From positions 62,001-126,000 of IMG/VR virus record IMGVR_UViG_3300027759_004177: a stretch of 64,000 bases of DNA, one strand, 5' to 3'. How positions within the stretch are numbered: position 1 is the first letter of the stretch; each line of letters begins with the position of its first letter. The position numbers and the translations under genes were made by a program. Positions 1-64,000 of the stretch are shown one piece after another. The notes beneath the pieces were generated by a model. That model saw only the letters and a program-made list of their open reading frames with translations. It was not told where the DNA came from and ran no database searches.

Positions 1-15
1 GATATTGTTGGCTAT

Positions 16-390
16 TTAGTTTGGGAGATCAAAATAGCGACGAGTTGTCAACAACCATCCAATTTGGTTAAAGTCCGACTCTACTTCTTCTGTCACATAG
101 CTTTCTTCAACAAAGCCGGTAAAGTCTGTGCCTTGAAATCCGGTGCCTGAGCAGTACCAATCTATGTAACTGTCGTCTTCTCGGATGTCAGCTACAATGC
201 TGGCCGCATAACGCCAGGTGCAGTCCCAATGTATATTTTTAAGTATACCCCAGACATCTTCAGGAACATATTCATTGTTGCAAAGTGCGGCATATAAATT
301 TTGGGCATAGATTTCTTGCTGTCGTACTTTGGATATGATCCAATCTGTACTACGGATATCACGCTCAAGATTAAAAACTCTGCGACCCAT
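16..390 (-). CDS. conserved phage hypothetical protein (paralog of 2407..2811)
   Basis: YAQNLYAALCN...WR.A..IVA...YIDWYCSG shared with 2407..2811; TAAATA 4 nt upstream of ATG. Confidence 0.8.
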   Translation of the reverse strand: MGRRVFNLERDIRSTDWIISKVRQQEIYAQNLYAALCNNEYVPEDVWGILKNIHWDCTWRYAASIVADIREDDSYIDWYCSGTGFQGTDFTGFVEESYVTEEVESDFNQIGWLLTTRRYFDLPN

Positions 391-410
391 AAAGTATTTA
401 ATTGGCTCAT

Positions 411-440
411 AAAAAAAGCACCGCGAACGGTGCTTTTTTT
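411..440. terminator. intrinsic terminator (bidirectional-looking)
   Basis: AAAAAAAGCACCG-cgaa-CGGTGCTTTTTTT. Confidence 0.85.
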
Positions 441-458
441 GACAGTTTTGTTACAGTA

Positions 459-725
459 TTACACTAAACCAGCTGCCAATGCTTTGTAACCAGCAGCAAC
501 CAAACGACGGCTTGGTTTGCCATGACGATATTCAGTTACAGCAACACCGTTGCCTGCCACACGCTTGTTGCCATAGATAGCAAAACCAGCATGACGAATG
601 TCGCTGATTGTAGCGGTTGGGTTCTTGATGGAGAAACGCTTGGCGATTTGGCTCGCTGTCAAAGTTTCACCCTTTAATACTAGTGCGTTAAACAACTTAC
701 CTTGTTTTGTTGAAAGATCAAACAT
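459..725 (-). CDS. small winged-HTH DNA-binding protein
   Basis: LTASQIAKRFSIKNPTATISDIR HTH-like; AGGA SD; promoter at 773-801. Confidence 0.65.
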   Translation of the reverse strand: MFDLSTKQGKLFNALVLKGETLTASQIAKRFSIKNPTATISDIRHAGFAIYGNKRVAGNGVAVTEYRHGKPSRRLVAAGYKALAAGLV

Positions 726-772
726 GTTAATTTCCTTTTAAGTTAAACGCTGTTAATCAACAGCATGAATGT

Positions 773-801
773 ATTATGCACTATTTTTTTGGATCTTGCA
801 A
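773..801 (-). promoter_or_regulatory. sigma70-type promoter
   Basis: TTGCAA-17bp-CATAAT. Confidence 0.6.
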
Positions 802-936
802 CAACTAATTTTACCAAACTGTCAATTTTACCATTGTTTGGCGTATTTGTAAACCAAGTGTACCGGGCCAGCGTTAAATACATTATCCAGGGTCATAACC
901 TTGGGTATTTCAATTAACCTTATGAGGAAATATAAA

Positions 937-1077
937 ATGAAATCATTAATCACTTTAATCGCAACCGCTTTTGCTGTAACCGCTTTTGCTCAGGCACCAG
1001 CCAAAAAAGAAGAGCCAAAGAAAGATGCCCCAAAAGCTGAAGCTAAGAAAGAAGAGAAAAAAGACGCTAAGAAGTAA
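937..1077 (+). CDS. 46-aa secreted Lys/Glu/Ala-rich peptide (not in ORF track)
   Basis: GAGG SD; MKSLITLIATAFAVTAFA signal peptide then QAPAKKEEPKKDAPKAEAKKEEKKDAKK; terminator follows. Confidence 0.8.
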   Translation: MKSLITLIATAFAVTAFAQAPAKKEEPKKDAPKAEAKKEEKKDAKK

Positions 1078-1090
1078 TTCTTGCTGTCTT

Positions 1091-1117
1091 AAAAAAACCG
1101 CCTTCGGGCGGTTTTTT
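1091..1117. terminator. bidirectional intrinsic terminator
   Basis: AAAAAAACCGCC-ttcg-GGCGGTTTTTT between convergent genes. Confidence 0.9.
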
Positions 1118-1129
1118 ATTGTCTGCTGT

Positions 1130-1930
1130 TTATTTGTAAAGTATTTCGTCTGGTACCGAATTAATAAAAGATACTTGAAAGTTGGTTCTGGTATCCGTCA
1201 TATGATCAATGCCATGAAGAATTCTAGTATTGACCAGGCACCAACAACGTTTGAGTTCTTCGTCTGTGCTACGGTAAGCATCAACCACAGTCAATTTGGA
1301 GTTATCAAAACGTCTAACTCCGCGGTCACGGATCAGCGGCTCTCCATGCTCTTGCCAGTAGTATAAAGTGGTATCGGGGCCACCTTTTCTAAAACAGTAA
1401 ATCAACACAAAATCTCTTGTTAGATCAGCATGTGCTCCAACTGTGGGCTGTTCCGGTGTTCCTTTGGCAAAAAACAAACCTGTGTTTAAAAAGTTATCGG
1501 TTAGATTTTCTTTGACCCAAACACTAAATTCATCCTCGGCTGGCAGATCTTCCTTGGCCATGCCAGGATTTACCAATTGGCTAAAACTCACTCGAGCTTG
1601 ATGTGCGGCTCTAAAAGTACGCCCGTCCCAACTTAGTTCGTCTGTGTCTTTGCCAATAACACGGCCATTTATACCGCTGAATAGCCCGCTCCATTCGGGA
1701 TTGGGTGCCGCCAATGCACGATCAATCATGTGTTGTGGGGGAATAGGCAAATGATCCAGCAGTTTGTAACCCCAAGTTGGTATTACAGCGTTGGGATCGG
1801 TAGTTGCACCATAAGCATACACGCCACGCTTGGTACTTTTTTTACTTTCTTCTACCTGGGTATCAAGGTACAGTATTTCCGTGTTTTTGTAGTCTTCTGC
1901 GGTGACAACTTCTGTGTCTTTGTATTCCAT
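1130..1930 (-). CDS. putative Fe(II)/2OG-oxygenase-like protein
   Basis: HAD...LHGI facial-triad pattern; AGGAG SD. Confidence 0.55.
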   Translation of the reverse strand: MEYKDTEVVTAEDYKNTEILYLDTQVEESKKSTKRGVYAYGATTDPNAVIPTWGYKLLDHLPIPPQHMIDRALAAPNPEWSGLFSGINGRVIGKDTDELSWDGRTFRAAHQARVSFSQLVNPGMAKEDLPAEDEFSVWVKENLTDNFLNTGLFFAKGTPEQPTVGAHADLTRDFVLIYCFRKGGPDTTLYYWQEHGEPLIRDRGVRRFDNSKLTVVDAYRSTDEELKRCWCLVNTRILHGIDHMTDTRTNFQVSFINSVPDEILYK

Positions 1931-2002
1931 GTTTTACTCCTGAAAATATATAGAACTATATATATTTACTTATGCAATCTGAAGTAAAATGCAAATACAA
2001 TC

Positions 2003-2164
2003 TCAATCTGAATTTTTGCTTCTAGTGGACCTGGTTTTGCCAATGTTTTCTTCGGCTTTGACATAACCACGGATAAAATCGCGGCGGCGAGCTGGATCAG
2101 TTATGGTTGCGGCCACTCGTTTTACTGATTTTGATACTTTTACTGCACGTGGATCGTATGACAT
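2003..2164 (-). CDS. 53-aa basic hypothetical protein
   Basis: MSYDPRAVKVSKSVKRVAA...; AGGA SD; abuts upstream gene. Confidence 0.6.
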   Translation of the reverse strand: MSYDPRAVKVSKSVKRVAATITDPARRRDFIRGYVKAEENIGKTRSTRSKNSD

Positions 2165-2165
2165 T

Positions 2166-2402
2166 TTAATTTCCTTTGAGGTTGTCTAATACCAATTGTT
2201 TACTGCGTTCTACATCATCCAGGGCCATAGCCAACAGCATTCTGGATCCTAAAATATTAACTGTTTCAAGTATAACACTATTGCCCACTGCTGTCAAATG
2301 GCAATAATCTGGACCCACAGTTGACTGATAAAAGTATTTTGGGTCTTGTAATACTTCCTTGATACTGCCAATCAACAGTTTTTCTATGTCTTGTGTTTTC
2401 AT
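2166..2402 (-). CDS. hypothetical protein
   Basis: ORF in tightly packed operon. Confidence 0.7.
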   Translation of the reverse strand: MKTQDIEKLLIGSIKEVLQDPKYFYQSTVGPDYCHLTAVGNSVILETVNILGSRMLLAMALDDVERSKQLVLDNLKGN

Positions 2403-2406
2403 TTGA

Positions 2407-2811
2407 TCAATCCTTGTCTTTGGGCCATTCGCTTGGATGCCAACCTAACGTCGCAAGATCTGCACGTATCTCATCTGTAACAGTTCCTTCGGGCACATAA
2501 CTTTTTGGTCGTTCAATCCAACGTCCGGTGTCGGGAGTCTCATCACCCATTCCCGAACAATACCAATCCATGTAATCACCACCACGTGCCTCCAGTGTGG
2601 CCACGATACCACCGGCACCACGCCAACTACATGACCAGTATTCGTCTTTGAGAATCGGAACAACATCAGCAGGTTGCCAACGCATGTTGCATAGTGCAGC
2701 ATATACGTTTTGGGCATAGACCTTGTCAGACCGGACCTTGTCTTTGAACCACTGTGAGTCCTGCATGTCTCGTTGTAAATCTCTATCCAAGGATTCGCAC
2801 CTCTCGGACAT
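2407..2811 (-). CDS. conserved phage hypothetical protein (paralog of 16..390)
   Basis: YAQNVYAALCN...YMDWYCSG; start moved to MSERC to avoid a long overlap. Confidence 0.75.
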   Translation of the reverse strand: MSERCESLDRDLQRDMQDSQWFKDKVRSDKVYAQNVYAALCNMRWQPADVVPILKDEYWSCSWRGAGGIVATLEARGGDYMDWYCSGMGDETPDTGRWIERPKSYVPEGTVTDEIRADLATLGWHPSEWPKDKD

Positions 2812-3085
2812 TGGCGGTTTTAAAAGCCCGCCACTCATTTTTATCCAAACACCAAACTGTAATGGTCTCGGGTTTATATAGTCGGGTTTCATGCAACTTG
2901 TCAGCATCACGTTTGGGCATGGACTCTTTACGCAAAGTACAGGGCATAGTACGGACAGTACCATCCTTCTTGACAAAGGTCACTTCGCAATCGTGTTCGT
3001 ACAGCAAGTGAGTGATCTCACGCTCACGATCTCTGATATCTAAATCTTCTACTACGACATTTTCGTACACAATATGATATGTCAT
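2783..3085 (-). CDS. WYL-like/SH3-fold phage protein (DUF2693-like)
   Basis: VTFVKKDGTVRTMPCTL...VWCLDKNEWRAFK pattern. Confidence 0.65.
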   Translation of the reverse strand: MTYHIVYENVVVEDLDIRDREREITHLLYEHDCEVTFVKKDGTVRTMPCTLRKESMPKRDADKLHETRLYKPETITVWCLDKNEWRAFKTANVREVRILG

Positions 3086-3255
3086 TTTGTTTCTTTTCTT
3101 TTTAGTGTCCAAGTGCCATCCTTGTTGTCAATCCACTCAATGGCATCACCTTCTGCCCAGCCCAGCTCTTTGCAAGCCTCGCCGATATCCAACAACATTT
3201 CACCTGGGTGATCAGGATCTTCTACTATGGTTGTAATCCAGCTGAGTCTTGTCAT
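3082..3255 (-). CDS. AbrB/SpoVT-like small DNA-binding protein
   Basis: LLDI...ELGWAEGDAIEW..DG...L pattern. Confidence 0.55.
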   Translation of the reverse strand: MTRLSWITTIVEDPDHPGEMLLDIGEACKELGWAEGDAIEWIDNKDGTWTLKRKETK

Positions 3256-3632
3256 TGGGTGTTTTCCTTTTCTATACCAGAGTTGATCCATTGTTGTAAC
3301 GGATCGTAGTCTAGGTTGGCCCAGTCCGTTGACCCAGGCATGATTTCCATTCGGGCACCTTGGCTGGGCATCTTGTCAATGAAACCTTGTAGCACACGGC
3401 CACCATACCCATTGGTGCCATAGGATCCCTTATGGCAACTGTACACAGATCCTGAGTAGCCTTTAAACTCCCAACGGTTGTCAACAAGTGTGGCTTGAGT
3501 GATACCCGAGTTCATCTGCCAACTGTCTGATCCAGTATAACCACCGTGCCAACAAGCAAACACTTTATACAAGTGTTCTTTGGCGGTGACTATCTTTACA
3601 ACAACCCAACGGTCTGGTATGTGCTCGCTCAT
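3252..3632 (-). CDS. conserved phage hypothetical protein
   Basis: PDRWVVVKI...W.GGY.GSDSW.MNSGI; 4-nt overlaps with neighbours. Confidence 0.75.
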   Translation of the reverse strand: MSEHIPDRWVVVKIVTAKEHLYKVFACWHGGYTGSDSWQMNSGITQATLVDNRWEFKGYSGSVYSCHKGSYGTNGYGGRVLQGFIDKMPSQGARMEIMPGSTDWANLDYDPLQQWINSGIEKENTQ

Positions 3633-4552
3633 TCAATCTCCAAGTACTGTAGTTTAAACCAGTCTGCACTGGCTTCATGTCCAATATAACCACGTGGGTT
3701 ACATACCACCCTAGTTTCGCCAATCCAGTAGTTGAAGTTATAATGCGTATGACCATGCAACCAATAACGAATCTGTGGGCGAGCTTCAATAAACGCATCC
3801 AGGCTACTACGGAATGCGGCATTCAACAGGTTACCTTTGTATTGTTCCGCCACACTCGACTCACTGGGACAATGATGTCCTACCACAACATAGCTACCCG
3901 GGTCACGAGTCGCATGATCAACATAATCTAACATTTTCCTGTGATCGATAACACTATCTTCCGGAGTCCAACGTGCTGGTTCTTCTTTGCTCTTGTAGCC
4001 TGTACGAATCATGGCACCTTTATTATCAAGTTGATACTGTCCACCATTTAGACCATCACCGGTCCATAGCGGATTCCGTTCGTAAATGGGAACTTGACGA
4101 ACTACCATCCTATTACTGTTTAACACTTCGCGGAAGTCGTTCATGGCACTTTGAGCATAGCTCATAGCCTCTCCATCTTCCTGGTTCATATCAGTCCACA
4201 GGGTGCCACCAACAAAGGTGTGCCCTTGATACCGCCATGTTTCTTTTTCAAGAATGTGTAAGTTGCCGTAGTCTAAATGTTCTCGAAGAATGTTTTCAGT
4301 ATAAGCCACATCACCTGAGTAGTGTTCATGATTGCCCATGATGTAAACTACCTCAGGAAATTCCCGACACACATGATCAAAAAACTGCCTGTACTCTCGG
4401 GCCAGGTGCTGAACGTAGGTGGGATTACGATCAGTAAAGTGTTTGGCCACACAGATGTCGCCGGCCAACACCAATACATCAGCACCTTCTGTGTTGTCTA
4501 ACACAATAGGTCCAAACTCTAAATGTATATCACTGCCTAGTGCTATTTTCAA
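3629..4552 (-). CDS. calcineurin-like metallophosphoesterase
   Basis: SDIH, AGD, GNHE, HH.P, HGHTH motifs. Confidence 0.9.
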   Translation of the reverse strand: MKIALGSDIHLEFGPIVLDNTEGADVLVLAGDICVAKHFTDRNPTYVQHLAREYRQFFDHVCREFPEVVYIMGNHEHYSGDVAYTENILREHLDYGNLHILEKETWRYQGHTFVGGTLWTDMNQEDGEAMSYAQSAMNDFREVLNSNRMVVRQVPIYERNPLWTGDGLNGGQYQLDNKGAMIRTGYKSKEEPARWTPEDSVIDHRKMLDYVDHATRDPGSYVVVGHHCPSESSVAEQYKGNLLNAAFRSSLDAFIEARPQIRYWLHGHTHYNFNYWIGETRVVCNPRGYIGHEASADWFKLQYLEIE

Positions 4553-4554
4553 TT

Positions 4555-5865
4555 TTATATTTTCTCTCCGGCTTCAAACCCTCTAAATCCCTTGAATCTA
4601 GGAAATCTCAACGAGTACGATCCATCTTGATTTTGCGTAACAGCGTCGGCACGTACTTCAACAATATTGCCAATGATACTGTCAGCGTTGTCCCAATAAG
4701 TAACACGATCAGCATCTGTAAGTCCGCTTCCAACATTGGTCCTAATAAGTTTACCATCATCTTCTCCTTCTACTATTATAGCACCTAACTTGCCTTGATT
4801 GCGACCAGTTCCTTCTTCAACTCCAATCACAGTCAAACTAACTTCAATATAGGGTTTTTGTTTTAACCAAGCGGTACTGCGTTTACATTCATATCCTGCG
4901 TTGGGGTCTTTGATCATAATACCTTCATATCCACCAGTGATAGCATCGGCGTTAATACGTCCAAATCTACGACGACCGCCCTGCGAATCTAAATCTACCA
5001 GTTCATGTCCCAAAATAGCCACGTTAGGCATATGGTCCGCAATAGGAGCATACCAAGCACGTAACGAATTGCTACGATCCACTTGTGGTACTGAACTGGA
5101 GCCAGCTTGGAAATCTTTTAATGTTAAAATATCAAACAGGTGTAACACCGCATCTGATGCGGCCACATCCGTTTTACGATGCACTTGACGCATTAGGTCT
5201 TGGAAACTGCTACTCATTACTTCGCCATCAAACACCATTGGCTCTCGCAATAGTCGGGCATGCTTGGCAAACTGACGCTTGATGTGCTCAAAGTTTACCA
5301 GTTCCTTGCCATTACGACTATACTGATCAACATGCCCACTTGGATAGACGATAGTAATAACACGCACTCCGTCCAGCTTAACTTCCACCAATTTTGAGCC
5401 TGACACTTTGCTTTCATGATTAGCACCATCGTGAGCAAGTTGGCAACTAAAAACAGGTACAATATATTTTCCATATTTCTTTCCTACTACAGAGTTGACG
5501 GTTTTTTCTGAGACACCACAGCGTAAATCCTTGATCAAGATTCTTCTATACCAATGATTCCATTCGGCTTCTGTTGCATTCAAACGCATGTGATTGACTG
5601 CGGTAATGGCTGCATTGCCAGTGAGCTCTCTGCGTGACAACTGTTCAGCTGTGGCCCAAAACGTTTCTGGTTTTAATCCCCGACCATCACCGGATTTTTC
5701 TTCTACCTTGCGTATTCCAAATGTGACCATTGAGTCCAACGCCCACCGAGCACCTTTAAAGAACTCGTCATTACCGGCCTCTGCTTCACGCTCAACTACA
5801 CCTTCCTTGAACAAGCGACTGTTATCGCTTTCAAGTTCTTGTACCACCTGCCAGGGTTTAAGCAT
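4555..5865 (-). CDS. ATP-dependent DNA ligase
   Basis: KLDGVR (motif I), FDGEV, EGIMIK, WLKQK, SLRFPRF. Confidence 0.95.
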   Translation of the reverse strand: MLKPWQVVQELESDNSRLFKEGVVEREAEAGNDEFFKGARWALDSMVTFGIRKVEEKSGDGRGLKPETFWATAEQLSRRELTGNAAITAVNHMRLNATEAEWNHWYRRILIKDLRCGVSEKTVNSVVGKKYGKYIVPVFSCQLAHDGANHESKVSGSKLVEVKLDGVRVITIVYPSGHVDQYSRNGKELVNFEHIKRQFAKHARLLREPMVFDGEVMSSSFQDLMRQVHRKTDVAASDAVLHLFDILTLKDFQAGSSSVPQVDRSNSLRAWYAPIADHMPNVAILGHELVDLDSQGGRRRFGRINADAITGGYEGIMIKDPNAGYECKRSTAWLKQKPYIEVSLTVIGVEEGTGRNQGKLGAIIVEGEDDGKLIRTNVGSGLTDADRVTYWDNADSIIGNIVEVRADAVTQNQDGSYSLRFPRFKGFRGFEAGEKI

Positions 5866-6496
5866 CTTTCTTTACCTCATGTGGGACAAGCCCGGTTTGT
5901 TCTACTCCATCCTTGTACCAAGTGGTAACTTCATCTTCGTTTTCAGCTTCGTATTCGGCCATGCTTTCACTGATACCAAACGCATCATCCAGTTCTGGTG
6001 GCAACTGCTGTTGTACATCGCCCGAATCCATCTCAGACAAATCATAGTAATCATCTGAGCCATCTTCAAAAATACCAGCAAAGGCGCATCCAGATTCGTA
6101 ATAGGTTGCGTAGACAGTAAAACCCAGGTCTAGCAACTTCTCGTAAGCCGCAATAGGTGGGCTCCAGGCCGAATCAAAGTAAACGATGAGTTCGTGATCG
6201 TCCCAGGTTTGGATACCTTGTCCGTCGCCCACGTCCCACTTGGTGCCCCATTCGTTTACACAGAAGTCGTACCAGTTACCATAACCATGTTTTTCTATAT
6301 TGGCCTGGGTCTGTGTTACCAAACGGTCCTGTTGTTCTGGATCGTTGTGACTACCGGCCACGGTTTCGTTGAGGTCCTGGGGCACAGGAATAAACTCACT
6401 CAAGAAACGACCTTCAGCAAAGGCTGCTTTGGCACGAACAATCATTTCGGGATCTTCGTGAGTGATAGTTAGGGTATTACCACACCAATTAGGCAT
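5858..6496 (-). CDS. DUF1281/YubB-like ferredoxin-fold protein
   Basis: MPNWC.N.L, NWYDF....WGTKWD, FDSAWSPP. Confidence 0.7.
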   Translation of the reverse strand: MPNWCGNTLTITHEDPEMIVRAKAAFAEGRFLSEFIPVPQDLNETVAGSHNDPEQQDRLVTQTQANIEKHGYGNWYDFCVNEWGTKWDVGDGQGIQTWDDHELIVYFDSAWSPPIAAYEKLLDLGFTVYATYYESGCAFAGIFEDGSDDYYDLSEMDSGDVQQQLPPELDDAFGISESMAEYEAENEDEVTTWYKDGVEQTGLVPHEVKKDA

Positions 6497-6656
6497 TTTG
6501 ACTCCTTTGATATTTGAATTCTCGTTTCAACCAATACTTGTACATTTGAAAATACTGTTCTTGTGTATAACGCATTTCGCCATACTCTGCACGTTCATCA
6601 CAATTACGCAACCACAACTCGTGCAACCATCTGCGGAAATCTGTAGTCTTAGACAT
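6489..6656 (-). CDS. 55-aa hypothetical protein
   Basis: MSKTTDFRRWLHELW...; fills gap with stop/start overlaps. Confidence 0.65.
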   Translation of the reverse strand: MSKTTDFRRWLHELWLRNCDERAEYGEMRYTQEQYFQMYKYWLKREFKYQRSQNA

Positions 6657-7093
6657 TATGCTGTCTCCGGGCTCAAAACTTCGTGCAAGGGTTTAAAATT
6701 GTTTCGATGATTCTGGCTCACATACCAAACACCGTGGTCATACAGATAATAGTATTCAGCACCACAACCGTCGTAGTATTCAAGAAAATCTGTTTCGGTG
6801 GCAAAAGATTTAAAATCTGTATTGTCCTCGCCGCGATCACGACCGTAAAAGGTACATTGAGTAGCGATCCACTCATCAATATATTCACAGCGATCATTGA
6901 ATGGGTGTTTTTCACCAATGTCAGCACCTATGCAACTCATATCTCCCTGGGCAATCAATCGATTAACCTTGGGCGAACTTTGATAGTAGGTGTGTAATGC
7001 ACGACCCAGGTGTTCGACGTAACCATCGTAGTGGCAATAGACAGCTTTGATTCTATCACCGTGTTTGATACCAATTGCTGAACGTGTAGCCAT
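6656..7093 (-). CDS. conserved phage hypothetical protein
   Basis: MATRSAIG...YCHYDGY...EYYYLY family pattern. Confidence 0.8.
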   Translation of the reverse strand: MATRSAIGIKHGDRIKAVYCHYDGYVEHLGRALHTYYQSSPKVNRLIAQGDMSCIGADIGEKHPFNDRCEYIDEWIATQCTFYGRDRGEDNTDFKSFATETDFLEYYDGCGAEYYYLYDHGVWYVSQNHRNNFKPLHEVLSPETA

Positions 7094-7443
7094 TACGCCT
7101 GCTCCTCTACTTGTTTGACATGTTTACAGTCGCCGCGATATGTATATCCAGGACATGTACATTTTAACATATTATCTATTTTCTGGACAACATATTCGTT
7201 GCCTTTACTGCCCATAAATTTCCAAGTTTCTGCTTTTACCGGGTCCAAATCAATTTCACCCAGCTCTTTGACTTCTACAAACTGACGACCACGAGTATCA
7301 AAACGATATGGCTTTTTAAATGTTTCAGCAACATCAGTACCACGTCGGATGTAACCGTACATCTTGCTTTTATCTGTGCTCAACAAATAAACATGGTTTG
7401 GGACGTTGCCATCCCAAACTGTAGTTTCACGATAAAATTTCAT
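7093..7443 (-). CDS. SWIM zinc-finger protein
   Basis: CTCPGYTYRGDCKH. Confidence 0.75.
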   Translation of the reverse strand: MKFYRETTVWDGNVPNHVYLLSTDKSKMYGYIRRGTDVAETFKKPYRFDTRGRQFVEVKELGEIDLDPVKAETWKFMGSKGNEYVVQKIDNMLKCTCPGYTYRGDCKHVKQVEEQA

Positions 7444-7790
7444 TAGTCTAATCGGCTACCTGCGTATGCACGGAAACCATACTTCTCAAAAACCTTTGCG
7501 GCCGCTTCGGCACCTGCTTCAAGGGTGTCGATATTTTGCACACCCATTTCCGACGGATTCCAGATCTGGTAACTGCCGGTATAGCTCTTGCGGATACCTG
7601 CGGCCTTGAATGCCTTGCCAAGACGGGTGTTGCCTTTGACACCGTAGATGTCAACCCAGGCAAAACCGCACGAGTATTGATCTTTGCCACCCAGCTTCTC
7701 CTGGAAGTATTTTTCGGCAGCTTCGCGGGCGGCCTGCTTGGCTTCGTTTACGATGGTGTTCACTTGGATGATGTTGTTGATTTCAGTCAT
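7443..7790 (-). CDS. conserved phage hypothetical protein
   Basis: CGFAWV...SRLD; AAGGAG SD; promoter directly upstream. Confidence 0.8.
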   Translation of the reverse strand: MTEINNIIQVNTIVNEAKQAAREAAEKYFQEKLGGKDQYSCGFAWVDIYGVKGNTRLGKAFKAAGIRKSYTGSYQIWNPSEMGVQNIDTLEAGAEAAAKVFEKYGFRAYAGSRLD

Positions 7791-7819
7791 TCTAGCTCCT
7801 TATTAGTTAATATACAAGT

Positions 7820-7848
7820 ATTATACATTTAATTGAATTTTGGGTCAA
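7820..7848 (-). promoter_or_regulatory. early sigma70 promoter
   Basis: TTGACC-17bp-TATAAT. Confidence 0.85.
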
Positions 7849-7866
7849 CCGGGCAGGTTAGTGCCC
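7835..7866. repeat. 32-bp dispersed repeat (-35 box plus GGGCA/TGCCC hairpin), copy 1
   Basis: GAATTTTGGGTCAACCGGGCAGGTTAGTGCCC identical to 30640..30671. Confidence 0.9.
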
Positions 7867-8067
7867 ACTGACATACTGCACTTTCATCTGTTTAAGATAA
7901 CTATCAGTGGCACAAAGACGGGTGATACTGCGACCAGCACTGGCAATGTCAATCCAAGGAATCACTTTTCCAGCGGCATTTAGGTTTAAAACAATGTTGA
8001 CTATTTCACCGTCGAGTTCACCAGCACGGCTAACCCAGGTAATTCTATTTCCGATTTCTAGTTTCAT
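7858..8067 (-). CDS. hypothetical protein
   Basis: AAGGAG SD, own promoter. Confidence 0.75.
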   Translation of the reverse strand: MKLEIGNRITWVSRAGELDGEIVNIVLNLNAAGKVIPWIDIASAGRSITRLCATDSYLKQMKVQYVSGH

Positions 8068-8096
8068 TTTGACTCCTTTTTATTGACTATACAAGT

Positions 8097-8125
8097 ATTA
8101 TACTATTTTGGTATTTTTGAGTCAA
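8097..8125 (-). promoter_or_regulatory. early sigma70 promoter
   Basis: TTGACT-17bp-TATAAT. Confidence 0.85.
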
Positions 8126-8127
8126 CC

Positions 8128-8158
8128 AAAAAAAAACCCTACAAACTGTAGGGTTTTT
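8128..8158 (-). terminator. intrinsic terminator
   Basis: AAAAACCCTACA-aac-TGTAGGGTTTTT. Confidence 0.7.
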
Positions 8159-8160
8159 GG

Positions 8161-8178
8161 TGTTGTTTTTAGGCAACA
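8161..8178. promoter_or_regulatory. palindromic operator-like site TGTTG-N8-CAACA
   Basis: same site at 19262 and 31058, each upstream of an early promoter. Confidence 0.55.
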
Positions 8179-8183
8179 TCACA

Positions 8184-8891
8184 CTATTTGTCAAATGAAT
8201 TATAATCAATTTCAAATGGTGTATCTGCGTCAATAAACTGCGTCAAACGATCTGTTTTGAATCCGCTCAATCGCAACAATGCTCTAGTCCAGTAACCAAA
8301 ATTCATGGTGGCGTGTATGCCAGATTCTTTGTAGTGTTCCCAATAGGCAACTTCTCCGGCTTTCCAACGAGCCCACCATTGGTCTTGGTTGGTTTTTTCA
8401 TCATAAAACCAGATCAACTGTCCAGGCTTCCAATCTTCCAGCATGATCAACACACGACCCACTGAATTTTGATTGTCGTAAAATCTTTGGATTTCTTCGT
8501 CGGTAAAATCGTTTTTGCTCAAGGCTTGATCGCCAGAAGTAATATAACCCAGTTCGAGATTATCATTGTGTATGGGAATCATACAACCAGGTTGCAATAC
8601 CTGCACACGCCCGCCGGGTTTATGAAACCCCAGTATGTCACCTATACGATGCATCACTGACAAATCGGTCACAGTCCATTTGGTAGGATCTGGTGGGTCA
8701 GAAATTGTAACATCAACCTTGGGGTATCCATATTTTTCTACTAGATAATCCACTGGCCATTGGCGTGCTGCGATCTTGGCTTTTCTTAAAAAATCTGGTG
8801 AATTGGCCAAGGTGTTGGCACCCACAGTTTCTTTGGTCCAGGTCGTGAAATCTGGTATGTTTTTGATATGACCGATTATTTTATAACTCAT
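8184..8891 (-). CDS. putative Fe(II)/2OG-oxygenase/cupin-like protein
   Basis: PIHND...LEDWKPG...IHATMN; similar to 35762..36268. Confidence 0.6.
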   Translation of the reverse strand: MSYKIIGHIKNIPDFTTWTKETVGANTLANSPDFLRKAKIAARQWPVDYLVEKYGYPKVDVTISDPPDPTKWTVTDLSVMHRIGDILGFHKPGGRVQVLQPGCMIPIHNDNLELGYITSGDQALSKNDFTDEEIQRFYDNQNSVGRVLIMLEDWKPGQLIWFYDEKTNQDQWWARWKAGEVAYWEHYKESGIHATMNFGYWTRALLRLSGFKTDRLTQFIDADTPFEIDYNSFDK

Positions 8892-8908
8892 ATAATTATT
8901 TATCTTGT

Positions 8909-9871
8909 TTATTTCTTCACAATAGATTGCATGGTGTTGAAAACTTTTTGTTGATTTTCCAACAGCATTTCTCTTGTGCCACCAAATGGTGCTGATGCCA
9001 ATGGTCCTAATCTTTTTTGGATTTCTGGATCGCTAAAACCTTTGGCCAACACCAGATATAAATCTCTGACTATGTGGTCAGGTGTTCCGGCTGGTGCCCA
9101 AACTCCAAAAATCGAAGATAACACAAAATTTGGATGATTTTTATTCAACCACACGGCCTTGGTTGCTGGAGGATTGAATTTATTGGCCATGTCTACCCCT
9201 GCTGGGTCAAATGCTCCAATGATTTTTAATTTTCCTGCTTTGACATGTGATTCCGGAACAGAAATGCTGTCAACTGCTATTTTGACATGGCCTCCCAGCA
9301 CATCGGTCAACACTGGACCAGATCCTTTGTAAACTATAAAATTGGGTTCTGGTAGTTTTTCTAGTTCTGCCCATTTTTTGTAGATTGGGGCCATGATGGC
9401 ACTGAATATGCCAATGTCAAACTTTTTGGGGTTTTGTTTTGCCCATGCAACAAATTCTGCATAGTTGTTGAAAGGTGCATCAGCACTGGCATATAAAACC
9501 TGGATACTTGGCACCACTGGAAAAACTGGTACGACACTTTTTGCGGTGTAAGTGGCAGTGGAATCATTTACTAGTCCTGTGTTAAAACTGGCAGTGGCCA
9601 CTACCATGAGATTGTGCCCGTCGGGTTCGGCTTTGGCAAAGTGGTTCATGCCAATCACACCACCAGCACCAGCCATGTTGGTCGTCACTGATTTCCAACC
9701 GTGTTTTTCAAGTATTTCGCTGGTCAGCCGTGCAATAACATCGTTGCTACCGCCCACGGGCCATGGAGTCATGACATCAATGGTTTTGGTAGGTTTGAAA
9801 TTTTGAGCAGATGCTAGGCCGACTGTTAAACCCAGTATCAGAGCGGCAAAGATTTTTGTGATTTTTTTCAT
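8909..9871 (-). CDS. Bug/TctC tripartite tricarboxylate transporter substrate-binding protein
   Basis: signal peptide; PWPVGGSNDVIAR, N.AGAGGVIG, PDGHNL, YKGSGP..TDVLGG, APAGTP. Confidence 0.9.
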   Translation of the reverse strand: MKKITKIFAALILGLTVGLASAQNFKPTKTIDVMTPWPVGGSNDVIARLTSEILEKHGWKSVTTNMAGAGGVIGMNHFAKAEPDGHNLMVVATASFNTGLVNDSTATYTAKSVVPVFPVVPSIQVLYASADAPFNNYAEFVAWAKQNPKKFDIGIFSAIMAPIYKKWAELEKLPEPNFIVYKGSGPVLTDVLGGHVKIAVDSISVPESHVKAGKLKIIGAFDPAGVDMANKFNPPATKAVWLNKNHPNFVLSSIFGVWAPAGTPDHIVRDLYLVLAKGFSDPEIQKRLGPLASAPFGGTREMLLENQQKVFNTMQSIVKK

Positions 9872-10012
9872 AGAAAGATCCTTTGATTTAGAAAATGTGT
9901 AACTAGATATAAGTTTACACTGAGCTAATAAAAAATGCAAGTGGAAAAGCAGAACTTTGGTGAAGTTTCAGCGGAACTTTGCTGTAACTAATTTTATTTA
10001 GCTTTTGGCAAT

Positions 10013-10033
10013 AAAAAAGCCCCCGGAGGGGCT
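10013..10033 (-). terminator. terminator ending tmRNA transcript
   Basis: AGCCCC-tccg-GGGGCTTTTTT on minus strand. Confidence 0.8.
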
Positions 10034-10034
10034 G

Positions 10035-10350
10035 GTGGTTTCTGTTACGAGGTATTTCCTACCCTAGGCGCTGTTAGGCGGCCAATGCGAACTGTTCGTC
10101 GTTTGCGTTTACGTTGTTTGCTTTTTACGAGTACTCCTCTCGTGTTGCCATCTCTTCTAGCTCACCATGTCGAAACTGTTTCATCCCCATCAAAAAGGCT
10201 CTTGACAATCCAGAATAGATAGTTGGCAACAACTGCTATGCCCCAGAGATAAATCCAATGCCAGTCGTTAAACATAAAAGTCCTTTTGGTGGAGATGCTG
10301 GGTTCTGCCCCCAGGTCCACAGCGCCTTCGATTTGAAGGAATTACAACAA
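10035..10350 (-). ncRNA. ssrA: two-piece (circularly permuted) tmRNA; tag (A)ANDEQFALAA
   Basis: acceptor piece ends CUGGG-GGCAGAA-CCCAG-CAUCUCC-ACCA at 10287; coding piece starts GGGGAUG at 10188 (G3:U70 pair); tag frame 10106..10074; outer ends approximate. Confidence 0.92.
10162..10275 (-). CDS. putative 37-aa membrane peptide in the tmRNA intervening segment
   Basis: AAGGA SD; MFNDWHWIYLWGIAVVANYLFWIVKSLFDGDETVSTW. Confidence 0.45.
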   Translation of the reverse strand: MFNDWHWIYLWGIAVVANYLFWIVKSLFDGDETVSTW

Positions 10351-10369
10351 TATCGTTATTATATACTTA

Positions 10370-11167
10370 TTAAGTTTCTGCGTCAACCTTGGGTTTGGTA
10401 CGCCATTTTGCCAATTCGGATTCAAACTTTTGTTCTAGATCTGCGGTGATAACGGCCTGATCAACCTGTTGTCTTAGTTCATTAGCAAACGTTTCCAATT
10501 GGCCAATGTCGCCCATGTACTTGAACGTGTCTGTGACACGTCTAGTATCGTACGCATCCATGATTATGTGATAGCGGTCCTGATTTGAATCATTGCGAAT
10601 TTGATGCCAGACATTTACCCAAACCATGTAGGCCGTACCAGGTTCCATATACAACGTTTCTCCTTCGGCTGTGAAGGTACATGCAGGATTTGTAATCAGG
10701 GGTATGTGGATACGTGCCATATATTGGTTTTCACCACAATCTCTATGCACCAGACTCTTGCTACCAGCCTTCAGACAAGTTACCCTGGCTCGACGTGGTG
10801 TCAACCCAAATGCCTCAATTTGATCGATGGTCCGAGCAATCTCACCGCAATAGCCCTGTGTGGGTTTCTTGTATTCTAACGAATGTGCAATGTTAAAATA
10901 TTTCAAGGTAGTGTAATTGTTGGCATTTTTAGGAAAGAATACTTCTTCGATAGTGGTGCCTTCTTCGTTTTGAAAAAATTCCCAACCGTCTTGCCAGGCA
11001 CCAGTTTGACTCTGCAAACTCCATCCGCCAAATCCTTTATAGGCATCGGTTTCATATTCTTCGCCTTGCACGACTTGATTGCCCAAAGTAAACACATGAT
11101 TTTTTACATCGGCTACTAACCGGTCATGATCGTATTTGATAAAATTTAATTTTTCATAGAATGACAT
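10370..11167 (-). CDS. aspartyl/asparaginyl beta-hydroxylase-like Fe/2OG oxygenase
   Basis: VHRD...RIHIPLITN...WHQIRNDS..DRYHII. Confidence 0.8.
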   Translation of the reverse strand: MSFYEKLNFIKYDHDRLVADVKNHVFTLGNQVVQGEEYETDAYKGFGGWSLQSQTGAWQDGWEFFQNEEGTTIEEVFFPKNANNYTTLKYFNIAHSLEYKKPTQGYCGEIARTIDQIEAFGLTPRRARVTCLKAGSKSLVHRDCGENQYMARIHIPLITNPACTFTAEGETLYMEPGTAYMVWVNVWHQIRNDSNQDRYHIIMDAYDTRRVTDTFKYMGDIGQLETFANELRQQVDQAVITADLEQKFESELAKWRTKPKVDAET

Positions 11168-11176
11168 CGTACATCC

Positions 11177-11776
11177 TTATAGTGTATTTTTAAATGCTTG
11201 AGCAGCACTTTTATCAAATGTGCCCATGTTACTGGTTACGGATATCCTGGCCTGGCTGGAACAATTGGGTTCTACCATGTGTAATACAAACCCTGGAAAG
11301 AATACCAGTTTACCTTCTGCAGGCTGAATGCGACTAAACTTTGTGCCGTTAACGCCATCATTTCCTGAATCCCAGTCGCATCCATTGCGAGGATCTATTA
11401 GCAATAAGTCACCACAGTTTTCAGGAGCCTTAACATAATAGGTCATTGCAATCTTGGGGCTACCATGTCCATGTATGGGCATACCTTGACCAGGTCGGTG
11501 ATAGTTTATCCAGCCACGAGCATGCCAGAATTCAAATTCCTTGACAGTTGGTGCTATGTAATCGTATGTCTGTGCTTTGACTATTTTGATAGTGTAGTTT
11601 TTTAGTTCTTGTACTCGGGGACTATCGCAGTTCCAAATATTAGAGTTGCCAGCGTCGGCTTCAGGATCACAATATTGGCCAATTTCGTCAAGTAGTTCGT
11701 TGTTGAATTGTTCGTCAAAGTCGGTTTGTATTTCCCACACAGGGGTCACCCACATGTCTGTTTTAGTTATTTTCAT
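11177..11776 (-). CDS. putative 2OG-Fe(II) oxygenase (TIGR02466-like)
   Basis: WINYH...HGH...YYV...DPR...EGKLVFFP..LHMV.PN...RISV. Confidence 0.85.
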   Translation of the reverse strand: MKITKTDMWVTPVWEIQTDFDEQFNNELLDEIGQYCDPEADAGNSNIWNCDSPRVQELKNYTIKIVKAQTYDYIAPTVKEFEFWHARGWINYHRPGQGMPIHGHGSPKIAMTYYVKAPENCGDLLLIDPRNGCDWDSGNDGVNGTKFSRIQPAEGKLVFFPGFVLHMVEPNCSSQARISVTSNMGTFDKSAAQAFKNTL

Positions 11777-12471
11777 TTGAATTGAACCAAGTTGAGTCGA
11801 TTTAAAATCTGCAGATAGTAGAATCCCAAATCAAATTCATTTTTATTTACAGCCATGTTACACAGCCTGCTGTCTCTATGGTGATTGTTGTGTAGTTCTT
11901 CACCAACACACAGTATGCCTACAGGAACAACATTACGAGTATAGTCGCCTAGGTCAAAATTTTTGTAACCGATGCTATGACCAAATACTGTTATTGTTGC
12001 GATTGTTAAAAAATTTACCACAAACAAATGTACAATCCATACGAGAATTCCCAACCAACCAAACAACAGCATGTTGATTAACAATAACAATACAACTCCC
12101 AGTCTTGGATGCCGATCAATAACGGTGTCGGTAGATGCTTCCGCACAGTATCTATGATATTCTTGATCAGAAACTGTTATTTTATACGATCGAAAGAAAC
12201 TTGGAACTAGACAGCACCGCAACAAAGACCAAAAACCAAATCTAGGAGTATGAGGATCATTGTATGAATCCGAGAACTCGTGATGCTTTCTATGTTGTAC
12301 CACAAACTCTCGAGTAACCACATCAAACAAGATCCAATACATGATCTTCATTGCGGTTTCTACTCGCGGAGTCAGGTTGTATTGTCTGTGTATCATATAT
12401 CGATGCATGTACAGGGAAGCCAGCACACAGCCCAGGTGTATGGTCACAATGGTATAGATCAACATCAACAT
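11773..12471 (-). CDS. membrane fatty acid desaturase (delta-9 type)
   Basis: His boxes HRYMIH, HRKHH, HNNHH; TM segments. Confidence 0.85.
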   Translation of the reverse strand: MLMLIYTIVTIHLGCVLASLYMHRYMIHRQYNLTPRVETAMKIMYWILFDVVTREFVVQHRKHHEFSDSYNDPHTPRFGFWSLLRCCLVPSFFRSYKITVSDQEYHRYCAEASTDTVIDRHPRLGVVLLLLINMLLFGWLGILVWIVHLFVVNFLTIATITVFGHSIGYKNFDLGDYTRNVVPVGILCVGEELHNNHHRDSRLCNMAVNKNEFDLGFYYLQILNRLNLVQFK

Positions 12472-12992
12472 AGATTCAATATTTCTAAAACTTGATCATA
12501 CCCTAAATCGTTGGCAGAAACTTGTAAAAACTTTCTTGGCAAACAATTTGTAGAATCAACTCCATGGATGACCTTGCCGTTTAAAATGTACACATCTCCT
12601 GGATAGGCAACAAAACTATCTATTGGTTCTAATTCTTCTATGCGATATGCATGTCCATCACCGTGATCTGCGTAGGTAAACTTTGAAGCATTTTCCGTGC
12701 TTTTGTAAAATGTGGTTCGGTAGTCACCTGTTTCTATGTAGAAATTAATATTGACTTGGTCAACAATATCTGTATGTGGCGGCACTGAGGTTTCTATGTT
12801 AACAAAACTTGTGTAAAAATGTCGACTGTATTCACCAAGTGAAGCGATAAAACGGTCTACGTAATTGGAAGTGACATTAAAGTACTGTATTTTGTTGCCA
12901 TGCGTATCTAATTCAAATTCTATCCGTTTATCTAGAATTTCAAAATCAATGTCGGCAGACGCAGAAAGTTTTTTAAATCGAGAATGAACCAT
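12465..12992 (-). CDS. putative Fe/2OG-oxygenase-like protein
   Basis: PPHTD...INFY...IHGV; start uncertain (12992 or 13022). Confidence 0.6.
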   Translation of the reverse strand: MVHSRFKKLSASADIDFEILDKRIEFELDTHGNKIQYFNVTSNYVDRFIASLGEYSRHFYTSFVNIETSVPPHTDIVDQVNINFYIETGDYRTTFYKSTENASKFTYADHGDGHAYRIEELEPIDSFVAYPGDVYILNGKVIHGVDSTNCLPRKFLQVSANDLGYDQVLEILNLC

Positions 12993-13539
12993 ATTGTCGT
13001 AAAGATTCGTATACTGTTTCATAAGAAAGATCTGTAGTAAACGACAGGGCTTCTCTGTAGTTGGTTTTACTGAGTCCTTCTACGCTGTGTATCTTGCGAA
13101 TATTTAAAAGATATATGTCATGCTTGCGGGCCACAAATTGATCTTCTAACGCCAGATTATCGAGTTTGTAACTGCACTGACATTCTCCAGCACAAAACTT
13201 CTCTACTGTACACTCTGCACATGAAACTGGTTTGGGCTTGGTAAACTCTTCAGACTTTACAGAGAAGAACCGAGTCGGGCAGTTGTTTTCGCTCAGGTAT
13301 ATGTTTATTCTACAACCTATGTCTAGATCCACATGTGGATGTGCATTGTCACCAATGAATGTCATGTAGCTGAGATTAAAATTCTGCTTCAAGTGATCTG
13401 GCAACAGGATATTTCTGCTCAGGTTGGTACGGTAGTATCTGGTCCATCCGCCACCGCAAACGTGTTGTTCGCCCAGGTTTTCAAAGTTGTTGTACAGGCT
13501 TGGACTAATACTATCTAACTTAGTATAGTACCGATTCAT
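12973..13539 (-). CDS. putative Fe/2OG-oxygenase-like protein with Cys-rich insert
   Basis: HPHVD...INIY...IHSV...R; CAEC...CAGECQC insert. Confidence 0.6.
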   Translation of the reverse strand: MNRYYTKLDSISPSLYNNFENLGEQHVCGGGWTRYYRTNLSRNILLPDHLKQNFNLSYMTFIGDNAHPHVDLDIGCRINIYLSENNCPTRFFSVKSEEFTKPKPVSCAECTVEKFCAGECQCSYKLDNLALEDQFVARKHDIYLLNIRKIHSVEGLSKTNYREALSFTTDLSYETVYESLRQYGSFSI

Positions 13540-13934
13540 AGACGTGATTGGAACTCCACCATGGGTGTGGTATCTATGCCTTCTGCCACTACCTGGTCCA
13601 CAGGCTCGGGTATGTTGCGTGCCTGGGCCCACTCTCGGTATTGTGCCACGATAGGACTGGGAGTGTAGTCTATTCCGTCATGCGGATTCTTTAGTGCGTC
13701 ATAAAATTCGTTGCCATACACGATGTAGTTTATCAAAGGATCGCCGGGTAGCAAAAACACTTTGTCTAATATGACCGGGTATTGGTGACACATCTCAAAG
13801 AAACTGTTTCGTTCATCCTCAGTGAGATTGAACACAATGGCGCCAACTTCGGTGTCTAAAAAATACTTGACATACCGGTTGTAATCTTCAGCATCAAAGT
13901 TAACTGGTTGTTTGCCTACAATAATATCGCTCAT
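13536..13934 (-). CDS. hypothetical protein
   Basis: ATGA overlaps on both sides in operon. Confidence 0.75.
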   Translation of the reverse strand: MSDIIVGKQPVNFDAEDYNRYVKYFLDTEVGAIVFNLTEDERNSFFEMCHQYPVILDKVFLLPGDPLINYIVYGNEFYDALKNPHDGIDYTPSPIVAQYREWAQARNIPEPVDQVVAEGIDTTPMVEFQSRL

Positions 13935-14569
13935 AAGTCCTTAATCCTTAACATACTGTTTATAAAACTTTTCAACACCAACCGATCTTTGCTGTCCTTG
14001 GTAAGGTCATGTTTAAAATCTGTAGTCAGGTTTACTCTACATCTCCCCAGGTTCATCTTGACTCCGTGTAGTACATATGATGGCAAAAATATCATGTCGC
14101 CATTTTTAGGGGTTATTGTTTTAATTTCAGTTCGGTGTTCACCGACTCGGCCGGTATCAACATAATAAAATTCACCACCAACATCTGGGCCCTGTATGTA
14201 GTAGCTACAGGCAATAGACGAATCAGGGTGTGCATGGAGTTCTATACGTTCTCCAGCTGTGTTTACATTAAGCCAGGCTCCCGACACAACAAATTCAGCT
14301 CGTTGTGTTGTTGGCATGTATTGATTGACAACCTCAGTGATTACCTCGGTCTTAAAATCAATCAATTCTTGTATACAGGGACTATCATAATCTAATAGAG
14401 ATTCTTTCCCTGAGGCTTCGTCAAACGTGCTGGCAATTTCGTAAAGTTCTCGTAACAACTCTTGATTAAATGATTCTGTAAACGGAGTCTTTTGGTGCCA
14501 CACCGGGCACTCCCACAACGAAGATTTCACACTACTGGCGAAAATACTTTCGTCAATGACCGTGGTCAT
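13931..14569 (-). CDS. putative 2OG-Fe(II) oxygenase (TIGR02466-like)
   Basis: WLNV...HAHP...YY...GDMIFLPSYVLHGV..N...R. Confidence 0.85.
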   Translation of the reverse strand: MTTVIDESIFASSVKSSLWECPVWHQKTPFTESFNQELLRELYEIASTFDEASGKESLLDYDSPCIQELIDFKTEVITEVVNQYMPTTQRAEFVVSGAWLNVNTAGERIELHAHPDSSIACSYYIQGPDVGGEFYYVDTGRVGEHRTEIKTITPKNGDMIFLPSYVLHGVKMNLGRCRVNLTTDFKHDLTKDSKDRLVLKSFINSMLRIKDL

Positions 14570-15474
14570 TTTGCAGCCCTTTGTCCCACACGTTTAAAAC
14601 CAAAGCCTTTAAAGAACGAATAGATTCCAGCACCCGCCAAGGAGGTGTAATAGCTTAGATAAAACAACGCCCACATGGTGTACAAGGTTGGCAAACGATG
14701 GCGGCGTGACTTTTTGCCAACACGTGGCAAGCTGTCAACAAATCGACAAATAGGTTTACCAATCTCCATCAAGATACGACCTTGAACATTGTCTTCGGGC
14801 AATGCACCCATCAAGTAGGCCATGTGTTCTGACCATGGCGTACCAATCTTGATGGCCATGTCCGTGATACGATCTTTTTGTCGTGCCGCACGTTTTTCTG
14901 GGTCAGTGATCCAGGGCATGTACACCGGTCCTTTGCCGTCCATCCAGGCAGTTACAATTCTTGCCCAACGCACATAGCCGCGATACACTCGGCGATCTTT
15001 TTTGCGTAGCCATTGCCCGTACATTTGATCCGCGGCCCAGATGTTTTGATTCATTAGACCAAAGTCGTATAACTTGGCACAAATAATCTTGGAGCAGTTG
15101 CAGGCACAGTTACAGGCATAAGATGTGGTTGTACTGGTACAGTTATATGTGCAGGCACAGTTACAGTTGTTCTGTAACCAACTCTGTGTGTCACAGTTGC
15201 CACAATTGATTTGACCAGTTATGAGACAATTTGTGCAATTTATGTTACCGCAGTTGCAATTTGCAGTACAGTTACCATTGGCACAGTTGGCGCCATCGGC
15301 AGTATTTTGGAAATAGGCTTTGTTATAAAATGCCGTCATACTGGGATTGGCCGGACGCTGGTCGCTACGAATTAATCCATTGAGGAAATTTAAATCTGTA
15401 GAGAAAGTGGCAGCCTGCCCAATTTCGGTGCTGACGTCGCCAACTGCAATTTGTCCGGATGCTGGTAGTGTCAT
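14566..15474 (-). CDS. Asn-Cys repeat protein: tail-tip-type N-terminus, NC-rich core, KIIC domain, C-terminal TM
   Basis: MTLPASGQIAVGDVSTEIG...SMTAFYNK; 16 Cys in aa 64-127, 13 as NC; hydrophobic then basic C-terminus. Confidence 0.8.
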   Translation of the reverse strand: MTLPASGQIAVGDVSTEIGQAATFSTDLNFLNGLIRSDQRPANPSMTAFYNKAYFQNTADGANCANGNCTANCNCGNINCTNCLITGQINCGNCDTQSWLQNNCNCACTYNCTSTTTSYACNCACNCSKIICAKLYDFGLMNQNIWAADQMYGQWLRKKDRRVYRGYVRWARIVTAWMDGKGPVYMPWITDPEKRAARQKDRITDMAIKIGTPWSEHMAYLMGALPEDNVQGRILMEIGKPICRFVDSLPRVGKKSRRHRLPTLYTMWALFYLSYYTSLAGAGIYSFFKGFGFKRVGQRAAK

Positions 15475-15486
15475 GGTAAATTCTCT

Positions 15487-16941
15487 TTATTGAGTATTTA
15501 TGACTGATTCCACCCGACTTTGACCATACACTTCAATTCCTTCGATCTCGCCAACTACTTCACTGACAATTTTGATAGGTATGACTCGTTTCTTTTCAGT
15601 TTCTGTGTGTTCATATATGGTACCAAACACGTCTTGCCGTTCCAAGGGCAACTCGTCCTGTTTGATCAGGGTGGGAATATAACCCGTTATTTTCTCTACA
15701 GCCAGGGCAAACAAGGCCACATTGTCCGAATAGCTGTTGGCACAGCTGACATCCCAGAATTCTTTGTCCAAGAACATGCAGGCACCTTTGCAAAGGTGTA
15801 GTACCGGGCACTTGGGACATTCAGCACGATTTGACCAGTGTGTTGATGTTTTGATAGCCACGTTGTCATAATCGTCTAAATTACCGCCCAAATGGCTTTC
15901 TCCGTTTTTGCCGGTTTCTAGACTGCTGACGTTTTGACAAGTCATCACATTACCACGCAGGTCGATTGCCAACACATGCTCGTCGTCCATGCCGCACTTT
16001 TGTCCTAAGAATTTGGATTCGTCGTGCGCCAGCACGTTTCTAATGAATCCATCGATCTTGTCCAACTGCATCTTGAATCCAATTTGTCCTTGTGTACTAA
16101 AAATATCAGCAAAGGCTGTGCGACGAAATTCAAAATGTTGCTGTTTGGTTTGCAGGCTGTTTTGCATGCCATCAGCATCGTAACTGTCTACAATGCCGCC
16201 TTCGCCCAGAGACACATTGGGGTCTCCTGTGAATTCCACAAACCAGTCATAAATCCGTTTTCTGCTGATGTTTTGTGCATTGAGCATGGGATTAAAGCTA
16301 AAGCCTTTTTTGAGTCTGCTCATCTGACGATAAAATCCCAGGATCTGTTTTTTCTTTTCGGGATCCGCAAACGGATCAGGTCCACGCACATGTTGTCCAG
16401 GACCATCGTGGCTGATTGATACTGTAAAGTTCAATTTCATTAGCCAATCAATTATTTCCTCATTGAGTATGCTGCCATTGGTAATCACACTGAACTGTGG
16501 TTTATGTTTCCAGCCACTAAATTTTTCCAAGATAGCTTCAGCCAAAGGTTTGAGTGTTTTCCAGTAAACAAATGGTTCTCCACCCCAGAACTCAATCTTG
16601 AGGCCTTGGGTTTCATCAAACTCTAGCACTTTGAATTTTTCTAAAAAAACGTCAATGTCTTTCTTTGAAGTTTCTGGAGCACGTTCCACGAACTTCTGTG
16701 AGCAGTAATCGCAAGAGTAATTACAGCTGAGTCCCAACTGTATCTTTAATAGCTGTATCGCACGGCTTTTCTTCAATGGACGATCGCGATCAAAAGCAAC
16801 ATATGGCTTCAAATTGTGTTTGTGTATCTGTGGATATTCAAATACCGTACCATCCTCACTTTTTAAAGTGTTGGTTTCGTTATCGTAATAAAAGATTTTT
16901 TTGTCTGCGGCTGAACGCTCAGCATGAATTTCAAATAGCAT
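15487..16941 (-). CDS. radical SAM/SPASM-domain maturase
   Basis: CNYSCDYC, FWGGEP, ITNG, SISHDG, CG...G.V..C and CPKCPVLHLCKGAC...C SPASM cysteines. Confidence 0.92.
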   Translation of the reverse strand: MLFEIHAERSAADKKIFYYDNETNTLKSEDGTVFEYPQIHKHNLKPYVAFDRDRPLKKSRAIQLLKIQLGLSCNYSCDYCSQKFVERAPETSKKDIDVFLEKFKVLEFDETQGLKIEFWGGEPFVYWKTLKPLAEAILEKFSGWKHKPQFSVITNGSILNEEIIDWLMKLNFTVSISHDGPGQHVRGPDPFADPEKKKQILGFYRQMSRLKKGFSFNPMLNAQNISRKRIYDWFVEFTGDPNVSLGEGGIVDSYDADGMQNSLQTKQQHFEFRRTAFADIFSTQGQIGFKMQLDKIDGFIRNVLAHDESKFLGQKCGMDDEHVLAIDLRGNVMTCQNVSSLETGKNGESHLGGNLDDYDNVAIKTSTHWSNRAECPKCPVLHLCKGACMFLDKEFWDVSCANSYSDNVALFALAVEKITGYIPTLIKQDELPLERQDVFGTIYEHTETEKKRVIPIKIVSEVVGEIEGIEVYGQSRVESVINTQ

Positions 16942-17075
16942 AAACTTCCTTGAATGTACTAGTACTTATCGCTTGCTGTACGGCAAAGATGTTTTATTGA
17001 TCAATCCAGTCGTCGACCGAGATTAAGAGATAAATTATAATGGCTACAAAGATACCAAATGCTATCATACCCATC

Positions 17076-17246
17076 TTAATTGTACCCTTTCACTACTTTG
17101 CCATCAGTTTTGGGATTTCCTCGTGACATAACATCTTCTAATTTTTTGGCACGATCACGTTCGGGCGGTAATGGACCACAACCCAAACGATCCCACTCGT
17201 CTTTGGAGTAGTAATATTGTTCGACTGGTTTTTTAGATTGTTCCAT
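17076..17246 (-). CDS. 56-aa hypothetical protein
   Basis: MEQSKKPVEQYYYSKDEWDRLGCGPLPPE; TAAATA 5 nt upstream. Confidence 0.6.
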   Translation of the reverse strand: MEQSKKPVEQYYYSKDEWDRLGCGPLPPERDRAKKLEDVMSRGNPKTDGKVVKGYN

Positions 17247-17257
17247 AATGGTATTTA

Positions 17258-17445
17258 GTAATGCTCTGCGAACCCCGGTGGTAATTATACCGTATTGCTA
17301 CGGCCTCCACCCACTCCACGACGGGTTCCGTTAACGCATTGCCAGCGGCCTTTTGGTTTAAAGACTACCACCCACGGGGCACGACCACCGTTTCTCCTTC
17401 GTGCGGGTCACACTAGCCCAGCGTTACCCGGGCGGGTCCTTTAAA
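17258..17445 (-). ncRNA. candidate structured ncRNA (unassigned)
   Basis: GC-rich intergenic segment with nested helices GCCCGG/CUGGGC, GCACGA/UCGUGC, GAACCC/GGGUUC, GGUGG/CCACC and CCGUA-GCAA-UACGG. Confidence 0.55.
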
Positions 17446-17562
17446 ACTATATTTTAGCACACTTACCGGCTTTCGCCTTGCTACCAGAATAATCGGTTCG
17501 GGTAAATGCACTAAAGTATAGTAAGGGGCTAACACGTCTCCCGACGATGCCCTTACGGATTA

Positions 17563-17880
17563 TTACTCAGCTACAGCTTCTGCACGAGCCTTGATTGCTT
17601 CAAGACTTGGCTTGACTTTGGTTGCCTTGGCACTCACAGAGCCATTGTACTTGGCATCAGCTGCATCGATAGCGGCACGATAGTCAGCATTGGCATACAA
17701 ATCCGTGGTCTTCAAGAAAGTGACCAATGCTGGCTTAGACATTGCCTTAGGCAATTCCATAAGATTGATATCGCTATCAGTCTTGGCCAAGATCTTGATA
17801 CGGGTCATGTCGCCGGCAAAACGCACCTTGTACTGACCTTTAGTCTTGCTAACACCACCAACTTTGAACAATTTATCCAT
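17563..17880 (-). CDS. conserved phage hypothetical protein
   Basis: GGAG SD, promoter at 17949-17977. Confidence 0.8.
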   Translation of the reverse strand: MDKLFKVGGVSKTKGQYKVRFAGDMTRIKILAKTDSDINLMELPKAMSKPALVTFLKTTDLYANADYRAAIDAADAKYNGSVSAKATKVKPSLEAIKARAEAVAE

Positions 17881-17948
17881 TTGTAAAACTCCATTTTTAA
17901 GTTAAAAAATACTACAATTTATGCTGGACACACTCCAACATATTTCAT

Positions 17949-17977
17949 ATTATAGATTATTTCGAAACGAAAGTCAA
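17949..17977 (-). promoter_or_regulatory. sigma70 promoter
   Basis: TTGACT-17bp-TATAAT. Confidence 0.8.
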
Positions 17978-18004
17978 CCATAATATGAAATTCCTTTTAC
18001 CAAA

Positions 18005-18145
18005 TTACTTGGTAGAATCCGATTTGGTACTAGACATCTTGTCTCGGGTCCATTCTGCGGACTTTTGGATGTCGCTACCAATACCAGCCACAGTACCGCA
18101 AGCGGTCAGCATACTGACCAAAATAACGATAGCAACGGTTTTCAT
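18005..18145 (-). CDS. entericidin A/B-like lipoprotein
   Basis: lipobox LTAC then GTVAGIGSDI; 46 aa. Confidence 0.7.
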   Translation of the reverse strand: MKTVAIVILVSMLTACGTVAGIGSDIQKSAEWTRDKMSSTKSDSTK

Positions 18146-18270
18146 TTGGCCAACTCCTGGCTTTGAGTCTTAACGGTCTGCACACCTTTGTCTAAAATGT
18201 TAGCAATACCACTAAAACCCACAGTAGCCAAAATCAAACCAAAAATGGTACCTAAAATAAATGATTTCAT
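18142..18270 (-). CDS. 42-aa membrane peptide
   Basis: MKSFILGTIFGLILATVGFSG...; GAGGAG SD. Confidence 0.65.
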   Translation of the reverse strand: MKSFILGTIFGLILATVGFSGIANILDKGVQTVKTQSQELAK

Positions 18271-18503
18271 GATGCATACTCCTCGGGGTTAATTAAATCT
18301 GCTTCTAGCACCGCATCTTGGTAAGTGTTGCCACTCAACAGGATGTTTTGCCCATTAGCATAGCAGGCCATGTAAGATCCGCTAACAGGATCGTAATCTA
18401 CTTCAATTAAAAAATTATCCACGTAAGTTCCACCATATCAAAAGACTTGCAATTAGACCAAAACCACCCACAGCCATCAGGACCAGGCCAATGTCAATGA
18501 TTA

Positions 18504-18668
18504 TCATACCGCCTCCACTTGATCAATGCCAAAATTATCACCGTCTACTGGATCACCGAGATCTACTGCACCACTGGCTACTAACTCTTCGGCCTGTTCG
18601 GCAGACTCAGCTTCAACCTCAACCATATAGGTTACAGTTTCGCTACAGTACACACGGAATTTAGACAT
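18504..18668 (-). CDS. 54-aa hypothetical protein
   Basis: VEVEAESAEQAEE motif typical of small phage proteins. Confidence 0.65.
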   Translation of the reverse strand: MSKFRVYCSETVTYMVEVEAESAEQAEELVASGAVDLGDPVDGDNFGIDQVEAV

Positions 18669-18943
18669 TACACACTCTCCAACATATTGGCCGGAACACG
18701 ATATAGACCCACAGCGGTACGAACTGTGATGTTCTTGATACCTACTTTTTCCACGGTACCAACATAAAACTGTCCATTTCGGTTGCTGGTAAACTTGACC
18801 ATGGCACCTCGGTTAAACGAACGAATCTTGGTTTTGGCAAGTTGACTACGAGCAAAAGTCATGGCCGTTTGTATAGTATCCAATTCAGCATTGGTAAAAC
18901 GACCTGAAACAATAGCGGTACGAATGTCTACAATGTCAATCAT
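18668..18943 (-). CDS. hypothetical protein (SH3-like C-terminus)
   Basis: GTVEKVGIKNITV...YRVPANML. Confidence 0.7.
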   Translation of the reverse strand: MIDIVDIRTAIVSGRFTNAELDTIQTAMTFARSQLAKTKIRSFNRGAMVKFTSNRNGQFYVGTVEKVGIKNITVRTAVGLYRVPANMLESV

Positions 18944-18944
18944 A

Positions 18945-19100
18945 TTAAACTCCACAGGCTTCTAAGAAACGGGCTTGGTCAAATCTTGGGTTGGCCGTTT
19001 GTGCAACCCGACAAAATGCAATCGCTGTGGCTAGTGCTTCTGCCTTGTTAGGCATCAAACTGATCTCTTTAGCCATTGCTACAAAGTGTTTTTTGCTCAT
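18945..19100 (-). CDS. 51-aa hypothetical protein
   Basis: MSKKHF...NPRFDQARFLEACG; AAGGAG SD. Confidence 0.7.
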   Translation of the reverse strand: MSKKHFVAMAKEISLMPNKAEALATAIAFCRVAQTANPRFDQARFLEACGV

Positions 19101-19130
19101 TTTGAACTCCTTTTAATTAACTATACAACT

Positions 19131-19159
19131 ATTATACATTAAATGGGTTTTTGGGTCAA
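19131..19159 (-). promoter_or_regulatory. early sigma70 promoter
   Basis: TTGACC-17bp-TATAAT. Confidence 0.85.
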
Positions 19160-19224
19160 CCATTTTAAACAAAACACGGCTTTCTAAACCCATTTTCCAC
19201 TCCTTGCGTATCACTATAAATACT

Positions 19225-19253
19225 ATTATAGATTAAATGGATTTTTTGGGCAA
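19225..19253 (-). promoter_or_regulatory. early sigma70 promoter
   Basis: TTGCCC-17bp-TATAAT; near-identical to 30982..31010. Confidence 0.75.
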
Positions 19254-19261
19254 CCGAAAAG

Positions 19262-19279
19262 TGTTGCTTTTTCACAACA
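19262..19279. promoter_or_regulatory. palindromic site TGTTG-N8-CAACA
   Basis: second of three copies. Confidence 0.55.
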
Positions 19280-19331
19280 GATCAACTGTTAGCGTTTGAC
19301 GCATAAATACAGTATCACAAGGAATTTAGAC

Positions 19332-19943
19332 ATGGCAATCGTAGAAACAAAAATTATTAGTAGACCCGATCCCAGCATCCCGTTTTTTAATCATATCAAT
19401 GCTCCGATTGTGTTGGCATTCAAAGCAGAACTGGGTCTAGTCAAAACAATATCTGATACAGACACATATTATAAAAACATCAATGATTCAGAATCAATTG
19501 TTCTAGAACGTACTTATTCCATCAATTCATTGACACAAACAAGCAGAATGACCTTTGATTCGTTGGCCACTTGGTCTACTGTTGATTCAGCGACTAGCAT
19601 TGCAATTGACAAGGCGTACATTGATTATGCTGAAGCCAATGAACTAACTCACCCCACTGGTCAATATAGCTTGGCAGGTATTGACGCTCCGTTTACTTGC
19701 ACCACAACTTATAATTATAATTCCAATACTACAACTGGCTATCCATTGTTTGAAAGTTTCATTGACGTAATTGAATCATCTGATAAATTAACAAGTTTTA
19801 CCAACACAGGCACACAATTAATCGCTGTTCACACATACACTAATGCTACTGATTTCACTGAAAATCATTGGAAAGATTATAATTTTATAACGTCACTGCA
19901 TAACGGTGGAGTCACAAGAACTATTGCATACGCAATGGTCTAA
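19332..19943 (+). CDS. hypothetical protein
   Basis: TAAATA upstream, AAGGA SD, terminator downstream. Confidence 0.75.
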   Translation: MAIVETKIISRPDPSIPFFNHINAPIVLAFKAELGLVKTISDTDTYYKNINDSESIVLERTYSINSLTQTSRMTFDSLATWSTVDSATSIAIDKAYIDYAEANELTHPTGQYSLAGIDAPFTCTTTYNYNSNTTTGYPLFESFIDVIESSDKLTSFTNTGTQLIAVHTYTNATDFTENHWKDYNFITSLHNGGVTRTIAYAMV

Positions 19944-19981
19944 TCAAATTCAATGTAAATAAAAACAATAATATATCAATT

Positions 19982-20005
19982 AAAAACCCGCCTAGTGCGG
20001 GTTTT
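19982..20005. terminator. bidirectional terminator
   Basis: AAAAACCCGC-ctagt-GCGGGTTTT between convergent genes. Confidence 0.8.
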
Positions 20006-20010
20006 GTGTT

Positions 20011-20412
20011 TTATGCAGGCGTCCAGGCTTTTATCTTATCACGTCCCAGCAATTCTGCTGCGGCCCAGGCTCTGTGATTGCCATCTAAAATATAGCCACG
20101 AGCATCTATCACAATGGGATTTGTGTCTACATGGTGTTGACTGTGTTCACCAGCATGTGCAGGGTCTACAAACATGGCACGATTGTAAGGATCATCAGTT
20201 TTGTTATCTTGTTGTTCGTCGTCATATTCTTGATCAGGTATGCGTAAGGTACTCAATGGTACAGTACGCAATTGGTACCGTGGATATTGTTTGATTAGTT
20301 TTTCTAAAAAGCCGCCACCCTGTTGATCCTCTGGGTGTATGCCTTTGACATATTGCCAAACCTGTTCGCTGGACACGGTCGGAGACTCAGTGACAAATTC
20401 CCGGGCTCTCAT
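20011..20412 (-). CDS. ParB/sulfiredoxin-like domain protein
   Basis: PIVI...ILDGNHRAWAA; N-terminal MRAREFVTE. Confidence 0.7.
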   Translation of the reverse strand: MRAREFVTESPTVSSEQVWQYVKGIHPEDQQGGGFLEKLIKQYPRYQLRTVPLSTLRIPDQEYDDEQQDNKTDDPYNRAMFVDPAHAGEHSQHHVDTNPIVIDARGYILDGNHRAWAAAELLGRDKIKAWTPA

Positions 20413-21707
20413 CGGGCACTGGCTACAAAACGTAGATCTCTACTGATTGTGGCCAACTCTTTTTTGCCTTGTGGTCCAGCTTTATGAACTGTGTCTTGAT
20501 CCACATAGGTATCAGGCTCATCAGCTGATGTTGGTTTTACATTCACTGGCTTGTCTGTGCGGGTGTCAAATCCGTGTATGTTTATGCTACGACCATAGCG
20601 ACGCTGTAGTTCTTGCCAAACACGTTGGCCACCTTCACTTTGTTTTTTGTCACTGACCAGGGTGATACCAAGTTGTAAAATTAAAAACGCATACAAGTCA
20701 GCGGCACGGTAGGTGTTCTTGGGTCCGGAGTATGTGCCCATTACCACAAAGCTATCTCGATTTTCAGAATATGAACGACCAGTGGTGGCCAACTGACTAA
20801 TGCGTGTTTCAGGATTGTACACATAGTATGTTGTTGTCCCGCGATCTTTCCAACTCCATAGCTCATATCCGCCGGGCATTTTGCTGACAAAGTCTGTTAA
20901 ATAGTCGGCTTCTTGACCGCGTGGAATAGGTCGACCATCATTGGGCATGACATCCAAGTGTTGGCGCTTGCTTTTGGCCACAGTGGGTACAGCAGTGATC
21001 TCATTGAGATTGTTGGTTAATTCGTACACAGTGGAACCTGCATAATCAGAAACGTCAACACTATATCCCCAGGTGGCGGCGTAACGCCGAACTAGTCGAT
21101 CATACAATTTAGCTCGGCTTTGATTGTTGTCGTCGTCGTCTTTGGTAGCACTGAAACGAATATGCTCTGGATGTTGCTTTTTAATAAACTGTTGTATTGC
21201 ACCTAATACGGTGGCAAACACTCGCTGTGCATCACCTTCGCCAGTTACGTCTTGGCTATTGTTTCTGTGGAACTCAATTTGATATTCGCCATCTTCTTCG
21301 CGGTTAAACATGATACTGAGATACGTGCCATCTGCTAAGGTAGCTAAAGCATCGTAGTCACCAAACTCACCCTTTTCCCATTTGACCGGGTAAGGTTGAT
21401 CAAACGCTTCCATTATGCCAGTGGCTCTGCGTAGTTGTAGATCAAAGTCCACATCGGACTCGTAACGGTTAATAAACCGTTCATAGTACTGTCGTGCTAG
21501 TGCAGGAGTATCAGCTTCAAAGCGATCTACTATCTGTGCGGATCCAGCAGGACGATCTGCGTGATAGATTTCATAACCTTTGTTGAGACGATCACGCACA
21601 CGAGCCATGTGATCCATACGGCGATCAACATGCTTGCCGGCGCCTTGTAGATAGCGTTGTAATGCTTCATCACTAATTTCGTCTAGGAATAATTCTGTAA
21701 TAAACAT
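20409..21707 (-). CDS. multidomain hypothetical protein, possible internal head protein
   Basis: start MFITELFLDE; modules separated by (I/L)xE sites (IMEAF, LNEIT). Confidence 0.7.
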   Translation of the reverse strand: MFITELFLDEISDEALQRYLQGAGKHVDRRMDHMARVRDRLNKGYEIYHADRPAGSAQIVDRFEADTPALARQYYERFINRYESDVDFDLQLRRATGIMEAFDQPYPVKWEKGEFGDYDALATLADGTYLSIMFNREEDGEYQIEFHRNNSQDVTGEGDAQRVFATVLGAIQQFIKKQHPEHIRFSATKDDDDNNQSRAKLYDRLVRRYAATWGYSVDVSDYAGSTVYELTNNLNEITAVPTVAKSKRQHLDVMPNDGRPIPRGQEADYLTDFVSKMPGGYELWSWKDRGTTTYYVYNPETRISQLATTGRSYSENRDSFVVMGTYSGPKNTYRAADLYAFLILQLGITLVSDKKQSEGGQRVWQELQRRYGRSINIHGFDTRTDKPVNVKPTSADEPDTYVDQDTVHKAGPQGKKELATISRDLRFVASAR

Positions 21708-24541
21708 TATGTACTCATCTTGGGTCTGCAACTGAATGCACTTGGATCTTCTGCGCCAATGTTGCGTAACCAACCTTGAGCCTGTGTCCAAGCACTGGTT
21801 TGGTCATGGTCAGCAAATTCGTGGACCACATGTCCTGAATCACGTTCATATATTTGCCACATAGGAACACCATTTGGTGCAGTTACCTGTACAGGATCGC
21901 CTGCACGGTATACCAAAGTAGCATCATCTCGACCAGTCAATTGTTCTATGTAGCGTTTTACTTCAATGGCAATACTTCTGTTATTGTCAGAGGCCGCCGC
22001 TGTTGATACATATCCGTAGATCCTATCGCCGGATTTAACTTCATAATAGTCGCCGGTTGCAGGACGTTGTGTTGAGAATCCTGCAGGGGGCTGATCACCT
22101 GTCTGTGGATTGATGTGGTTTGCCAACTGATCTCGCCAAGGAGGCGTATCTGTAAAGTTCTGAGCAACGTCAGGTTCGGCATCCTTGTCTGCCTGTTGTG
22201 CTCGTATTTCTAAATTGTCAGCATTTTCAAAATCGTGTAGTGTGGCCACTTGCTTTAATAGTTTTTCGGCTTGTTCTCGATCAACTCGTTTAATAGTATC
22301 AATCACACGACCTGTTGGTGTGTAAACAACGTCCCAGTCTTGTTTTTGCTTGTTGGGATCCTTAGGTATCTCTTCAATAGCAAGACGACCTTGTGGTAGT
22401 TTTTGCTCACGTTCAAATTTACGCATAGCTTGTACTAAACCACTCTTACGACCTTCTTGTTCGTAGTGTACTTCGCCAGTCTTGGTATCGTATACTTTCC
22501 AGTTTTTAATTTCTTCGGCTGGGGCTGCTTTGATATTTTTAGCAAGACGCTCACGCTTGGTCAACTCTGGTTCTGGTGCTTCTGGATCTGCTGGACGTAA
22601 GTTAAACCCAATACCTTGATCAGCATATTTGTCGTATACACTATCAGCGGCTGCACCTTTGGTTTCAAACCCATTCAAGATTTCCAATGTTTCTCCGGTG
22701 TTAACATTGTATACTTCCCAGTCACCTGACTCAGAATTTGATGGCAAGAATTTATACTCCTGTTGGAAACCTTCCATACTGCCGCCAGGACTTATCTTTT
22801 GCTTGGCTCGTTCCCATGCTTCTGTTTTGGTATAGCCATTATAGGTCTGTCCCGGTACACGTTTGCCGTAGCTGTCGTACAAGACCCAGTCACCTTTGGG
22901 TTCTTTTTCCAACTGTTTTTCTGCCCAACTCTTTTTAAGATCCGTACTTGAAATTTCGCCGGCAGCAAAACGACTGAACAAATCCAACGCAGGATCACCT
23001 TCAGGTGGGCTGATCAATTTGTATAACTTCTTGTAGTATTCTTTGCGTTCAGCAGCAGGATTGGCTGCCACTGTCATGGCCTTGGCATAACGCATCAAGG
23101 TATTCTTCAGTCGGTTGATATCTTCAAAATAGTTTGAACCGCCAGCTGAGCGAAACTCAATGTACTTGGCGCCGCGTTCCAAGTGTGGCTTGGTACTGTC
23201 GTTGCCACCTTGTGGGTTGATACTGGTGTACTTGCCAAAGCCGTGATTGTTGATCTCTAAAGCCTTTTGTGCCAGCTCCAGTAAATTGTGACGCATTAAC
23301 TCTAATGCACCACCAATGGCTTCTTTGTTACCTCGCACACGTTGACGTATTTTTTTAATAGCAGCTTCGCAGAAGTGATTACCACTGCGACCAAAATCTT
23401 TTAGTACGTGTTCGTCACCCAAGAACAGGGCCAGCTTGACATAATCAACTTGCCCACCTGTGACCGGTAAACTGACACCCATATGGAATCCGGTTGAACT
23501 ATTACTGTAAGCACCGTTTGATTCAGCCCACTCAAAGAAGTTTTCCATTTGACGCAAACATTCTTCCAATGGCATAGGCGGACTCACAATCTCCACTGGC
23601 ATGTTGTCTGAATCGTCGGCATCTAAACTCATGTCTGGTTCAAAGATCCAAGTTTCATCATCACGACGAGCAGAGTGATATCCGCCCGACACCTTGGTCT
23701 TGACACCCAGTTCCTCACTCAAACTCTTTGCCAACTCTCTAGCATTGTCTTCGCTGAAGCCGCCTTCACTGCTTTGACCAGTGTAAGTTATTACCGGCCA
23801 CATCAATTGGAATTCACTGGCGATGTCACTCATCCAACGCAGGCCAACATCACTAAAGAAACCTGAGTCATCGTCCACATAAAAATCATCGCGGAACTCA
23901 TCTAGTGCTTGATCGTAGTACCCGTCTTGATCCTTGATACTTTGTTCAACATCTTCTTCAAGTATTTCTTCCGCCCCTTCTACTGCTTCAACGTAAAGTT
24001 TGTAGTCAGGATTTGATTTAATATAAGCATCAGCTTCGGCACTGGTATCAAACTTTGGTGCTGCCTCGCCAACTGCTTGTATGCGGTCGGCTTCTCTATC
24101 GTCCATGTCCATGCCTTCGACCAAATAGTCGTGTATACGTTCGGTCATTGGGCGTTCGTCTACCCAAATTTTACGTACAAGATCTTCAGCTTCGTCACGG
24201 AATGCACGGTACATTTGATCATCGTGCCATTCCATGTACTTTTCATCTAGGCCATCTTGCAAGCTGTCTAGGTCACGACCGTATGTAGCATAGCCATATT
24301 CATCGTTACTGAAAAAGTCTATGACTTGTTGTACGCTGTTGGCACGTTCGTCGGCATCGTAGTCGGGTTCTGGATCTTCGTCGTACTCGGCTTCACCGCC
24401 TAAGCCTGTAAACACCAGTTCGGCTTCAAAGCCAGCACGTATGCCTTCGGCTTCGGGACTGGCGGCAAAAGCACGAAGACTGCCCGGGCTCATGCGTAGT
24501 TCGTCTAGTTGTTGTTCAGAAAGTAGCTCTTTGTATCGCAT
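21707..24541 (-). CDS. putative amidoligase (COOH-NH2 ligase type 2) with C-terminal repeats
   Basis: GFEAE, EPDMSL, EIVSPP, STGFHMGVS, KYTSIN, IEFRS motifs. Confidence 0.8.
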   Translation of the reverse strand: MRYKELLSEQQLDELRMSPGSLRAFAASPEAEGIRAGFEAELVFTGLGGEAEYDEDPEPDYDADERANSVQQVIDFFSNDEYGYATYGRDLDSLQDGLDEKYMEWHDDQMYRAFRDEAEDLVRKIWVDERPMTERIHDYLVEGMDMDDREADRIQAVGEAAPKFDTSAEADAYIKSNPDYKLYVEAVEGAEEILEEDVEQSIKDQDGYYDQALDEFRDDFYVDDDSGFFSDVGLRWMSDIASEFQLMWPVITYTGQSSEGGFSEDNARELAKSLSEELGVKTKVSGGYHSARRDDETWIFEPDMSLDADDSDNMPVEIVSPPMPLEECLRQMENFFEWAESNGAYSNSSTGFHMGVSLPVTGGQVDYVKLALFLGDEHVLKDFGRSGNHFCEAAIKKIRQRVRGNKEAIGGALELMRHNLLELAQKALEINNHGFGKYTSINPQGGNDSTKPHLERGAKYIEFRSAGGSNYFEDINRLKNTLMRYAKAMTVAANPAAERKEYYKKLYKLISPPEGDPALDLFSRFAAGEISSTDLKKSWAEKQLEKEPKGDWVLYDSYGKRVPGQTYNGYTKTEAWERAKQKISPGGSMEGFQQEYKFLPSNSESGDWEVYNVNTGETLEILNGFETKGAAADSVYDKYADQGIGFNLRPADPEAPEPELTKRERLAKNIKAAPAEEIKNWKVYDTKTGEVHYEQEGRKSGLVQAMRKFEREQKLPQGRLAIEEIPKDPNKQKQDWDVVYTPTGRVIDTIKRVDREQAEKLLKQVATLHDFENADNLEIRAQQADKDAEPDVAQNFTDTPPWRDQLANHINPQTGDQPPAGFSTQRPATGDYYEVKSGDRIYGYVSTAAASDNNRSIAIEVKRYIEQLTGRDDATLVYRAGDPVQVTAPNGVPMWQIYERDSGHVVHEFADHDQTSAWTQAQGWLRNIGAEDPSAFSCRPKMST

Positions 24542-24607
24542 AATCAGTCATAAAAATAGGGTAATTTTTAGTTACCCTAGTATTTATCAATGGTTGAGTT
24601 TGACTGG

Positions 24608-25426
24608 CTAGTCTGCTGATTTGCACTTGGCACGTTTAGCATTGGTTAGGGCACCGTAGTCTACACGCCATTCTTCGCCAGGTACCAGTTCTACAGCATT
24701 TGCTGGAAATTTAAACTGCACACCCGACTGCGTGGCTATCTGTGAAACAGGCACACGGAATTTGCTGAGATCATTGCCTAGATTGACATAAGGTTTTGTG
24801 TGAGGGAAAACCCAGCCGGCCACTTGCCCACTGCGTTGATTGATTACTATTTTGTAAAATCCGTGCGGCACAACCACCCCAGAACCAATACGAGGATTTT
24901 TTTGATCATATATGGCTCCCACATAGATTGTAAACGGTTGATTCAGCTGTACAGTCCATCCACGTATGCTGGTTTCTAGCAATTTCCAAATGCCGCGATT
25001 TAGGCTACCGTGTTGTGGGTACATGTTGGTCATCAAGAAACTTTCGTATTCTACGATTTCACTCCAACTCAAATCGCCGTCGGGAGCGGCATGTCCTTTG
25101 TCGTAGCCGGTACCGGCATAGTCATCGGGCCTGGCTCCACCCTGTATGCTTTGATCAGCAACAAACGCATTGGTGCGTGGCCAGCATCCTAGAGCATTTT
25201 GTGGTAATAAGGTGTAAGCCACATAGCGTGGAATCATGGCTGGCGCATCATAGGCCACCAAATAAGCTTCTCTGCAGATGGCCTGTGGTTTGACCGCTCC
25301 GCCAACTGTGGCCCAGCCATATGGACTATGGACTTTACAAGCGTCTACTGGTAATGGGGCACGTTGTTCCCAAGCAAAAGTCGACGTGGATAGTGTGAAG
25401 GCTAAAACAGCCAATAACTTCTTCAT
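24608..25426 (-). CDS. secreted DNA/RNA non-specific endonuclease (NucA/EndoG family)
   Basis: signal peptide; GYDKGH, TNMYPQ...NRGIW..LE, VPHGFYK. Confidence 0.9.
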   Translation of the reverse strand: MKKLLAVLAFTLSTSTFAWEQRAPLPVDACKVHSPYGWATVGGAVKPQAICREAYLVAYDAPAMIPRYVAYTLLPQNALGCWPRTNAFVADQSIQGGARPDDYAGTGYDKGHAAPDGDLSWSEIVEYESFLMTNMYPQHGSLNRGIWKLLETSIRGWTVQLNQPFTIYVGAIYDQKNPRIGSGVVVPHGFYKIVINQRSGQVAGWVFPHTKPYVNLGNDLSKFRVPVSQIATQSGVQFKFPANAVELVPGEEWRVDYGALTNAKRAKCKSAD

Positions 25427-25450
25427 TGAAAATCTCCTATTATGGAGTAT

Positions 25451-26008
25451 TTAGCCGTAGATCTCTTGAAACAGGAATTGGCTGTCTTGTAAAAAAGTAT
25501 GCCAAAGATTTCGATTTTTGTAGTTTATTTCTTTTTGTACTGTGATCCAAGTGGGCGGATTCAGATGAATCTGAACTTCAGAATCTGTATCTATGGTACG
25601 CACCTTTAAACCGTGTTTGACACACAAATGTTTGACAGCCAAATTCCAAGTCAAGCAATGCATGTACAACTCAGTGTATCCACGATTACGTGCCCAGGTG
25701 ATACCTTCTTCAATCAGTTGACTGCCTATACCTTCTCCACGCAGTTCTTTTTTGACTATGATACCAAATTCAATTGATTTGTCACTGAGTTCAGCGATGT
25801 GCAATGTTCCTAACCAGCCATCACAGTTTTTAATTATTAAAAAGTGATGTTTGTTGGGTTCTTGCTCTATGCGATCTATCAGATTTTCTATCAAACCCAG
25901 TCCGCCAGATGTACCAAAGTACATTTGACGTGTTTCATCATCCTGCTGTACTAACCAATCACCATAGCGATAATATTCCTTGGCGTTTAGAAATTCAGTT
26001 ATCAGCAT
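25451..26008 (-). CDS. GNAT acetyltransferase
   Basis: EFGIIV...RGEGIG..LI...ARNRG...N. Confidence 0.85.
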   Translation of the reverse strand: MLITEFLNAKEYYRYGDWLVQQDDETRQMYFGTSGGLGLIENLIDRIEQEPNKHHFLIIKNCDGWLGTLHIAELSDKSIEFGIIVKKELRGEGIGSQLIEEGITWARNRGYTELYMHCLTWNLAVKHLCVKHGLKVRTIDTDSEVQIHLNPPTWITVQKEINYKNRNLWHTFLQDSQFLFQEIYG

Positions 26009-26010
26009 TT

Positions 26011-26127
26011 TTATTTTCTGTACAAGTCCTGTGCTTCCGTATACTTGTGATTGCGAGCCAGTTCGGCTGCATATTTGGCTTGACCGATGGCGCACATGAT
26101 GCACCAGAATTTTTTAAGAAATTTCAT
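26011..26127 (-). CDS. 38-aa hypothetical protein
   Basis: MKFLKKFWCIMCAIGQAKYAAELARN...; GGAG SD. Confidence 0.6.
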   Translation of the reverse strand: MKFLKKFWCIMCAIGQAKYAAELARNHKYTEAQDLYRK

Positions 26128-26171
26128 TGTTGTTCTCCAGTTATATCAGTGTTTCTACTGATATAATTATT

Positions 26172-26187
26172 TATTGCAGAGCAACAA
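26172..26187. promoter_or_regulatory. PhaR-box-like site
   Basis: TATTGCAGAGCAACAA matches TATTGCAACGCAACAA upstream of the phasin gene. Confidence 0.45.
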
Positions 26188-26203
26188 TGATTAACATATT
26201 CTA

Positions 26204-26794
26204 TTATCTTTTTGTGATGATCTGGTCAATCAATCCGTATGCCAGTGCTTCTTCTGCACTCATGAAAAAATCTCGTTCCATGTCCACACTGAACTCTTCA
26301 AAAGTTTTGCCCGCAGAGTTGTGTTTGACATAAATCTCGGTGAGATACCGTTTCATTTTGAGAATTTCTTGTGCTTGGATTTGGATATCTGTGGCCTGAC
26401 CACGTGCTCCGCCCGATGGTTGGTGAATCATGTGTCGAGCATATGGTAACATCATGCGTTTGCCTGGGGCTCCTGCGGTTGATAACAAGCTACCCATGGA
26501 GCAAGCCTGCCCCAATACAATAGTGCTAACGTCGGGTTTGATAAACTGCATTGTATCGTAGATGGCCATACCTGCTGTAACGCTACCGCCGGGGCTATTA
26601 ATGTAGAATAATATGTCTGCATTTGGATCTTCGCTTTCTAAAAACAACATTTGTGCTACAATTAAACTGGCACTATGCTCGTTGACATCTGTGTCTAACA
26701 TCACAATACGATCCCGGAGCAAGCGACTGTAAATGTCGTAAGCACGTTCACCGTTGCTTGTTTTTTCTAATACTGTTGGCACAAAATTTGGCAT
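26204..26794 (-). CDS. clpP: ATP-dependent Clp protease proteolytic subunit
   Basis: [29 protein letters not shown]. Confidence 0.97.
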
Positions 26795-26802
26795 AATATT
26801 CC

Positions 26803-27651
26803 TTATGTAAATAACACTGACTTGACTGATTGCCTTGCTTCTATTTCTTCAAATGGCACTGACCCCACGATGTCAGCTAGTGGTACACTACCGCTGACAA
26901 AACAACTTTGCCAAGGTCCAAATATCAATTGATTCTTGTCATAGTATTCTTGTATTATAGCACGTTTTTCCTCGGCTTGCAACTGTGATTGTTCGTAGAA
27001 TCTTACCACAAAGTCGGCTGAGTAGTGTCTAAACGGCTGGAATGCGTTGTTACTGATATATAGATCATTGTCCCAAGCCAAGTGTTCTATGGTTTTGCCA
27101 ATTTCTGAATAGTTTAAAAATATTGTACCTGGCGCCCATACATCTGTGAAATGGGTGTAGTCGGACTCTTCTAATACTGTGTCTTTGGGCAGTCCGTACC
27201 AGGTGACCACATGCCTGGGTTCTGCACCACGGGCGACACTTTCGCATCTGTGTACACAAATGTTTAAATCAGCCAATACCGGTCTAAGTGCGGTGTTGCT
27301 AGCCTGTTGTTTGTCGAGCAGTCCGTGATATGTTTCAAATATAAAATGCCAATAATTAAGCAGATCTTGATCTGCTACGTCTGCCACATACTGCCCTGTC
27401 ACTTCGGGGTAGTATAATTTAATTGTAGTTATACAGCGATTGATTTTTTCTAGAGCATTGTGCTGTTGATCCTTGATGCTACCAAACCCGTAAAATCTTG
27501 CCGGGTCATCTATTTCGTATTGTTGCTGGGCCAGCATGACCTTTTTGACCCAACGGGCAACCACAGGATTATCTCGCAGATGATATTGCACCATGATGGA
27601 GTCATGCAGGTCAGCAGGGTTAGCATATTCAATATGCAACTTGGTAAACAT
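26803..27651 (-). CDS. hypothetical protein
   Basis: 282-aa ORF; TAGACT-17bp-TATAAT at 27658-27686. Confidence 0.75.
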
Positions 27652-27683
27652 AGGATTATTATAACAGAAAACTACAGATTAGT

Positions 27684-28172
27684 CTAGCACTTAGTGAAGT
27701 CTTGATGTCGGAACCAACGTTTTTGACCGTGGGCCGTTTTTAAATTCAAACCATAATGGCCAAAGCGTTCACGCCACATAAAAAAGTCTGGACCGTGGGC
27801 TCCGCCTCTTTTTTCCATTTTACCGTTGTAGTGTTCCCAACGATGTATGTCCCATTGATACTGATGTACCATTTCATGTGCTAGGGTCTGTATGAACCAC
27901 TGTGGACAAAACCATTTATCTACAATATTAATACTACAATAGCTACCATTGTAATATTCCTCATCTTCCCATTGGCAAAAACCCCAGACTCCCTTGAGCT
28001 GACGTTGCACTATTTCGGGCTTGCGTAATTGATTATCAAAACAGTATCTGTTGATTATATTATATGCGTAGTTAATGTCTGCATATCCGGGGCGAAATAA
28101 CTTACGACGTTGGTAAGTGATGCTGGGAAGCTCAGCCTCCATAATTGCTCTGATGGGATTGGGTCTAGCCAT
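27684..28172 (-). CDS. SprT-like zinc metalloprotease
   Basis: TLAHEMVHQ...AHGPDF. Confidence 0.8.
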   Translation of the reverse strand: MARPNPIRAIMEAELPSITYQRRKLFRPGYADINYAYNIINRYCFDNQLRKPEIVQRQLKGVWGFCQWEDEEYYNGSYCSINIVDKWFCPQWFIQTLAHEMVHQYQWDIHRWEHYNGKMEKRGGAHGPDFFMWRERFGHYGLNLKTAHGQKRWFRHQDFTKC

Positions 28173-28248
28173 GAAAATGCCCTCGCTAAGGTATTTATAA
28201 CGTACCCCACGAGAGCATTAACTACCACTTTATTACATCATTAACGGC

Positions 28249-28965
28249 TTAGTTAATGGTAACTTGTCCCACCACAGCACCAGGTTTTTTGATAGCTTCT
28301 GCACGACGAGCTTTATACTCTTCGTTTTCTACCTGCAACAAGTTCAGTGTACCGGTGCTACCATCGGGCCGGACTACACTGATTTCTTGGCCTTTTGGCG
28401 TTGTTGCGGGCTCGGCTTTGGAATTACCAGTGATTTCGTCCAGTTCTTGAAAAGCTTCTTTGCTATTGCGAACCGCTTCTTTGGCTGTTTTCATGGTATT
28501 GGCTGAGCCAATCGGTAAAGCTACCAGCACATAGGTACGGATACGATTACCGTCGGCCACGTGTTTCATTTCCACAGTTTCTACACCGGTGATGTCAACG
28601 TCTGGGCAAATACTACGGATAGCCATTTCACTCATTTCTGTGGTAGTGGTACCATTGTCTTGTGTGAACACTTTGACCTGGCTACGAACCTTGCCTCCAG
28701 CGGCTGTGCAAATCTTGGCATAGGCAATGGCTTTGGCTTTCATATCTGCCATGGCAAAGTCACCCGACGTTGCAGTAGCACTTTCGTACACAGCATTGGC
28801 ACTCTTGGGCAATTTGGTCATCCACTCGGGTGCCTGGCTGATTGCATTGGATTGTTGACCCGGGGTTGGGCCTGTTGGATACAAGTCTGCACGAGTCTGG
28901 TGCTTGGTGGATCCACAGGCACTAAGCAAACCTGCTACTGCTACAACAATTAAAAGCTTCTTCAT
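28249..28965 (-). CDS. lipoprotein (LPP20-like)
   Basis: lipobox LSAC; APEW motif; TTGACA-17bp-TATAAT at 28998-29026. Confidence 0.7.
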   Translation of the reverse strand: MKKLLIVVAVAGLLSACGSTKHQTRADLYPTGPTPGQQSNAISQAPEWMTKLPKSANAVYESATATSGDFAMADMKAKAIAYAKICTAAGGKVRSQVKVFTQDNGTTTTEMSEMAIRSICPDVDITGVETVEMKHVADGNRIRTYVLVALPIGSANTMKTAKEAVRNSKEAFQELDEITGNSKAEPATTPKGQEISVVRPDGSTGTLNLLQVENEEYKARRAEAIKKPGAVVGQVTIN

Positions 28966-29012
28966 TTTATACCTTTCGGTTTGGTTACTATAACAACATT
29001 ATACAATTACGG

Positions 29013-29582
29013 TTAATATTTGTCAAGCACCAACCACTTTGAATTTGCAGTTGTGGTCGATTGGCACATGACACCTTGATAAATGATTAGATTTTGGTCC
29101 TGGCTGGTGCGTTCAATAAATTTACGACACCGGGCCTGTTTCCAAAAGAAATACGGCTGTTTTCTTTCTAAAGCATGGCTATGCAAGTCTGCTTCACTTT
29201 CCCAGATCAATTCGCCCTTGCGTACTGGACGCACACGAATGTCCGGTAAATCCGAACATACCATTTGGGTATCAGCACGTACACGATTGGGTTCAACTTC
29301 TTCTAAAATTGATCCACGGGTGAGTTGTAATGCCTGGGCACATGCTTCAGTTTCGGTTCTCCCGATTCCTGTGCCTTCTACCGTTTTCCATTCGTTGCCC
29401 ACGTGCAAGCGATATCTCAATACACATTTTTGGCCTTTGTCATCCGGTACCACCAGGCGTTGTATGTCTGTGGGTTCGGCATTTATGGGTTGTTTCCACA
29501 AGGTAATGTTTGATCTCATATAGCAATCTGCCACCGCGGTTGATGTGGCCACGCATAACGTCAGTGCTATTGCCAGTTTCAT
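29013..29582 (-). CDS. secreted hypothetical protein
   Basis: signal peptide MKLAIALTLCVATSTAVA. Confidence 0.7.
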   Translation of the reverse strand: MKLAIALTLCVATSTAVADCYMRSNITLWKQPINAEPTDIQRLVVPDDKGQKCVLRYRLHVGNEWKTVEGTGIGRTETEACAQALQLTRGSILEEVEPNRVRADTQMVCSDLPDIRVRPVRKGELIWESEADLHSHALERKQPYFFWKQARCRKFIERTSQDQNLIIYQGVMCQSTTTANSKWLVLDKY

Positions 29583-29878
29583 TTGTTGCCGAACCTGGTG
29601 GGGTTGGTACAACCAATACGCAAATTCCATATCAGTATGCGAGCTGTGGCATTATATACCCGATCCGGTTCATCTAGCGTGGTTGGATCCACGTTGAGCA
29701 GGCCCTTAAGGCGTAATTGTGTTTCGATAAATTTTATGTGGCGATCCAACTGCGGGCAGTCTGCATTGGTATATCGCAAGGCATCCAATTGGTCATAAGT
29801 GAGTGCTTGACCGGACCTGTGGTTTGTAGCACAACCAACCAACGATAGTGCAACCAACAGGACAGCCGTCAGTTTCAC
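29579..29878 (-). CDS. lipoprotein
   Basis: lipobox LVGC. Confidence 0.7.
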   Translation of the reverse strand: MKLTAVLLVALSLVGCATNHRSGQALTYDQLDALRYTNADCPQLDRHIKFIETQLRLKGLLNVDPTTLDEPDRVYNATARILIWNLRIGCTNPTRFGNK

Positions 29879-30108
29879 GCCCGTGCCTGTTTTATTAATC
29901 CGGCAATATGATGCTTTACAATCTTGTGTTTGATCAAATCAGTCACAGTCAAGTACGGCCATTCGATCACAAAAGGACATCCATTTTTCCAACGGCTGTT
30001 TAATAAAAAGTCCTGGTACACACGCAGGTCCTCGGCGCTGGCAGGGTCAAATGCTCGTTTGTGCCATACATGATGGCTGAGTTTAAAATTGTTTCGATCT
30101 AGTTTCAT
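29875..30108 (-). CDS. hypothetical protein
   Basis: TTGACC-17bp-TATAAT at 30115-30143 just upstream. Confidence 0.7.
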   Translation of the reverse strand: MKLDRNNFKLSHHVWHKRAFDPASAEDLRVYQDFLLNSRWKNGCPFVIEWPYLTVTDLIKHKIVKHHIAGLIKQARA

Positions 30109-30132
30109 AATAGTATTATATGACAGTTTGAA

Positions 30133-30291
30133 TTATTGGTCAACTGGATCCGAATCATATTCTTGATTGGCCATGGCCAGCACCTGTTCCATGGTCACAT
30201 AGTCTTTGAAGTAGATATAAGTTTCTTCTACTGAACGGCCTCGGGCCAACCATTCAATGATTTCGATATGGATATCTTTGAAAAATCCCAT
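30133..30291 (-). CDS. 52-aa hypothetical protein
   Basis: MGFFKDIHIEIIE...; stop/start overlap with upstream gene. Confidence 0.6.
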   Translation of the reverse strand: MGFFKDIHIEIIEWLARGRSVEETYIYFKDYVTMEQVLAMANQEYDSDPVDQ

Positions 30292-30596
30292 TATAGCTTC
30301 TCCCCATAAGATTCAGAATCGGCATCAGCAGACTGTTCGGCCTGCTCCAACACATCAAAATCTGACTCTTCCACTACCCAACCCTGACGGCGCAATTCGG
30401 CACGACCAGATGGGGTCTCTTTCATTTTGTCTAAGGTGTTGTGGATAGCATTGATAGCAGCCTCTAACCACTCACGGCTACGCCATTGCTCAGGAGTGGC
30501 ATAACGTGGACGAAAACCAAAAAAATCCTTGTGGAAATCGCTAAAATAACTCTGCAATTCTTCTACATCGTACTGGGCTAAATGGTTCTGTGTCAT
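30291..30596 (-). CDS. conserved phage hypothetical protein
   Basis: SDFHKDFFGFRPR motif; AAGGAG SD. Confidence 0.75.
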   Translation of the reverse strand: MTQNHLAQYDVEELQSYFSDFHKDFFGFRPRYATPEQWRSREWLEAAINAIHNTLDKMKETPSGRAELRRQGWVVEESDFDVLEQAEQSADADSESYGEKL

Positions 30597-30624
30597 ATCT
30601 GCTCCTTATTAACTTAATATAACT

Positions 30625-30653
30625 ATTATACTATTTTGGGAATTTTGGGTCAA
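30625..30653 (-). promoter_or_regulatory. early sigma70 promoter
   Basis: TTGACC-17bp-TATAAT. Confidence 0.85.
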
Positions 30654-30671
30654 CCGGGCAGGTTAGTGCCC
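30640..30671. repeat. 32-bp dispersed repeat, copy 2
   Basis: identical to 7835..7866. Confidence 0.9.
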
Positions 30672-30677
30672 GCTAAC

Positions 30678-30950
30678 TTACATGCTCCAGTATGATTCTG
30701 AAGCAGGACTGCAATAATGCGGAGTATCATACCGCTCAGTGAACTCTTTGCCACCCATGAGGTTTTTCTTGGTCACAAAGGTTTCGTGAACTTCTGCAAT
30801 AAAGCCGCGAGCTTTAAATCCTCCAACCACGCTGTTGATATAATCTTGGGTTACTGGATCAAAGTCACGTTTTTCAACCAATCTGCGACCCGCTTTGATA
30901 CGACGATCAGCTTTGTAAATTTCTACTGTGTATGCTGTAAGTTTGCTCAT
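30678..30950 (-). CDS. conserved phage hypothetical protein
   Basis: NLMGG.EF.E..DTP.YCSPASESYWSM C-terminus; AAGGAG SD. Confidence 0.75.
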   Translation of the reverse strand: MSKLTAYTVEIYKADRRIKAGRRLVEKRDFDPVTQDYINSVVGGFKARGFIAEVHETFVTKKNLMGGKEFTERYDTPHYCSPASESYWSM

Positions 30951-30981
30951 TTTTCGCTCCTTGTTTATCACTATAACTACT

Positions 30982-31010
30982 ATTATAGATTAAATGGATT
31001 TTTGGGTCTA
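30982..31010 (-). promoter_or_regulatory. early sigma70 promoter
   Basis: TAGACC-17bp-TATAAT. Confidence 0.7.
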
Positions 31011-31057
31011 CCAAAATTTGAGCCGTAAAAAAACCCCATTTTTCAGGGGTTTTAGGG

Positions 31058-31075
31058 TGTTGTATTTCTACAACA
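31058..31075. promoter_or_regulatory. palindromic site TGTTG-N8-CAACA
   Basis: third copy. Confidence 0.55.
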
Positions 31076-31077
31076 GA

Positions 31078-31308
31078 TCACTTGGTGGCTGTAAACTTTT
31101 CAAAAGCCTTGGTAAAATCAACAGATTTTGTGCTTTCTACTACTTGTTTTGCCAACTCTAAATTGGTGTCGTAAACAGTTTTGGTAAAACCGGCATAAGA
31201 ATCCACTAGAGTTTCTAGGTTTGCACGGATTGCCTTGTCTTCAACAAATGTCAAAGGTTGCTTGCTTGCTGTTGCTACTTGGTCTACTACTGATTTGAAA
31301 TTAAACAT
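31078..31308 (-). CDS. phasin-like amphipathic helical protein
   Basis: short amphipathic helical sequence; PhaR-box-like site upstream. Confidence 0.5.
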   Translation of the reverse strand: MFNFKSVVDQVATASKQPLTFVEDKAIRANLETLVDSYAGFTKTVYDTNLELAKQVVESTKSVDFTKAFEKFTATK

Positions 31309-31372
31309 TTTATTTTCCTTTTAAGCGAAATGTTATGAACAAGACCCAAACCATTCGGCATCTTGTGTACCA
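31309..31372 (-). promoter_or_regulatory. ROSE-like RNA thermometer candidate
   Basis: AGAUGCC..GGGUCU hairpin plus UUCGCUUAAAAGGA masking the SD; same layout as the hsp20 leader. Confidence 0.45.
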
Positions 31373-31393
31373 CTACTTTATTTAGCAATTATA

Positions 31394-31409
31394 TATTGCA
31401 ACGCAACAA
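31394..31409. promoter_or_regulatory. PhaR-box-like site
   Basis: TGCAACGCA fits TGCRNYGCA on both strands. Confidence 0.5.
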
Positions 31410-31491
31410 AATGCAACCTTTTTGGGCAAAAATATTAATATCATAAAACACCTACTAAATAATACTATCCATCAATTAAGGAGATCTAAAA

Positions 31492-31734
31492 ATGGAATTA
31501 GTCATCATTCTAGTAGGAGTAGTAATAGTTGCATATTTTGGTTATCAAGCATTTGCTAAAAAAGCCGATTCCAACAAAGACGGACATGTTAGCCAAGCTG
31601 AAGCAAAGGCTGTGGTTGAAGAAGCCAAAGTTGAAGTTAAAAAGGTTGCAACCAAGGCCAAAGCCGCAGCTAAAACCACAGCAACCCGAGCCAAGACTGC
31701 CGTTAAAAAAGCAACCACAACTGCTAAAAAATAA
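31492..31734 (+). CDS. membrane-anchored protein with EF-hand-like loop and Ala/Lys-rich tail
   Basis: N-terminal TM; DSNKDGHVSQAE; KAKAAAKTTATRAK. Confidence 0.75.
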   Translation: MELVIILVGVVIVAYFGYQAFAKKADSNKDGHVSQAEAKAVVEEAKVEVKKVATKAKAAAKTTATRAKTAVKKATTTAKK

Positions 31735-32847
31735 TTGGTAACAAATCAGGATGTTGGGATTTATTTCCCAGAGCGTTCCAATCCTATTTTTAGGTTTCAT
31801 TTTAAAGAACTAGGCGGCCGCCCTGCCGATGACTGGAGTTATTACAACGATGTAGATCGTTTTGTTAATTCTGATCACAGCCGGCGAGTCGCTTGTTTTC
31901 AAGTACCGTACCCCTACGGTGATCCAAATTTTCCAAAAAACAATCAAATTGATCAAGAGATAGCCGACATCTACGAACACGTAGACATTATAATTCTTCT
32001 CTGCAGTGAGTTACACGCATCCACAGTGGAATTTGTACGGCGTCATGACCTGCCCAAGATGCGTTGGTTCCTTTGTGGAAGATTAACTCCTCCTTTAAAC
32101 AATGGCCGAACATACACATTCTTGGATTGGTTTACGACTACCATACATTTTTATAAAAATGTGCGTCCCACAACTCTATACCAATTGAATCCCTACGCAC
32201 CTAAACCGTTAATGTTTGATGCTTTACTTGGACGTAGGAAACGTCATCGCAGTCGTGCATACGATTTTATACACGAACAGGGACTGGCAGATAAGGGTAT
32301 AGTAACTTATATAAACACTTTTGATATTGATTTTCAAACTGCAACTGATAGTCAATGGTTATGGGAAGAAGAAGGTTTAACTGAACGTGAAAATGTACAA
32401 TGGACAGTAGAGCCTGTCAAGTATTACGGACACACTATGAGCCTAAGTCAAGTCATGCCGCTGAATATCTATAATCAAACAGCCTACAGTCTTGTGTGTG
32501 AAACCAACTGCGATAATGACTGTGTGTTCTTTACAGAAAAAATAGTTAAACCAATCCTGGCACGTAGATTATTTGTTATGGTTGCTAATAGATACAGTCT
32601 GGCCATGTTACGTGACTTGGGATTTCGAACATTCAACAGCATAATTGACGAAAGCTATGACGAAATAGAACACTACCCTATACGTCAGTATGCTGCATTA
32701 GAGCAACTAAAATGGCTGTGTAAACAACCACAAGAACGGATCTTGGCCGAATGCAGAGATATTGTAGATCATAATTACAATGTGATGATGGGTCGCGACT
32801 GGTATCGGGAATTTAGTGGCACATTAGGCCACGTGTTGTTTGATTAA
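31735..32847 (+). CDS. glycosyltransferase-like protein (ET...TEKxxKP family)
   Basis: VCET...FTEKIVKPI...LRDLGFRTF..IIDESYD shared with 37492 and 57867. Confidence 0.6.
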   Translation: MVTNQDVGIYFPERSNPIFRFHFKELGGRPADDWSYYNDVDRFVNSDHSRRVACFQVPYPYGDPNFPKNNQIDQEIADIYEHVDIIILLCSELHASTVEFVRRHDLPKMRWFLCGRLTPPLNNGRTYTFLDWFTTTIHFYKNVRPTTLYQLNPYAPKPLMFDALLGRRKRHRSRAYDFIHEQGLADKGIVTYINTFDIDFQTATDSQWLWEEEGLTERENVQWTVEPVKYYGHTMSLSQVMPLNIYNQTAYSLVCETNCDNDCVFFTEKIVKPILARRLFVMVANRYSLAMLRDLGFRTFNSIIDESYDEIEHYPIRQYAALEQLKWLCKQPQERILAECRDIVDHNYNVMMGRDWYREFSGTLGHVLFD

Positions 32848-34109
32848 TCAATAAAACCAAAGTTGGCCCAACGGGCACCACCCAAACTTACCCAACCCAA
32901 TGGCCCACCAATTGTGGGACTTGAATTAAACACAACAGCACCGTGTGGTGCATCATAGTTTGGAGGTATACTGGCACTGGACAATGTTGTGGTTCCAATG
33001 GTAATTTTATCTACAACCACTCCGCCCTCGGGCATTAATACCAAATTGTTTTTACCATTGGTGCCGATAACTAATCGTTGGTTACGAGGTGTTTCAAACA
33101 CAGCCACATTGGTTTCACGTTTGCTAAATCCAAATTCAATTTCTTGATCCCATATACTCAAAGCATGTGCTGGCTCAATGGTGTTAATTCCCACACGCTT
33201 GTTGGTGGTATACAGGGTTTGACTTAACAAACTTTCGCCACCAACACGTAGTTCTGCCAAAGTACCCACACGTTGTAGATTACTAAATGTGATATTGTTA
33301 CTTAGGTTTCCGCCACTGACAACTTCAGTACCGTTTAAAGTAATTTTGTTAAGGTCCAGGCCGTTTTCACGAATCTGTTTAAATACCAAGTCTGAAAATC
33401 CGCTGAACACATCGTGGTTTAATCCGCCTTTGACTTCTAGAGCTACCGAATCTACTAGACTAACAAACATGGCAGAATCCCGTGGTACTGTGCCAGTTAC
33501 AACTAAATCGCCTTCGATTGTGGCTGAACCTTTGACTGTGAGGTCTCTAGTTAATAAATTATTTTCTACCACTGTGGTTTCGTCAAAGATGCTCAGTTGA
33601 CAAGCTGTGGCCTTGTCATCGATGCCGGTACTACCAAAATTTTTAACTATACCGCCTGTGATATTTTCGCCGGATAATCGTAAGGTGCTGACATCAACTG
33701 CAACACCTGGTACACTGGCTTCAGGAAAAGAAAACCTGTTGGATTGTATAGCAGATATCAGTGCAGATTGGCAAAGCTCTTGAAAGTTAATGGCATTGAC
33801 TTGCTGTTGAATTGTGTCGTTGGCTATTTGTATAGATTTACTTTGAACTTGGGTAGCTAAATCTGTAACCAAATCATTGACTCTATTGGTCAACTCTGAT
33901 TCAATTGTTTTAGAATCAATTGGTAACTTTGCTAACCGCTCATCAATTTTTTGTCCGAGTCGTTCGCCAAGCATGGTGCCGGTGTCAATAGCCGCAAGCA
34001 CTTCAGAAATTTTAGCCTCAACAGCCGCCGCAGCTTGTTGTTGGACTTTTGTTGTTATTTCTGCTACTAGGTTTTGTACTATTTGATTTACGTGTTGGTC
34101 AATATCCAT
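32844..34109 (-). CDS. probable virion protein (coiled coil plus beta-rich C-terminus)
   Basis: LQRVGTL.EL.V, RVGINT..P fibre-type motifs. Confidence 0.55.
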   Translation of the reverse strand: MDIDQHVNQIVQNLVAEITTKVQQQAAAAVEAKISEVLAAIDTGTMLGERLGQKIDERLAKLPIDSKTIESELTNRVNDLVTDLATQVQSKSIQIANDTIQQQVNAINFQELCQSALISAIQSNRFSFPEASVPGVAVDVSTLRLSGENITGGIVKNFGSTGIDDKATACQLSIFDETTVVENNLLTRDLTVKGSATIEGDLVVTGTVPRDSAMFVSLVDSVALEVKGGLNHDVFSGFSDLVFKQIRENGLDLNKITLNGTEVVSGGNLSNNITFSNLQRVGTLAELRVGGESLLSQTLYTTNKRVGINTIEPAHALSIWDQEIEFGFSKRETNVAVFETPRNQRLVIGTNGKNNLVLMPEGGVVVDKITIGTTTLSSASIPPNYDAPHGAVVFNSSPTIGGPLGWVSLGGARWANFGFID

Positions 34110-34111
34110 TT

Positions 34112-34840
34112 TTACTCGAATTGTATGCTAACTACATGCTCGTAGTTCTTTTTGATTAGACTCTTGTACATCAGGTTTTTATGCACGAGGAAATTCACGG
34201 CTCCAGCGTCCATACTAAACTTTGCTAACTGTTTAAAAAACATAGTACGACGATCAAACGTGCCGTATGTCTTTAAACTGCTTCCTTCAATTTCGTAAAT
34301 CATGGTATCCCATAGTGTACGATCTTTTAAATCCCAGTCGTGATTTTCTAAAAAAATTCTAGTGTCTTTGCCATTTCTAACTGACACTGGCTGACTAAAT
34401 TCACGATCTTTGTAATCCTGATTTTTATAATCACGTATAGTACTTACCACAAATGCTGTGGCCAAATTACAAATTTTAGCTATTTTGTCTTGCTGTGCTT
34501 GATCGCTATCAGCAAAGGTAAAATACTCGTCCATTGCTACCACACATTGAAATTGCTTTTGATGCTTTGGTAAATCCACAGGATTGATATAGGTAAACTT
34601 TACATTCTTGGATTTAACAAATGCCTGTGCAGAGTCGCTGATTTCTGTCACTGCAATAGTCTTGGCTTGACAACTTAGTATTGCTGGATTGAATCCAACA
34701 AATAAAATCGTGGTTGGCTCAAGATTTTCGGTGCGATAAACACCGTCAAGGATTTCCTGCTTGCGAGCAACCACATCGTCAAAGCGGGGATTAAAAGTCA
34801 AAGCGGATAGGACCGCATCTGTATAGTCTGCAAAAGTCAT
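34112..34840 (-). CDS. hypothetical protein, possible methyltransferase-like fold
   Basis: ILFVG...TEIS...FQCVVAM; weak. Confidence 0.5.
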   Translation of the reverse strand: MTFADYTDAVLSALTFNPRFDDVVARKQEILDGVYRTENLEPTTILFVGFNPAILSCQAKTIAVTEISDSAQAFVKSKNVKFTYINPVDLPKHQKQFQCVVAMDEYFTFADSDQAQQDKIAKICNLATAFVVSTIRDYKNQDYKDREFSQPVSVRNGKDTRIFLENHDWDLKDRTLWDTMIYEIEGSSLKTYGTFDRRTMFFKQLAKFSMDAGAVNFLVHKNLMYKSLIKKNYEHVVSIQFE

Positions 34841-34844
34841 ACTA

Positions 34845-35765
34845 CTATTTATTGCTGGAACGCAATAAATCTAGTGTCACACAATGAAATCCACCACCCA
34901 AAGTGCGACTATGACGCAATTCTAAGGGTATAACTGTGAATCGATAACTTTCTAGGGTCTTTATCAGTTCAACTTGATGTCGATCTACTATGACTGTCGT
35001 GGGATCAATGACTAGCATATTCATCGCGATCCATTTGCTGGCATAAGGATACTCATAGAATCCTTGTGCTACTACATCGTGTACCCAAATTTTTTCCCAA
35101 CTTTGCAAACATTTGGGAACTGTTGCGTCTGACACACGACTGGCATTTAACATAACAAGTCCTTCACGTAAGGGAACAATAGTACTGTCAATGTGTACGC
35201 CCGAGTAAAAGTTAACAAGTTCTATAGTGACATCTGGAAATTGATCACACAACCATTCGTATGCTTTCTTATTTCCGCTGTCACTTTCAAGATATAGCCA
35301 AGTATCATTTAGTCTACAAACATTGGCAGCATCAAACACCATGCCCGCATCTCTGGGCATTACTCTGATGTCGTGTGATTTATGTGTTACTTCGTCTAAT
35401 GTAATGATTTCTTGATCTCTGCACGGATACATCATTGCAGGATCTACAATGGTATTACCGTAGATTAACAATCTATCTCTAGGACAATAGTTGTACATAC
35501 CGCCAGTGACCGGATAGTTACGTGGAGCAGGGCGTATTACATGTATGCCAAGATTGTATAAGGTGCAGGCCAATTCGTTTAAATCTTCATTGGCCTCATT
35601 GACAATATGATCTGGCACTGGCCCGCTGGGAACTGGTGTTTCTTTCCAGGTTGTTTTTTCCGACTCGCGAGCAAATACAGGATCCGTACTGGGCCAGTTT
35701 GCGTATTTTGCACTACCTACTACCACTGAACGTAATGGATCCCATTCATTGTAGCTGGATATCAT
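34845..35765 (-). CDS. amidinotransferase (glycine/inosamine-phosphate type)
   Basis: NEWDPL, CPRD, FDAAN, HIDST, SKWIAMN, LGGGFHCVT. Confidence 0.9.
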   Translation of the reverse strand: MISSYNEWDPLRSVVVGSAKYANWPSTDPVFARESEKTTWKETPVPSGPVPDHIVNEANEDLNELACTLYNLGIHVIRPAPRNYPVTGGMYNYCPRDRLLIYGNTIVDPAMMYPCRDQEIITLDEVTHKSHDIRVMPRDAGMVFDAANVCRLNDTWLYLESDSGNKKAYEWLCDQFPDVTIELVNFYSGVHIDSTIVPLREGLVMLNASRVSDATVPKCLQSWEKIWVHDVVAQGFYEYPYASKWIAMNMLVIDPTTVIVDRHQVELIKTLESYRFTVIPLELRHSRTLGGGFHCVTLDLLRSSNK

Positions 35766-36268
35766 TTATGCCCTGTTATTTGTAAAGTGTATCTTGGTGT
35801 TGGACCAATATTAGCAGCCATGTGTGGTACGTCGTAACACCATTCGGCCACAAAACCTGCTCGCCAGCCAGTGATTGGACTACCGGGTCCTTCAAAATAA
35901 TGTCCACTGGCCCAGTCTTCCATAAACACAATAGCTCTATGAATAGTATGTTCCTTGCCTTCTAAGTTAAAAACACTTACATATTTTTTATAATGATCTT
36001 GGTGTGTGGGCATTACTGTGCCACAATCCATGCGATAGTAGGCTGTACCAATATTTTTCCAGCCCATGCTTTCATACAGTTCAATAAACTTGTGATTCCA
36101 CGAAGGTTGGGGTTGACGCATATCGCATAGATGTCCAGCGATCCTGGACTCATATCCCATTGCCTGCCACCGAGTCACGCTGTCTGCATCGTTATACGGT
36201 TCATCAATATAATTCAGATGCTTGTATTCATCGTCCCAAAACTTGTCTATGTGATATGTTATTATCAT
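35762..36268 (-). CDS. putative Fe/2OG-oxygenase-like protein
   Basis: PTHQD...EDWASGH...PHMAAN.G..PR. Confidence 0.6.
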   Translation of the reverse strand: MIITYHIDKFWDDEYKHLNYIDEPYNDADSVTRWQAMGYESRIAGHLCDMRQPQPSWNHKFIELYESMGWKNIGTAYYRMDCGTVMPTHQDHYKKYVSVFNLEGKEHTIHRAIVFMEDWASGHYFEGPGSPITGWRAGFVAEWCYDVPHMAANIGPTPRYTLQITGHK

Positions 36269-37488
36269 TGTGGTCGTGTGTTTCCGTAATGTATAACACA
36301 AATTTCTTTGCTGTCTGTGGTATACTTGCGCCACGGATCAATGACAATGCTACCACTGAGTATTTCACAATACAGTGGTTGCTTGTCAGTAACACCAGCA
36401 TAACCGTAGGTTACTTGTTGGTTGTGTGCCAACAATACGCAACCTACAACACTGGCTGGTACTGTGTCTGGATCTGTTAAGGGATCAATATAATAAGGAT
36501 CAATACCCATTTGTTTTAAATAGCTACCCACTAGCAAACTATAACTGCCTTCTAGGTAAGCCACACCAGGTTTGTATGCTTTGCCGTGTATGTAAACAGG
36601 AAGTCCTGTACGGTTGTCATAAATGTAACGTGCCATGTTCTTGGCCTGGACCTCACGTGCTTTCATGATGGTATCAAAGATATCGTATCCAAGATCCAAG
36701 TTTTCTGCAAGATAACGCAAGGCTATGTTATCTCTAGGATGACATGGCCCTGCATCTCCCATTCCTGCCGTCATGTACTTGGGTCCCATGATCCGCATGG
36801 TTGAATTGGCCAGGGCATCAGTGACCACGTCCACATTGATGTTGCCTTGCTTGACAGCTACGTCTTGGATCATGTTTACCAGGCCAATCTTTGCTGAGAT
36901 GAATGTGTTGTAAAATACCTTGATACATTCAGCCTCGTCCCACGTGCCCACTACGTAACGTGGATTGTTCTCCATTAATGTATTATAGAAGTCAGTCAAT
37001 AAGCGAGCATCGCCTGTCTCGCTACCGTCTTCAGTACCAATGATAACCATCTCTGGGTTAACCATGTCCCATTCAACTGATCCCATTGCGATCAAGTATG
37101 GGTTATAAATGAAACGTGCCTTGGTAATGTGTGTCTTCAGTTCTCTACGTGTAGTGCCGGGAAGAACTGTGGAGATAAGAACTACTAACTGCTCGGGTGT
37201 TGCAAATTCATTGACTTGCCGTAATACATCATTGACAATGGTATAGTCAAAGTCTTTGTTCTTCAAATGAGTGATAGGTTGATCGCCACCGTAGATAGGA
37301 TCATGCGGAGTTTGCACAGCAATAAACACCAGTTCCTTGCCTTCTACCGCTTGTTGCAAAGTGGATGCAATAATTATTTTATCACTTTTCACTGGATAAA
37401 TATCATAACCAGTTACATTATGTTGGCTTGCCATGGTTTCAGCACAAGCCATTCCTAATTTTCCACAACCTATAAAGCCTACGTTCAT
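36265..37488 (-). CDS. UDP-glucose/GDP-mannose dehydrogenase family protein
   Basis: GCGKLG, AVQTP, STVLPGTT, AECIK..YN, GPCHPRD. Confidence 0.9.
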   Translation of the reverse strand: MNVGFIGCGKLGMACAETMASQHNVTGYDIYPVKSDKIIIASTLQQAVEGKELVFIAVQTPHDPIYGGDQPITHLKNKDFDYTIVNDVLRQVNEFATPEQLVVLISTVLPGTTRRELKTHITKARFIYNPYLIAMGSVEWDMVNPEMVIIGTEDGSETGDARLLTDFYNTLMENNPRYVVGTWDEAECIKVFYNTFISAKIGLVNMIQDVAVKQGNINVDVVTDALANSTMRIMGPKYMTAGMGDAGPCHPRDNIALRYLAENLDLGYDIFDTIMKAREVQAKNMARYIYDNRTGLPVYIHGKAYKPGVAYLEGSYSLLVGSYLKQMGIDPYYIDPLTDPDTVPASVVGCVLLAHNQQVTYGYAGVTDKQPLYCEILSGSIVIDPWRKYTTDSKEICVIHYGNTRPQ

Positions 37489-37491
37489 TTA

Positions 37492-38709
37492 ATGTTTTCC
37501 TTAGACAGATTTTACAATATTCTTCATGATAACTTAATATCAAAATTTACCAACGGTAAAAGTGTTTACTTCTACCCCTTTGGCACGTATCAGCAACAAA
37601 ATTTCCTAAATACTAAAATTGATTCAGTTGACCCGGGATTCGGTACCTACAGTCAACAATGGCATATTCAAAACTCCTGGATACATTGTTACTTTTTTGA
37701 TCAAGAGCCTTACTACGATTATACACTACCAATTATACGAAAATCTCAATTGCAACCAGGACATTTTACAGGACCATCACGCATCAATCTTTTGGCTAAC
37801 AGCGAACATTCAAAATTAAAAAATAATTTTGTTAAATCCAATGGATACTACGACTGGTATTATTTTTATCACGGCTTTGCTGCATTGGATTGGTACAGAG
37901 ATTTTCAGTATATTGAACCTGGATCATTTAATCGATTTGATAAAGTATTTATATGTTACAATCATTTGACGTCAAAATATCGTTCCTATCGATTACATCT
38001 TGTTAGTAGTTTGTTAGAACAAGATTTGGTCAAATCGGGGTCAGTCAGTCTATTCCATGAGGGTTGGAAAAAGACAATTGAAGATCCCAACAATCCGTTA
38101 GACAATCGTGCTCGAGTAAAGATATATAAACAATTACGGAATATTAGCGATCCATTGATCATTGACACAGCGACGCCCGATGGTACGTTAAGTGCCAGTG
38201 TCAATTTTGATAGTCTAACCAGCGCCTTGTTTCATGTAGTTACAGAAACTGTATATTTTCAAGACAAGTTACACTTGACAGAAAAAGTGTTTAAGCCCAT
38301 TGTGGCTCAACGACCTTTCTTTTTGGTTAGTACTCCTGGCAGTCTTGCCTACTTAAAACGCTACGGGTTTCGTACATTTGATCGTTGGATAGATGAAAGT
38401 TACGACCAAGAGCAGGATCATTATGTACGCATAGAAAAAATCACATTTGAGCTTGCCAAACTGTGTGCTATGTCTCCGGCAGTACTTAGACAAATGTACT
38501 TGGAAATGCAAGAGGTACTAGAATATAACTTCACGCATTTTTATACCGGATTTAAGGATCTTATTGTTGACGAATTAGTGGATAACTTTGAACACGTACT
38601 ATGTCAAATCAACAACGGAAGACAACCTGGTAATCACAGTCGTTATCATCAACGGTTTGAATTGACCCCAGAGTATCTACTAGAAGTAAAAACCCGCCTC
38701 AAACAATAA
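37492..38709 (+). CDS. glycosyltransferase-like protein (TEKxxKP family)
   Basis: VVTET...LTEKVFKPI...LKRYGFRTF..WIDESYD. Confidence 0.6.
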   Translation: MFSLDRFYNILHDNLISKFTNGKSVYFYPFGTYQQQNFLNTKIDSVDPGFGTYSQQWHIQNSWIHCYFFDQEPYYDYTLPIIRKSQLQPGHFTGPSRINLLANSEHSKLKNNFVKSNGYYDWYYFYHGFAALDWYRDFQYIEPGSFNRFDKVFICYNHLTSKYRSYRLHLVSSLLEQDLVKSGSVSLFHEGWKKTIEDPNNPLDNRARVKIYKQLRNISDPLIIDTATPDGTLSASVNFDSLTSALFHVVTETVYFQDKLHLTEKVFKPIVAQRPFFLVSTPGSLAYLKRYGFRTFDRWIDESYDQEQDHYVRIEKITFELAKLCAMSPAVLRQMYLEMQEVLEYNFTHFYTGFKDLIVDELVDNFEHVLCQINNGRQPGNHSRYHQRFELTPEYLLEVKTRLKQ

Positions 38710-38759
38710 ATACTTGTACATTAAGAACAGCTAAAGCTGTCGTGTATCAAGGAGCTAGT

Positions 38760-39041
38760 ATGAATGAAGCATTTAAGATCATCGGAGATCTAGGTTTTCC
38801 GATTGCTGCCGCACTCGCTGGTGGTTACTTTGTATATCTCACAATCAAACTGTTATTAGCTGGAGTATTGTCCGCTATCAAAGGCATGGCCGGCATTATC
38901 ACAGCCTTAGACAATCGTGTAAAAACTATGAATCACGATGTTATCCGCATTGATACCATTGTTAGTAATGCACTAGGTCTCAAACCTGATACTGATCGTA
39001 TTGCCCGTGCAGACGGCAAGAACGATGCAAGGAGAGACTAA
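38760..39041 (+). CDS. small membrane protein (GFPI family, holin-like)
   Basis: GFPIAAA TM then coiled coil; paralog of 39341. Confidence 0.7.
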   Translation: MNEAFKIIGDLGFPIAAALAGGYFVYLTIKLLLAGVLSAIKGMAGIITALDNRVKTMNHDVIRIDTIVSNALGLKPDTDRIARADGKNDARRD

Positions 39042-39235
39042 TGAGATACTACGACTACGAATGGGACCTGGAGCCCAATAGAATCCTGTTAGACGCTGAA
39101 CTCAATGTAGATGCATTAGGCTGGCGCGGCGGCGACTATTTTAAAGTTATTAATCATAATGGTCGTGTTATGTTGGTCAAAGTTGACCCGCTGGAAAAAT
39201 TTCTAAGAGACGGAGTTGGCGATGAAAAAATATGA
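39041..39235 (+). CDS. hypothetical protein
   Basis: stop/start overlap in operon. Confidence 0.65.
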   Translation: MRYYDYEWDLEPNRILLDAELNVDALGWRGGDYFKVINHNGRVMLVKVDPLEKFLRDGVGDEKI

Positions 39236-39338
39236 TCCTTATGCATTACCACTTAAACAGATTTGGACCGATGGTGATCTAGCCAAGTTTGCACTTATCG
39301 CATTTATAGCAGGTGTAATTACAGGGATATTATTTTAA
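39222..39338 (+). CDS. 38-aa membrane peptide
   Basis: GGAG SD; C-terminal hydrophobic helix. Confidence 0.55.
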   Translation: MKKYDPYALPLKQIWTDGDLAKFALIAFIAGVITGILF

Positions 39339-39340
39339 TC

Positions 39341-39661
39341 ATGGACATTGTAAATTTAATAAACAAATATGGCTTTCCCATTGTGATGGCAGTGGGCATG
39401 GGCTACATCATCAAGTATGTGTGGGAATGGGCCACAAAAGAAGTCAAGCCTGTTATTTCGGATGCCAATACAGTTCTTATTGCTCTTATCGATCGCATCC
39501 GTATGCTAGACAATGACTTGATTCGTTTGAATCAAAAAGTCAATACTGTGTTACATCTACGCGGTAAGACCATTGAGTATGAACGTGTAGAAGCAGAAAA
39601 AGCCATCAATAAAATAGAAAAAACAGTCAACGACAAAGAAGCCACCGGCGGTAACGGATAA
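39341..39661 (+). CDS. small membrane protein (GFPI family, holin-like)
   Basis: YGFPIVMA; LIDRIRMLDNDLIR resembles LDNRVKTMNHDVIR of 38760. Confidence 0.7.
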   Translation: MDIVNLINKYGFPIVMAVGMGYIIKYVWEWATKEVKPVISDANTVLIALIDRIRMLDNDLIRLNQKVNTVLHLRGKTIEYERVEAEKAINKIEKTVNDKEATGGNG

Positions 39662-39678
39662 TCCAATGGCTTATCAAT

Positions 39679-39703
39679 AAAAGCCCCATAAGGGGCTTTT
39701 TTT
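39679..39703. terminator. bidirectional terminator
   Basis: AAAAGCCCC-ataa-GGGGCTTTTTTT. Confidence 0.85.
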
Positions 39704-40391
39704 ATGACTTGAACAAATATCGTTTATGTAAATGTAATCTTGCCTTGTTGTATTGAATGGCAGTAATAACTAGTGCTACTGCCCACGGTACAATGGCGGC
39801 GGCCCATGGAACAAGTCCTGCCCACCAACTAGCCATCAATGGTTCTTTCATTAACATCAACATGGCAACAGCAAACAATACAAATGATCCTACAAATACT
39901 GTATCTGGCCAACGCGATAGAATCTTACTGACCATAGTAGCACCAAACAGAATGATTGGTACACTAATTAACAAGCCAGCAATAACTAGAACAAAACTTC
40001 CGTTAGCGGCTGCGGCAATACCTAATGCGTTGTCTATGCCCATAACAGCATCGGCAACTACAATAGTACCAATTGCACCCCAGAATGTATCCTTAGCGTC
40101 AATGTTGTGTTCGCCGTGATCAAATACTAACTTCCACCCAATCCATATCAATGCCGCGGCACATATGGCACGCAGGCCTGGAATCATTAGTAGGTAGGTT
40201 AATGCTGCTACTGATACAAAGCGTATAGCAATAGCACCAAAGGTTCCCCAAAAGATTGCTTTTTTGCGTAAGTGGTCTGGTAATTTGTTAGCCGCCATTC
40301 CAATAACAAGAGCGTTATCACCGGCTAATACAATGTCTATCAAAATGATAGCGAGAAATGCCCAAAGGGCTTGAAGTGTAAAGAGTTCCAT
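39702..40391 (-). CDS. TerC family membrane protein (YjbE-type)
   Basis: IDIVLAGDNALVI, IVVADAVMGIDNALGI. Confidence 0.92.
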   Translation of the reverse strand: MELFTLQALWAFLAIILIDIVLAGDNALVIGMAANKLPDHLRKKAIFWGTFGAIAIRFVSVAALTYLLMIPGLRAICAAALIWIGWKLVFDHGEHNIDAKDTFWGAIGTIVVADAVMGIDNALGIAAAANGSFVLVIAGLLISVPIILFGATMVSKILSRWPDTVFVGSFVLFAVAMLMLMKEPLMASWWAGLVPWAAAIVPWAVALVITAIQYNKARLHLHKRYLFKS

Positions 40392-40406
40392 AATCTTCCT
40401 TAAAAG

Positions 40407-40499
40407 TTATGGTCTCACCTCTTTGTCTATGCGCCGGATATTGTATATCGTGTTGACGACACTTAGAACCAGCACCTGCTGGTTGGTTACTCCCCACAT
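40407..40499 (-). ncRNA. yybP-ykoY (Mn2+) riboswitch
   Basis: GGGGAGUA...CGUCAAC...CGGCG...GGUGAGACCAU directly 5' of the terC-family gene. Confidence 0.85.
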
Positions 40500-40537
40500 G
40501 TATTTATATACAAATTTTCATTTACAATAAATATTAG

Positions 40538-41272
40538 ATGGGCTTATTAATATACATTCTGGTGATGACTCACATCACCATTGCTTGCGTTACTCTATAT
40601 CTACATAGAAGTCAAGCACACCGCGGCGTTAAATTTGATTCACGTGTTGAACACTTTATGCGTTTTTGGCTGTGGCTAACCACAGGCATGGTCACAAAAC
40701 AATGGGTAGCAACACATCGCAAGCATCACAGATTCACTGATGCCGACGGTGATCCACACAGCCCACATGTGTTTGGAATCTGGCAAGTATTCCTGTGTGG
40801 TGCATTTTACTATGCTGACGCTGCCAAAGACAAACAAATGGTTGAACAATACGGAGTAGGTACACCCGACGATTGGGTTGAAAAGAATATCTACACACCA
40901 TTTAACTTTGTGGGCATAGTGTTAATGTTTTTTATCAACTGTGCTATATTTGGTTGGGCATGGGGATGGTTACCTTGGTTATGGCAAATGATTTGGATTC
41001 CCTTATGGGCCGCAGGTGTCATCAACGGTTTTGGGCACTGGTGGGGATATCGCAACACACAGACCAAAGATTACTCAACCAACATTGTGCCGTGGGCATT
41101 CTTCATTGGCGGAGAAGAACTGCACAACAATCATCACGCAGATCCTGCTAGTGCTAAACTTAGTATGAAGCGGTGGGAATGGGATCTAGGCTGGACCTAT
41201 ATTAAACTTCTAAATCGATTTGGTCTTGCCACTGTCAAAAACCCTCAAATCGACAACGTGCCGGCCAATTAA
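40538..41272 (+). CDS. delta-9 fatty acid desaturase
   Basis: HRSQAH, HRKHH, GEELHNNHH. Confidence 0.92.
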   Translation: MGLLIYILVMTHITIACVTLYLHRSQAHRGVKFDSRVEHFMRFWLWLTTGMVTKQWVATHRKHHRFTDADGDPHSPHVFGIWQVFLCGAFYYADAAKDKQMVEQYGVGTPDDWVEKNIYTPFNFVGIVLMFFINCAIFGWAWGWLPWLWQMIWIPLWAAGVINGFGHWWGYRNTQTKDYSTNIVPWAFFIGGEELHNNHHADPASAKLSMKRWEWDLGWTYIKLLNRFGLATVKNPQIDNVPAN

Positions 41273-42328
41273 GTTTAAAAACTCCAGTTGTGATTCTGCC
41301 TTAGGCGCACAATATCCACAAGCACAAGTATCTTTAACACAACGTATTACAGGCATGCCTGTGGTAAACTGTTGTCGAACTGTGTCAATAATTGCTCGAT
41401 AGTTGTTGATGGTGCCAAGAGGCTCAACTCGTCCTGTGGTACTTGTTTTACAATCCTTGTTGGTGTACACCAGTCCAGTCAGTTGTTCTACAAATAAAAA
41501 ATACCAGTTGACACCGCACGACCAATCACGAAATCCTTGCCTTGGAACAAACGTAATAGCTTCTCGTAAGTTACCATTGGTACTTAACTTACGTCCACCA
41601 CAGCAGGCACGACCTTGTTCAATCATGTTTTTACTAGCATCAAAATCTGACTTACTCACCCAAAACATTTTCATGTAATCAACTTGTTGATCGTTGTACT
41701 TCCACTCTTTGCCCGCAGGGGTGTCTACTACTTTTGCCAAATAGTTGATATTGTGTTCTTTACAAAACTCAATTGCCTGTTCACTGTCTGACCATTTGGT
41801 GTTGTGCATCATAATGATTGCTTTACAAGGCTTGTTGGCCGACTTTAAGATCAACAAGTTATTGAAATATAGTTGTTGTTGCTTGGGCAAGCCTTCAGCA
41901 TGATAGCTCATTGAAAAATAATCCACTAACGGAACTATTTTACCAAACTGATTTTCGCCTACTACTCCGTTGGTTGTGCATGTAACAGTCAAGTGCCATT
42001 GATCCTCATAGGGTCGGTATTTGATTCTGACCTGCTCGAGTATTTCTACAATATCAGGATGGAACAGACTTTCGCCACCATACACATTTAAGATAACTTT
42101 ACGTTGACTGGGTTTGATATGTCGCATGTATTCGCTTACATACGCAAACATAAAATCTATACTTTGCAAACATTCTGCAAGTGGAGGGTGTTCTGTTGTG
42201 TTGTCGTGTTCAGTTGGACCACAATACGTGCAATCAAGATTACAGCGTTTGGTAACTTCCCAATCTAATAGAAAACTAGGGGTGTTGGTGGGATCCAAGG
42301 CAAAGGATATAGAACATACGTCAGACAT
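41210..42328 (-). CDS. radical SAM protein
   Basis: CNLDCTYC, YGGE, TTNG; extra C-terminal Cys cluster. Confidence 0.85.
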   Translation of the reverse strand: MSDVCSISFALDPTNTPSFLLDWEVTKRCNLDCTYCGPTEHDNTTEHPPLAECLQSIDFMFAYVSEYMRHIKPSQRKVILNVYGGESLFHPDIVEILEQVRIKYRPYEDQWHLTVTCTTNGVVGENQFGKIVPLVDYFSMSYHAEGLPKQQQLYFNNLLILKSANKPCKAIIMMHNTKWSDSEQAIEFCKEHNINYLAKVVDTPAGKEWKYNDQQVDYMKMFWVSKSDFDASKNMIEQGRACCGGRKLSTNGNLREAITFVPRQGFRDWSCGVNWYFLFVEQLTGLVYTNKDCKTSTTGRVEPLGTINNYRAIIDTVRQQFTTGMPVIRCVKDTCACGYCAPKAESQLEFLNLIGRHVVDLRVFDSGKTKSI

Positions 42329-42513
42329 AAGTTAAGTATAACAGAAAAAGGTTAAGGAATCAACCGGGGCGACACAAATTGGATTTGGCACCGTTTAAAC
42401 TATACATACTGATCCACTTGTCGACTTCGCTGCCATATTCGGGCATACGGTACGGCAAGAAATACAACTGTAAAAACCACCATACATAATTATCAATATA
42501 AAAATCAATTAGG

Positions 42514-44565
42514 TTATTTCTCATGAGCTATGAATTCCCCATTCCAGTTTGCTGGTAGGTCTTGTTGCTTCATAAAGTCGCAACGTTCAATCCATATCTT
42601 ATAGTACTTGTCCATTTGTCCACCAAAGTTGCCTGTTAACTTTTTGCACATGGCGGCCGCTTCATTGAATTTTTTCTGACGGTACAGGTCATGCATTACA
42701 TCGTGTGCTTCCTTGTCTTTGCTGTAATCTTCACCTCGAGTACGTAATACTGTATAGATTAAGTCTGCTACTGTCTTGCCTTTTGGTTGTAAGTTATCCA
42801 ACAGCAAGTAGAAGAAATCATCTTTAGTTCTGTTGTATGTTTCAGCACCGATAATGGCCAACACACCGTAAGCCTTACAACGTGCTTCTAGTCGGGCGGC
42901 TGTACTAACCATGTCACCCAAGATATCATAACTGTGTCGGTCGGTTGAACCCATCTCACCAATGAACCCAACACCTGTGTTACAGCCCCAGCCCATTGCA
43001 GCTGGCGGCAAGCCTTGTGCTTCCATTTCTTTGGTATAAGCATCTACAGCGTCTAACATTTCTAAACCTACTTTGACAATAGTTCTAGCATGATCAGGAT
43101 CGTCTATAGGCGCACCATGAATGTGCATACTTGCATCACCCACATACTTGATAACCATACCCCGGTTGTCCATGATAGGTTTTGAAATAGCATCCATGTA
43201 ACCGTTCATGTATTTGCCTAATCCGCCTACATCATCGCCATAGTGTTCGCCAATTGGTGTAAAGCCACGTAAGTCACTAAACATAACACTTACGTCTTTA
43301 CGCACACCACGTTTGATCAAGTCAGGATCTTTCTGTAACATCTCCACAACTTCTTTTGAACAGTAACCAGCAAACTGTTTCTTTATGGCTTGCTTTTGTA
43401 AGAACTCGCTTACAAACTTAACACCGTAAGCATGAAGGAGAATAACAGTGAGGCCGCCAGCAAGGGCAGTAATGTCAAATAGCCAAGCATTAGCCGTGTA
43501 AACGTACTGAGATACAGGATACAAAATACCAAGAGCGATAACACCAGTAGCAAGTCCAACATATACATACCTCGTTAAAAATAATAATACGATACCTAAA
43601 ACCACAATAGCAATGATCTCAGCACCATCGGCCCAGTCGGGTCTTGATATTGCTGGACGATCTTTGTTGGCAATAACTGTGCCTAATACTGCGGCCTGTA
43701 AATCTTGTGGTAACATTTCGCCCAGGCTTGTGGCTACAGGGTTTGCTAGACCTTGCGCCGACACACCAACAATAACGATTTCACCATCAAAGTCTCGGGG
43801 CAAGTTGGTTAGGCTATAACGCTCTGGTGTCAAGCTCCAGTCAATCCATATACGACTCAAGCTGTCTGTGGTCACAGGACCAAATGCTGGAATTCGCATT
43901 TTCTCAACACCCTGCTCATTGATTTTAACTTGGAAGGTTGAGTCGCCTGCAGCCACACGCATGACTTCCATGGCCAGGCTTGGATACAATCGACCGTTGT
44001 AAGCAACTACCAGTGGCATACGACGCACAACACCGTCAACTTCCGGAAACGTGTTAACAACACCAACTCCGGCAGCGGCCGTTTCTACACTGGGAATGTT
44101 AGCGATAAGCCCCGGATAGGTCACAAACGCATCTAAACCAAATGGTCCAATTACTGCTGATCCTGGAGCTCGTGGTTGATTTCTTGTCGTTGTTGATCCA
44201 ATGCTAGGAAGTACCGTTGGGTATTGTTTTAACGCTTGCACATACGCAGTATCTTGCCCCATACGGTCTTTATCTGGAGTAAGAATATTAAACACAACAA
44301 GACCAGCATTACGTCTGTAAAGGTCTCGAATAATGGCACCGTATGTATCACGGGAAAAAGGAAATTGCCCATATCGTTCTAATGCTTTCTCATCTATGTT
44401 TACTACACTGACCCCGATCGTTTCGGCAGGTCGGCTAGTAACAAGTGTATCGAAATAGCGTAGCCTTACGCTTTCAACAAACATAGGATCTGCAACACGC
44501 AAGCCCACAATGATTGCTAGTGTTAATAGAGCAGTCCAAGGACTGATTAAGATTTTTTTGAACAT
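42514..44565 (-). CDS. CHASE2-domain class III adenylate/guanylate cyclase
   Basis: DGVVRRMPL (CHASE2), 3 TM, FSDLRGFT, KYVGD, GDMVSTAARLE. Confidence 0.93.
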   Translation of the reverse strand: MFKKILISPWTALLTLAIIVGLRVADPMFVESVRLRYFDTLVTSRPAETIGVSVVNIDEKALERYGQFPFSRDTYGAIIRDLYRRNAGLVVFNILTPDKDRMGQDTAYVQALKQYPTVLPSIGSTTTRNQPRAPGSAVIGPFGLDAFVTYPGLIANIPSVETAAAGVGVVNTFPEVDGVVRRMPLVVAYNGRLYPSLAMEVMRVAAGDSTFQVKINEQGVEKMRIPAFGPVTTDSLSRIWIDWSLTPERYSLTNLPRDFDGEIVIVGVSAQGLANPVATSLGEMLPQDLQAAVLGTVIANKDRPAISRPDWADGAEIIAIVVLGIVLLFLTRYVYVGLATGVIALGILYPVSQYVYTANAWLFDITALAGGLTVILLHAYGVKFVSEFLQKQAIKKQFAGYCSKEVVEMLQKDPDLIKRGVRKDVSVMFSDLRGFTPIGEHYGDDVGGLGKYMNGYMDAISKPIMDNRGMVIKYVGDASMHIHGAPIDDPDHARTIVKVGLEMLDAVDAYTKEMEAQGLPPAAMGWGCNTGVGFIGEMGSTDRHSYDILGDMVSTAARLEARCKAYGVLAIIGAETYNRTKDDFFYLLLDNLQPKGKTVADLIYTVLRTRGEDYSKDKEAHDVMHDLYRQKKFNEAAAMCKKLTGNFGGQMDKYYKIWIERCDFMKQQDLPANWNGEFIAHEK

Positions 44566-44575
44566 CAAGTATTTA

Positions 44576-45571
44576 TTACTTGATCACTGCTAGATTGTCT
44601 TTGAAAATACGCCAGCATTCATCCCAGGTCCAACGTTGACTGGACTGTTTAACCACGCGACCGCTTAGTTTTAAACACTTTTCAACTGCTACCGCTAGGT
44701 CGTTGTCCATATAGCCGTTTATGCCATTTTCAATGATGTCTACGGGACCTTGTACAGGAAAGGCTGCTACAGGAGTACCTTGTGCCATGGCTTCAATCAT
44801 CACTAGACCAAAGGTGTCTGCTCGGCTGGGAAACACAAACACATCAGCTTGATTGTAATAATCAACCAGCTCCTGTCCTTGTTTGTAGCCCACAAACTTA
44901 GCAGAAGGTAGCAACCGACGTGCTTCAGACATGTACGGTCCGTCGCCTACTATAACTAGTGTGTACGCATCTTGTAAAGGAATTAAATCTATCAGACCTT
45001 TTTCAGCACTGACCCGACCCACATTGAGAACCATTGGCTTAGAACGATCATCACACCATTCCGCTGTGGGCTTGATATCTCTGCGTACACCCCGAGTCCA
45101 GATAACCATGCGTCCAAATCCGTGTGATTTTAAATCCGCTTCTATGGTCTTTGTTGTGACCAGCACACGATGACTGTTTTTGTGGAACCAACGCAAATAC
45201 CAGTAAGTTAAACTTTTAGGCACATGATACATTGTTTTTAAGAACTTGGGAAAGTCTGTGTGATAGCTGGTATTGTAAGGAATACTGTTACGTTCACACC
45301 ACCAACGAGCAAAAAAGCCTACAGGCCCTTCTGTAGCGATGTGTATATAATCTGGCTGTATCGCTTTAATTTTCTTACTGATACCGTGCGGCCAGCACAA
45401 GCGAACTTCAGGATAACCAGGGCAAGCAAAATTAGGGAACTGCCCGGGATCAAGATAAACAACACTATACCCGTCACGCCTAGCATGATCTTCCAAGTTT
45501 TTGAAAGTTGTGACCACGCCGTTGATTTGATCTGGGACATTGTCTGTTATGATCAAGATTGTTTTTGACAT
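44576..45571 (-). CDS. GT4 glycosyltransferase (Agt-like DAG glycosyltransferase)
   Basis: QINGVV, HIATEGP.G, SYHT.FP, VGRVSAEK, DTFGLVMIEAMA.GTPV. Confidence 0.85.
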   Translation of the reverse strand: MSKTILIITDNVPDQINGVVTTFKNLEDHARRDGYSVVYLDPGQFPNFACPGYPEVRLCWPHGISKKIKAIQPDYIHIATEGPVGFFARWWCERNSIPYNTSYHTDFPKFLKTMYHVPKSLTYWYLRWFHKNSHRVLVTTKTIEADLKSHGFGRMVIWTRGVRRDIKPTAEWCDDRSKPMVLNVGRVSAEKGLIDLIPLQDAYTLVIVGDGPYMSEARRLLPSAKFVGYKQGQELVDYYNQADVFVFPSRADTFGLVMIEAMAQGTPVAAFPVQGPVDIIENGINGYMDNDLAVAVEKCLKLSGRVVKQSSQRWTWDECWRIFKDNLAVIK

Positions 45572-45726
45572 CGTGTACTTATTTTAAAATTATCAAATTT
45601 AAGCCAATATTGTACGGTGCTTTGAGCTCGCAAACATTCGGATTCGGTAGCAAATTCGATCGTTATTCGTCCTGGTATGTCTTGCGGATTATTCGTGTGA
45701 ACTGCCAGTAGTATCAGTATCCACAT
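45553..45726 (-). CDS. 57-aa secreted hypothetical protein
   Basis: MWILILLAV...EF....EC...C pattern. Confidence 0.5.
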   Translation of the reverse strand: MWILILLAVHTNNPQDIPGRITIEFATESECLRAQSTVQYWLKFDNFKISTRCQKQS

Positions 45727-46480
45727 TGTCATGTGCCTTTGTCCAAGTTACTATTTCCCACCTACCCGAGTGATGCTCAACCAGAGCAGTCATTGATTCG
45801 ACCCAGTCGCCATCATTCATATACACAATGCCATCTATCATCTTTATTTCTGCGTGATGTATGTGTCCACAGATCACACCATCAAAGCCACGTTTCTTAC
45901 AATATGTAGCTAGATTGGTTTCAAACTGAAACATAAAGTCTGCGGCTTTTTTGACACGGTGTTTGAGATACTTGCTTAAACTCCAGTAGCCAAATCCCAA
46001 CTTGTGTCTGATCCAATTAAATCTGCTGTTCCAATCTAATACCAGGTCGTACAGTTTATCGCCCAGGAAACTCAGCCAAGGGGCCAAACGTGTGATTCCA
46101 TCAAACAGGTCTCCGTGGGTGACCAAATATGTTTTGCCATCCGCCCCAATGTGTTCTGTTTGATTTGTTATTTCAACACGTCCAAATCCCATGCCATAAG
46201 GTATGAGTGGTCTCAGAAACTCGTCGTGGTTGCCGGCCACATAGATCACACGTGTGCCACGTTTGGCGTGTCCTAGGATTCTTCTGATTGCATTGGTGTG
46301 GCTTTGTTTCCATCGCCACTTGTTTTGTTGAATCTTCCAGGCGTCAATGATGTCGCCCACTAGATAAAGTGTTTCACAGGTGTTGTGTTTGAGAAAGTTG
46401 TTGAGTTGTTCGGCTTTGCAATCTCTGGTGCCAAAGTGTATGTCACTAATAAAAATTGAGCGATAAGTTTTGGCTGTCAT
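45689..46480 (-). CDS. LpxH-like metallophosphoesterase (UDP-2,3-diacylglucosamine hydrolase family; PlcP-like)
   Basis: YRSIFISDIH.G, LVGDIID, GNHDEFLR, HGDLFD, CGHIH, N.GDWVES. Confidence 0.88.
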   Translation of the reverse strand: MTAKTYRSIFISDIHFGTRDCKAEQLNNFLKHNTCETLYLVGDIIDAWKIQQNKWRWKQSHTNAIRRILGHAKRGTRVIYVAGNHDEFLRPLIPYGMGFGRVEITNQTEHIGADGKTYLVTHGDLFDGITRLAPWLSFLGDKLYDLVLDWNSRFNWIRHKLGFGYWSLSKYLKHRVKKAADFMFQFETNLATYCKKRGFDGVICGHIHHAEIKMIDGIVYMNDGDWVESMTALVEHHSGRWEIVTWTKAHDNVDTDTTGSSHE

Positions 46481-46502
46481 AACCATATTTATCGCTCAAT
46501 GT

Positions 46503-46531
46503 GTTGCAAAGATATTACAGAATTATTACTG
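46503..46531 (-). promoter_or_regulatory. Pho-box-like direct repeats
   Basis: CAGTAAT-aatt-CTGTAAT-atct-TTGCAAC at 11-bp period. Confidence 0.45.
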
Positions 46532-46603
46532 GTTACGGGTTCCAGTGACACCCCATCTTTGTGTCCGCTAAGATTATTTAAGTCTTAGAATATTACGGTT
46601 GTG

Positions 46604-48637
46604 TTAAAAACTAAAACGAGCCTCTATCATAGCACTTTGTACTATGTAATCATATTGTTTGCCATAACCATAACGTAGGCGCACAACACTCTTTGGATCA
46701 ATTGCATATCCAACACTGGCGTAGGCTGTGTTAAAGTTTTGACTGTTGTAAGCATACTCACCTGTTACACGCCAGTCTGTAGCAACCGTGGCGTCATAAC
46801 GTACACCAATGTCTGTGCTGGTCTTGTTTGTGTTGACTGCGTCATATGTCATAGCAGTTAAACTACTACCAGATTCTGCGACCCCGTTGCGACGATTGGT
46901 TTCGTTACGCACACCAACAAAGGGACGTATGTCATTCCACTCTGGTGTGTAAACACGAGCAGTTGCCCACAAGTCTTGACCTTTGGTTGAACTTGTATTT
47001 GCCATGCCCAGTTCAGGTAAACTGTGATTGGTATCAAATGTGTTGGCAGCATAACCAATGTCGTTTTTAAAGATCCAGTCATTGACTGTGTAAGCACTAT
47101 AAATGCCTACGTGGTCTTTGTTTAAACTACCACCTGCATTTGTGCCTGCGGCACCATTTAGGTTAGCCTGACCACGATTGTATTGACCGCCAATGATCCA
47201 GTTTGGAGCAACTTGCCAGTCGTAACCCAGGCCGTATGTCATGCTCTTGTACGAGTAACCACCCACAGAGTTTGATTGGCCGGCGCTGCCTGTCACATAA
47301 AAGGTGTTGCGTTCTGATACATTGAAGTCACCACCCAGCACACGATTGCGATCTAACACATTGCTGTCTAACATGTAGTTCATTGCCTGATTGACATTGC
47401 TCAACTGACTGTATTGATCCACGCGAGTTGAATAGTCATTGGTTTGAATTGCCTGACTGATTTCATTGCCCGATGCACTATTAGAACTGACTGAGTCGGT
47501 TGTGCTCACGGTAACTACAGGAGTTCCATTTGTCACTGTTTGAGTGCCATCGCTGTAAGTTGTGGTAGTCACAGGAGTTGTGGTTGTTGTGACAGTCACA
47601 GGAGTTGTGGTTGTTTGTGTAACTGTAAATGGTGTTGTTACAGTGGTTGTTTTTGTTTGTGTAACTGTCAATGTCTTGGCAGTTTGAGCACCTCTTGCGT
47701 TGTCAATGGCCAAGGCCGCTGCCGCTGTACCGTAAGCAATACTGTTGGTAACTGCGGCGGTCCCGGTTGTGGTTGTTGTGGTAACCGAGTCGACTGTTGT
47801 TGTGCCGGTCACTGTTGGGGCCGAAGGTGGAGGAGTTGGATCTACTGAGGGTGCAACACTACCTGGGTTAGGTGCCACAGCACCAAATGTCTCGCCATTT
47901 TTTGTTACTGTGCCGATTGCATCATTGACCTGTAGCACCGGACTCAGTGCAGTATCACCCTGATTGAATACACCAAAGCCCACTTTGTATGTGCCTGCTG
48001 TTAAAATGTCAAACTGTGCCAACTGCCAACCTGTTGAGCCATAACTGCCAGTTGAGTAGTTGCCTGTGTTGGGGTTGGTAGCACCCAGTAGGGCGTACTG
48101 TCCCAGTACGTTATTGACCTTACCGAATGTGTCGGCTGATCCTGTGTTGACCAAAGTGGCAATACTGCCATCGTTAAACGGCACATAGTCTGTGCTGGTA
48201 TATACCCAGGCCATTTTAAATGTGGCTGGTGCTGTGAATGTGAAATCTTTACTGATCCAAGCAGAACTGGTGATGCCGCCGCCCTGTGACGCTACCAAAG
48301 AATTTAAACTACTAATACTTGAACTGCTCAAACCCAATGCGGTAGTCATTGCAGAATAGTTTTGTTGGCCGCCCGGTTGCATGCCAACCATGTAACTGCC
48401 TGTGTATGGATTGATATTCCATGTGTTAGGACCACAGCAACTAATAGTTTGTGTTCCACTGGTAGTGCTCACACCAATACCGCTTTGCATGTATGGGCCT
48501 GTTTGTGTGCCTGTTCCGCCACCTGCGGTCCAACCGTTGAGGTTGCCGGTGCCAAAACTGTAATCTTGTGTTTGTGCCTGTGCTGAAAAAGCCAGGCATG
48601 CTGCAAAAGCCGCTAGGGCTGTTGTGAAAAACTTCAT
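46604..48637 (-). CDS. autotransporter-like outer membrane protein
   Basis: signal peptide, beta-rich passenger, Pro/Thr-rich stalk, C-terminal barrel ending ARFSF. Confidence 0.75.
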   Translation of the reverse strand: MKFFTTALAAFAACLAFSAQAQTQDYSFGTGNLNGWTAGGGTGTQTGPYMQSGIGVSTTSGTQTISCCGPNTWNINPYTGSYMVGMQPGGQQNYSAMTTALGLSSSSISSLNSLVASQGGGITSSAWISKDFTFTAPATFKMAWVYTSTDYVPFNDGSIATLVNTGSADTFGKVNNVLGQYALLGATNPNTGNYSTGSYGSTGWQLAQFDILTAGTYKVGFGVFNQGDTALSPVLQVNDAIGTVTKNGETFGAVAPNPGSVAPSVDPTPPPSAPTVTGTTTVDSVTTTTTTGTAAVTNSIAYGTAAAALAIDNARGAQTAKTLTVTQTKTTTVTTPFTVTQTTTTPVTVTTTTTPVTTTTYSDGTQTVTNGTPVVTVSTTDSVSSNSASGNEISQAIQTNDYSTRVDQYSQLSNVNQAMNYMLDSNVLDRNRVLGGDFNVSERNTFYVTGSAGQSNSVGGYSYKSMTYGLGYDWQVAPNWIIGGQYNRGQANLNGAAGTNAGGSLNKDHVGIYSAYTVNDWIFKNDIGYAANTFDTNHSLPELGMANTSSTKGQDLWATARVYTPEWNDIRPFVGVRNETNRRNGVAESGSSLTAMTYDAVNTNKTSTDIGVRYDATVATDWRVTGEYAYNSQNFNTAYASVGYAIDPKSVVRLRYGYGKQYDYIVQSAMIEARFSF

Positions 48638-48729
48638 TTTCGAGATCCTTTTTATTATTTTTCTTGATCTCGATACTCATACATCATTGATCCCGTACTG
48701 GGTGTTCAGCAAATCTCAAATTTACAAAA

Positions 48730-48888
48730 TTATTTATTGGGTTTTTGTTCTCGGTTTTGTGGTATTAGATCGGCCCAGTGTCGATAACAGGTCTTGAGAT
48801 ATTGAGTGTTATCGCCTACCTTGCTGTAGACTTGTGCGCCGTGTTCACAACCTGGTACCTGGCATACTGGTGGGATTCCTGTGATCAT
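48730..48888 (-). CDS. 52-aa possible zinc-binding protein
   Basis: CQVPGC...CYRH; GGAGG SD. Confidence 0.5.
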   Translation of the reverse strand: MITGIPPVCQVPGCEHGAQVYSKVGDNTQYLKTCYRHWADLIPQNREQKPNK

Positions 48889-49076
48889 ATGTAGACTACC
48901 TCCCGTAAAAATGGATATTTCATAACAACAAAATCTCTGTATTCTTCGGGTACAAAAAATTCAACCACGTAACCGCGATGCGTTTCAAAATATCCGCCTG
49001 CCTGTTGAACGTACAGGCTCACATCATCCAACACGTTTCTACCGTGATGAAAATATCTTGCTGTAAATGATATCAT
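48885..49076 (-). CDS. hypothetical protein
   Basis: GGAG SD, operon position. Confidence 0.65.
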   Translation of the reverse strand: MISFTARYFHHGRNVLDDVSLYVQQAGGYFETHRGYVVEFFVPEEYRDFVVMKYPFLREVVYI

Positions 49077-49088
49077 TGATTGTCTCCA

Positions 49089-50531
49089 TTATTGTCTTAC
49101 GGTTATTACCCCGCATCCGCCGGCTGTCACACAGGTTGTTGTTATGTTATATACTGCTCCACCCGATTGTATCAGATCTACTGACCCCGGACCGCCTGAG
49201 TTGTTGATTGTGATTGAAGCACGATTAGCCGTGGCTCCTTCTTGTACTGCTGTTATGGTATTGCCATTGCCAGTTAGAGTACTTTCCAGATAGTGTTGTC
49301 CGCCATCTTTTTGTACAACCGACACAGTATTGTTGTTGCCTGTGACTGTGTTGAACAAGGTTTTGTTGGCATTATTGGTCTGCGTGGCATTTACTGTGTT
49401 GGTATTACCGTTGATAGTGGTTTCCATATAGTGTCCACCCACACCGCCAGTGTTGTTTTGTTGCGTGGTCACAGAATTGTAATAACCAGTAACATCCACA
49501 CGCTGATAGTGATTGTTAGAACTGTTGGTTGATGTTCCTGTGGCAGTTACACTTTGATTCAAATTTAAAACGTTGTTGCCGCCTACCACACGCATTTCTA
49601 TTGTGTTTTTACCTGCGGTATCTAGGTCGCCTTGGCGTACAGTAATGCTATTACTACTGCCTTGTATCTGTACAGCCTGTTGCCCTATGCCCTTGAGTTC
49701 GTTGGCACGACCTGATTGCGTGACATTAACGGTATTGTTATCACCCACTTGATCTATGTATATGGTGTTGTTGACCACGCTTTTGGTTTGAAACGCTGTA
49801 ACTCTGGACTGTTGTTCGGTTGTAATATTGGCTGTGTATGTGGGTGCTGGAGGTGGCGCACTATATCCTCCAGCGGATCCACTGGTAGAACCGCCTGTGA
49901 CCGAGTAGTTACCGCCATTGACTGGTGCTCCGTTGTTTATAACGCAGGTTTGTGTTCCGCTGTATAGGGCACAACTTTGCCAGCCATTGCTACTGGTCCA
50001 GCCTTGAGCATAGCCGTTGGTTCCGTACACACCAAATCCTGGGTTATATAAAATGTTAGGGCCGCCGTTAAAACTCAAACTTGGGTCGATAATATACGGT
50101 CCATAGTTGCCGGCCCAGTAGCCGCCGTCTTTGCCATAGAACTCTACCTTAACATACGCAACTGAGGCACAGCTTCCACCACAGTTGGTAGTTGTTAGTG
50201 TATATGTTGTGGGGGCGGTAGCTCCGTAGACCAAGGTGTTGGCCTGCTGTACTGTGTTAACGATTTGGTTGCTGCTATTATAAAAAACCAGTCTTATGGT
50301 AAACGGATCGCCCGGAGCACGACCACCACCATCCATTGCCTGCACAGAAAGAGTTAGTGTTCCGCCGGTCTGCATGGCACTATCGAAAACCACAGTCTGA
50401 CTGACTGTTGCAAAGTTGTAGCCCATCTTAAGGGCATTAGACGTTGTTTGTGCTTTTACCAAACCCAAACAGGACAGCTCTAACAAGGCCACAGCAAAAA
50501 TTATCAACAGGTATGTAAACAATCTTTTCAT
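49089..50531 (-). CDS. secreted FBA-like lectin plus curlin-repeat protein (CsgB-like)
   Basis: FYGKDGGYWAGNYGP; NTIYIDQVGDNN and repeated QxGxxN. Confidence 0.7.
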   Translation of the reverse strand: MKRLFTYLLIIFAVALLELSCLGLVKAQTTSNALKMGYNFATVSQTVVFDSAMQTGGTLTLSVQAMDGGGRAPGDPFTIRLVFYNSSNQIVNTVQQANTLVYGATAPTTYTLTTTNCGGSCASVAYVKVEFYGKDGGYWAGNYGPYIIDPSLSFNGGPNILYNPGFGVYGTNGYAQGWTSSNGWQSCALYSGTQTCVINNGAPVNGGNYSVTGGSTSGSAGGYSAPPPAPTYTANITTEQQSRVTAFQTKSVVNNTIYIDQVGDNNTVNVTQSGRANELKGIGQQAVQIQGSSNSITVRQGDLDTAGKNTIEMRVVGGNNVLNLNQSVTATGTSTNSSNNHYQRVDVTGYYNSVTTQQNNTGGVGGHYMETTINGNTNTVNATQTNNANKTLFNTVTGNNNTVSVVQKDGGQHYLESTLTGNGNTITAVQEGATANRASITINNSGGPGSVDLIQSGGAVYNITTTCVTAGGCGVITVRQ

Positions 50532-51649
50532 TAGTTCTGCCTTAGTGTTATTGTAGTTCCACCGCCTGAGTTTACACGATTTTTAATTTCTATACTGCCT
50601 TGTATCTGATAAATTGTGGTGTTTTGATTTTTAGGCACAGTCACACTTTGTACATTGCTTCCATCGTCTCTGGTCAAGTTCACTGAGTAGTCATCCACTG
50701 ATGCTACAACACCCGTGGTGGCCACATAGTCCGGTAACAATCCACTTTTAGCTGTGTTTAAAAAATCCAATTGAGCAGCCATCTGTGCGTTGATGATATC
50801 TAAGATATTGGCTAAGAGATTCTGATCTAGCAAACTGGTACTAAGAAAATCTTTAAAATGTGTTTCTTGGGCTGTCAACATGTTGACCAAGCCATTTTCA
50901 CGTAAAAAATCTACATCCAAGGCTCCTTTAGCAACGGCTCGTTGTGTAGTTTGAACTTCATTGAGTTCTTTGGGCGGTGCCACAATCAACATGTTGTTGA
51001 TGGCATCAGGGGAGAGATTGACTATGACCGGACGTGTGGGGAAACTTGAGCGTGTTTCTATCTTGGTGGCTTGAAATGGTTTATTTAATATTACACTACC
51101 AGCATCGTTGCTGACTGATATTTCTCCAGTTTTACAATCACGTTCCACATTGACCCAACCACGTGGACAACTGGGCAACAAGATTATAGTTGATGCACCC
51201 AGCTCGTCTACTGTAGCAGTAAAGTCTGTACCGCGTACACCAACAGTAGCGGTAGGAGTATTAAGGGCAACATTTTGAGGACTGTTTTTAGCGATCTGTC
51301 CTGACGCATATCTCACTGTTCCTGCGGCCACATTGACTGCTAACTTGCCGCCTTTGGTTGACTTGGGATCGTATACAAAATCGTCAATGACCAACCTGCT
51401 GTTTTCATTGACCTGTACTTTGGTATCATCGGCAAAAGTTATGCCAACTTTACCCGCTGTGGTTTTTACCGCGTCCTGCATCTCCACTCGAGTTCCCTTG
51501 GTCCCAGTGAGCGTCGTCTTCTGTCGTTGTATCGAAGGCGGGCTGTTCACTTGCTCCGTTATGGTACCAATCGCGGCTTCTAAGTTCATGGATGTACTCA
51601 GCAAGAGTACGCATAGTGTCAGGTTGCATAATTTGTTCCCCTTATACAT
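50531..51649 (-). CDS. FecR-domain secreted protein
   Basis: F.DDT...ENS.L.ID.FVYDP, TPTATVGVRGTDF. Confidence 0.85.
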   Translation of the reverse strand: MYKGNKLCNLTLCVLLLSTSMNLEAAIGTITEQVNSPPSIQRQKTTLTGTKGTRVEMQDAVKTTAGKVGITFADDTKVQVNENSRLVIDDFVYDPKSTKGGKLAVNVAAGTVRYASGQIAKNSPQNVALNTPTATVGVRGTDFTATVDELGASTIILLPSCPRGWVNVERDCKTGEISVSNDAGSVILNKPFQATKIETRSSFPTRPVIVNLSPDAINNMLIVAPPKELNEVQTTQRAVAKGALDVDFLRENGLVNMLTAQETHFKDFLSTSLLDQNLLANILDIINAQMAAQLDFLNTAKSGLLPDYVATTGVVASVDDYSVNLTRDDGSNVQSVTVPKNQNTTIYQIQGSIEIKNRVNSGGGTTITLRQN

Positions 51650-51659
51650 TTATAATCGC

Positions 51660-52451
51660 TTATCTAGCAGTTTGGTTTATAGTTACGCTATTTCCATTTC
51701 CACTGCTACTGGTAAAATTAAACACATTAGCCGCAACACCACCAGACTGTGTCACAGTAAAAGTATTACTACTACCAGTCTGTGTTATACTTGCGGTATG
51801 TCCGCCATCAGCTTGACTTACAGTAAATGAGTTACTGGCCCCCACGGCTGTGATTGTGGCGCTGTTACTGTTACCAGTTTGTGTAACTGTAGCATTATTG
51901 CCACCGCCACCAGTTAGGCTGATGTTTTGTGTATTGGTGTTGCCTTCAACAACGCCAGTAAATGTATTGTTGGCACCACCTGCGGTATTTACAGTTACAC
52001 TATTATCATCGCCCTTGATGTTAAGATTGGCAGTGGCATTATTACCTGACTGTGTGATATTCACAGTATTTCCCGATGCTGTACTGTCATTGGCATTATT
52101 TAAATTAATAATACCTGCGGCGTTGTTACCCGTGACACTATAATTTACCGTGTTACCAGTGGTTCCTGTGCCTGTGCCACGATTGATTCCTAAACTCAAG
52201 GTATTACTACTACCAACCTGATTCACCGTCACTTCGTTACCGTCACCATAGATGCCGGATGGGGTAGTGTTGCTGGTTCCTGTGCCTTGTATGCCGCGTA
52301 CCACGTTGCCTGTTCCGTCTTGTGTAATAGAAATGGTGGCGTTGTCACCTGTTTGATCAATGTAGATACTGTTATCCACAGCATGCACACTCACACTCAT
52401 CACAATACCTAGCAGGATTGTTGTTACTTTTGTCGCTAGTTTGTGTTTCAT
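51660..52451 (-). CDS. curlin-repeat protein (CsgA/CsgB-like)
   Basis: signal peptide; many ~22-aa (I/V)xQxGxxNxA repeats, rich in Gly/Asn/Thr. Confidence 0.8.
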   Translation of the reverse strand: MKHKLATKVTTILLGIVMSVSVHAVDNSIYIDQTGDNATISITQDGTGNVVRGIQGTGTSNTTPSGIYGDGNEVTVNQVGSSNTLSLGINRGTGTGTTGNTVNYSVTGNNAAGIINLNNANDSTASGNTVNITQSGNNATANLNIKGDDNSVTVNTAGGANNTFTGVVEGNTNTQNISLTGGGGNNATVTQTGNSNSATITAVGASNSFTVSQADGGHTASITQTGSSNTFTVTQSGGVAANVFNFTSSSGNGNSVTINQTAR

Positions 52452-52472
52452 AATACTTCTTCCTTTTTGACC

Positions 52473-53807
52473 TTATTTGGTCTCTACTTTACCACTCTTG
52501 ACCTTTTGTTCGTTGACCCCAACAACCAACGGTGTTGCTGATACTACTTTTTGTAAAACATAACCACCCCTACCTTGATGATCCTTAACCCGTAGCCACT
52601 CACCTTCGATAGCAACTACTGTTAATTCTGTACCACGAAGAAATTGCCAAGTTCTTTGGCTGGTTTCTCGTGTTTCTTTATAAATGTATTCTGTTTCTCG
52701 TAACCAAACTCGATTGGCCACTGGTTCTTTTGTTTTTACTTCGGACTGTACTCGTTTCACGCTGTCAGCTAGATTTTCCCCAGGACGGCGTTCCAGACTG
52801 GTAGGAGCTGGTGCTGGTTTTGCTTCCGGTTGTGACGTTACAGGGGCTTGGACTGGTGCTTTGGTTTCTGTGACTGCGACTGGCCCTGGCTCTGGTTTTT
52901 TGGCTGGTTGTTCTGCGACTGGCGTAGGCGGTGTAACTGTTGTAACAGGTTTGACATCATTTCGTGTTTCCTCTCGCTTAAAGCTCCAAACGCCTTTGCG
53001 TTCACCTTCTTTGATCAATTCAACCACGGCAGCTTCCACTGTGGCTTTGACTGCCAAAGTGCCAGGCTCGTTAATTGTTAATCCAGTTTCAAATTCAAAC
53101 ATACTGGCAGTCGGGCTAAGTGCGTTGCTGGCACTACCAAAAACTTGACTAGCAATATTTTTATTTTCAATAAACTTTAGCACAGCCACACTATCTGATG
53201 TGCTGTAAACTATCTTGGTCACACTCACGGCGGCCAAGACCTTGCCGGTGTTCACACTCACGGCTCGTAGACTAATAGTTACAGTATCTTTGCTATACTG
53301 TGTCTGTGGGCCAATGCCCAAAAATCTATAAGCGGCACCACCAGACTCTGAGCTGGAGTCATAGCCAATGATACCACCTTCCATGATGATGCCGGCAAAT
53401 TGTAGGGGCATCAAGGGCTTGGCACCAGGTCCCTCGTAAGCTTCACGCATTTGTCGTATGATGGTACGTTCTTTGGTCAAGCTATCTATGCCCACACGTT
53501 CTACTACATCAAACCACTCACCACGACCCACGTCTTGTAAGGCCTTGATCAGGAACACTTCGGCACCTTGGGTCACTGCCGAGCTCAAGCTGGCTATGCC
53601 CGGGGTAGGTTTACGCTGACCAGTTTTATCAGCAAAACTGTAAACTGCCGCTGTGACTTTCTTGCCATTGGGTGGTGGTAATGTATCAAACTCTTTCTGC
53701 ATTTTGTTGGGCGTGGGTTCAGGACGATATTCAGTGATGCTAGTTTTTTGCGTGGCAGCACAACCAGTTAAGATAGCGACAAAGAGTAAGGTGAATAATG
53801 TACGCAT
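52473..53807 (-). CDS. csgG: curli secretion channel CsgG with C-terminal SH3-like domain
   Basis: lipobox LTGC; AVYSF.DKTGQRKP, S.AVTQGA, FDVVER, EGGIIGYD. Confidence 0.9.
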   Translation of the reverse strand: MRTLFTLLFVAILTGCAATQKTSITEYRPEPTPNKMQKEFDTLPPPNGKKVTAAVYSFADKTGQRKPTPGIASLSSAVTQGAEVFLIKALQDVGRGEWFDVVERVGIDSLTKERTIIRQMREAYEGPGAKPLMPLQFAGIIMEGGIIGYDSSSESGGAAYRFLGIGPQTQYSKDTVTISLRAVSVNTGKVLAAVSVTKIVYSTSDSVAVLKFIENKNIASQVFGSASNALSPTASMFEFETGLTINEPGTLAVKATVEAAVVELIKEGERKGVWSFKREETRNDVKPVTTVTPPTPVAEQPAKKPEPGPVAVTETKAPVQAPVTSQPEAKPAPAPTSLERRPGENLADSVKRVQSEVKTKEPVANRVWLRETEYIYKETRETSQRTWQFLRGTELTVVAIEGEWLRVKDHQGRGGYVLQKVVSATPLVVGVNEQKVKSGKVETK

Positions 53808-54287
53808 TTAACTTCCAAACTGAAATGTACCCAGCGGTACTGTAATTGTGGTTTGGTTGCCCACTGTGTCTGTGACCTGCAGATAAATGTTGCTACTGTC
53901 TTTGCTCCAGAAAATAGTATTGCCCTCAAAGTTCAAAGTACCTGAACAACCCACGCTGTTGCTGCCACTACAGTTGTTGTTGGCAAACATGGCAGTGGCC
54001 AAGTTTTGACTGATCTGAGCGTAGATACGCGACTCTAAGTTGTTTAAAAACTTTTGTATGTTGGTATTTTGTTTATCGGCTTTGGCCTTGTCAATGGCTG
54101 CTTGGATGTCTTTGGCCACCTGTGCTCTGCGTGAAAACTCTTGATTTTCGATAGTAAGGACGTGACTACTGTAACCTGAACCATTGAAACTTGGGCTTTT
54201 AAAACTGTAATCATTGAAAGGGGCGCCGTAGATAGTGGTCGACCACACAGCGATTAAGGTTAGAATAACCTGGTTAAACATACGCAT
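53808..54287 (-). CDS. csgF: curli assembly protein CsgF
   Basis: FKSPSFNG..Y, F..NLESRIYAQIS, QTTITVP; directly upstream of csgG. Confidence 0.75.
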   Translation of the reverse strand: MRMFNQVILTLIAVWSTTIYGAPFNDYSFKSPSFNGSGYSSHVLTIENQEFSRRAQVAKDIQAAIDKAKADKQNTNIQKFLNNLESRIYAQISQNLATAMFANNNCSGSNSVGCSGTLNFEGNTIFWSKDSSNIYLQVTDTVGNQTTITVPLGTFQFGS

Positions 54288-54391
54288 ACTGCTACCTCTT
54301 TTTATTATTATTATCGGTAGTAGAATCGTCAAGACTCTAGCTCCTATTAGTATTTAACAGGATCTAGCACAAATTAAGTGGTGGTTTTAAT

Positions 54392-55558
54392 TTACTCTAA
54401 AGAATACAAACAAGAATGCATTATTTCTGCGCCAACAATGACATTGTCTTTGATTTTTAAATATTTTTGATCAATGTTGTTTATCCATTGGTTTGTGCCC
54501 CAGACCCAAGAGTCGTACAGTTGAGGATTATGTTTTTTTACCCAATATTCACTTTTGACAACCATTGGACCCAGCACTTTACCTGCCTGAAATGTGTTAT
54601 CGTCCCAATACGGATAGCAAGCGTCTCTATAAAATTCTCTATATTTTATATTCGTTGGCAACCTAATATCTAAAATGCGTTGTTTTAACATTCTCTGCAA
54701 TATTTTATAGTGTTTTGTTTTTTTATCGGGATTATTTTTAAAATTATCTATTACTTTAAACAAATTCATCACATGATGTGCCTGGGCTACAGGCAACAGT
54801 GGAAATTTTTTAGTCCAGTAAAACCATTCATTGTGTCTGCCGGGTATTGTTTCTTCGGCTGCACGATCTACAAAATGAGCATGATATTTTTCATCAACTT
54901 TTATAACCTGTATTTTGTCGTGTCCTTGCACAAACGCAATCCGTTTATTTAAACGCATTTGTTGTTCTATGGAGTCTGTGGTTCTATTCCACGTGGTATA
55001 AGTTCTAATGGCCTGATAATGATTGGCTGTGTCTGCTTGAAATCTACTTTCAGGTATGATTGATTGTTCATAACTGTCCGACGAATCATCAAAACTAATT
55101 TTTATATCAGGGTGGTGTTTTTCAACATACTCCAACATGGGCCTGGCAGCAAATTCCCATTCACTATCAACATTCTGTTCATCAAGATCTTGTGTGTTGG
55201 CTTCTACCCATTTTCTCTCTGCACGTAACGGAAATTTAGTATAAATTTCGTCTAACTTTATGTTGTTTTTTAAAAATGTTTGTAGTATATTATGGCTGTC
55301 GGCGCCGCCACTGAAACTGAGAACAATATAGTCGTATTCGTCTCTGATTTGCTGTGCCCGCTGGCAATACAATTCCAGCAAAGATTCTTTCGGAGGTTTA
55401 GTCCAATCTATTTTTTTATAAGTGTCATCGTTGAAGTGCCATGATACATCTTGTTTAGTTTGTGTAGCATCATATAGTGCTTGCATTTTGTTTGCATACA
55501 GTTTATTACCAACTTGGTAATAACCATTTTCGTAAGAATCCGTATGCAACTGTGTCAT
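54392..55558 (-). CDS. PP-loop (adenine nucleotide alpha-hydrolase-like) protein
   Basis: LSFSGGADSHNIL. Confidence 0.6.
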   Translation of the reverse strand: MTQLHTDSYENGYYQVGNKLYANKMQALYDATQTKQDVSWHFNDDTYKKIDWTKPPKESLLELYCQRAQQIRDEYDYIVLSFSGGADSHNILQTFLKNNIKLDEIYTKFPLRAERKWVEANTQDLDEQNVDSEWEFAARPMLEYVEKHHPDIKISFDDSSDSYEQSIIPESRFQADTANHYQAIRTYTTWNRTTDSIEQQMRLNKRIAFVQGHDKIQVIKVDEKYHAHFVDRAAEETIPGRHNEWFYWTKKFPLLPVAQAHHVMNLFKVIDNFKNNPDKKTKHYKILQRMLKQRILDIRLPTNIKYREFYRDACYPYWDDNTFQAGKVLGPMVVKSEYWVKKHNPQLYDSWVWGTNQWINNIDQKYLKIKDNVIVGAEIMHSCLYSLE

Positions 55559-55578
55559 TTTTGTTTTAAGTAGAAAAA

Positions 55579-55884
55579 TTACAGGGATGAAATTTTATCT
55601 AGTATGGCTTGATAAAAGCTATCCAGTTCGCCAGCAAAAGCGCCAACAAGATTTGGTGCCAGGTCCTGACATAGTTGATAATTTTTGTTGTTGAATGCTG
55701 TTATAAATGCCTGGTGTAATTCTTTAAGATTTTCTAGACGTGCGATATCGGGAAATACTCGTTCAGCTGGCACCACACAATATGCTGTGATGGTTTGATC
55801 TCCAACTGGAAATGTTTCTAATTCTAGCACAGTTTGATTGGTGCGTAAACTTTCTGCTGCCGCTCGATTCCAAATGATTTGCAT
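55579..55884 (-). CDS. hypothetical protein resembling the cyclase C-terminal helical domain
   Basis: YQLCQDLAPNLVGAFAGELDSFYQ vs FNEAAAMCKKLTGNFGGQMDKYYK. Confidence 0.65.
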   Translation of the reverse strand: MQIIWNRAAAESLRTNQTVLELETFPVGDQTITAYCVVPAERVFPDIARLENLKELHQAFITAFNNKNYQLCQDLAPNLVGAFAGELDSFYQAILDKISSL

Positions 55885-56441
55885 TATGCTTGTTCCATTG
55901 CTCGTGCGTAGGTACGCTTTTCTAGTTTCAATGAGTGGTATATTGCTTGCACACCCTGTGCTTGGCTGACGCAATCTTCTAAGGCATTGTGTAGGCCTGT
56001 TTTGCCTTTTTCTCTAGGATCACCGTGTACTTGAAACAAGGTACGGCTATCACGTATTTGCCAGAACTGCCAAGGAGTGGGCCAACCCATCTGACGGTAA
56101 ATGTTTTCTAGGATAACAATGTCAAACGCAGGGCCTTGACACCAGATGGCATCAACACCAACTGTAAATTTATTTAATTGTCGATACATTGATTCCAGGC
56201 TAACACGGTTGCCTTCGCCCAAGGCTTCCTCGCGGACGTCTTCTGCTTGATTTGACCACCAGGCCAGTGTATCTTGTTGCACTTCTCGACCCAGGGCAAG
56301 CTGTTCATCCACGTCTATGCGTAAGTATAGGCTGTCGCTAAAACTATCGGGAGTGTAAGGATCGAACTTGACAGCACCCAGGGTGAGAATAGCACAGTCT
56401 GGGCGTGTTCCTAGTGATTCCAAATCTAACATTATGTCCAT
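55884..56441 (-). CDS. DEDDh 3'-5' exonuclease (exo VIII/DexA-like)
   Basis: MLDLESLG, W.QGPAFD, RDSRT, HNALED. Confidence 0.88.
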   Translation of the reverse strand: MDIMLDLESLGTRPDCAILTLGAVKFDPYTPDSFSDSLYLRIDVDEQLALGREVQQDTLAWWSNQAEDVREEALGEGNRVSLESMYRQLNKFTVGVDAIWCQGPAFDIVILENIYRQMGWPTPWQFWQIRDSRTLFQVHGDPREKGKTGLHNALEDCVSQAQGVQAIYHSLKLEKRTYARAMEQA

Positions 56442-56447
56442 GTTAGT

Positions 56448-56476
56448 ATTATACTACATTAAGATTTTTTTGTCAA
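56448..56476 (-). promoter_or_regulatory. sigma70 promoter (leaderless)
   Basis: TTGACA-17bp-TATAAT, 6 nt before ATG. Confidence 0.75.
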
Positions 56477-56938
56477 TAATTTCATGCTTTCGGCTTCCAC
56501 CACACGACTGCGTAGTCCCGAACTGGAAAATGAATGGTCACGACCGTTAAATATTGGCTGAATGTCACGGCGTTGACCCTCGTACTTACCGGTATACTCT
56601 TTGTCTTGGTATTCAACACCAAGTACTCGGATATCCAATGGAAGGATTAACAACAGGTCTACTAGATCCTGTTCTGTTTGATAAACCACCACTTCATCCA
56701 CATAACGGCAAGCAGCCAATTGAATTTGTCGTTCTACAATACTTTGTACAGGTTTATTCTTGGTGTCAGGTCGATCAATGGTGGGATCGGTTTGCAGGCC
56801 AGCGATCAAGTAGTCGCAATGATTCTTTGCTTCTGCCAACATGGCAATGTGTCCAGCGTGTAACATGTCGAAGGTGCTGAAGGTAATACCAATCTTCTTG
56901 CCATCGTCTTTGAGTTTACGAATGTGATTGAATATCAT
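56459..56938 (-). CDS. cytidylyltransferase (TagD-like)
   Basis: FSTFDMLHAGHI, YVDEV, HSFSSS. Confidence 0.88.
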   Translation of the reverse strand: MIFNHIRKLKDDGKKIGITFSTFDMLHAGHIAMLAEAKNHCDYLIAGLQTDPTIDRPDTKNKPVQSIVERQIQLAACRYVDEVVVYQTEQDLVDLLLILPLDIRVLGVEYQDKEYTGKYEGQRRDIQPIFNGRDHSFSSSGLRSRVVEAESMKLLTKKS

Positions 56939-57264
56939 CTGTCTTGTTCGATTTTGACTTGTAAAGGAAACCCGTTGTTGCGAGCCAGTAAGGTAACCTC
57001 AATGCCTTTTTGTTCGGCCATTTCGTAGGGTAATACTGCTACCACTGCTGAACCTTCTTCGTGTACCTTCATGGTCAATGACACAGCGGCGCCTTCATCA
57101 TAGTTGAATATGACCTTGAGTGTTTCTACTACAAATTCCTGCGTGGTCTGTTCATCGTTGATATAGATCACACGGAACTGTGGTGGCTCACCGATATTGA
57201 GCTTGGGTTCAATACGGGTACGCACTACCGACTGGGTTTTGGTTTTTGACATTGTTTCGCTCAT
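56935..57264 (-). CDS. clpS: Clp protease adaptor ClpS
   Basis: P.FRVIYINDEQTTQEFVV, VHEEGSAV, E.AEQK, FPL. Confidence 0.92.
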   Translation of the reverse strand: MSETMSKTKTQSVVRTRIEPKLNIGEPPQFRVIYINDEQTTQEFVVETLKVIFNYDEGAAVSLTMKVHEEGSAVVAVLPYEMAEQKGIEVTLLARNNGFPLQVKIEQDR

Positions 57265-57318
57265 GATATTTTAATAAGGGGAATAAGTTGCCTTCCCCTT
57301 ATTATACACACCTATTAC

Positions 57319-57771
57319 TTATTTTGCAAACGTAATGGCAATTTTTTTAGGTTTTTGTTCTTCAGGAACAATGTGCTCTAAAGCAATGGCCAAGATACCG
57401 TTTTTGATTGTGGCACCTTTGACTTCGGTGTTGTCGGCCAAACGGAATGTGCGTTCAAAGTTACGAGTTGAAAGACCTTTGTGTAGGTATTCAATCTCTT
57501 CGTTTTTGGCAGCCTGTTCGCCACGAACAGTCAATACGCTGTCCTTTAGTTCAACATCAATTTCGCTTTCGGCAAAACCAGCAACTGCGATTTCAATCAC
57601 ATGGTGTTGGTCGTCCAAGCGAATAACATTGTGTGGGGGATAGTTATCACTTTTGCTGTTGGCAAATCCGCGATTTAGTTCATTGAACAAACTGTCAAAG
57701 CCAACGGTATGGCGATGAATTTGGTTAACGAATGTGGGTAAATCGAGTGTGTGAAGTGTAATGTTTGTCAT
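57319..57771 (-). CDS. small heat shock protein (IbpA/Hsp20)
   Basis: NYPPHN, AVAGF, YLHKGLS.R.F.R.F.L, NGIL, PKKI.I. Confidence 0.95.
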   Translation of the reverse strand: MTNITLHTLDLPTFVNQIHRHTVGFDSLFNELNRGFANSKSDNYPPHNVIRLDDQHHVIEIAVAGFAESEIDVELKDSVLTVRGEQAAKNEEIEYLHKGLSTRNFERTFRLADNTEVKGATIKNGILAIALEHIVPEEQKPKKIAITFAK

Positions 57772-57833
57772 TTGTTTTCTCCTTAATTAAGCAAGTATGA
57801 CTTTAATGTAGACCCCACCCGGGCATCTACATA
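57772..57833 (-). promoter_or_regulatory. ROSE-type RNA thermometer
   Basis: CUUGCUU-aauu-AAGGAG with bulged G opposite the SD, preceded by a hairpin. Confidence 0.6.
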
Positions 57834-57866
57834 AGTATTTATACAGGATTTTTCACCGATTGTCAA

Positions 57867-58847
57867 ATGTATCCTTATAATTTATTCAACCCAAAAAAAC
57901 AAATATTACCCATAGTTGTCAATGGCTACGGGTTACCCGGTGATGACCAACGACCGGAAATCCTAGAACAAATTGCCACGAATCCCAGTGCTGAATTAAT
58001 CATATTTGATAAAAGTCTTGGGCCAGAAGATAACGAATTAGAATACCTGGATTGGATAGCAGGATTAAATTTACAACAGGAGTTTATTGTTGCAACATCA
58101 AACTATCGCTATCATTTCGATAAACATGCTAAAATTGTACATTTGCCCAGATACTATGCTAGTATGTTGCGAGATCCAAACAATCAACGGCCTGACATTA
58201 CAACTATTAGACCATATCCGATAAGTTGTTTGACCAAAAATCCTTGGACTCACAAAACATTAAATTTTGTGGCCATGAGCAAACAGCCATGGTTTGATCA
58301 GGTACAAAAAAGTTTTGGGTGGATCTATCCAGAAATATCTGAACAGTATGATTATCTCAGCACAGACGTTTTGAATATGATCACTGCACAAGACGCCGAC
58401 TATTTGCGTTCAATTTATCCGCTTAGACTAAATGCAGAAGACGACATGGACAAATTTGAAAGCAATGCCTGTCCTACATATCAAACCTGTTACATAGATT
58501 ACTTGCCCGAAAGTCGTACTGAAAATACATTCATCAGTGAAAAAACTTGGAAACCCATATTCTCTGGGCAGTTGTTTTTGATATTGGGATCAGTAGGAAC
58601 TATCGAGTATCTTAGAGCAATTGGTGTAGATGTGTTTGATGACATCGTCGATCATGCGTACGATCAAGAACCCAATTTAGAAACGAAGATTGCCATGCTA
58701 ATGACGGCAATTACCAATTTGTTAGCACAGGATTTAGATCAGATTTGGGCAGATACATACCACCGCCGTCAAAAAAATCTGGATCTTGTGTATAGTCCAG
58801 CGTTTCAACAATGTATGTTTGCTGATATTGCTAGTAGAGTTTCTTAG
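57867..58847 (+). CDS. glycosyltransferase-like protein (SEKxxKP family)
   Basis: ES...FISEKTWKPI...LRAIGVDVFDDIVDH.YD. Confidence 0.55.
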   Translation: MYPYNLFNPKKQILPIVVNGYGLPGDDQRPEILEQIATNPSAELIIFDKSLGPEDNELEYLDWIAGLNLQQEFIVATSNYRYHFDKHAKIVHLPRYYASMLRDPNNQRPDITTIRPYPISCLTKNPWTHKTLNFVAMSKQPWFDQVQKSFGWIYPEISEQYDYLSTDVLNMITAQDADYLRSIYPLRLNAEDDMDKFESNACPTYQTCYIDYLPESRTENTFISEKTWKPIFSGQLFLILGSVGTIEYLRAIGVDVFDDIVDHAYDQEPNLETKIAMLMTAITNLLAQDLDQIWADTYHRRQKNLDLVYSPAFQQCMFADIASRVS

Positions 58848-59082
58848 GAAGCGATTCGCTAGCTAGTTTTTTGCGCCAACGATTCTTGGCTGCTGCTTTG
58901 GCTTTCTTGCGACGTGTGGTAGGTTTTTCGTAAGTTTCACGCTCTTTGAGTTCACGAAGCAGGCCGGATTCCAGCACTTTCTTCTTGAATTTACGTAGAG
59001 CTTTTTCTACAGGTTCACCTTCACGCAATGTGACTGTGTTACCTCTACAAACGATTGGACCGCCTTTTGGTGTGTATGCCAT
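58831..59082 (-). CDS. rpsU: 30S ribosomal protein bS21
   Basis: E.VEKALRKFKKKV...G.L.E...RE.YEKPT..RK. Confidence 0.92.
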   Translation of the reverse strand: MAYTPKGGPIVCRGNTVTLREGEPVEKALRKFKKKVLESGLLRELKERETYEKPTTRRKKAKAAAKNRWRKKLASESLPKKLY

Positions 59083-59088
59083 AGTTGT

Positions 59089-59379
59089 TTATTTATTGAA
59101 GTAGTCTTCAGGTTGAGTTAATTCTTGATCTGTGCCGAACTTGATGGTAGGACACAGTACAGGTACTTCTGCATCAGCCGCTTGTAAAATGGTTTCTGCA
59201 CGTTGGACTGCTTGGCCTAACCAATACACGTCTCGCATGTCTGTATGATAAAAGTAAACATTATAGGCACGACTGCTGTTTCTGCAAGCATCGGCACAGG
59301 ATTTGATTTGTTCTTCAGTGGCGTTGACCACTAGTACTGTTTCGATTAGGTCGGGCGGGGTAATAAAGTTACTATGCAT
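59089..59379 (-). CDS. hypothetical protein
   Basis: operon ORF with AAGGA SD. Confidence 0.7.
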   Translation of the reverse strand: MHSNFITPPDLIETVLVVNATEEQIKSCADACRNSSRAYNVYFYHTDMRDVYWLGQAVQRAETILQAADAEVPVLCPTIKFGTDQELTQPEDYFNK

Positions 59380-60997
59380 TTTTCCTTAGGTATTCAGCAA
59401 TCTGTTCACGTTCTACATCTGTCAAGGTATCGGCGTCATATCTATTGGCTTCGATTTCTTCGATCAAATGACGAATATACGCTTCTTCATAAGCATACAC
59501 GTCTGTAGAGCTTTTGTCAACCTCGATCCACTTCTTTTCGTTGAACTTGTATAACCGATTTGGCAAATAATCAGTTCTCAAATAAACATCACCTTTTTGT
59601 GGGTTGGCAGGGAACTCATTGCCAAATCCGGTGTTGGCGGCCTTGCCCAATTGTGGTGCGTTGTCTGCCTGTATGGGTGCTGAATACATGGCACCACGGC
59701 CTGCGCCGGGTACGGCTTCAGCGGCTCTGGGGTTTGGTGTGTCAACAACCACTACCGGTTCTGTTTTAGGTTCTTCTTTGGCCATGACCAGGTCTTCCAT
59801 AAATGGATCTGTTTTTTCATCTAAATCGTAATATTCATCTTTGAGAAACGCTTTTGCTTGTTTCTCGCCTTCGTCGTCGACTTCAGCCTGTATATAAGGA
59901 GTACTTACCAACCCGGTAGGTGAAACACCGGTACCTTTAAATGGTTTGTGATCTTCATCAATCGGTGTGTCTTCTACAACCAGACTGCCTTCGGTATAGT
60001 CTGCTCGACTATCCTCAGCGGCTTCGGCCAACATGGCATTTACATCATTGATGTCGGTATATTCTTCTGGGGGTTCAGCAGTATTGAATGCTGGACCAGT
60101 TTGCACCCAGGTGCCGTCGGGCAACTTGACACCTTCAAAGTCCGGGGCATCATCTTTGATAAAGCGGCGTCGAATCTTTTCTGTGAATTGTGTAAATCGA
60201 TTTGGCTTTGCGTCTGTGGCAACAGGTTCATCTGCATCCTCTCCACGTGCCCAACGAATACTTTGTTGTGCAGCCAAGATCAGCACCAGGGCTAGTGGAT
60301 CAAACACAGCAACAATCATGATGATGACCCAGACCACTGCTTGTTCCAGCAGGTTGGCATCAGGATTGTCACCATAGATCAGTTTGGCAATATATTTGAT
60401 AGGACCCACTTCGGCTTCGACCTTGCGTACTTCAGCGGCAATCGGAGCACGTTGATCATTCAGTCGGACAATTTCCGTTTGTGCTCGAGCTATTTCATTT
60501 TGTAAGTTTGTGCGTTCACGTGCTTGACTGCGACGTATGGCAGTGGCTTTATCGGCACCAGATTCTGTGGTACTACGACTCATGGTTTGATCAACTGCGG
60601 CATCCATTTGTTGTAGAGCACGACGAGCCGAATCAATGTTGTCTCGCTGGATTTTTATTTTTTCATCGTAAATGGCAATCTTGCCCAGTACATCACCTGA
60701 AATCAAATTTTGATCGTTGTGTGCTTTGCTTAGGAAACCAAAGATACCCATTGAGGTAATAAACATTAGTAGTATAACAGCAGGCAGCAGATACAGTTTA
60801 AATGTAAGGCTGGCTCGTTCCCAGTTGTTCTTTAACCATACCGCGGCAACTACTTTGCCTAGTTCTAGGCTGCCGCCCATGATCAAGATGGGAATCACTG
60901 CTCCGGAGAATATGGCCGCCAGGCCGACTATGCTGTAGTATGCACCTACAACTTCAATCAGTAATGCAACAAATAGGGTGAAGTAACCAAATATCAT
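59372..60997 (-). CDS. membrane protein with coiled coil and acidic C-terminus
   Basis: 3 TM, coiled coil, EVGPIKYIA, FDPLA. Confidence 0.75.
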   Translation of the reverse strand: MIFGYFTLFVALLIEVVGAYYSIVGLAAIFSGAVIPILIMGGSLELGKVVAAVWLKNNWERASLTFKLYLLPAVILLMFITSMGIFGFLSKAHNDQNLISGDVLGKIAIYDEKIKIQRDNIDSARRALQQMDAAVDQTMSRSTTESGADKATAIRRSQARERTNLQNEIARAQTEIVRLNDQRAPIAAEVRKVEAEVGPIKYIAKLIYGDNPDANLLEQAVVWVIIMIVAVFDPLALVLILAAQQSIRWARGEDADEPVATDAKPNRFTQFTEKIRRRFIKDDAPDFEGVKLPDGTWVQTGPAFNTAEPPEEYTDINDVNAMLAEAAEDSRADYTEGSLVVEDTPIDEDHKPFKGTGVSPTGLVSTPYIQAEVDDEGEKQAKAFLKDEYYDLDEKTDPFMEDLVMAKEEPKTEPVVVVDTPNPRAAEAVPGAGRGAMYSAPIQADNAPQLGKAANTGFGNEFPANPQKGDVYLRTDYLPNRLYKFNEKKWIEVDKSSTDVYAYEEAYIRHLIEEIEANRYDADTLTDVEREQIAEYLRKNA

Positions 60998-61065
60998 AGT
61001 CAAATATTTAAGAGTTTTAGCTCAGTAATAATACTACAATAAATGGTGTTTGTCAATGAAAATGG

Positions 61066-62793
61066 TTAAGTAATCTCTTGCCAACCAATTTGTGCCAAGA
61101 CATCTGCGTTGTTTGATGTTGCTGCCATGGCCAGTGTGATTATATCGCTAACTCCTGCCAGTGTTCTACCTAATTGAAAGGCAAACGCATCTGCCCCCAG
61201 TTCGGAAAGTTCTCTACTGCTGACATAGCCGGCCTGTAGTTCCGTGCCGCCTGATAAGGCAGTTGCGGCTGTGTCATATTCTACTGTTCCCGAACTACTG
61301 GTTCCTGCCCAGTTGGCATTAGTTAGGGTAGGATTTAATACCAATTTCCAACGATAGTAGTTTACAGTAGGACTTAGTACATCCACTTGTCTGGGCAACA
61401 CAATAGCATCTAATCTTGTGCTGTCCAATCTGATACTAACTACGGGATAGTATGTTCCTGCCGAAGATAGTCTCAATACCGAAGTACCACGCCCGGCTGT
61501 TTCACTGTAAGTAAAAGCATTGTATCCACCTTCACTGATAACTGTGGAACAAATTTGTCGCATCATACTGTCACCACTGGTACCTGCTGTGTTTGTTATT
61601 TCATAACGCACTGGCAATATTGCAGTGGTCATATATGTAGTGGTATTGCCTGCTACGTTGGCATGATGGAACGTATGGCACAGCACATAGGCACCGTTGA
61701 CGACAAAACCACAACGAACAGAGCCCACGCCTAACCATTCTATATCTGTCCAAAATATCTGTGTTCTATCTACATTTAATGCGGCAAATGGATTGTCCCA
61801 AGCATCTTGTCTTATCCTATCCTCAACCAACGCACCACTACTGTAACTTCTTATTACCAAATAGTTATAGGCACCATCGTTTTCAAAGTAGATACCATTG
61901 TTGGTAGTAAAATACCCCACACGTTGACGTAGATTGGTCTTGGGTGTGTTCATACAGAAAGTTGTTAGCACCAACAGACTTTTACCTGGTTGATAAGGAA
62001 ATACTCTTTTTGTTTCTCTTATGACACTAGATCCACTGATGGCAGTTACGTTCAATAGGTATGTGGAACTATCAGCATCATATACTACTGTTCCACCAGT
62101 GGCATTGACATTACTAAAATCACTGTGATCGTAGTATCTTGCTTTGCTGTCGAACAATGTGTATGGTTCGCTGACACGCAGTCTACCAAACGCATCAGTT
62201 GATCCTGAGCCTAGGGTAAATGTACTGGTTCCTGTTAATGTAGCAGTTACATTGCCATCTACTGTAATACTGCCACCGCCATCAGCAATGTTTACATTAC
62301 CGGTAACACCGGGCATTTGTGTAATGCTCACATTGCCAGTGATACCTGGCAGTTGACCAATGTTTACATTACCACTCACTCCTACGGTGCCTGTGATGGC
62401 TGGTAGTGTTGTTATAGCAACTATGTTGCCCAAGATTGCAACGTTACCTGTGACGCTAACATTGCCTGTGATTGAGGGCAAGGTTGTTATACCAGTGATG
62501 TTGCCCGTAACAGTAACATTAGCGTTGCCGGTTGTTACCCAAGGTGTTGTACCTTGATTGACAACCAACACATTGCCAACAAGATACACCGGTATACGTT
62601 GTGCTTCGGTGTTGTTGACTCTAACAGCATCAAGTACATTGACATTACCACTTACTGTGATGTTGTCAGACCCAAGGGTCACACGTAGGTGTGGTTCACC
62701 TGATGTATCATAGGTTAATGCTTTGTGAACATTTAATAGGTTAGGTTCATTGGGATGAACGTAGTTGGTGCTGTTAGGATTCTGTACGCCCAT
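61066..62793 (-). CDS. probable virion structural/fibre protein
   Basis: TGNV..T..P repeats, DAFGRLRVS, lectin-like beta C-terminus. Confidence 0.6.
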   Translation of the reverse strand: MGVQNPNSTNYVHPNEPNLLNVHKALTYDTSGEPHLRVTLGSDNITVSGNVNVLDAVRVNNTEAQRIPVYLVGNVLVVNQGTTPWVTTGNANVTVTGNITGITTLPSITGNVSVTGNVAILGNIVAITTLPAITGTVGVSGNVNIGQLPGITGNVSITQMPGVTGNVNIADGGGSITVDGNVTATLTGTSTFTLGSGSTDAFGRLRVSEPYTLFDSKARYYDHSDFSNVNATGGTVVYDADSSTYLLNVTAISGSSVIRETKRVFPYQPGKSLLVLTTFCMNTPKTNLRQRVGYFTTNNGIYFENDGAYNYLVIRSYSSGALVEDRIRQDAWDNPFAALNVDRTQIFWTDIEWLGVGSVRCGFVVNGAYVLCHTFHHANVAGNTTTYMTTAILPVRYEITNTAGTSGDSMMRQICSTVISEGGYNAFTYSETAGRGTSVLRLSSAGTYYPVVSIRLDSTRLDAIVLPRQVDVLSPTVNYYRWKLVLNPTLTNANWAGTSSSGTVEYDTAATALSGGTELQAGYVSSRELSELGADAFAFQLGRTLAGVSDIITLAMAATSNNADVLAQIGWQEIT

Positions 62794-63674
62794 TACACTT
62801 TGATACCAATAAAGATTTGACTTTGTCTACCTGCCGCCCAGGTGTTGCTGTTAGTGGATCCGTATCCAGTGTTGATTGCTGAACGTGTACCAGCATCTAG
62901 GGCTGATGCATCGTATGTTACCAATACCACAATGCGGCCACTGGCCACACTGGTCAGTGCCGATGACAATGCTGTTAAATTGGCAGGACTAATGTATGTA
63001 TCATATTGAGTGGCTGCTGTGACAACATCACCATATGAATCTAACACTACCAAGTTGTGGCCACGGCCATATGGGTTTGGTGCATCACCTTGACGTAGTA
63101 CTTCAATGTCGTTGACCACTACTCTAGCAGGTTGAAAACTGGGAACATCATAGGTTGATGATTCTGCATAAATCTTGTTGCCACTCACATACTGTGTGGT
63201 TGATATTGCTGTGGTTGTGCCAAATGCTTCGTAGAATGTAAAAGCACTGACAGTAGAAATCCATGGACGACCCACGGTTAATCCGCTGGTGTTGGGATTG
63301 TTAACTATGGCATTGTTGTTGTATTGTGTTGGCAACGCAGAAAGATCATAAGTTGCTCTTGCTTCACCACTGGCAACTCGGTCCAGGGCGGCCAAATCCA
63401 GTTTGGCTTTTTGTTTGAGTTCTTTGGTGGCAAGACGACCAATTTTATTGTTTGTACGCAGTCTAGTTCCAGAGACGATACCAAGACTGGACAATGTTGC
63501 TGATCCACTGGCCACGGATCCATTTAATACTATATCATACCAGGTGCTGTCAAAACCACGTGCTGAATTAACGGCTGTTTTTAATTGGTTGATAGTTTGA
63601 GCATTGTCGATAGTGTAACTGTCGTACAAAGCTGTGTTTAATAAACTTTGAACTGTGATGGTGATGTTGGCCAT
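62793..63674 (-). CDS. ubiquitin-like domain plus ILEI/GG-type domain protein
   Basis: TINQLK...TLSSLGIVSGTRL; RGHNLVVLD...YDTY...IVVLVTYDAS...R.S.IFIG. Confidence 0.55.
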   Translation of the reverse strand: MANITITVQSLLNTALYDSYTIDNAQTINQLKTAVNSARGFDSTWYDIVLNGSVASGSATLSSLGIVSGTRLRTNNKIGRLATKELKQKAKLDLAALDRVASGEARATYDLSALPTQYNNNAIVNNPNTSGLTVGRPWISTVSAFTFYEAFGTTTAISTTQYVSGNKIYAESSTYDVPSFQPARVVVNDIEVLRQGDAPNPYGRGHNLVVLDSYGDVVTAATQYDTYISPANLTALSSALTSVASGRIVVLVTYDASALDAGTRSAINTGYGSTNSNTWAAGRQSQIFIGIKV

Positions 63675-64000
63675 TAGCGGGCTCCTGCTTGGAATCCTGG
63701 ATACATGCTGGGAGCATTGGTACGAATGTCTGCGGGATTTTTACGACTGTGCATGTCATCACCACCTGGGAAAGCAGCACCAACGGGAGCGGTTACTTCG
63801 TTAGGCTCATTGGCATACTGTGTTTGTACACCGCAATCAGCTTCTGGCGCCTCTAATCCAGCCAACTGTTGGATCACTGCCAACAAGTCTGGTTCTGGTG
63901 ATTCTGGTTCCACGGCGATCTGCATCACAGGCTCATCTGGTGCAACAGCCAAGGCGGCAATGGCATCAGGAGCAGGTTGTGCAGGTGTATCTGTAGCATC
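63674..64000 (-). CDS. hypothetical protein, 5'-truncated by window edge
   Basis: frame open to position 64000; YANEP.E, GGDDMH. Confidence 0.7.
   Translation of the reverse strand, partial: DATDTPAQPAPDAIAALAVAPDEPVMQIAVEPESPEPDLLAVIQQLAGLEAPEADCGVQTQYANEPNEVTAPVGAAFPGGDDMHSRKNPADIRTNAPSMYPGFQAGAR

What the first reader, a model, noticed from the sequence alone, without database searches (positions are those of the whole stretch)
10162..10286. Small membrane-peptide ORF inside the tmRNA intervening segment
Seen: immediately after the CCA end lies AAGGA-7nt-ATG and a 37-codon Trp-rich hydrophobic ORF that reads into the first 27 nt of the coding piece. The SD region (AAAAGG) can pair with CCUUUU at the other end of the spacer. 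Inference: a dual-function RNA in which translation of the precursor competes with RNase P maturation.
Basis: partly seen in the sequence, partly recalled or inferred. Interest (0 to 1): 0.68.

Follow-up and report, generated by a model that had tools for sequence, protein, structure and literature searches.

The report
Micro-protein gene inside phage tmRNA spacer
The spacer that is cut out of this jumbo phage's two-piece tmRNA carries a small, evolutionarily conserved protein-coding gene, and many related phages use the same spacer as an exchangeable slot for different tiny proteins, which I did not find described in the papers searched.

Summary
On the minus strand lies a beta-type two-piece tmRNA: acceptor piece 10349-10287, 98-nt spacer 10286-10189, coding piece from 10188. 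AAGGA sits one base after CCA. ATG follows 5 nt later (not 7) and opens a 37-codon frame ending 27 nt inside the coding piece.

One such frame is not beyond chance. Its relatives decide the matter:
- About 25 distinct homologues in freshwater phage tmRNA spacers keep the frame open.
- dN/dS is 0.25-0.30 in that frame and 0.5-1.1 in the other two.
- The spacer is more conserved than the mature tmRNA.
- Twice the same peptide gene lies outside the spacer, just upstream of the tmRNA.

The SD is the 5' strand of a covarying precursor stem whose 3' strand is the last codons.

The pattern is general. Of 66 phage spacers with AAGG after CCA, 64 carry an SD-ATG frame that fills the spacer. They fall into 16 peptide families, 12 of them hydrophobic. 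Phages with near-identical flanks carry unrelated cassettes.

Best reading: a real micro-protein gene, probably a single-pass membrane helix, translated from the tmRNA precursor and shut off by folding and processing. Competition with RNase P is untested. Translation was not observed. I rate it a new variant of a known kind.

The parts
10358..10386 (-). Sigma-70-type promoter of the tmRNA unit (TTGACG, 17 nt, TATAAT)
   Evidence: 11 of 12 consensus matches. It lies where the Rfam beta_tmRNA model has its own promoter-like 5' part.
10287..10349 (-). Acceptor piece of the two-piece tmRNA, ending in an encoded CCA (10289-10287)
   Evidence: The Rfam tmRNA_permuted match starts at 10349. Sequence read.
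10189..10286 (-). Intervening segment (98 nt) between CCA and G1. It consists wholly of an SD plus codons 1-29 of the ORF.
   Evidence: Its mean identity among 13 relatives is 0.81, against 0.74 for the acceptor piece and 0.63 for the coding piece.
10281..10285 (-). Shine-Dalgarno AAGGA, 5 nt before the ATG
   Evidence: AAGG at this place goes with a spacer-filling ORF in 64 of 66 unique phage spacers, against 1.95 +/- 1.3 in shuffles.
10162..10275 (-). 37-codon ORF plus TGA. Codons 1-29 (10275-10189) are the conserved core. Codons 30-37 and the stop (10188-10162) are read from the 5' end of the coding piece and are not conserved.
   Evidence: dN/dS is 0.25-0.30 in this frame only. AlphaFold2 gives one helix over residues 2-29.
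10276..10286 (-). 5' strand of the precursor closing stem. It contains the SD and runs up to the ATG.
   Evidence: MFE folds of 18 family members. Covariation in 135 unique spacers.
10193..10203 (-). 3' strand of the closing stem, which is also codons 25-28 (K S L F) of the ORF
   Evidence: Predicted unpaired probability of the SD falls from about 0.5 to 0.2, and of the SD-ATG spacer from 0.8 to 0.08, once this strand is transcribed.
10034..10188 (-). Coding piece of the tmRNA, with the tag frame ANDEQFALAA plus TAA at 10106-10074
   Evidence: Rfam and ARAGORN. Metatranscriptome contigs cover 10041-10123.
10012..10033 (-). Intrinsic terminator (6-bp GC-rich stem 10033-10018, then a T run)
   Evidence: This is the end of the Rfam beta_tmRNA match.

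Best explanation
The spacer of this phage's two-piece tmRNA gene is a real protein-coding cassette. It encodes a micro-protein of about 29 residues: a Trp/Tyr-rich start followed by one helix with invariant Gly12 and Asn18, most likely a single-pass membrane peptide that acts in trans.

The peptide would be made from the tmRNA primary transcript, which runs from its own promoter to its own terminator. The SD is the 5' strand of the conserved helix that extends the acceptor stem in the precursor. The 3' strand of that helix is the last four core codons.

Shown here:
- the anatomy of the locus;
- coding-type constraint on the frame;
- the covarying closing stem;
- the gene's independence from the spacer position;
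- cassette exchange between phages.

Inferred:
- Ribosomes load mainly on the nascent RNA, during the roughly 85 nt before the anti-SD strand is transcribed.
- Folding and then processing (RNase P at G1, 3' trimming to CCA) end translation. Little peptide is therefore made per tmRNA transcript.
- RNase P cleavage would leave this ORF without a stop codon.

The eight tail residues read from the tmRNA body are incidental. The peptide's target is unknown. The fast cassette turnover suggests an accessory role in phage-host or phage-phage conflict at the membrane.
For: 1. Coding constraint. About 25 distinct homologues were found. In the 21 analysed, the frame is open in all 21 and both other frames carry stops in all 21. 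Pooled dN/dS is 0.30 (frame 0) against 0.61 and 1.04. For codons 14-29, which lie outside the search pattern, it is 0.25 against 0.53 and 1.13. For the four sequences found through the tmRNA alone it is 0.25 against 0.61 and 1.02. Eight residues are invariant.
2. The spacer is more conserved than the mature coding piece in 78 of 78 pairs.
3. The same peptide gene, with its own stop, lies just upstream of the acceptor piece in L127 and L522. In both, other ORFs fill the spacer.
4. AAGG after CCA goes with ATG and a spacer-filling frame in 64 of 66 unique spacers, against 1.95 in shuffles. These form 16 peptide clusters. Two other clusters give dN/dS of 0.11-0.27 in frame only. One spacer class encodes a Pfam Oxidored-like domain at 37 bits.
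5. Closing stem: positions +2..+10 are paired in 87-100% of 135 spacers, with up to 6 pair types per position.
6. One promoter and one terminator bound the unit.
7. AlphaFold2 gives a single helix over residues 2-29, with block-mean pLDDT 80-93 over residues 1-30 and 54 over the last seven.
8. Cassette swap: L162 and L175 have flanks identical at 399/400 and 500/500 bases, yet their spacers are unrelated.
Against: - There is no evidence of translation. The three metatranscriptomes that hold the locus give contigs over the tag region and acceptor piece but essentially none over 10132-10285. Contigs cannot prove absence.
- The window peptide's hydropathy (KD15 1.87-1.91) is reached by 13% of stop-free shuffles of the same composition.
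- No Pfam family and no informative PHROG or Atlas match was found.
- High conservation of the spacer could partly reflect recent horizontal spread of the cassette rather than selection.
- The dN/dS values are pooled over non-independent pairs.
- The kinetic-gating step rests on thermodynamic folding only, and in this sequence the AUG itself stays unpaired.
Confidence: 0.7

Rival explanations
1. Cis-acting leader ORF. What matters is the act of translating the spacer, not the peptide. Ribosomes on the spacer keep the acceptor stem and closing stem open and so time or compete with RNase P maturation of the tmRNA.
For: The SD and the last codons form the precursor stem. The ORF runs to or across the RNase P site in every family: 12 of 16 clusters stop at the TGA of TGAT|GGG, binomial p 8e-4. 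Ribosome occupancy and the folded precursor are therefore mutually exclusive.
Against: The peptide sequence is conserved with frame-specific dN/dS of about 0.25. The gene keeps its sequence when moved upstream of the acceptor piece (L127, L522). Near-identical tmRNA genes carry unrelated ORFs or an ORF-less hairpin. About half of the related phage spacers sampled (68 of 135) and the bacterial relatives have no ORF and presumably still mature.
Confidence: 0.12
2. Selfish or neutral mobile cassette. The spacer insert spreads between phage tmRNA genes by recombination through the conserved flanks. It is tolerated because it is cut out of the RNA, and its ORF gives the phage no benefit, as has been argued for the IVS of 23S rRNA.
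For: Spacer classes are scattered over the tree of mature tmRNA parts. The W class needs at least 11 changes on well-supported branches. There are clean cassette replacements. The spacer is more alike than its flanks.
Against: A 98-nt insert encodes no mobility enzyme. Frame-specific purifying selection on the amino-acid sequence in several families implies the product matters to something. The gene is retained in the tmRNA unit even when displaced from the spacer.
Confidence: 0.1
3. No gene at all: a chance open frame in a T-rich structured spacer, with conservation caused by RNA structure.
For: Open frames that span the spacer occur in 12% of shuffled spacers. T-rich composition readily yields hydrophobic translations. 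No RNA contig covers the ORF.
Against: The substitution pattern is frame-specific, the frame is open in 21 of 21 and both other frames are closed in 21 of 21. SD and ORF are linked in 64 of 66 spacers. The interior of the spacer has no conserved pairing beyond position +12, yet it is conserved as protein. A standalone copy has its own stop codon.
Confidence: 0.04

Closest known systems
Intervening sequences of bacterial 23S rRNA that carry an ORF (S23p; Leptospira, Coxiella; PMC4990558)
   Same: An insert in a stable-RNA gene, closed by a stem. It is cut out without religation, so the mature RNA is in pieces. It is horizontally acquired and holds an ORF.
   Different: There the ORF is about 120 aa of one family, excision is by RNase III, and in Coxiella the protein appears not to be made and is decaying. 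Here the host RNA is a phage tmRNA and the insert is only SD plus ORF. At least 16 unrelated cargo families occupy the slot and show purifying selection. The Pfam scan of this peptide found no family at all.
Dual-function RNAs that also encode small proteins (SgrS/SgrT, RNAIII/delta-haemolysin, SR1/SR1P; own knowledge)
   Same: One transcript has both an RNA function and a small ORF, often for a membrane or amphipathic peptide. RNA structure limits translation.
   Different: In those cases the same mature molecule does both jobs. Here the coding part is the segment removed during maturation, so the two functions end up on separate molecules.
Type I toxin mRNAs (hok, tisB) and the MS2 maturation gene (own knowledge)
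   Same: A small hydrophobic ORF whose SD is closed by pairing with a distant downstream segment. Translation is possible only on nascent or rearranged RNA.
   Different: No antisense-RNA partner was found: no promoter-like site facing the ORF in 9800-10600. Toxicity is untested. The occluding helix here is the processing stem of a tmRNA precursor.
arfA mRNA (PMC10107115 abstract; own knowledge for the RNase III step)
   Same: A stem in the mRNA is cleaved so that the ORF loses its stop codon, and the product level is then set by trans-translation. Here RNase P cleavage at G1 would likewise leave the ORF without a stop.
   Different: This is purely inferential here. Most other cassette families keep a stop (the UGA of UGAU|G) one base before the cut. 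The peptide shows no similarity to ArfA.
Bacterial beta-type two-piece tmRNA genes
   Same: The same RNA family, the same AAAG...CTTTTGAT spacer frame (L378) and near-identical tags, ANDE[HRN]FA[IL]AA.
   Different: The three bacterial genes found have 25-44-nt hairpin spacers without SD or ORF. The phage spacers examined here are 70-132 nt, and about half of those sampled are coding cassettes.
Single-gene lysis (Sgl) peptides of ssRNA phages (PMC7693330)
   Same: Many unrelated, very short one-helix peptides that arise and turn over quickly in phage genomes and are missed by gene finders.
   Different: Sgl genes are embedded out of frame in protein genes of RNA phages and cause lysis. No lysis role is shown or needed here, since this is a 357-kb dsDNA phage.

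Membership tests
Two-piece (permuted) tmRNA, beta type | Covariance-model match above the curated cut-off | tested here: met
   RF01850 scores 144.5 bits (cut-off 84) and RF04321 133.7 bits (cut-off 47). All 15 related loci tested also match.
Two-piece (permuted) tmRNA, beta type | Acceptor piece with encoded CCA lies upstream of the coding piece; there is an alanine-type acceptor stem with G3-U and a tag frame ending in LAA plus stop | tested here: met
   CATCTCC-ACCA (10297-10287) pairs with GGGGATG (10188-10182), with G3 opposite U. ARAGORN gives the tag ANDEQFALAA.
Two-piece (permuted) tmRNA, beta type | The precursor is cut into two pieces and the spacer is removed | not testable with these tools
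   RNA contigs lie on the tag region and acceptor piece and almost none on the spacer. That is compatible with removal, but contigs cannot show RNA ends.
Protein-coding micro-gene | SD at working distance from a start codon | tested here: met
   AAGGA, 5 nt, ATG. The same arrangement holds in every spacer-borne family member.
Protein-coding micro-gene | Frame kept open and purifying selection specific to that frame in homologues | tested here: met
   Open in 21 of 21 against 0 of 21 for the other frames. dN/dS is 0.25-0.30 against 0.5-1.1.
Protein-coding micro-gene | Translation observed | not testable with these tools
   No ribosome profiling or proteomics was available. Metatranscriptome contigs do not cover the ORF.
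Single-pass membrane micro-protein | Hydrophobic helix long enough to span a membrane | tested here: inconclusive
   AlphaFold2 gives a helix over residues 2-29. Kyte-Doolittle maxima for the window peptide are 1.87 (17-residue window) and 1.91 (15-residue window, near-identical L002 core), but 13% of stop-free shuffles reach the latter. Substitutions are apolar-for-apolar. Twelve of 16 cassette families are clearly hydrophobic.
Dual-function RNA (riboregulator plus mRNA) | RNA function and ORF lie on the same mature molecule | tested here: not met
   Codons 1-29 lie wholly in the segment between CCA and G1, which is absent from mature two-piece tmRNA. They share only the primary transcript.
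23S rRNA-type IVS with S23p ORF | ORF belongs to the S23p / 23S rRNA-IVS protein family | tested here: not met
   No Pfam family at E up to 1.
23S rRNA-type IVS with S23p ORF | Insert closed by a conserved stem at its base and patchy among close relatives | tested here: met
   Covarying 10-12-bp stem. Classes are scattered on the tmRNA tree, with clean swaps.
Type I toxin-antitoxin | Antisense RNA gene overlapping the toxin mRNA | tested here: not met
   The only plus-strand promoter-like site (10333-10362) points away from the ORF. This is a weak test based on consensus scanning only.
ArfA-like non-stop control | Processing removes the stop codon of the ORF | tested here: inconclusive
   The stop (10164-10162) lies 24 nt past G1, so RNase P cleavage at G1 would remove it. 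The cleavage itself was not observed. Twelve of 16 other cassette clusters keep a UGA one base before G1.

The most novel reading that the evidence does not exclude
The spacer of phage two-piece tmRNA genes is a general, exchangeable expression slot for micro-proteins. The cargo is translated only from the nascent precursor. After RNase P cleavage the cargo mRNA ends at or before its stop codon, so the amount of peptide is set by trans-translation itself. That would be an ArfA-like feedback built into the tmRNA gene. The membrane peptides would be the phage's effectors in host takeover or superinfection exclusion.
Probability: 0.15. Interest if true: 0.9.

Novelty: new variant of a known kind. 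Interest (0 to 1): 0.78.

Why it matters
tmRNA genes are annotated as non-coding apart from the tag, and gene finders skip or mask them, so this coding layer has been invisible. The 2025 tmRNA database paper lists a tRNA and a repeat element as spacer oddities and mentions no ORF.

Three things would follow if translation is confirmed:
- It adds dozens of micro-protein families to phage biology, mostly one-helix membrane peptides. They sit at a fixed, easily recognised and fast-evolving locus, the kind of locus where conflict genes usually lie.
- It offers a natural system for studying how translation and stable-RNA processing share one transcript.
- The 100-nt cassette with built-in SD, stop and flanking homology is a compact natural expression module.

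It also ties a membrane peptide to the trans-translation unit, even when the peptide gene is displaced from the spacer. No current model of phage tmRNA function explains that link.

Tried and rejected
- blastn of the tmRNA region and tblastn of two cassette peptides against 50,697 deposited phage genomes found nothing. No cultured carrier is therefore known from these searches.
- The Pfam scan of the window peptide found nothing; PHROGs gave only a weak hit for the L127 copy (E 0.0045); the ESM Atlas gave no informative match.
- A word-indexed protein search found 7 clusters, all 'hypothetical protein' where a source names them. The exhaustive HMM search found about 10 true members plus Trp-repeat noise.
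- The peptide pattern found no match in 185,579 prokaryote genomes. The SD-spacer pattern gave 120 rows there, none tmRNA-like; that scan was truncated.
- ORF presence alone as evidence was rejected: 16 observed against 12.1 expected.
- Hydropathy alone as evidence for a membrane helix in this family was rejected.
- A 75-aa database protein that fuses the peptide to the tmRNA tag needs TAG read as Gln. It is a gene-caller artefact and was not used.
- Expression: 3 metatranscriptomes were laid on 8900-11200. There were no contigs over the ORF and no joints or ends, so the result is inconclusive.
- SmpB was not found in the 357-kb phage genome.
- No complex prediction was run, because no binding claim is made.

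Full report
WHAT IS THERE. The window is bases 62001-126000 of a 356,865-bp virus record rated complete. Neighbouring genes match phage families: ATP-dependent DNA ligase, a nuclease and a radical-SAM protein. There are also auxiliary-type genes: a TctC-like binding protein, an Asp/Asn hydroxylase, a 2OG oxygenase and a fatty-acid desaturase.

On the minus strand Rfam finds a beta-type two-piece tmRNA at 10400-10012. It scores 144.5 bits against a cut-off of 84, and the general permuted model scores 133.7 bits. ARAGORN reads the tag ANDEQFALAA. The unit has its own promoter (TTGACG-17-TATAAT, 10386-10358) and its own terminator (10033-10018).

The acceptor piece ends with ACCA at 10290-10287. 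The coding piece starts with GGGGATG at 10188. Between them lie 98 nt.

THE OBSERVATION. It is correct. The frame has 37 codons with five Trp. Its TGA is at 10164-10162, so the last 27 nt are read from the coding piece.

The spacer therefore holds nothing except an SD and codons 1-29.

Taken alone this is not remarkable. Of 100 unique phage tmRNA spacers collected with a pattern that ignores SD and ORF, 16 have an ATG with a frame open to the boundary. Shuffles give 12.1 +/- 3.1.

RELATIVES SETTLE IT. I ran a tmRNA-only pattern, a pattern from the first 13 codons over viral contigs and metagenomes and an SD-spacer pattern. Together they gave about 25 distinct homologues of the peptide. All come from uncultured, mostly freshwater phage contigs, and the 15 loci submitted to Rfam (12 of them carrying the peptide) each hold a permuted tmRNA above the cut-off.
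- In the 21 sequences analysed, the frame is open in all 21 and both other frames carry stops in all 21.
- Pooled Nei-Gojobori dN/dS is 0.30 in frame, against 0.61 and 1.04 out of frame.
- For codons 14-29, which the search pattern did not fix, it is 0.25 against 0.53 and 1.13.
- For the four sequences found through the tmRNA alone it is 0.25 against 0.61 and 1.02.
- M1, F2, W5, W7, Y9, G12, I13 and N18 are invariant.
- The spacer is more alike (mean identity 0.81) than the acceptor piece (0.74) or the coding piece (0.63). It beats the coding piece in 78 of 78 pairs. A segment that is thrown away should not behave so.

THE TAIL IS INCIDENTAL. One subfamily has a 98-nt spacer ending ...KSLFD and enters the tmRNA body in one frame. 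A second subfamily has an 89- or 80-nt spacer ending ...CIFM or ...VFM and enters in another frame. Total lengths run from 32 to 60 aa, according to where the tmRNA body happens to have a stop. AlphaFold2 with the 21-sequence alignment gives one helix over residues 2-29. Block-mean pLDDT is 80-93 over residues 1-30 and 54 over the last seven.

THE GENE DOES NOT NEED THE SPACER. In L127 the same peptide gene, with its own stop, sits 6 nt behind another ORF and about 30 nt upstream of the acceptor piece. The 380-nt spacer there holds two other ORFs of 62 and 60 aa, each preceded by TAAGGAAG. The second ends at the TGA of TGAT|GGG.

In L522 the gene again lies upstream of the acceptor piece, directly behind a TTGACA-17-TATAAT promoter. 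The spacer there holds a 59-aa ORF. So the peptide stays within the tmRNA transcription unit but acts independently of its position. This argues for a trans-acting product.

THE STEM. In every family member the acceptor stem continues into a helix that pairs spacer positions +1..+11 with -5..-15. This joins the SD and the stretch up to the ATG with the last core codons.

Across 135 unique phage spacers, with or without an ORF, positions +2..+10 are paired in 87-100%. Several pair types occur per position: +5/-9 shows G-U, C-G, G-C, U-A, A-U and U-G. Pairing falls to the shuffle level beyond +12. The helix is therefore a feature of the precursor, and the cassettes build their SD and their last codons out of it.

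Predicted unpaired probability of the SD falls from about 0.5 to 0.2 once the 3' strand exists. For the SD-ATG spacer it falls from 0.8 to 0.08. The AUG stays open.

A GENERAL SLOT. Of 66 unique tmRNA-like phage spacers chosen only for AAGG at +2 and TGAT at the end, 64 have ATG 3-10 nt further on and a frame open to the boundary. Shuffles give 1.95 +/- 1.3 with a maximum of 6.
- The 64 fall into 16 peptide clusters at 50% identity, 12 of them with a clearly hydrophobic stretch.
- Others include a Cys/His-rich 30-mer and an amphipathic 23-mer.
- Two further clusters (three length groups) give dN/dS of 0.11-0.27 in frame only.
- Twelve of 16 clusters stop exactly at the UGA of the conserved UGAU|G (binomial p 8e-4).
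- Spacers of 102-132 nt hold longer, mostly soluble ORFs.
- One 109-nt class encodes a Pfam Oxidored-like domain (37 bits, cut-off 24).

The three bacterial beta-type genes found among 151 genomes of one order have 25-44-nt hairpin spacers with no ORF. One shares the AAAG...CTTTTGAT frame, and all three have almost the same tag.

CASSETTE EXCHANGE. On a tree of the mature tmRNA parts (133 rows) the spacer classes are scattered. This family needs at least 11 changes on well-supported branches.

The clearest case is L162 against L175. Their flanks are identical at 399/400 bases upstream and 500/500 downstream, yet the spacers are unrelated (101 nt against 82 nt) and encode different peptides. 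L087 (an ORF-less hairpin) and L124 (this family) are identical at 154/155 bases upstream.

HOW IT MOST LIKELY WORKS. Shown: a selected coding cassette inside one promoter-terminator unit, with its ribosome-binding site forming one strand of the precursor's processing helix.

Inferred, by analogy with the MS2 maturation gene and hok-type mRNAs (own knowledge):
- Ribosomes load while the RNA is nascent.
- The helix then closes.
- RNase P at G1 and 3' trimming release the two tmRNA pieces.
- The spacer is lost.

For this family, cleavage at G1 would leave a non-stop message, as in arfA (PMC10107115). This is untested.

It is not needed to explain the conservation, and the cassette swaps and the displaced copies argue against it as the main role.

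WHAT IS NOT KNOWN. Translation and function were not observed. Metatranscriptome contigs from three runs cover the tag region and acceptor piece but not 10132-10285.

The window peptide's hydropathy is reached by 13% of stop-free shuffles, so 'membrane' is probable but not shown. No family match was found in Pfam, only a weak one in PHROGs, none in the Atlas, and none in deposited phage genomes.

LITERATURE. Full-text searches found no paper describing ORFs in tmRNA spacers. The 2025 tmRNA database paper mentions only a tRNA and a repeat element in spacers. The Melnitz phage paper discusses a two-piece tmRNA without mentioning a spacer ORF. The nearest precedent is the ORF-bearing IVS of 23S rRNA (PMC4990558). 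The library is incomplete, so priority cannot be asserted.

Noticed in passing
L127:6772-7315 and L522:1501-1937: In two relatives the Trp-rich peptide gene lies just upstream of the tmRNA acceptor piece. In L522 it sits about 7 nt behind a consensus -10 box, so the mRNA looks leaderless. The enlarged spacers (about 380 and 165 nt) hold other ORFs of 59-62 aa with TAAGGAAG in front.
   Followed up: partly
L162 vs L175; L087 vs L124: Phage contigs with identical or near-identical sequence on both sides of the tmRNA spacer carry unrelated spacer cassettes, or a cassette against a plain hairpin. The replacement is precise, within the conserved stem.
   Followed up: yes
L411:270-378 (also L434, L445, L451, L482, L503): A 109-115-nt spacer class encodes a Pfam Oxidored-like domain (CCGxGCxxCVW motif; 37 bits) but has no ATG, GTG or TTG behind its AAGG. 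The frame is open upstream through the acceptor piece to an ATG. How, or whether, it is translated is unexplained.
   Followed up: partly
L162:3416-3529 and six relatives (L157, L165, L206, L214, L221, L502): A non-hydrophobic spacer cassette encodes a 30-residue peptide with a CxxC...HxC pattern that looks like a zinc knuckle. dN/dS is 0.27 in frame. There is no Pfam match.
   Followed up: partly
L015, L158, L162 (tmRNA tag frames): Some related phage tmRNAs encode unusually long tags of 26-30 residues, whereas the window and bacterial beta-type tmRNAs have 10-residue tags.
   Followed up: no
window 10162-10320 (-): The peptide frame stays open upstream through the T-arm of the acceptor piece to a GTG at 10320, giving a 52-aa ORF in the mechanical list. 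This is probably chance, but a gene caller could report this longer form.
   Followed up: no
whole phage genome (G000): No SmpB gene was found in the 357-kb phage, so its tmRNA would depend on the host's SmpB.
   Followed up: yes
window 8909-16941 (-): The tmRNA sits in a run of auxiliary-metabolism-like genes: a TctC-type solute-binding protein, an Asp/Asn beta-hydroxylase, a 2OG-Fe(II) oxygenase, a fatty-acid desaturase and a radical-SAM protein.
   Followed up: partly
L525:279-506: A database protein that joins the peptide to the tmRNA tag exists only if TAG is read as Gln. It is a gene-caller artefact on a 529-bp contig, not evidence for an alternative genetic code.
   Followed up: yes
window 10041-10123: Freshwater metatranscriptome contigs pile up on the tag region (summed depth up to about 680). 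Most continue into unlike sequence, so they come from many related tmRNAs and not only from this phage.
   Followed up: partly

What the first reader, a model, noticed from the sequence alone, without database searches (positions are those of the whole stretch)
10035..10350. Phage two-piece permuted tmRNA with a non-canonical T-loop
Seen: the order is acceptor piece, intervening segment, coding piece, with a G3:U70 pair, T-loop GGCAGAA instead of UUCRANY, and tag ANDEQFALAA. Known: permuted tmRNAs occur in alphaproteobacteria (which have GGCRGWA-type loops), some betaproteobacteria and cyanobacteria. Inference: an alpha-style scaffold with a beta-style tag, possibly resistant to host anti-phage RNases.
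Basis: partly seen in the sequence, partly recalled or inferred. Interest (0 to 1): 0.6.

Follow-up and report, generated by a model that had tools for sequence, protein, structure and literature searches.

The report
Mosaic phage two-piece tmRNA with nested ORF
A 357-kb freshwater jumbo phage carries an intact two-piece ribosome-rescue RNA (tmRNA) whose tRNA-like core, with its unusual T-loop, was swapped in as one cassette that also holds a small membrane-peptide gene between the two RNA pieces.

Summary
ARAGORN and Rfam call a permuted tmRNA: beta_tmRNA 144.5 bits, tmRNA_permuted 133.7, alpha_tmRNA 92.8. It has G3:U70, an encoded CCA, T-loop GGCAGAA and tag ANDEQFALAA, with a near-consensus promoter and a terminator.

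Phage two-piece tmRNAs and GGCRGWA T-loops in alpha-type tmRNAs are both already known.

New here:
1. The gene belongs to a large, essentially virus-only family of beta-type permuted tmRNAs. At least 119 viral contigs encode this same tag.
2. T-loop class switches repeatedly in the family (UUC, UGC, GGC). Position 55 always changes together with a D-loop base (U55 with GG, G55 with AG; 10 of 10 independent pairs).
3. The window's gene is a mosaic. Its backbone is 90% identical to a syntenic relative with a canonical loop. The contiguous block of T-arm, acceptor strands, intervening segment and D-loop comes from another lineage resembling alpha-type genes.
4. The intervening segment encodes a conserved 37-aa hydrophobic peptide. 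Relatives hold other genes there, including a full-length DUF2061.

The RNase-resistance idea is untested. This is a new variant of a known kind.

The parts
10358..10386 (-). Sigma-70-type promoter: -35 TTGACG (10386-10381), 17-nt spacer, -10 TATAAT (10363-10358). The likely start is near 10351.
   Evidence: The promoter scan gives 11 of 12 matches. It aligns to the promoter columns of the beta_tmRNA model. It is about 90% conserved in the syntenic relative L239.
10287..10351 (-). Acceptor piece: the 5' strand of the long P2 helix, the T-arm, the 3' acceptor strand and ACCA.
   Evidence: ARAGORN places the 3' tRNA domain at 10325-10287. P2, T-stem and acceptor pairs covary across 34 family genes.
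10298..10314 (-). T-arm: stem 10314-10310 paired with 10302-10298, and the non-canonical T-loop GGCAGAA at 10309-10303.
   Evidence: Bacterial beta-type genes have TTCGAYT or TTCAATT. Alpha-type genes have GGCRGTA, rarely GGCAGAA.
10189..10286 (-). Intervening segment of 98 nt, to be removed from the precursor. Its ends (10286-10275 and 10204-10193) form a stem that extends the acceptor stem and covers the AAGGA motif (10285-10281).
   Evidence: RNAalifold predicts the trailer/leader stem with many compensatory pairs, up to 20 of 34 sequences changed on both sides. The stem appears in both the MFE and the centroid fold of the window's precursor.
10162..10275 (-). Nested ORF of 37 codons plus stop (peptide begins MFNDWHWIYLWGIAVV), aromatic and hydrophobic. 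Its ATG lies 11 nt after the CCA. It reads 27 nt past the RNase P site, and its UGA stop (10164-10162) lies inside the coding piece.
   Evidence: It is 81% identical to the L346 peptide (E 6e-23), with 22 identical, 8 synonymous and 7 nonsynonymous codons. Its similarity to the L253 and L301 peptides is specific to the ORF frame. The family-wide excess of such ORFs is 18 observed vs a mean of 1.1 in shuffles.
10012..10188 (-). Coding piece: 5' acceptor strand GGGGAUG (10188-10182), D-loop ...CAGUUUCGAC with A10177 G10176, the 3' strand of P2, a hairpin, the tag frame, a 3' hairpin and the terminator.
   Evidence: ARAGORN places the 5' tRNA domain at 10188-10162. This piece is 90% identical to the L239 backbone.
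10074..10106 (-). Tag reading frame: GCA resume codon to TAA stop, encoding ANDEQFALAA.
   Evidence: The coding sequence is invariant in 34 of 34 aligned family genes. Metatranscriptome contigs lie on 10041-10127.
10012..10033 (-). Intrinsic terminator: a 6-bp GC-rich stem (10033-10018) followed by a U-run.
   Evidence: Terminator scan and the Rfam alignment.

Best explanation
This is a working ssrA gene for a two-piece (circularly permuted) tmRNA, carried by a freshwater T4-like jumbo phage.

Inferred from the known pathway:
- Host RNA polymerase transcribes one precursor from a near-consensus promoter.
- RNase P cuts before G1 (10188), and 3' trimming stops at the encoded CCA (10287).
- This releases an acceptor piece of about 65 nt and a coding piece of about 175 nt, held together by the acceptor stem and the long P2 helix.
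- Host AlaRS charges the RNA through G3:U70.
- Host SmpB and EF-Tu deliver it to stalled ribosomes, since the phage encodes no SmpB.
- Nascent chains are tagged ANDEQFALAA for host proteases.

Shown here:
- The gene sits in a large, essentially virus-only family of beta-type permuted tmRNAs that all share this tag.
- It is a mosaic. The backbone matches a syntenic relative that has a canonical UUCGAUU loop. The contiguous block of T-arm, 3' acceptor strand, intervening segment, 5' acceptor strand and D-loop was replaced by a cassette also found in other viral tmRNAs, which resembles alpha-type tRNA-like domains.
- In a permuted gene all the interacting parts of the tRNA-like domain are adjacent in the DNA. 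One exchange therefore moves a matched set. The GGCAGAA loop (G54, G55, G58) arrives with its D-loop partner (AG instead of GG), which should preserve the elbow contact equivalent to G18-Psi55 of tRNA.
- The same cassette carries a 37-codon gene for a small hydrophobic peptide.

That the peptide is translated from the precursor is inferred.
For: Gene identity:
- ARAGORN and three Rfam models call it.
- Promoter and terminator flank it.
- It is the only tmRNA in a complete 357-kb phage genome, which has 11 tRNAs and no SmpB.

Family:
- At least 119 viral contigs encode the same tag, and every tmRNA that ARAGORN called on these loci (97 of 128 loci gave a call) is permuted.
- Among 185,579 species-representative bacterial genomes the same tag is encoded 41 times. 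Forty are standard one-piece genes. The single permuted one lies on a 23-kb tRNA-rich contig in a MAG.
- In the tree the window nests in a viral clade of 76 unique sequences, next to the bacterial beta types.

Fold under selection:
- 35 of 54 predicted pairs show compensatory change, and G3:U70 is kept in 34 of 34 sequences.

Loop compensation:
- G55 goes with D-loop AG in 80 of 84 unique domains, and U55 with GG in 53 of 54.
- 10 of 10 independent pairs on supported branches agree, p about 0.002.
- The 54:58 pair is U:A (65) or G:G (23), with no mixed cases.

Mosaic:
- L239 flanking proteins are 76-92% identical and in the same order.
- The alignment shows sharp block replacement.
- Backbone is nearest L239 (90%) and L253 (86%), whose cassettes are only 63-65% identical to the window's.
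- Cassette is nearest L089 (94%), L346 and L350 (92%) and the bacterial alpha-type L365 (90%), whose backbones are only 55-69% identical.

ORF:
- DUF2061 is found full length at E about 1e-20 in the same slot in L243 and L259.

Presence in nature:
- The locus occurs in freshwater and lake metagenomes of at least 5 studies.
- Contigs from four metatranscriptome libraries lie on the tag region.
Against: - There is no direct evidence of processing, charging or tagging. The RNA data are assembled contigs, which cannot show ends or strand, and most of them come from relatives.
- The host and its SmpB are unknown, so compatibility of a G54/G55 loop with that host is unproven.
- The cassette is only about 50 nt outside the intervening segment, so its resemblance to alpha-type genes could be convergence. 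Its D-loop keeps the beta-like UUUCGAC.
- The AAGGA motif is also part of a covarying stem, so on its own it does not show a ribosome-binding site.
- The window's peptide has no Pfam, PHROG or Atlas relative.
- The MFE of the precursor is not better than shuffles (z = -0.64).
Confidence: 0.72

Rival explanations
1. The non-canonical T-loop is an adaptation that lets the phage tmRNA escape a host enzyme that recognises the canonical T-loop, either a tRNA/tmRNA-directed nuclease or the TrmA/TruB modification enzymes. Frequent loop switching would then reflect an arms race.
For: - Loop class changes at least 17 times on a tree of 88 sequences, between very close relatives.
- Sampled bacterial beta-type genes and the 40 one-piece genes with the same tag keep TTCRAYY.
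- G54 and G55 cannot receive m5U or pseudouridine (my own knowledge).
- T-loop-cleaving toxins exist, for example a Burkholderia CdiA-CT reported to cut between positions 54 and 55 (my own knowledge, not checked here).
Against: - No nuclease or host is identified.
- The switches are explained without selection by exchange of a pre-matched cassette.
- Alpha-type bacteria use the same loop constitutively.
- Canonical loops remain the most common in the phage family: 41 of 88 tree sequences.
Confidence: 0.12
2. There was no import. The GGCAGAA loop and the AG D-loop arose in place by stepwise point mutation, for example UUC to UGC to GGC, converging on the alpha-type solution.
For: - UGC loops with AG D-loops are common in the family and look like intermediates: 24 of 88.
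- The window keeps the family's UUUCGAC D-loop.
- L343 has the window's acceptor stem with a canonical loop.
Against: - Compared with the syntenic L239, both acceptor strands, the T-stem, the T-loop, the D-loop and the whole intervening ORF differ at once, with sharp borders inside otherwise 90-95% identical sequence.
- The same block, including an 81% identical peptide gene, is present in L346 on a different backbone with a different tag.
Confidence: 0.15
3. The gene is a decaying copy or a decoy. Its tRNA-like domain would only soak up host SmpB, as proposed for the TLD-only gene of mycobacteriophage DS6A, and it would not tag proteins.
For: - The phage has no SmpB.
- The T-loop departs from the beta consensus, and the gene scores about 20 bits below its canonical relatives (144.5 vs 159-168 bits).
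- The DS6A precedent is described in PMC4131195.
Against: - The tag frame, resume codon, stop, hairpins, promoter and terminator are intact, and the tag codons are invariant across the family.
- The loop change is compensated.
- The gene is 100% identical over 237 aligned columns (T- and D-loop columns masked) in a second strain, L127, whose surrounding DNA is 98.4% identical.
Confidence: 0.04

Closest known systems
Betaproteobacterial two-piece tmRNA (Rfam RF01850; the 'third lineage' of Sharkady and Williams 2004, cited from PMC9004378)
   Same: It is the best-scoring model, at 144.5 bits. Shared features: permuted order, long P2 helix, UUUCGAC D-loop, a tag of the ANDExFAxAA type, and promoter and terminator layout.
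   Different: - Bacterial members score 169-296 bits and have TTCGAYT or TTCAATT loops with 25-43 nt intervening segments lacking ORFs.
- The window has GGCAGAA with AG, a 98-nt intervening segment holding an ORF, and sits in a viral clade.
Alphaproteobacterial two-piece tmRNA (Rfam RF01849; shown to function in Caulobacter by Keiler et al. 2000, cited from PMC9004378)
   Same: The T-loop is of the GGCRGWA type and the D-loop starts with AG. One bacterial alpha gene (L365) shares the acceptor stem and the 5' 13-mer GGGGAUGAAACAG.
   Different: The alpha model scores lower, at 92.8 bits. Alpha tags begin ANDN, alpha D-loops read AGGAUCGAC, and the backbone is only about 55% identical.
ssrA of Methylophilales phage Melnitz and other aquatic phages (Buchholz et al. 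2022, PMC9004378)
   Same: It is a phage-encoded two-piece tmRNA in a T4-like aquatic myophage. The two phages share a 684-aa protein at 45% identity. Melnitz also has a GGCAGTA loop and an unannotated SD+ATG ORF in its intervening segment.
   Different: Melnitz is alpha-type (106.7 bits), has the tag ANDNYVPVDYALAA, is followed by a glutamine riboswitch, and is marine with a 141-kb genome. That paper does not mention loop/D-loop co-variation, cassette exchange or nested ORFs.
tmRNA genes interrupted by group I introns that carry homing-endonuclease genes (tmRNA_intron, PMC11915505)
   Same: In both, a protein-coding gene is nested inside a tmRNA gene, within sequence that is removed from the mature RNA.
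   Different: There the insert is a self-splicing intron in the T-loop of a one-piece gene, and the protein serves the intron's mobility. Here the ORF lies in the segment excised by tRNA-processing enzymes and encodes small membrane-type peptides.
One-piece tmRNAs of mycobacteriophages, Bacillus phage G and huge phages (PMC4131195, PMC7162821)
   Same: These are also phage-borne ribosome-rescue RNAs, common in large phage genomes.
   Different: They are standard one-piece genes. Some huge phages also bring SmpB, which this one does not.

Membership tests
tmRNA, permuted (two-piece) form | Covariance-model score above the curated threshold | tested here: met
   RF04321 scores 133.7 bits (threshold 47) and RF01850 scores 144.5 bits (threshold 84).
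tmRNA, permuted (two-piece) form | tRNA-Ala-like domain: 7-bp acceptor stem with G3:U70, discriminator A, 3' CCA, and a T-arm with a 5-bp stem and 7-nt loop | tested here: met
   ARAGORN structure and sequence. G3:U70 is kept in 34 of 34 family genes.
tmRNA, permuted (two-piece) form | Gene order of acceptor piece, intervening segment, then coding piece | tested here: met
   The 3' tRNA domain (10325-10287) precedes the 5' tRNA domain (10188-10162) on the transcribed strand.
tmRNA, permuted (two-piece) form | Tag reading frame with an alanine resume codon, a hydrophobic ALAA end and a stop codon | tested here: met
   The frame runs from GCA to TAA at 10106-10074 and encodes ANDEQFALAA.
tmRNA, permuted (two-piece) form | The precursor is processed into two RNAs that stay base-paired | not testable with these tools
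   Only assembled contigs from RNA libraries were available, and they cannot show ends.
tmRNA, permuted (two-piece) form | An SmpB partner is available | tested here: inconclusive
   No SmpB (PF01668) was found in the phage genome. The host is unknown, but nearly all bacteria have SmpB.
beta_tmRNA subtype (RF01850) | Best-scoring permuted subtype, with the beta-type backbone (P2 helix, UUUCGAC D-loop, ANDExFAxAA tag) | tested here: met
   Beta scores 144.5 and alpha 92.8 bits. The tree places it beside the bacterial beta types.
beta_tmRNA subtype (RF01850) | Canonical UUCRAYY T-loop with a GG D-loop | tested here: not met
   The window has GGCAGAA with AG. Three of three bacterial beta genes have TTCGAYT or TTCAATT with GG.
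alpha_tmRNA subtype (RF01849) | GGCRGWA T-loop with an AG D-loop | tested here: met
   The window has GGCAGAA with AG. Eleven of 12 sampled bacterial alpha genes have GGCRGTA or GGCAGAA.
alpha_tmRNA subtype (RF01849) | Alpha backbone and ANDN-type tag | tested here: not met
   The tag is ANDEQFALAA. The backbone is 55% identical to the nearest alpha gene but 90% identical to the family member L239.

The most novel reading that the evidence does not exclude
Phage permuted tmRNA genes double as expression sites for small membrane peptides, and for the window's peptide family the link is functional.

- All six homologues found lie inside a tmRNA precursor. Five are in the intervening segment. One (L389) is in the 5' leader, with its stop codon in the first bases of the acceptor piece.
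- In each case the start region is covered by the processing stem, or the stop codon lies within mature tmRNA sequence.
- RNase P and 3' processing would therefore cut the ORF from its stop codon. That would create a non-stop message whose product the same tmRNA then tags for destruction.
- Peptide output would thus report the balance between precursor processing and trans-translation capacity in the infected cell.
Probability: 0.12. Interest if true: 0.85.

Novelty: new variant of a known kind. Interest (0 to 1): 0.55.

Why it matters
**Natural test of the tmRNA elbow.** Positions 55 and 54:58 of the T-loop switch many times between discrete states, always together with a D-loop base. This points to a tRNA-like G18-Psi55-type contact that can be rebuilt as A-G. 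It also shows that the alpha-type loop is an interchangeable solution, not a lineage quirk.

**A consequence of gene permutation.** Permutation places all interacting parts of the tRNA-like domain side by side in the DNA, so they can be exchanged as one pre-matched cassette. This explains chimeric genes that confuse alpha/beta subtyping, and it warns against using phage ssrA trees to infer host history.

**Overlooked genes.** The excised segment repeatedly holds real protein genes: DUF2061 and a conserved 37-aa peptide, found in 29 of 144 viral genes and 0 of 15 bacterial ones. Annotation pipelines that mask tmRNA loci would miss these small phage proteins, and they raise the possibility of coupling between RNA processing and translation.

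Tried and rejected
- blastn of the gene against 50,697 INPHARED phage records found nothing, so relatives had to be found by patterns.
- Two primary papers on two-piece tmRNA (PMC516066, PMC16621) are not held. A text search for GGCRGUA found nothing, so the alpha-loop claim was tested directly on genomes instead.
- ARAGORN gave no call on many pattern hits. Rfam showed that several are permuted tmRNAs with short or long intervening segments.
- My first ORF control shuffled the whole intervening segment. That was unfair, because it destroyed a motif conserved for the processing stem. I repeated it with the stem ends fixed, and the excess remained.
- An ungapped codon comparison of the window with L253 and L301 was misleading because of an indel. 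I replaced it with frame-specific alignment scores.
- The window's peptide has no Pfam or PHROG family and no Atlas hit above 0.77. It was too short for the search for related loci.
- The motif scan returned 14 chance hits unrelated to the peptide.
- A wrongly guessed coordinate pair failed and was corrected.
- The host was not identified. The tag matches one-piece tmRNAs of Rhodocyclaceae, Limnobacter and Pasteurellaceae, which is only a hint.
- The MFE z-score of the precursor is not significant.
- RNA-library contigs cannot show processing sites or expression level.
- I considered and rejected the idea that the locus is bacterial or a prophage fragment. The record is a complete viral genome with virion genes.

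Full report
**What is there**

ARAGORN finds a single permuted tmRNA in the window, on the minus strand, with tag ANDEQFALAA. Rfam gives beta_tmRNA 144.5 bits (E 3e-44) over 10400..10012 and tmRNA_permuted 133.7 bits. The alpha_tmRNA model scores 92.8 bits at the same place.

Read on the minus strand, the gene has these parts:
- -35 TTGACG (10386-10381), a 17-nt spacer and -10 TATAAT (10363-10358).
- An acceptor piece from about 10351 to the encoded CCA at 10287.
- A 98-nt intervening segment (10286-10189).
- A coding piece starting at G1 (10188), with the tag frame at 10106-10074.
- A GC-rich terminator hairpin (10033-10018) followed by a U-run.

The acceptor stem is GGGGAUG paired with CAUCUCC, giving G3:U70. 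The T-stem is CUGGG paired with CCCAG, and the T-loop is GGCAGAA. Only the strand was left unsaid.

**Where it sits**

The window is bases 62001-126000 of a 356,865-bp IMG/VR virus record rated 100% complete. The genome has 11 tRNAs elsewhere, this one tmRNA and no SmpB.

The window holds virion structural proteins and a DNA ligase. One structural protein is about 45% identical to those of T4-like cyanophages. A 684-aa cyclase-domain protein is 45% identical to that of Methylophilales phage Melnitz.

The tmRNA is flanked by auxiliary genes: a TctC-family binding protein downstream, and an Asp/Asn hydroxylase-like protein, a 2OG-Fe(II) oxygenase and a fatty-acid desaturase upstream. The locus occurs in freshwater and lake metagenomes from at least five studies.

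**What was already known**

- Phage-encoded two-piece tmRNAs are documented. Buchholz et al. 2022 counted 53 among INPHARED phages, mostly aquatic, and described the one in Melnitz (PMC9004378).
- Huge phages often carry tmRNAs (PMC7162821).
- The 2025 tmRNA database lists 79 phage sequences and 11,946 permuted ones (PMC11915505).
- The GGCRGWA loop of alpha-type genes is confirmed here. Of 12 bacterial alpha-type genes sampled, ten have GGCRGTA, one has GGCAGAA and one has TGCGATT. All 11 whose D-loop could be read begin it with AG.

So neither "phage two-piece tmRNA" nor "GGCAGAA loop" is new in itself.

**A large viral family**

Every tmRNA that ARAGORN called on these loci is permuted (97 of 128 loci gave a call).

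In one genome per bacterial species (185,579), the same pattern occurs 41 times. Forty of these are standard one-piece genes of Rhodocyclaceae, Limnobacter, Pasteurellaceae and a few unclassified proteobacterial MAGs. The only permuted one lies on a 23-kb contig with several tRNAs, binned into a Bacteroidota MAG, and is probably a phage contig.

Among 151 genomes sampled from the GTDB order that holds the former Betaproteobacteria, only three have a true beta-type two-piece gene. These score 169-296 bits, have TTCGAYT or TTCAATT loops and carry the tags ANDEHFAIAA, ANDERFALAA and ANDENFALAA.

In a tree built with the T-loop and D-loop columns masked, the window's gene nests in a clade of 76 unique viral sequences next to these bacterial genes. 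Alpha-like viral genes served as the outgroup.

RNAalifold on 34 family genes finds 54 pairs, 35 of them with compensatory changes. G3:U70 and the tag codons are invariant. The family is therefore under selection for a working tmRNA.

**The T-loop in context**

Within the same-tag family the loop is strikingly variable:

| T-loop | Count |
|---|---|
| TTCGACT | 25 |
| TGCGAAT | 23 |
| TTCGATT | 13 |
| GGCAGTG | 10 |
| TGCAAAT | 4 |
| GGCAGAA (the window and L127) | 2 |
| GGCAGTA | 1 |

L127 is a strain of the same phage, 98.4% identical over 4.2 kb.

Loop class changes at least 17 times on the tree, and well-supported branches force at least five origins of GGC loops.

The change is never isolated:
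- With U at loop position 55, the D-loop reads GG before (N)NUCGAC in 53 of 54 unique domains.
- With G55, it reads AG in 80 of 84.
- On phylogenetically independent, well-supported pairs the two sites move together 10 times out of 10 (p about 0.002).
- Positions 54 and 58 are U and A (65) or G and G (23), never mixed.

By analogy with tRNA (established knowledge of the G18-Psi55 and T54-A58 contacts), this is a compensated exchange of the elbow contact. The window has G55 with A10177, so its odd loop is matched.

**Mosaic origin**

L239 is a close, syntenic relative. Four upstream proteins are 76-92% identical and in the same order. Its tmRNA has a TTCGATT loop, a GG D-loop and acceptor GGGCCCG.

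The alignment shows the promoter, the 5' strand of P2, most of the coding piece, the tag and the terminator at roughly 90-95% identity. One contiguous block is wholly different: T-arm, 3' acceptor strand, intervening segment, 5' acceptor strand and D-loop.

Ranking all collected genes separately for the two parts gives incongruent neighbours:

| Part of the gene | Nearest genes (identity) | Identity of their other part |
|---|---|---|
| Backbone | L239 90%, L253 86%, L279 and L343 83% (all canonical loops) | Cassette 63-65% (L343 82%) |
| Cassette | L089 94%, L346 and L350 92%, L347 and bacterial alpha-type L365 90% | Backbone 55-69% |

Rfam labels the cassette relatives inconsistently: L346 as beta at 101 bits, and L347 and L350 as alpha at 72-74 bits. 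The backbone relatives score 159-168 bits as beta.

The simplest reading is exchange of the tRNA-like core as one cassette. The permuted gene order makes this possible, because the interacting parts are adjacent in the DNA. The core resembles alpha-type domains and the rest is of the beta/phage type. Convergence cannot be excluded for so short a block, and the D-loop keeps UUUCGAC.

**A gene inside the intervening segment**

Eleven bases after the CCA, and five bases after an AAGGA, an ATG (10275) opens a 37-codon frame for an aromatic, hydrophobic peptide. The frame runs 27 nt past G1 to a UGA at 10164-10162.

Evidence that such ORFs are real:
- In the family, 18 of 72 unique intervening segments have an SD-like word, an ATG 5-22 nt after the CCA and an ORF of at least 18 codons.
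- Among the 66 of these segments that are at least 50 nt long, the count is still 18. With the stem-forming ends held fixed and only the interior shuffled, the mean is 1.09 and the maximum 4.
- In L243 and L259 the ORF in this slot is a full-length DUF2061 membrane protein (E 3.5e-20 and 3.7e-21).
- The window's peptide is 81% identical to that of L346 (E 6e-23), with 8 synonymous and 7 nonsynonymous codon differences.
- It is similar to the L253 and L301 peptides only in the ORF frame: scores 70 and 50, against at most 40 in other frames and about 17 for shuffles.
- A motif scan found further homologues in L392 (same slot) and in L389. In L389 the gene lies between the promoter and the acceptor piece of another permuted tmRNA, and its stop codon falls in the first bases of that piece. 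All six homologues found are thus inside tmRNA precursors.
- Such ORFs also occur in 11 of 72 other, mostly alpha-like, viral genes. These include Melnitz, whose GenBank record annotates only the tmRNA. None occurs in the 15 bacterial two-piece genes sampled.

One caution applies. The trailer after the CCA (10286-10275) pairs with the leader before G1 (10204-10193) in a stem that covaries strongly across the family and covers the AAGGA. The motif may therefore serve processing as well as, or instead of, ribosome binding.

**RNA evidence**

Contigs from four freshwater metatranscriptome libraries lie on 10041-10127, the tag frame and the 3' hairpin. Most diverge outside that stretch and so come from family relatives.

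In one library, near-identical contigs also lie on the neighbouring TctC gene, so this phage or a close strain is present there.

Short contigs also carry the GGCAGAA T-arm (10287-10319). Contigs cannot show ends, strand or level, so processing remains untested.

**Verdict**

The finding is real and is correctly identified as a phage two-piece tmRNA with an alpha-like T-loop and a beta-like tag. The proposed meaning, escape from host RNases, has no support here. The evidence favours a compensated alternative elbow that arrived by cassette exchange.

The kind of element is known. The variant features are new as far as the searched literature shows:
- a virus-only family with a fixed tag;
- recurrent, co-varying loop and D-loop switching;
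- a mosaic tRNA-like core;
- protein genes nested in the excised segment.

Noticed in passing
window 8909-9940 (-), 10370-12471 (-): The tmRNA is flanked by host-like auxiliary genes. Downstream is a TctC/Bug-family periplasmic binding protein. Upstream are an Asp/Asn beta-hydroxylase-like cupin, a 2OG-Fe(II) oxygenase and a fatty-acid desaturase. The upstream trio is syntenic in L239, but TctC is not found there.
   Followed up: partly
L243:3295-3501 (-) and L259:6984-7190 (+): Two family members, one from a 320-kb phage contig, carry a full-length DUF2061 membrane-protein gene between the two tmRNA pieces, in a 220-nt intervening segment.
   Followed up: yes
L389, around 4415-4530 (- strand of the locus): A homologue of the window's peptide lies in the 5' leader of another permuted tmRNA (tag AANDSRFALAA, loop GGCAGTA). 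Its TAA stop falls inside the conserved UUGUUGUAAUCC start of the acceptor piece.
   Followed up: partly
L352:1584-1745 (+) = Methylophilales phage Melnitz MZ577097.1, inside tmRNA 45984-46436: Melnitz's published two-piece tmRNA also has an SD+ATG ORF of 54 codons in its intervening segment, conserved in L068. GenBank annotates only the tmRNA. A glutamine riboswitch follows the gene.
   Followed up: partly
L151 (= L191), contig NZ_JBBAKG010000090.1: A 23-kb contig binned into a Haliscomenobacter (Bacteroidota) MAG carries a family tmRNA (loop TGCGAAT, same tag) and several tRNAs. The MAG's largest contig (C1) also has a separate, sub-threshold match to the beta_tmRNA model (70 bits; ARAGORN makes no call there). 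The contig is probably a mis-binned phage fragment.
   Followed up: partly
G000 genome 183719-201987 (outside the window): There is a cluster of 11 tRNA genes on the minus strand. One of them ARAGORN reads with a two-base anticodon, 'tRNA-??? (ac)', at 195463-195538.
   Followed up: no
G156 (331,654-bp phage) 218519-219064; L231: This jumbo phage encodes the ANDEQFALAA pattern but gives only two weak partial hits to tmRNA_permuted (38 and 27 bits), and ARAGORN makes no call. The gene may be split by a long insert or may be damaged.
   Followed up: no
window 42514-44568 (-) and 15487-16941 (-): The window holds a 684-aa adenylate/guanylate-cyclase-domain protein shared with Melnitz (45%) and Pelagibacter phage HTVC008M (36%), and a 484-aa radical SAM protein.
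   Followed up: no
L134:9847-10036 and L141:4954-5147: Some viral permuted tmRNAs with the GGCAGAA loop have almost no intervening segment. G1 begins 2-4 nt after the CCA, so two-piece maturation would need only one or two cuts.
   Followed up: no

Follow-up and report, generated by a model that had tools for sequence, protein, structure and literature searches.

Gene content of the cassette

The window, a 64,000 nt stretch of DNA (positions 62,001 to 126,000 of the IMG/VR record IMGVR_UViG_3300027759_004177), belongs to a 357-kb freshwater phage. Between 16941 and 10370 it carries nine co-oriented ORFs on the minus strand. Following the direction of transcription, the junctions are a 12-nt gap, overlaps of 4, 4, 7, 50, 7 and 4 nt and a 9-nt gap. 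The features are as follows.

16963..16969 (-), ATAAGTA motif 21 nt upstream of the rSAM start codon, a possible phage promoter element not of the T4 late type
15487..16941 (-), radical SAM/SPASM enzyme (rSAM), 484 aa, with three predicted [4Fe-4S] sites
15495..15502 (-), CATAAATA, one mismatch from the T4 late promoter TATAAATA, inside the 3' end of the rSAM gene and 28 nt upstream of the ATG of the Cys-rich gene
14566..15474 (-), Cys-rich protein, 302 aa, made up of the following three parts
15289..15474 (-), residues 1-62, N-terminal adaptor domain (MTLPASGxI...)
15094..15288 (-), residues 63-127, Asn-Cys (NC) repeat region, the presumed site of modification
14566..15093 (-), residues 128-302, invariant SKI.C junction, helical domain and a C-terminal hydrophobic/aromatic helix
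13931..14569 (-), PF13759 2OG-Fe(II) oxygenase (a)
13536..13934 (-), 132-aa helical protein of unknown function
12973..13542 (-), HxD..H..R protein (189 aa from the ATG at 13542), paralogue of the next gene, probable 2OG oxygenase
12465..13022 (-), HxD..H..R protein (185 aa), probable 2OG oxygenase
11773..12471 (-), short membrane fatty-acid desaturase-family enzyme, accessory to the cassette
11177..11776 (-), PF13759 2OG-Fe(II) oxygenase (b)
10370..11167 (-), Asp/Asn beta-hydroxylase-family enzyme, core member of the cassette
10018..10033 (-), terminator-like GC hairpin followed by a T run, downstream of the last gene

The first-pass annotation had described an operon of this composition behind a TAAGTA motif, and this observation is confirmed. 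TAAGTA lies at 16968-16963 as part of ATAAGTA. The genome holds 35 copies, of which 9 lie within 60 nt upstream of an ATG compared to about 1.2 expected.

The rSAM matches Pfam Radical_SAM (PF04055, 39.9 bits, cut-off 29.5) and the NCBIfam SPASM domain TIGR04085 (33.2 bits, cut-off 27), as well as phrog_1802 (E 2e-66). The cluster motifs CX3CX2C (C73/C77/C80), CX13GX4C (C316..C335) and CX2CX5CX3C..C (C375, C378, C384, C388, C400) are invariant in 16 homologues. In contrast, the protein scores below the cut-off of every characterised maturase family. The best model is the ranthipeptide maturase PapB (NF047865) with 79.8 bits against 340, aligned over 4-318 of 330, while QhpD (TIGR03906, 64.6 against 453) and the anaerobic sulfatase maturase (TIGR03942, 51.6 against 349) score lower. 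Hence the enzyme does not reach the cut-off of any of these families and a PapB-like way of working is an analogy only.

According to its translation, the Cys-rich protein has Cys at positions 64, 69, 73, 75, 80, 83, 91, 94, 104, 106, 108, 112, 121, 123, 125 and 127, that is 16 Cys in 64 residues. Thirteen of them follow Asn and six fit NxxC. A chance arrangement can be excluded as the protein has at least 417 homologues, in which the Asn and Cys columns are equally invariant. Across 120 homologues the repeat region holds 13-31 Cys, and its length varies from 67 to 158 residues.

Both PF13759 oxygenases exceed the Pfam cut-off of 27 (a, 41.6 bits; b, 54.5 bits) but not the TIGR02466 cut-off of 62.5 (35.8 and 48.8 bits), so that they are TIGR02466-like only. 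The Asp/Asn beta-hydroxylase-like enzyme scores 49.3 bits for Asp_Arg_Hydrox (PF05118, cut-off 22.6). The desaturase scores 42.7 bits for PF00487 (cut-off 29.7) and shows three His boxes (HxxxxH, HxxHH and HxxHH), but it does not reach the DesA equivalog (163.7 bits against 400). The two HxD..H..R proteins have no Pfam or PDB sequence hit. Their family alignment has invariant H83, D85, H153 and R163, while hhalign to a 2OG-FeII_Oxy_3 family is weak (65%). Their fold was not modelled, and these data do not decide whether they are 2OG-Fe(II) oxygenases in the strict sense. The 132-aa protein is found in 70 loci. Its AF2 model has a pLDDT of 80.8, but no fold match was found in the PDB or in AFDB clusters.

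Conservation of the rSAM and NC-repeat pair

An absence of conserved linkage between the enzyme and the Cys-rich gene across phages had been put forward in advance as an outcome that would speak against an enzyme-substrate pair. We examined the neighbourhood of the rSAM. In 80 of 81 viral loci it is located next to the Cys-rich gene, directly upstream of it. The Asp/Asn beta-hydroxylase-like enzyme occurs in 69 of these 81 loci at 50-65% identity. The desaturase was found in only 27 of 81 and sometimes lies between the rSAM and the Cys-rich gene.

In bacterial genomes, 48 of 50 rSAM homologues in bacterial or prophage loci with at least 3 kb of upstream flank lie about 1.4 kb downstream of a gene with an NC-rich ORF. 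All 58 such ORFs are co-oriented with the rSAM, and none lies on the other strand in 920 kb. In 42 of 58 the repeat (NCNCNC..C) ends at the last residue. Of ten NC-tailed proteins tested, seven hit PHROG tail-fibre families, two of which also carry collagen repeats. In prophages the NC repeat is the literal C-terminal tip of PHROG or collagen-type tail fibres. PF13759-type oxygenases lie in between, beside the rSAM: two families of the prophage modules, f2 and f10, are homologous to the PF13759 family of the cassette at 97-99% hhalign probability. The cultured phages JWF and RSP15 carry the rSAM inside their tail-fibre modules. Altogether the pairing recurs in well over a hundred phage and prophage loci.

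The rSAM was moreover present beside 5 of 5 additional NC-type proteins sharing the N-terminal domain, whereas it was not seen beside 2 of 2 non-NC members in the flanking DNA examined. In the phylogenetic analysis the cassette rSAMs form one group. The rSAMs of a Polynucleobacter locus (L088) and of a further locus (L089) are successive sisters to it, and the joint clade of 27 has a support of 100, in line with co-evolution.

One could assume that the genes are an incidental cluster of auxiliary metabolic genes, with oxygenases and a desaturase acting on host lipids or lipid A (LpxO-like), an rSAM for some small molecule and a functionally unrelated Cys-rich gene. PF13759 oxygenases and desaturases are indeed filed as auxiliary genes in PHROGs, and the Asp_Arg_Hydrox family also holds lipid A hydroxylases, a point not tested here. 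However, the pairing of rSAM and NC repeat persists across two unrelated genomic contexts and gene orders, with no desaturase or Asp/Asn beta-hydroxylase in the prophage version, and start and stop codons overlap throughout the operon. This alternative is already disfavoured and seems very unlikely.

Domain architecture of the Cys-rich protein

A profile of the N-terminal 62 residues finds 447 representative clusters. In the 150 listed, the match starts at the N-terminus in all but two very long proteins. In other proteins the domain is joined to Gly-rich, lectin-type, Hint or endosialidase-chaperone domains, including Peptidase_S74, Hint, Gly_rich_2, GLEYA/PA14 and Fibrinogen_C. Hence it appears to be an adhesin or fibre-tip adaptor rather than a leader peptide, as the first-pass annotation had inferred. 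The window protein itself has no Pfam, PHROG or NCBIfam hit, and with the evidence resting on its relatives its membership in a tail-fibre or adhesin family is not settled by sequence. AF2 gives no confident fold for the N-terminal domain or the NC region (pLDDT below 50 in the latter).

In locus L088, a distal-long-tail-fibre-type protein with an S74 chaperone is followed by a roughly 130-aa protein made of the N-terminal domain plus the NC region and then by the rSAM, a gp37-then-gp38-like order. The link to gp38 is only indirect. It consists of a weak Atlas lead at 0.71 and a precomputed PF05268 hit on the relative P0238 that a fresh hmmscan did not reproduce. The modules after the repeat seem interchangeable: there is nothing, Hint (JWF gp028, from residue 308), S74 (sister protein P0122, from residue 132) or the helical domain.

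The helical domain of the window protein (pLDDT 77-89) is shared with cyanophage SynMITS9220M01 gp028 and with a DUF4815 protein. It ends in a hydrophobic helix flanked by basic residues that could anchor the protein in a membrane. In T4-like phages the cassette sits among replication, lysis and auxiliary genes (gp32, gp59, an exonuclease and an endolysin) and not in a tail module, and no tail genes are adjacent in the window. Together with the membrane desaturase inside the cassette in some loci, this allows for the alternative that in the T4-like and jumbo-phage cassette the protein is not part of the virion. It would rather be a tail-anchored membrane or host-directed factor derived from an adhesin gene, e.g. 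for superinfection exclusion, envelope remodelling together with the desaturase or a tethered RiPP-like product. We consider this unlikely. The best 19-residue Kyte-Doolittle mean of 0.99 is below the usual threshold of 1.6 for a membrane span, leaving membrane insertion uncertain. The same C-terminal domain ends a protein encoded between 'fiber protein' and 'tail fiber' in SynMITS9220M01. Sister proteins with 79% identical N-terminal domains carry a fibre-specific S74 chaperone. The promoter data described below argue in the same direction.

A late promoter box upstream of homologues of the Cys-rich gene

Exact TATAAATA is located 28-40 nt upstream of the Cys-rich gene in 22 of 53 distinct homologous upstream sequences, mostly from T4-like phages, compared to a background of 0.8% of 120-nt windows. 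Upstream of the enzyme genes it was found in 0-2 of 45-62 sequences. The window itself has only the one-mismatch box CATAAATA at -28, which leaves undecided whether the gene is a T4-type late gene in this phage. Contigs from RNA libraries cover the operon only thinly, and DNA carry-over cannot be excluded.

A putative maturation system for phage fibre tips

Taken together, our data suggest that the 302-aa protein is a late-expressed, adhesin-like protein of the tail-fibre tip (gp38-style), and we hold this reading with moderate confidence. In this view the N-terminal 62 residues dock the protein, and the NC repeat is the working part, matured in the cytoplasm by the adjacent rSAM. The most likely chemistry would be a ladder of Cys-S-to-Asn-C-beta (ranthionine-type) thioether rings across the overlapping NxxC motifs, whereupon the co-encoded 2OG-type and AspH-type oxygenases would hydroxylate residues of the same region. 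The product would be a compact knot at the fibre tip that does not depend on the redox state, which a phage cannot get from disulfides in a reducing cytoplasm. The helical domain occupies the position that the self-cleaving Hint or S74 modules hold in sister proteins and is probably an assembly or release module.

The earlier proposal, that the phage may crosslink and hydroxylate a receptor-binding tip, is thus supported, and each of its inferences that could be tested by computation held. This support comes from comparison and not from chemistry. Gene content, conserved linkage, domain architectures and promoter placement were demonstrated here, whereas the type of cross-link, the hydroxylation of this substrate, its incorporation into the virion and the removal of the C-terminal domain are deduced. 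No mass, structural or proteomic data exist for any member; neither thioether formation nor presence in purified virions was measured, and it was not shown that all five oxygenases act on the protein. Chemical precedents are known, as NxxcB makes Cys-Asn beta-thioethers at NxxC (PMC9389541) and CrpC installs ranthionines on a whole protein (PMC13692751).

The reaction type is open given the sub-threshold scores of the rSAM. The pair may be a true enzyme-substrate pair on a fibre tip without thioether cross-linking. The NC repeat might bind metal or Fe-S along a trimer axis or form disulfides after lysis, or the rSAM might act otherwise, such as by anSME-like oxidation of Cys, epimerisation or C-C coupling. 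The rSAM matches anSME, DynA, cyclophane-forming and PapB models over its full length at similar sub-threshold scores, and the depositors of JWF called it an anaerobic sulfatase-maturating enzyme. Alternating CxCxC presumably places the cysteines on one face of a strand, and disulfide-linked fibres exist in cyanophage Pam3 (PMC9942802). However, the Asn columns are as invariant as the Cys columns, as expected if Asn is a reaction partner. The sequence shows no CxPxR-type sulfatase motif, and the top-scoring model is a ranthipeptide maturase. A plain metal site would need no dedicated rSAM, yet the rSAM tracks the NC type specifically. We thus regard this possibility as rather doubtful.

In the broadest reading, which we consider about as likely as not, phages of several unrelated lineages (lambda-like prophages of freshwater Burkholderiales, the cultured phages JWF and RSP15, T4-like phages and this jumbo phage) share a tail-fibre maturation system, for which no description was found in the searchable literature. 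A dedicated SPASM rSAM and 2OG oxygenases would convert a genetically encoded (Asn-Cys)n tip into a thioether-laddered, hydroxylated receptor-binding knot, with Hint, S74 or helical modules as interchangeable release domains. If so, RiPP-type natural-product chemistry would be used to build a virion part.

Comparison with known systems

AspH hydroxylates Asp/Asn in Cys-rich EGF domains, and here likewise an Asp_Arg_Hydrox-family enzyme is encoded with an Asn- and Cys-rich target. This target is unproven, and by eye the EGF consensus C-x-[DN]-x4-[FY]-x-C-x-C is not present in the NC region.

The Peptidase_S74 intramolecular chaperone and Hint domains are self-cleaving C-terminal modules of tail fibres. 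In sister proteins they start right after the NC repeat. The C-terminal domain of the window protein in this position is all-helical and matches neither family, and cleavage is only inferred.

T-even gp38-type adhesins at the tip of the gp37 long tail fibre are small proteins with an N-terminal docking domain and a variable receptor-binding C-terminal part. Similarly, the NC protein of L088 is encoded just after a distal-fibre gene, and relatives of the N-terminal domain carry Gly_rich_2. In contrast, the receptor-binding part here is an Asn-Cys repeat with a dedicated modifying enzyme, and homology of the N-terminal domain to Gp38_N is only a weak lead.

CrpC/CrpA of Methanococcus voltae and QhpD/QhpC are precedents for a SPASM enzyme installing ranthionine-type links in a folded, Cys-rich protein rather than a peptide (PMC13692751), and QhpD is among the top NCBIfam hits. 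These are cellular proteins of unknown or enzymatic role, with neither an NC-repeat motif nor oxygenase partners. Sequence similarity is limited to the rSAM core.

The NxxcB/NxxcA and PapB ranthipeptide systems (Cys-to-Asn/Asp beta-thioethers, PMC9389541) share a SPASM rSAM encoded beside a Cys-rich substrate with repeated NxxC-type motifs. The cassette does not represent a RiPP cluster in the strict sense, which comprises a short precursor with an N-terminal leader and a C-terminal core, released by a protease or exporter. The substrates are structural-type proteins of 130-620 aa, and no protease or transporter gene is found in the cassette or the prophage module, although in most prophage versions the modified motif is C-terminal like a core. 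Moreover, several oxygenases are co-encoded and the system is carried by phages.

Setting and gene content of the operon

The 356,865-bp IMG/VR virus record, of which bases 62001-126000 were analysed, is a jumbo phage. Near-identical DNA occurs in freshwater metagenomes from at least seven studies. A blastn search of the operon against 50,697 phage records gave no match. Features in and around the operon are the following (window coordinates).

8909-9940 (-): TctC/Bug-type periplasmic tricarboxylate-binding protein (PF03401, 97.7 bits), just downstream of the operon
10018-10033: terminator-like hairpin
16941 to 10370 (-): nine ORFs with overlapping or nearly abutting ends
12973-13542 (-): one of these ORFs, a 189-aa HxD..H paralogue with an extra five-Cys cluster (CxxC...C...CxC) that its 185-aa neighbour lacks
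16969-16963: ATAAGTA motif
16994-17074 (-): 26-codon ORF encoding a single hydrophobic helix, just upstream of the ATAAGTA motif and the rSAM gene
17270-17560 (-): about 290 nt of GC-rich, non-coding sequence that looks structured, between the 105-aa gene and the 56-aa gene upstream of the operon
17563-17880 (-): 105-aa protein without family hit
21707-24541 (-): 944-aa ORF with an Amidoligase_2 domain (30.2 bits) and a weak match to a cap-snatching-endonuclease-like domain, without PHROG family

The first gene of the operon encodes a radical-SAM enzyme (rSAM) with a full SPASM domain, and all ten cluster cysteines are invariant across 16 homologues. The second gene encodes 302 residues with 16 Cys between residues 64 and 127. 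Thirteen of these are Asn-Cys, and six NxxC motifs arise from the NCNC pattern. The remaining genes encode two PF13759 oxygenases, a 132-aa unknown protein, two paralogous proteins with invariant H-x-D...H...R, a short fatty-acid-desaturase-family protein and an Asp/Asn-hydroxylase-family protein. Whether the additional five-Cys cluster of the 189-aa paralogue is conserved was not examined. The description of this operon in the first-pass annotation is accurate. The TAAGTA motif pointed out there is part of ATAAGTA, which is enriched about seven-fold upstream of start codons in this genome.

The 105-aa protein is 75-94% identical in several otherwise diverged cassette loci (viral loci L003, L053, L054, L065 and L085) and always lies a short way upstream of the rSAM. 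No Rfam family matched the GC-rich spacer next to it at E up to 0.1; the spacer was not folded. The 132-aa protein was modelled, but fold searches with this model hit nothing, and hence the idea that it is a discrete RRE/PqqD-like protein is not supported. Profile searches of PDB sequences with the 132-aa family, the 185/189-aa family and the N-terminal domain of the Cys-rich protein gave chance-level hits only.

The Cys-rich protein consists of three parts

Residues 1-62 form a conserved N-terminal domain. Residues 63-127 are the NC region, in which Asn and Cys are equally conserved, whereas its length ranges from 67 to 158 residues and its Cys count from 13 to 31 in 120 homologues. AlphaFold gives this region a pLDDT below 50. 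An invariant S-K-I-x-C is followed by a confidently predicted helical domain and a terminal hydrophobic/aromatic helix. A membrane-span reading of this helix is weak, as its Kyte-Doolittle mean of 0.99 (median 1.1 in the 120 homologues) is too low to call it a membrane span.

The protein has no family hit of its own, and its own genome holds no paralogue of any of the three parts. A tblastn search with the full protein found only the C-terminal domain, in one cyanophage, while the N-terminal domain alone found nothing usable. Fold searches with the model of the Cys-rich protein hit only uncharacterised proteins that share the C-terminal domain. Atlas searches gave only weak leads, namely Gp38_N at 0.71, and none for the C-terminal domain. 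By eye, the EGF-type AspH consensus is not present in the NC region.

The rSAM is linked to the Cys-rich gene in phages

A lack of conserved linkage between enzyme and Cys-rich gene across phages had been put forward in advance as an outcome that would speak against the proposed modification. A scan of viral contigs with the family alignment returned 80 loci. The rSAM lies directly upstream in all of them except one locus that is cut off by the contig end. The core set comprises the rSAM, the Cys-rich protein, the 132-aa protein, a PF13759 oxygenase, an HxD..H protein and the AspH-like enzyme, whereas the desaturase is present in only 27 of 81 loci. Most of these phages are T4-like. There the cassette sits near gp32, gp59, an exonuclease and an endolysin, and not in a tail module.

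Linkage to tail fibres outside the cassette

The main new evidence comes from other genomic contexts. The cultured phages Ralstonia RSP15 and Achromobacter JWF encode rSAMs 47% and 44% identical to that of the window, in both cases inside their tail-fibre modules. The fibre-like gp028 of JWF contains an NCNCDCNCNCS run immediately before a Hint domain that starts at residue 308, and the side-fibre gene of RSP15 ends in NCQCGN.

A scan of 185,579 species genomes with the rSAM alignment gave 80 loci, mostly prophages of freshwater Burkholderiales. Of the 50 loci with at least 3 kb upstream, 48 have an NC-rich ORF. All 58 such ORFs are on the strand of the rSAM at a median distance of 1.4 kb, and no such ORF lies on the opposite strand in 920 kb. 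In 42 the repeat ends at the very last residue, for example ...NCNCNCACDCCC. Seven of ten tested hit PHROG tail-fibre families, and two of them also carry collagen repeats. Together with the prophage hits in Limnohabitans and Polynucleobacter, the tricarboxylate-binding protein downstream of the operon hints at a freshwater Burkholderiales host of the phage.

The usual module is composed, in this order, of central fibre J, two genes, the NC-tailed fibre, a 280-aa unknown, one to three oxygenases and the rSAM. The oxygenase families are homologous to the PF13759 family of the cassette at 97-99% hhalign probability. The conserved protein of about 280 aa directly after the NC-tailed fibre gene (prophage locus L099:6372-7229 and 41 other prophage loci; RSP15 gp047, L083:5314-6129) has no Pfam or PHROG match and could be a fibre chaperone or a further partner of the system. 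The triad of NC repeat, SPASM rSAM and PF13759 oxygenase is therefore conserved in two unrelated contexts, and in one of them the presumed substrate is clearly a tail fibre.

The N-terminal domain is shared with adhesin-type proteins

An exhaustive profile search with the N-terminal domain found 447 representative clusters. In the 150 listed, the match starts at the N-terminus in all but two very long proteins. Of the best 150, 83 are NC-rich, and many are only 120-170 aa long and end in a Cys-rich tail. A Pfam scan of 75 of them found Hom_end Hint in 11, Peptidase_S74 in 7, Gly_rich_2 in 5, and GLEYA/PA14 and Fibrinogen_C in one each. These are adhesin heads or fibre self-processing modules. 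P0122, a member of this family, has an N-terminal domain 79% identical to that of the window protein, followed by an NC region and an S74 chaperone that starts at residue 132, right after the repeat.

In the Polynucleobacter locus L088, a distal-long-tail-fibre-type protein with its own S74 domain is followed by a roughly 130-aa protein made of the N-terminal domain plus the NC region, and then by the rSAM. This is the gp37-then-gp38 gene order, although the gp38 link is weak. Look-ups of five NC-type members all found the rSAM beside them. Two non-NC members had tail genes nearby but no rSAM in the DNA examined. Moreover, the cassette enzymes form one group in the rSAM tree. The enzymes of L088 and of locus L089 are successive sisters to it, nested among the fibre-associated enzymes, so the enzyme tracks its substrate type.

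A possible late promoter upstream of the Cys-rich gene

The genome shows T4-style late promoters, as 11 of its 18 TATAAATA copies lie within 60 nt upstream of an ATG. The same holds for 9 of 35 copies of ATAAGTA. The two motifs, with examples in the window at 1972, 16969, 45581, 57321 and 57832, are enriched upstream of start codons and may mark two promoter classes; the gene sets behind each were not annotated.

An exact TATAAATA lies 28-40 nt upstream of the Cys-rich gene in 22 of 53 distinct upstream sequences. It occurs upstream of the rSAM gene in 2 of 52 and upstream of the four downstream enzyme families in 0-1 each, against a background of 0.8% of windows. The window has CATAAATA at -28. 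In many sequences the box is written into the last codons of the rSAM gene. In the viral loci L011, L015, L019, L026 and others it is encoded by the C-terminal ...DDIN(T/N)... codons of the rSAM, such that the promoter is embedded in the coding sequence and kept at a fixed distance from the next start codon. Metatranscriptome contigs from three runs match the operon exactly but thinly. They carry no strand or 5'-end information and DNA carry-over is possible, and hence we do not count them as proof of expression. A private late promoter fits a structural protein made in bulk, with the rSAM already in place.

Possible function and comparison with known systems

The first-pass annotation proposed that the phage may cross-link and hydroxylate a virion receptor-binding tip. 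This interpretation is supported by comparison, while no chemistry has been done and no virion data exist. Linkage, domain architecture and promoter placement are read from the sequences, whereas the action of the rSAM on the NC repeat is inferred. So is the rationale for the system, namely that thioethers can be made in a reducing cytoplasm, where disulfides cannot. The oxygenases probably hydroxylate the same region, but this is unproven.

If the chemistry is confirmed, this would be, as far as the searched literature shows, the first case of radical-SAM (RiPP-type) cross-linking applied to a virus structural protein, specifically the part that contacts the host. Literature searches for radical SAM or SPASM together with tail fibre found no prior description. 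It would explain how a phage assembled in a reducing cytoplasm gets a covalently stapled, Cys-rich tip. Moreover, it would add a family of protein-modifying SPASM enzymes with a simple, portable recognition motif ((N/D)C repeats at a C-terminus) and give a function to some of the many orphan PF13759 oxygenases in aquatic phages. As the cultured phages JWF and RSP15 carry the enzyme inside their tail-fibre modules, the idea is directly testable.

The helical C-terminal domain also ends gp028 of the Synechococcus phage SynMITS9220M01 (L082:4669-6519), a 616-aa protein encoded between 'fiber protein' and 'tail fiber'. This protein has a weak Ig-like hit (17.3 bits, below cut-off), a Gly-rich part, a run of about 35 prolines and then about 8 arginines ahead of the shared domain. 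In the window protein the domain sits where Hint or S74 sits in sister proteins. We thus propose that it is an assembly or release module.

With regard to the enzyme, the rSAM is below every equivalog cut-off, but the best-scoring model is a ranthipeptide maturase. NxxcB makes Cys-Asn beta-thioethers at NxxC motifs (PMC9389541), and CrpC shows that whole proteins can be substrates (PMC13692751).
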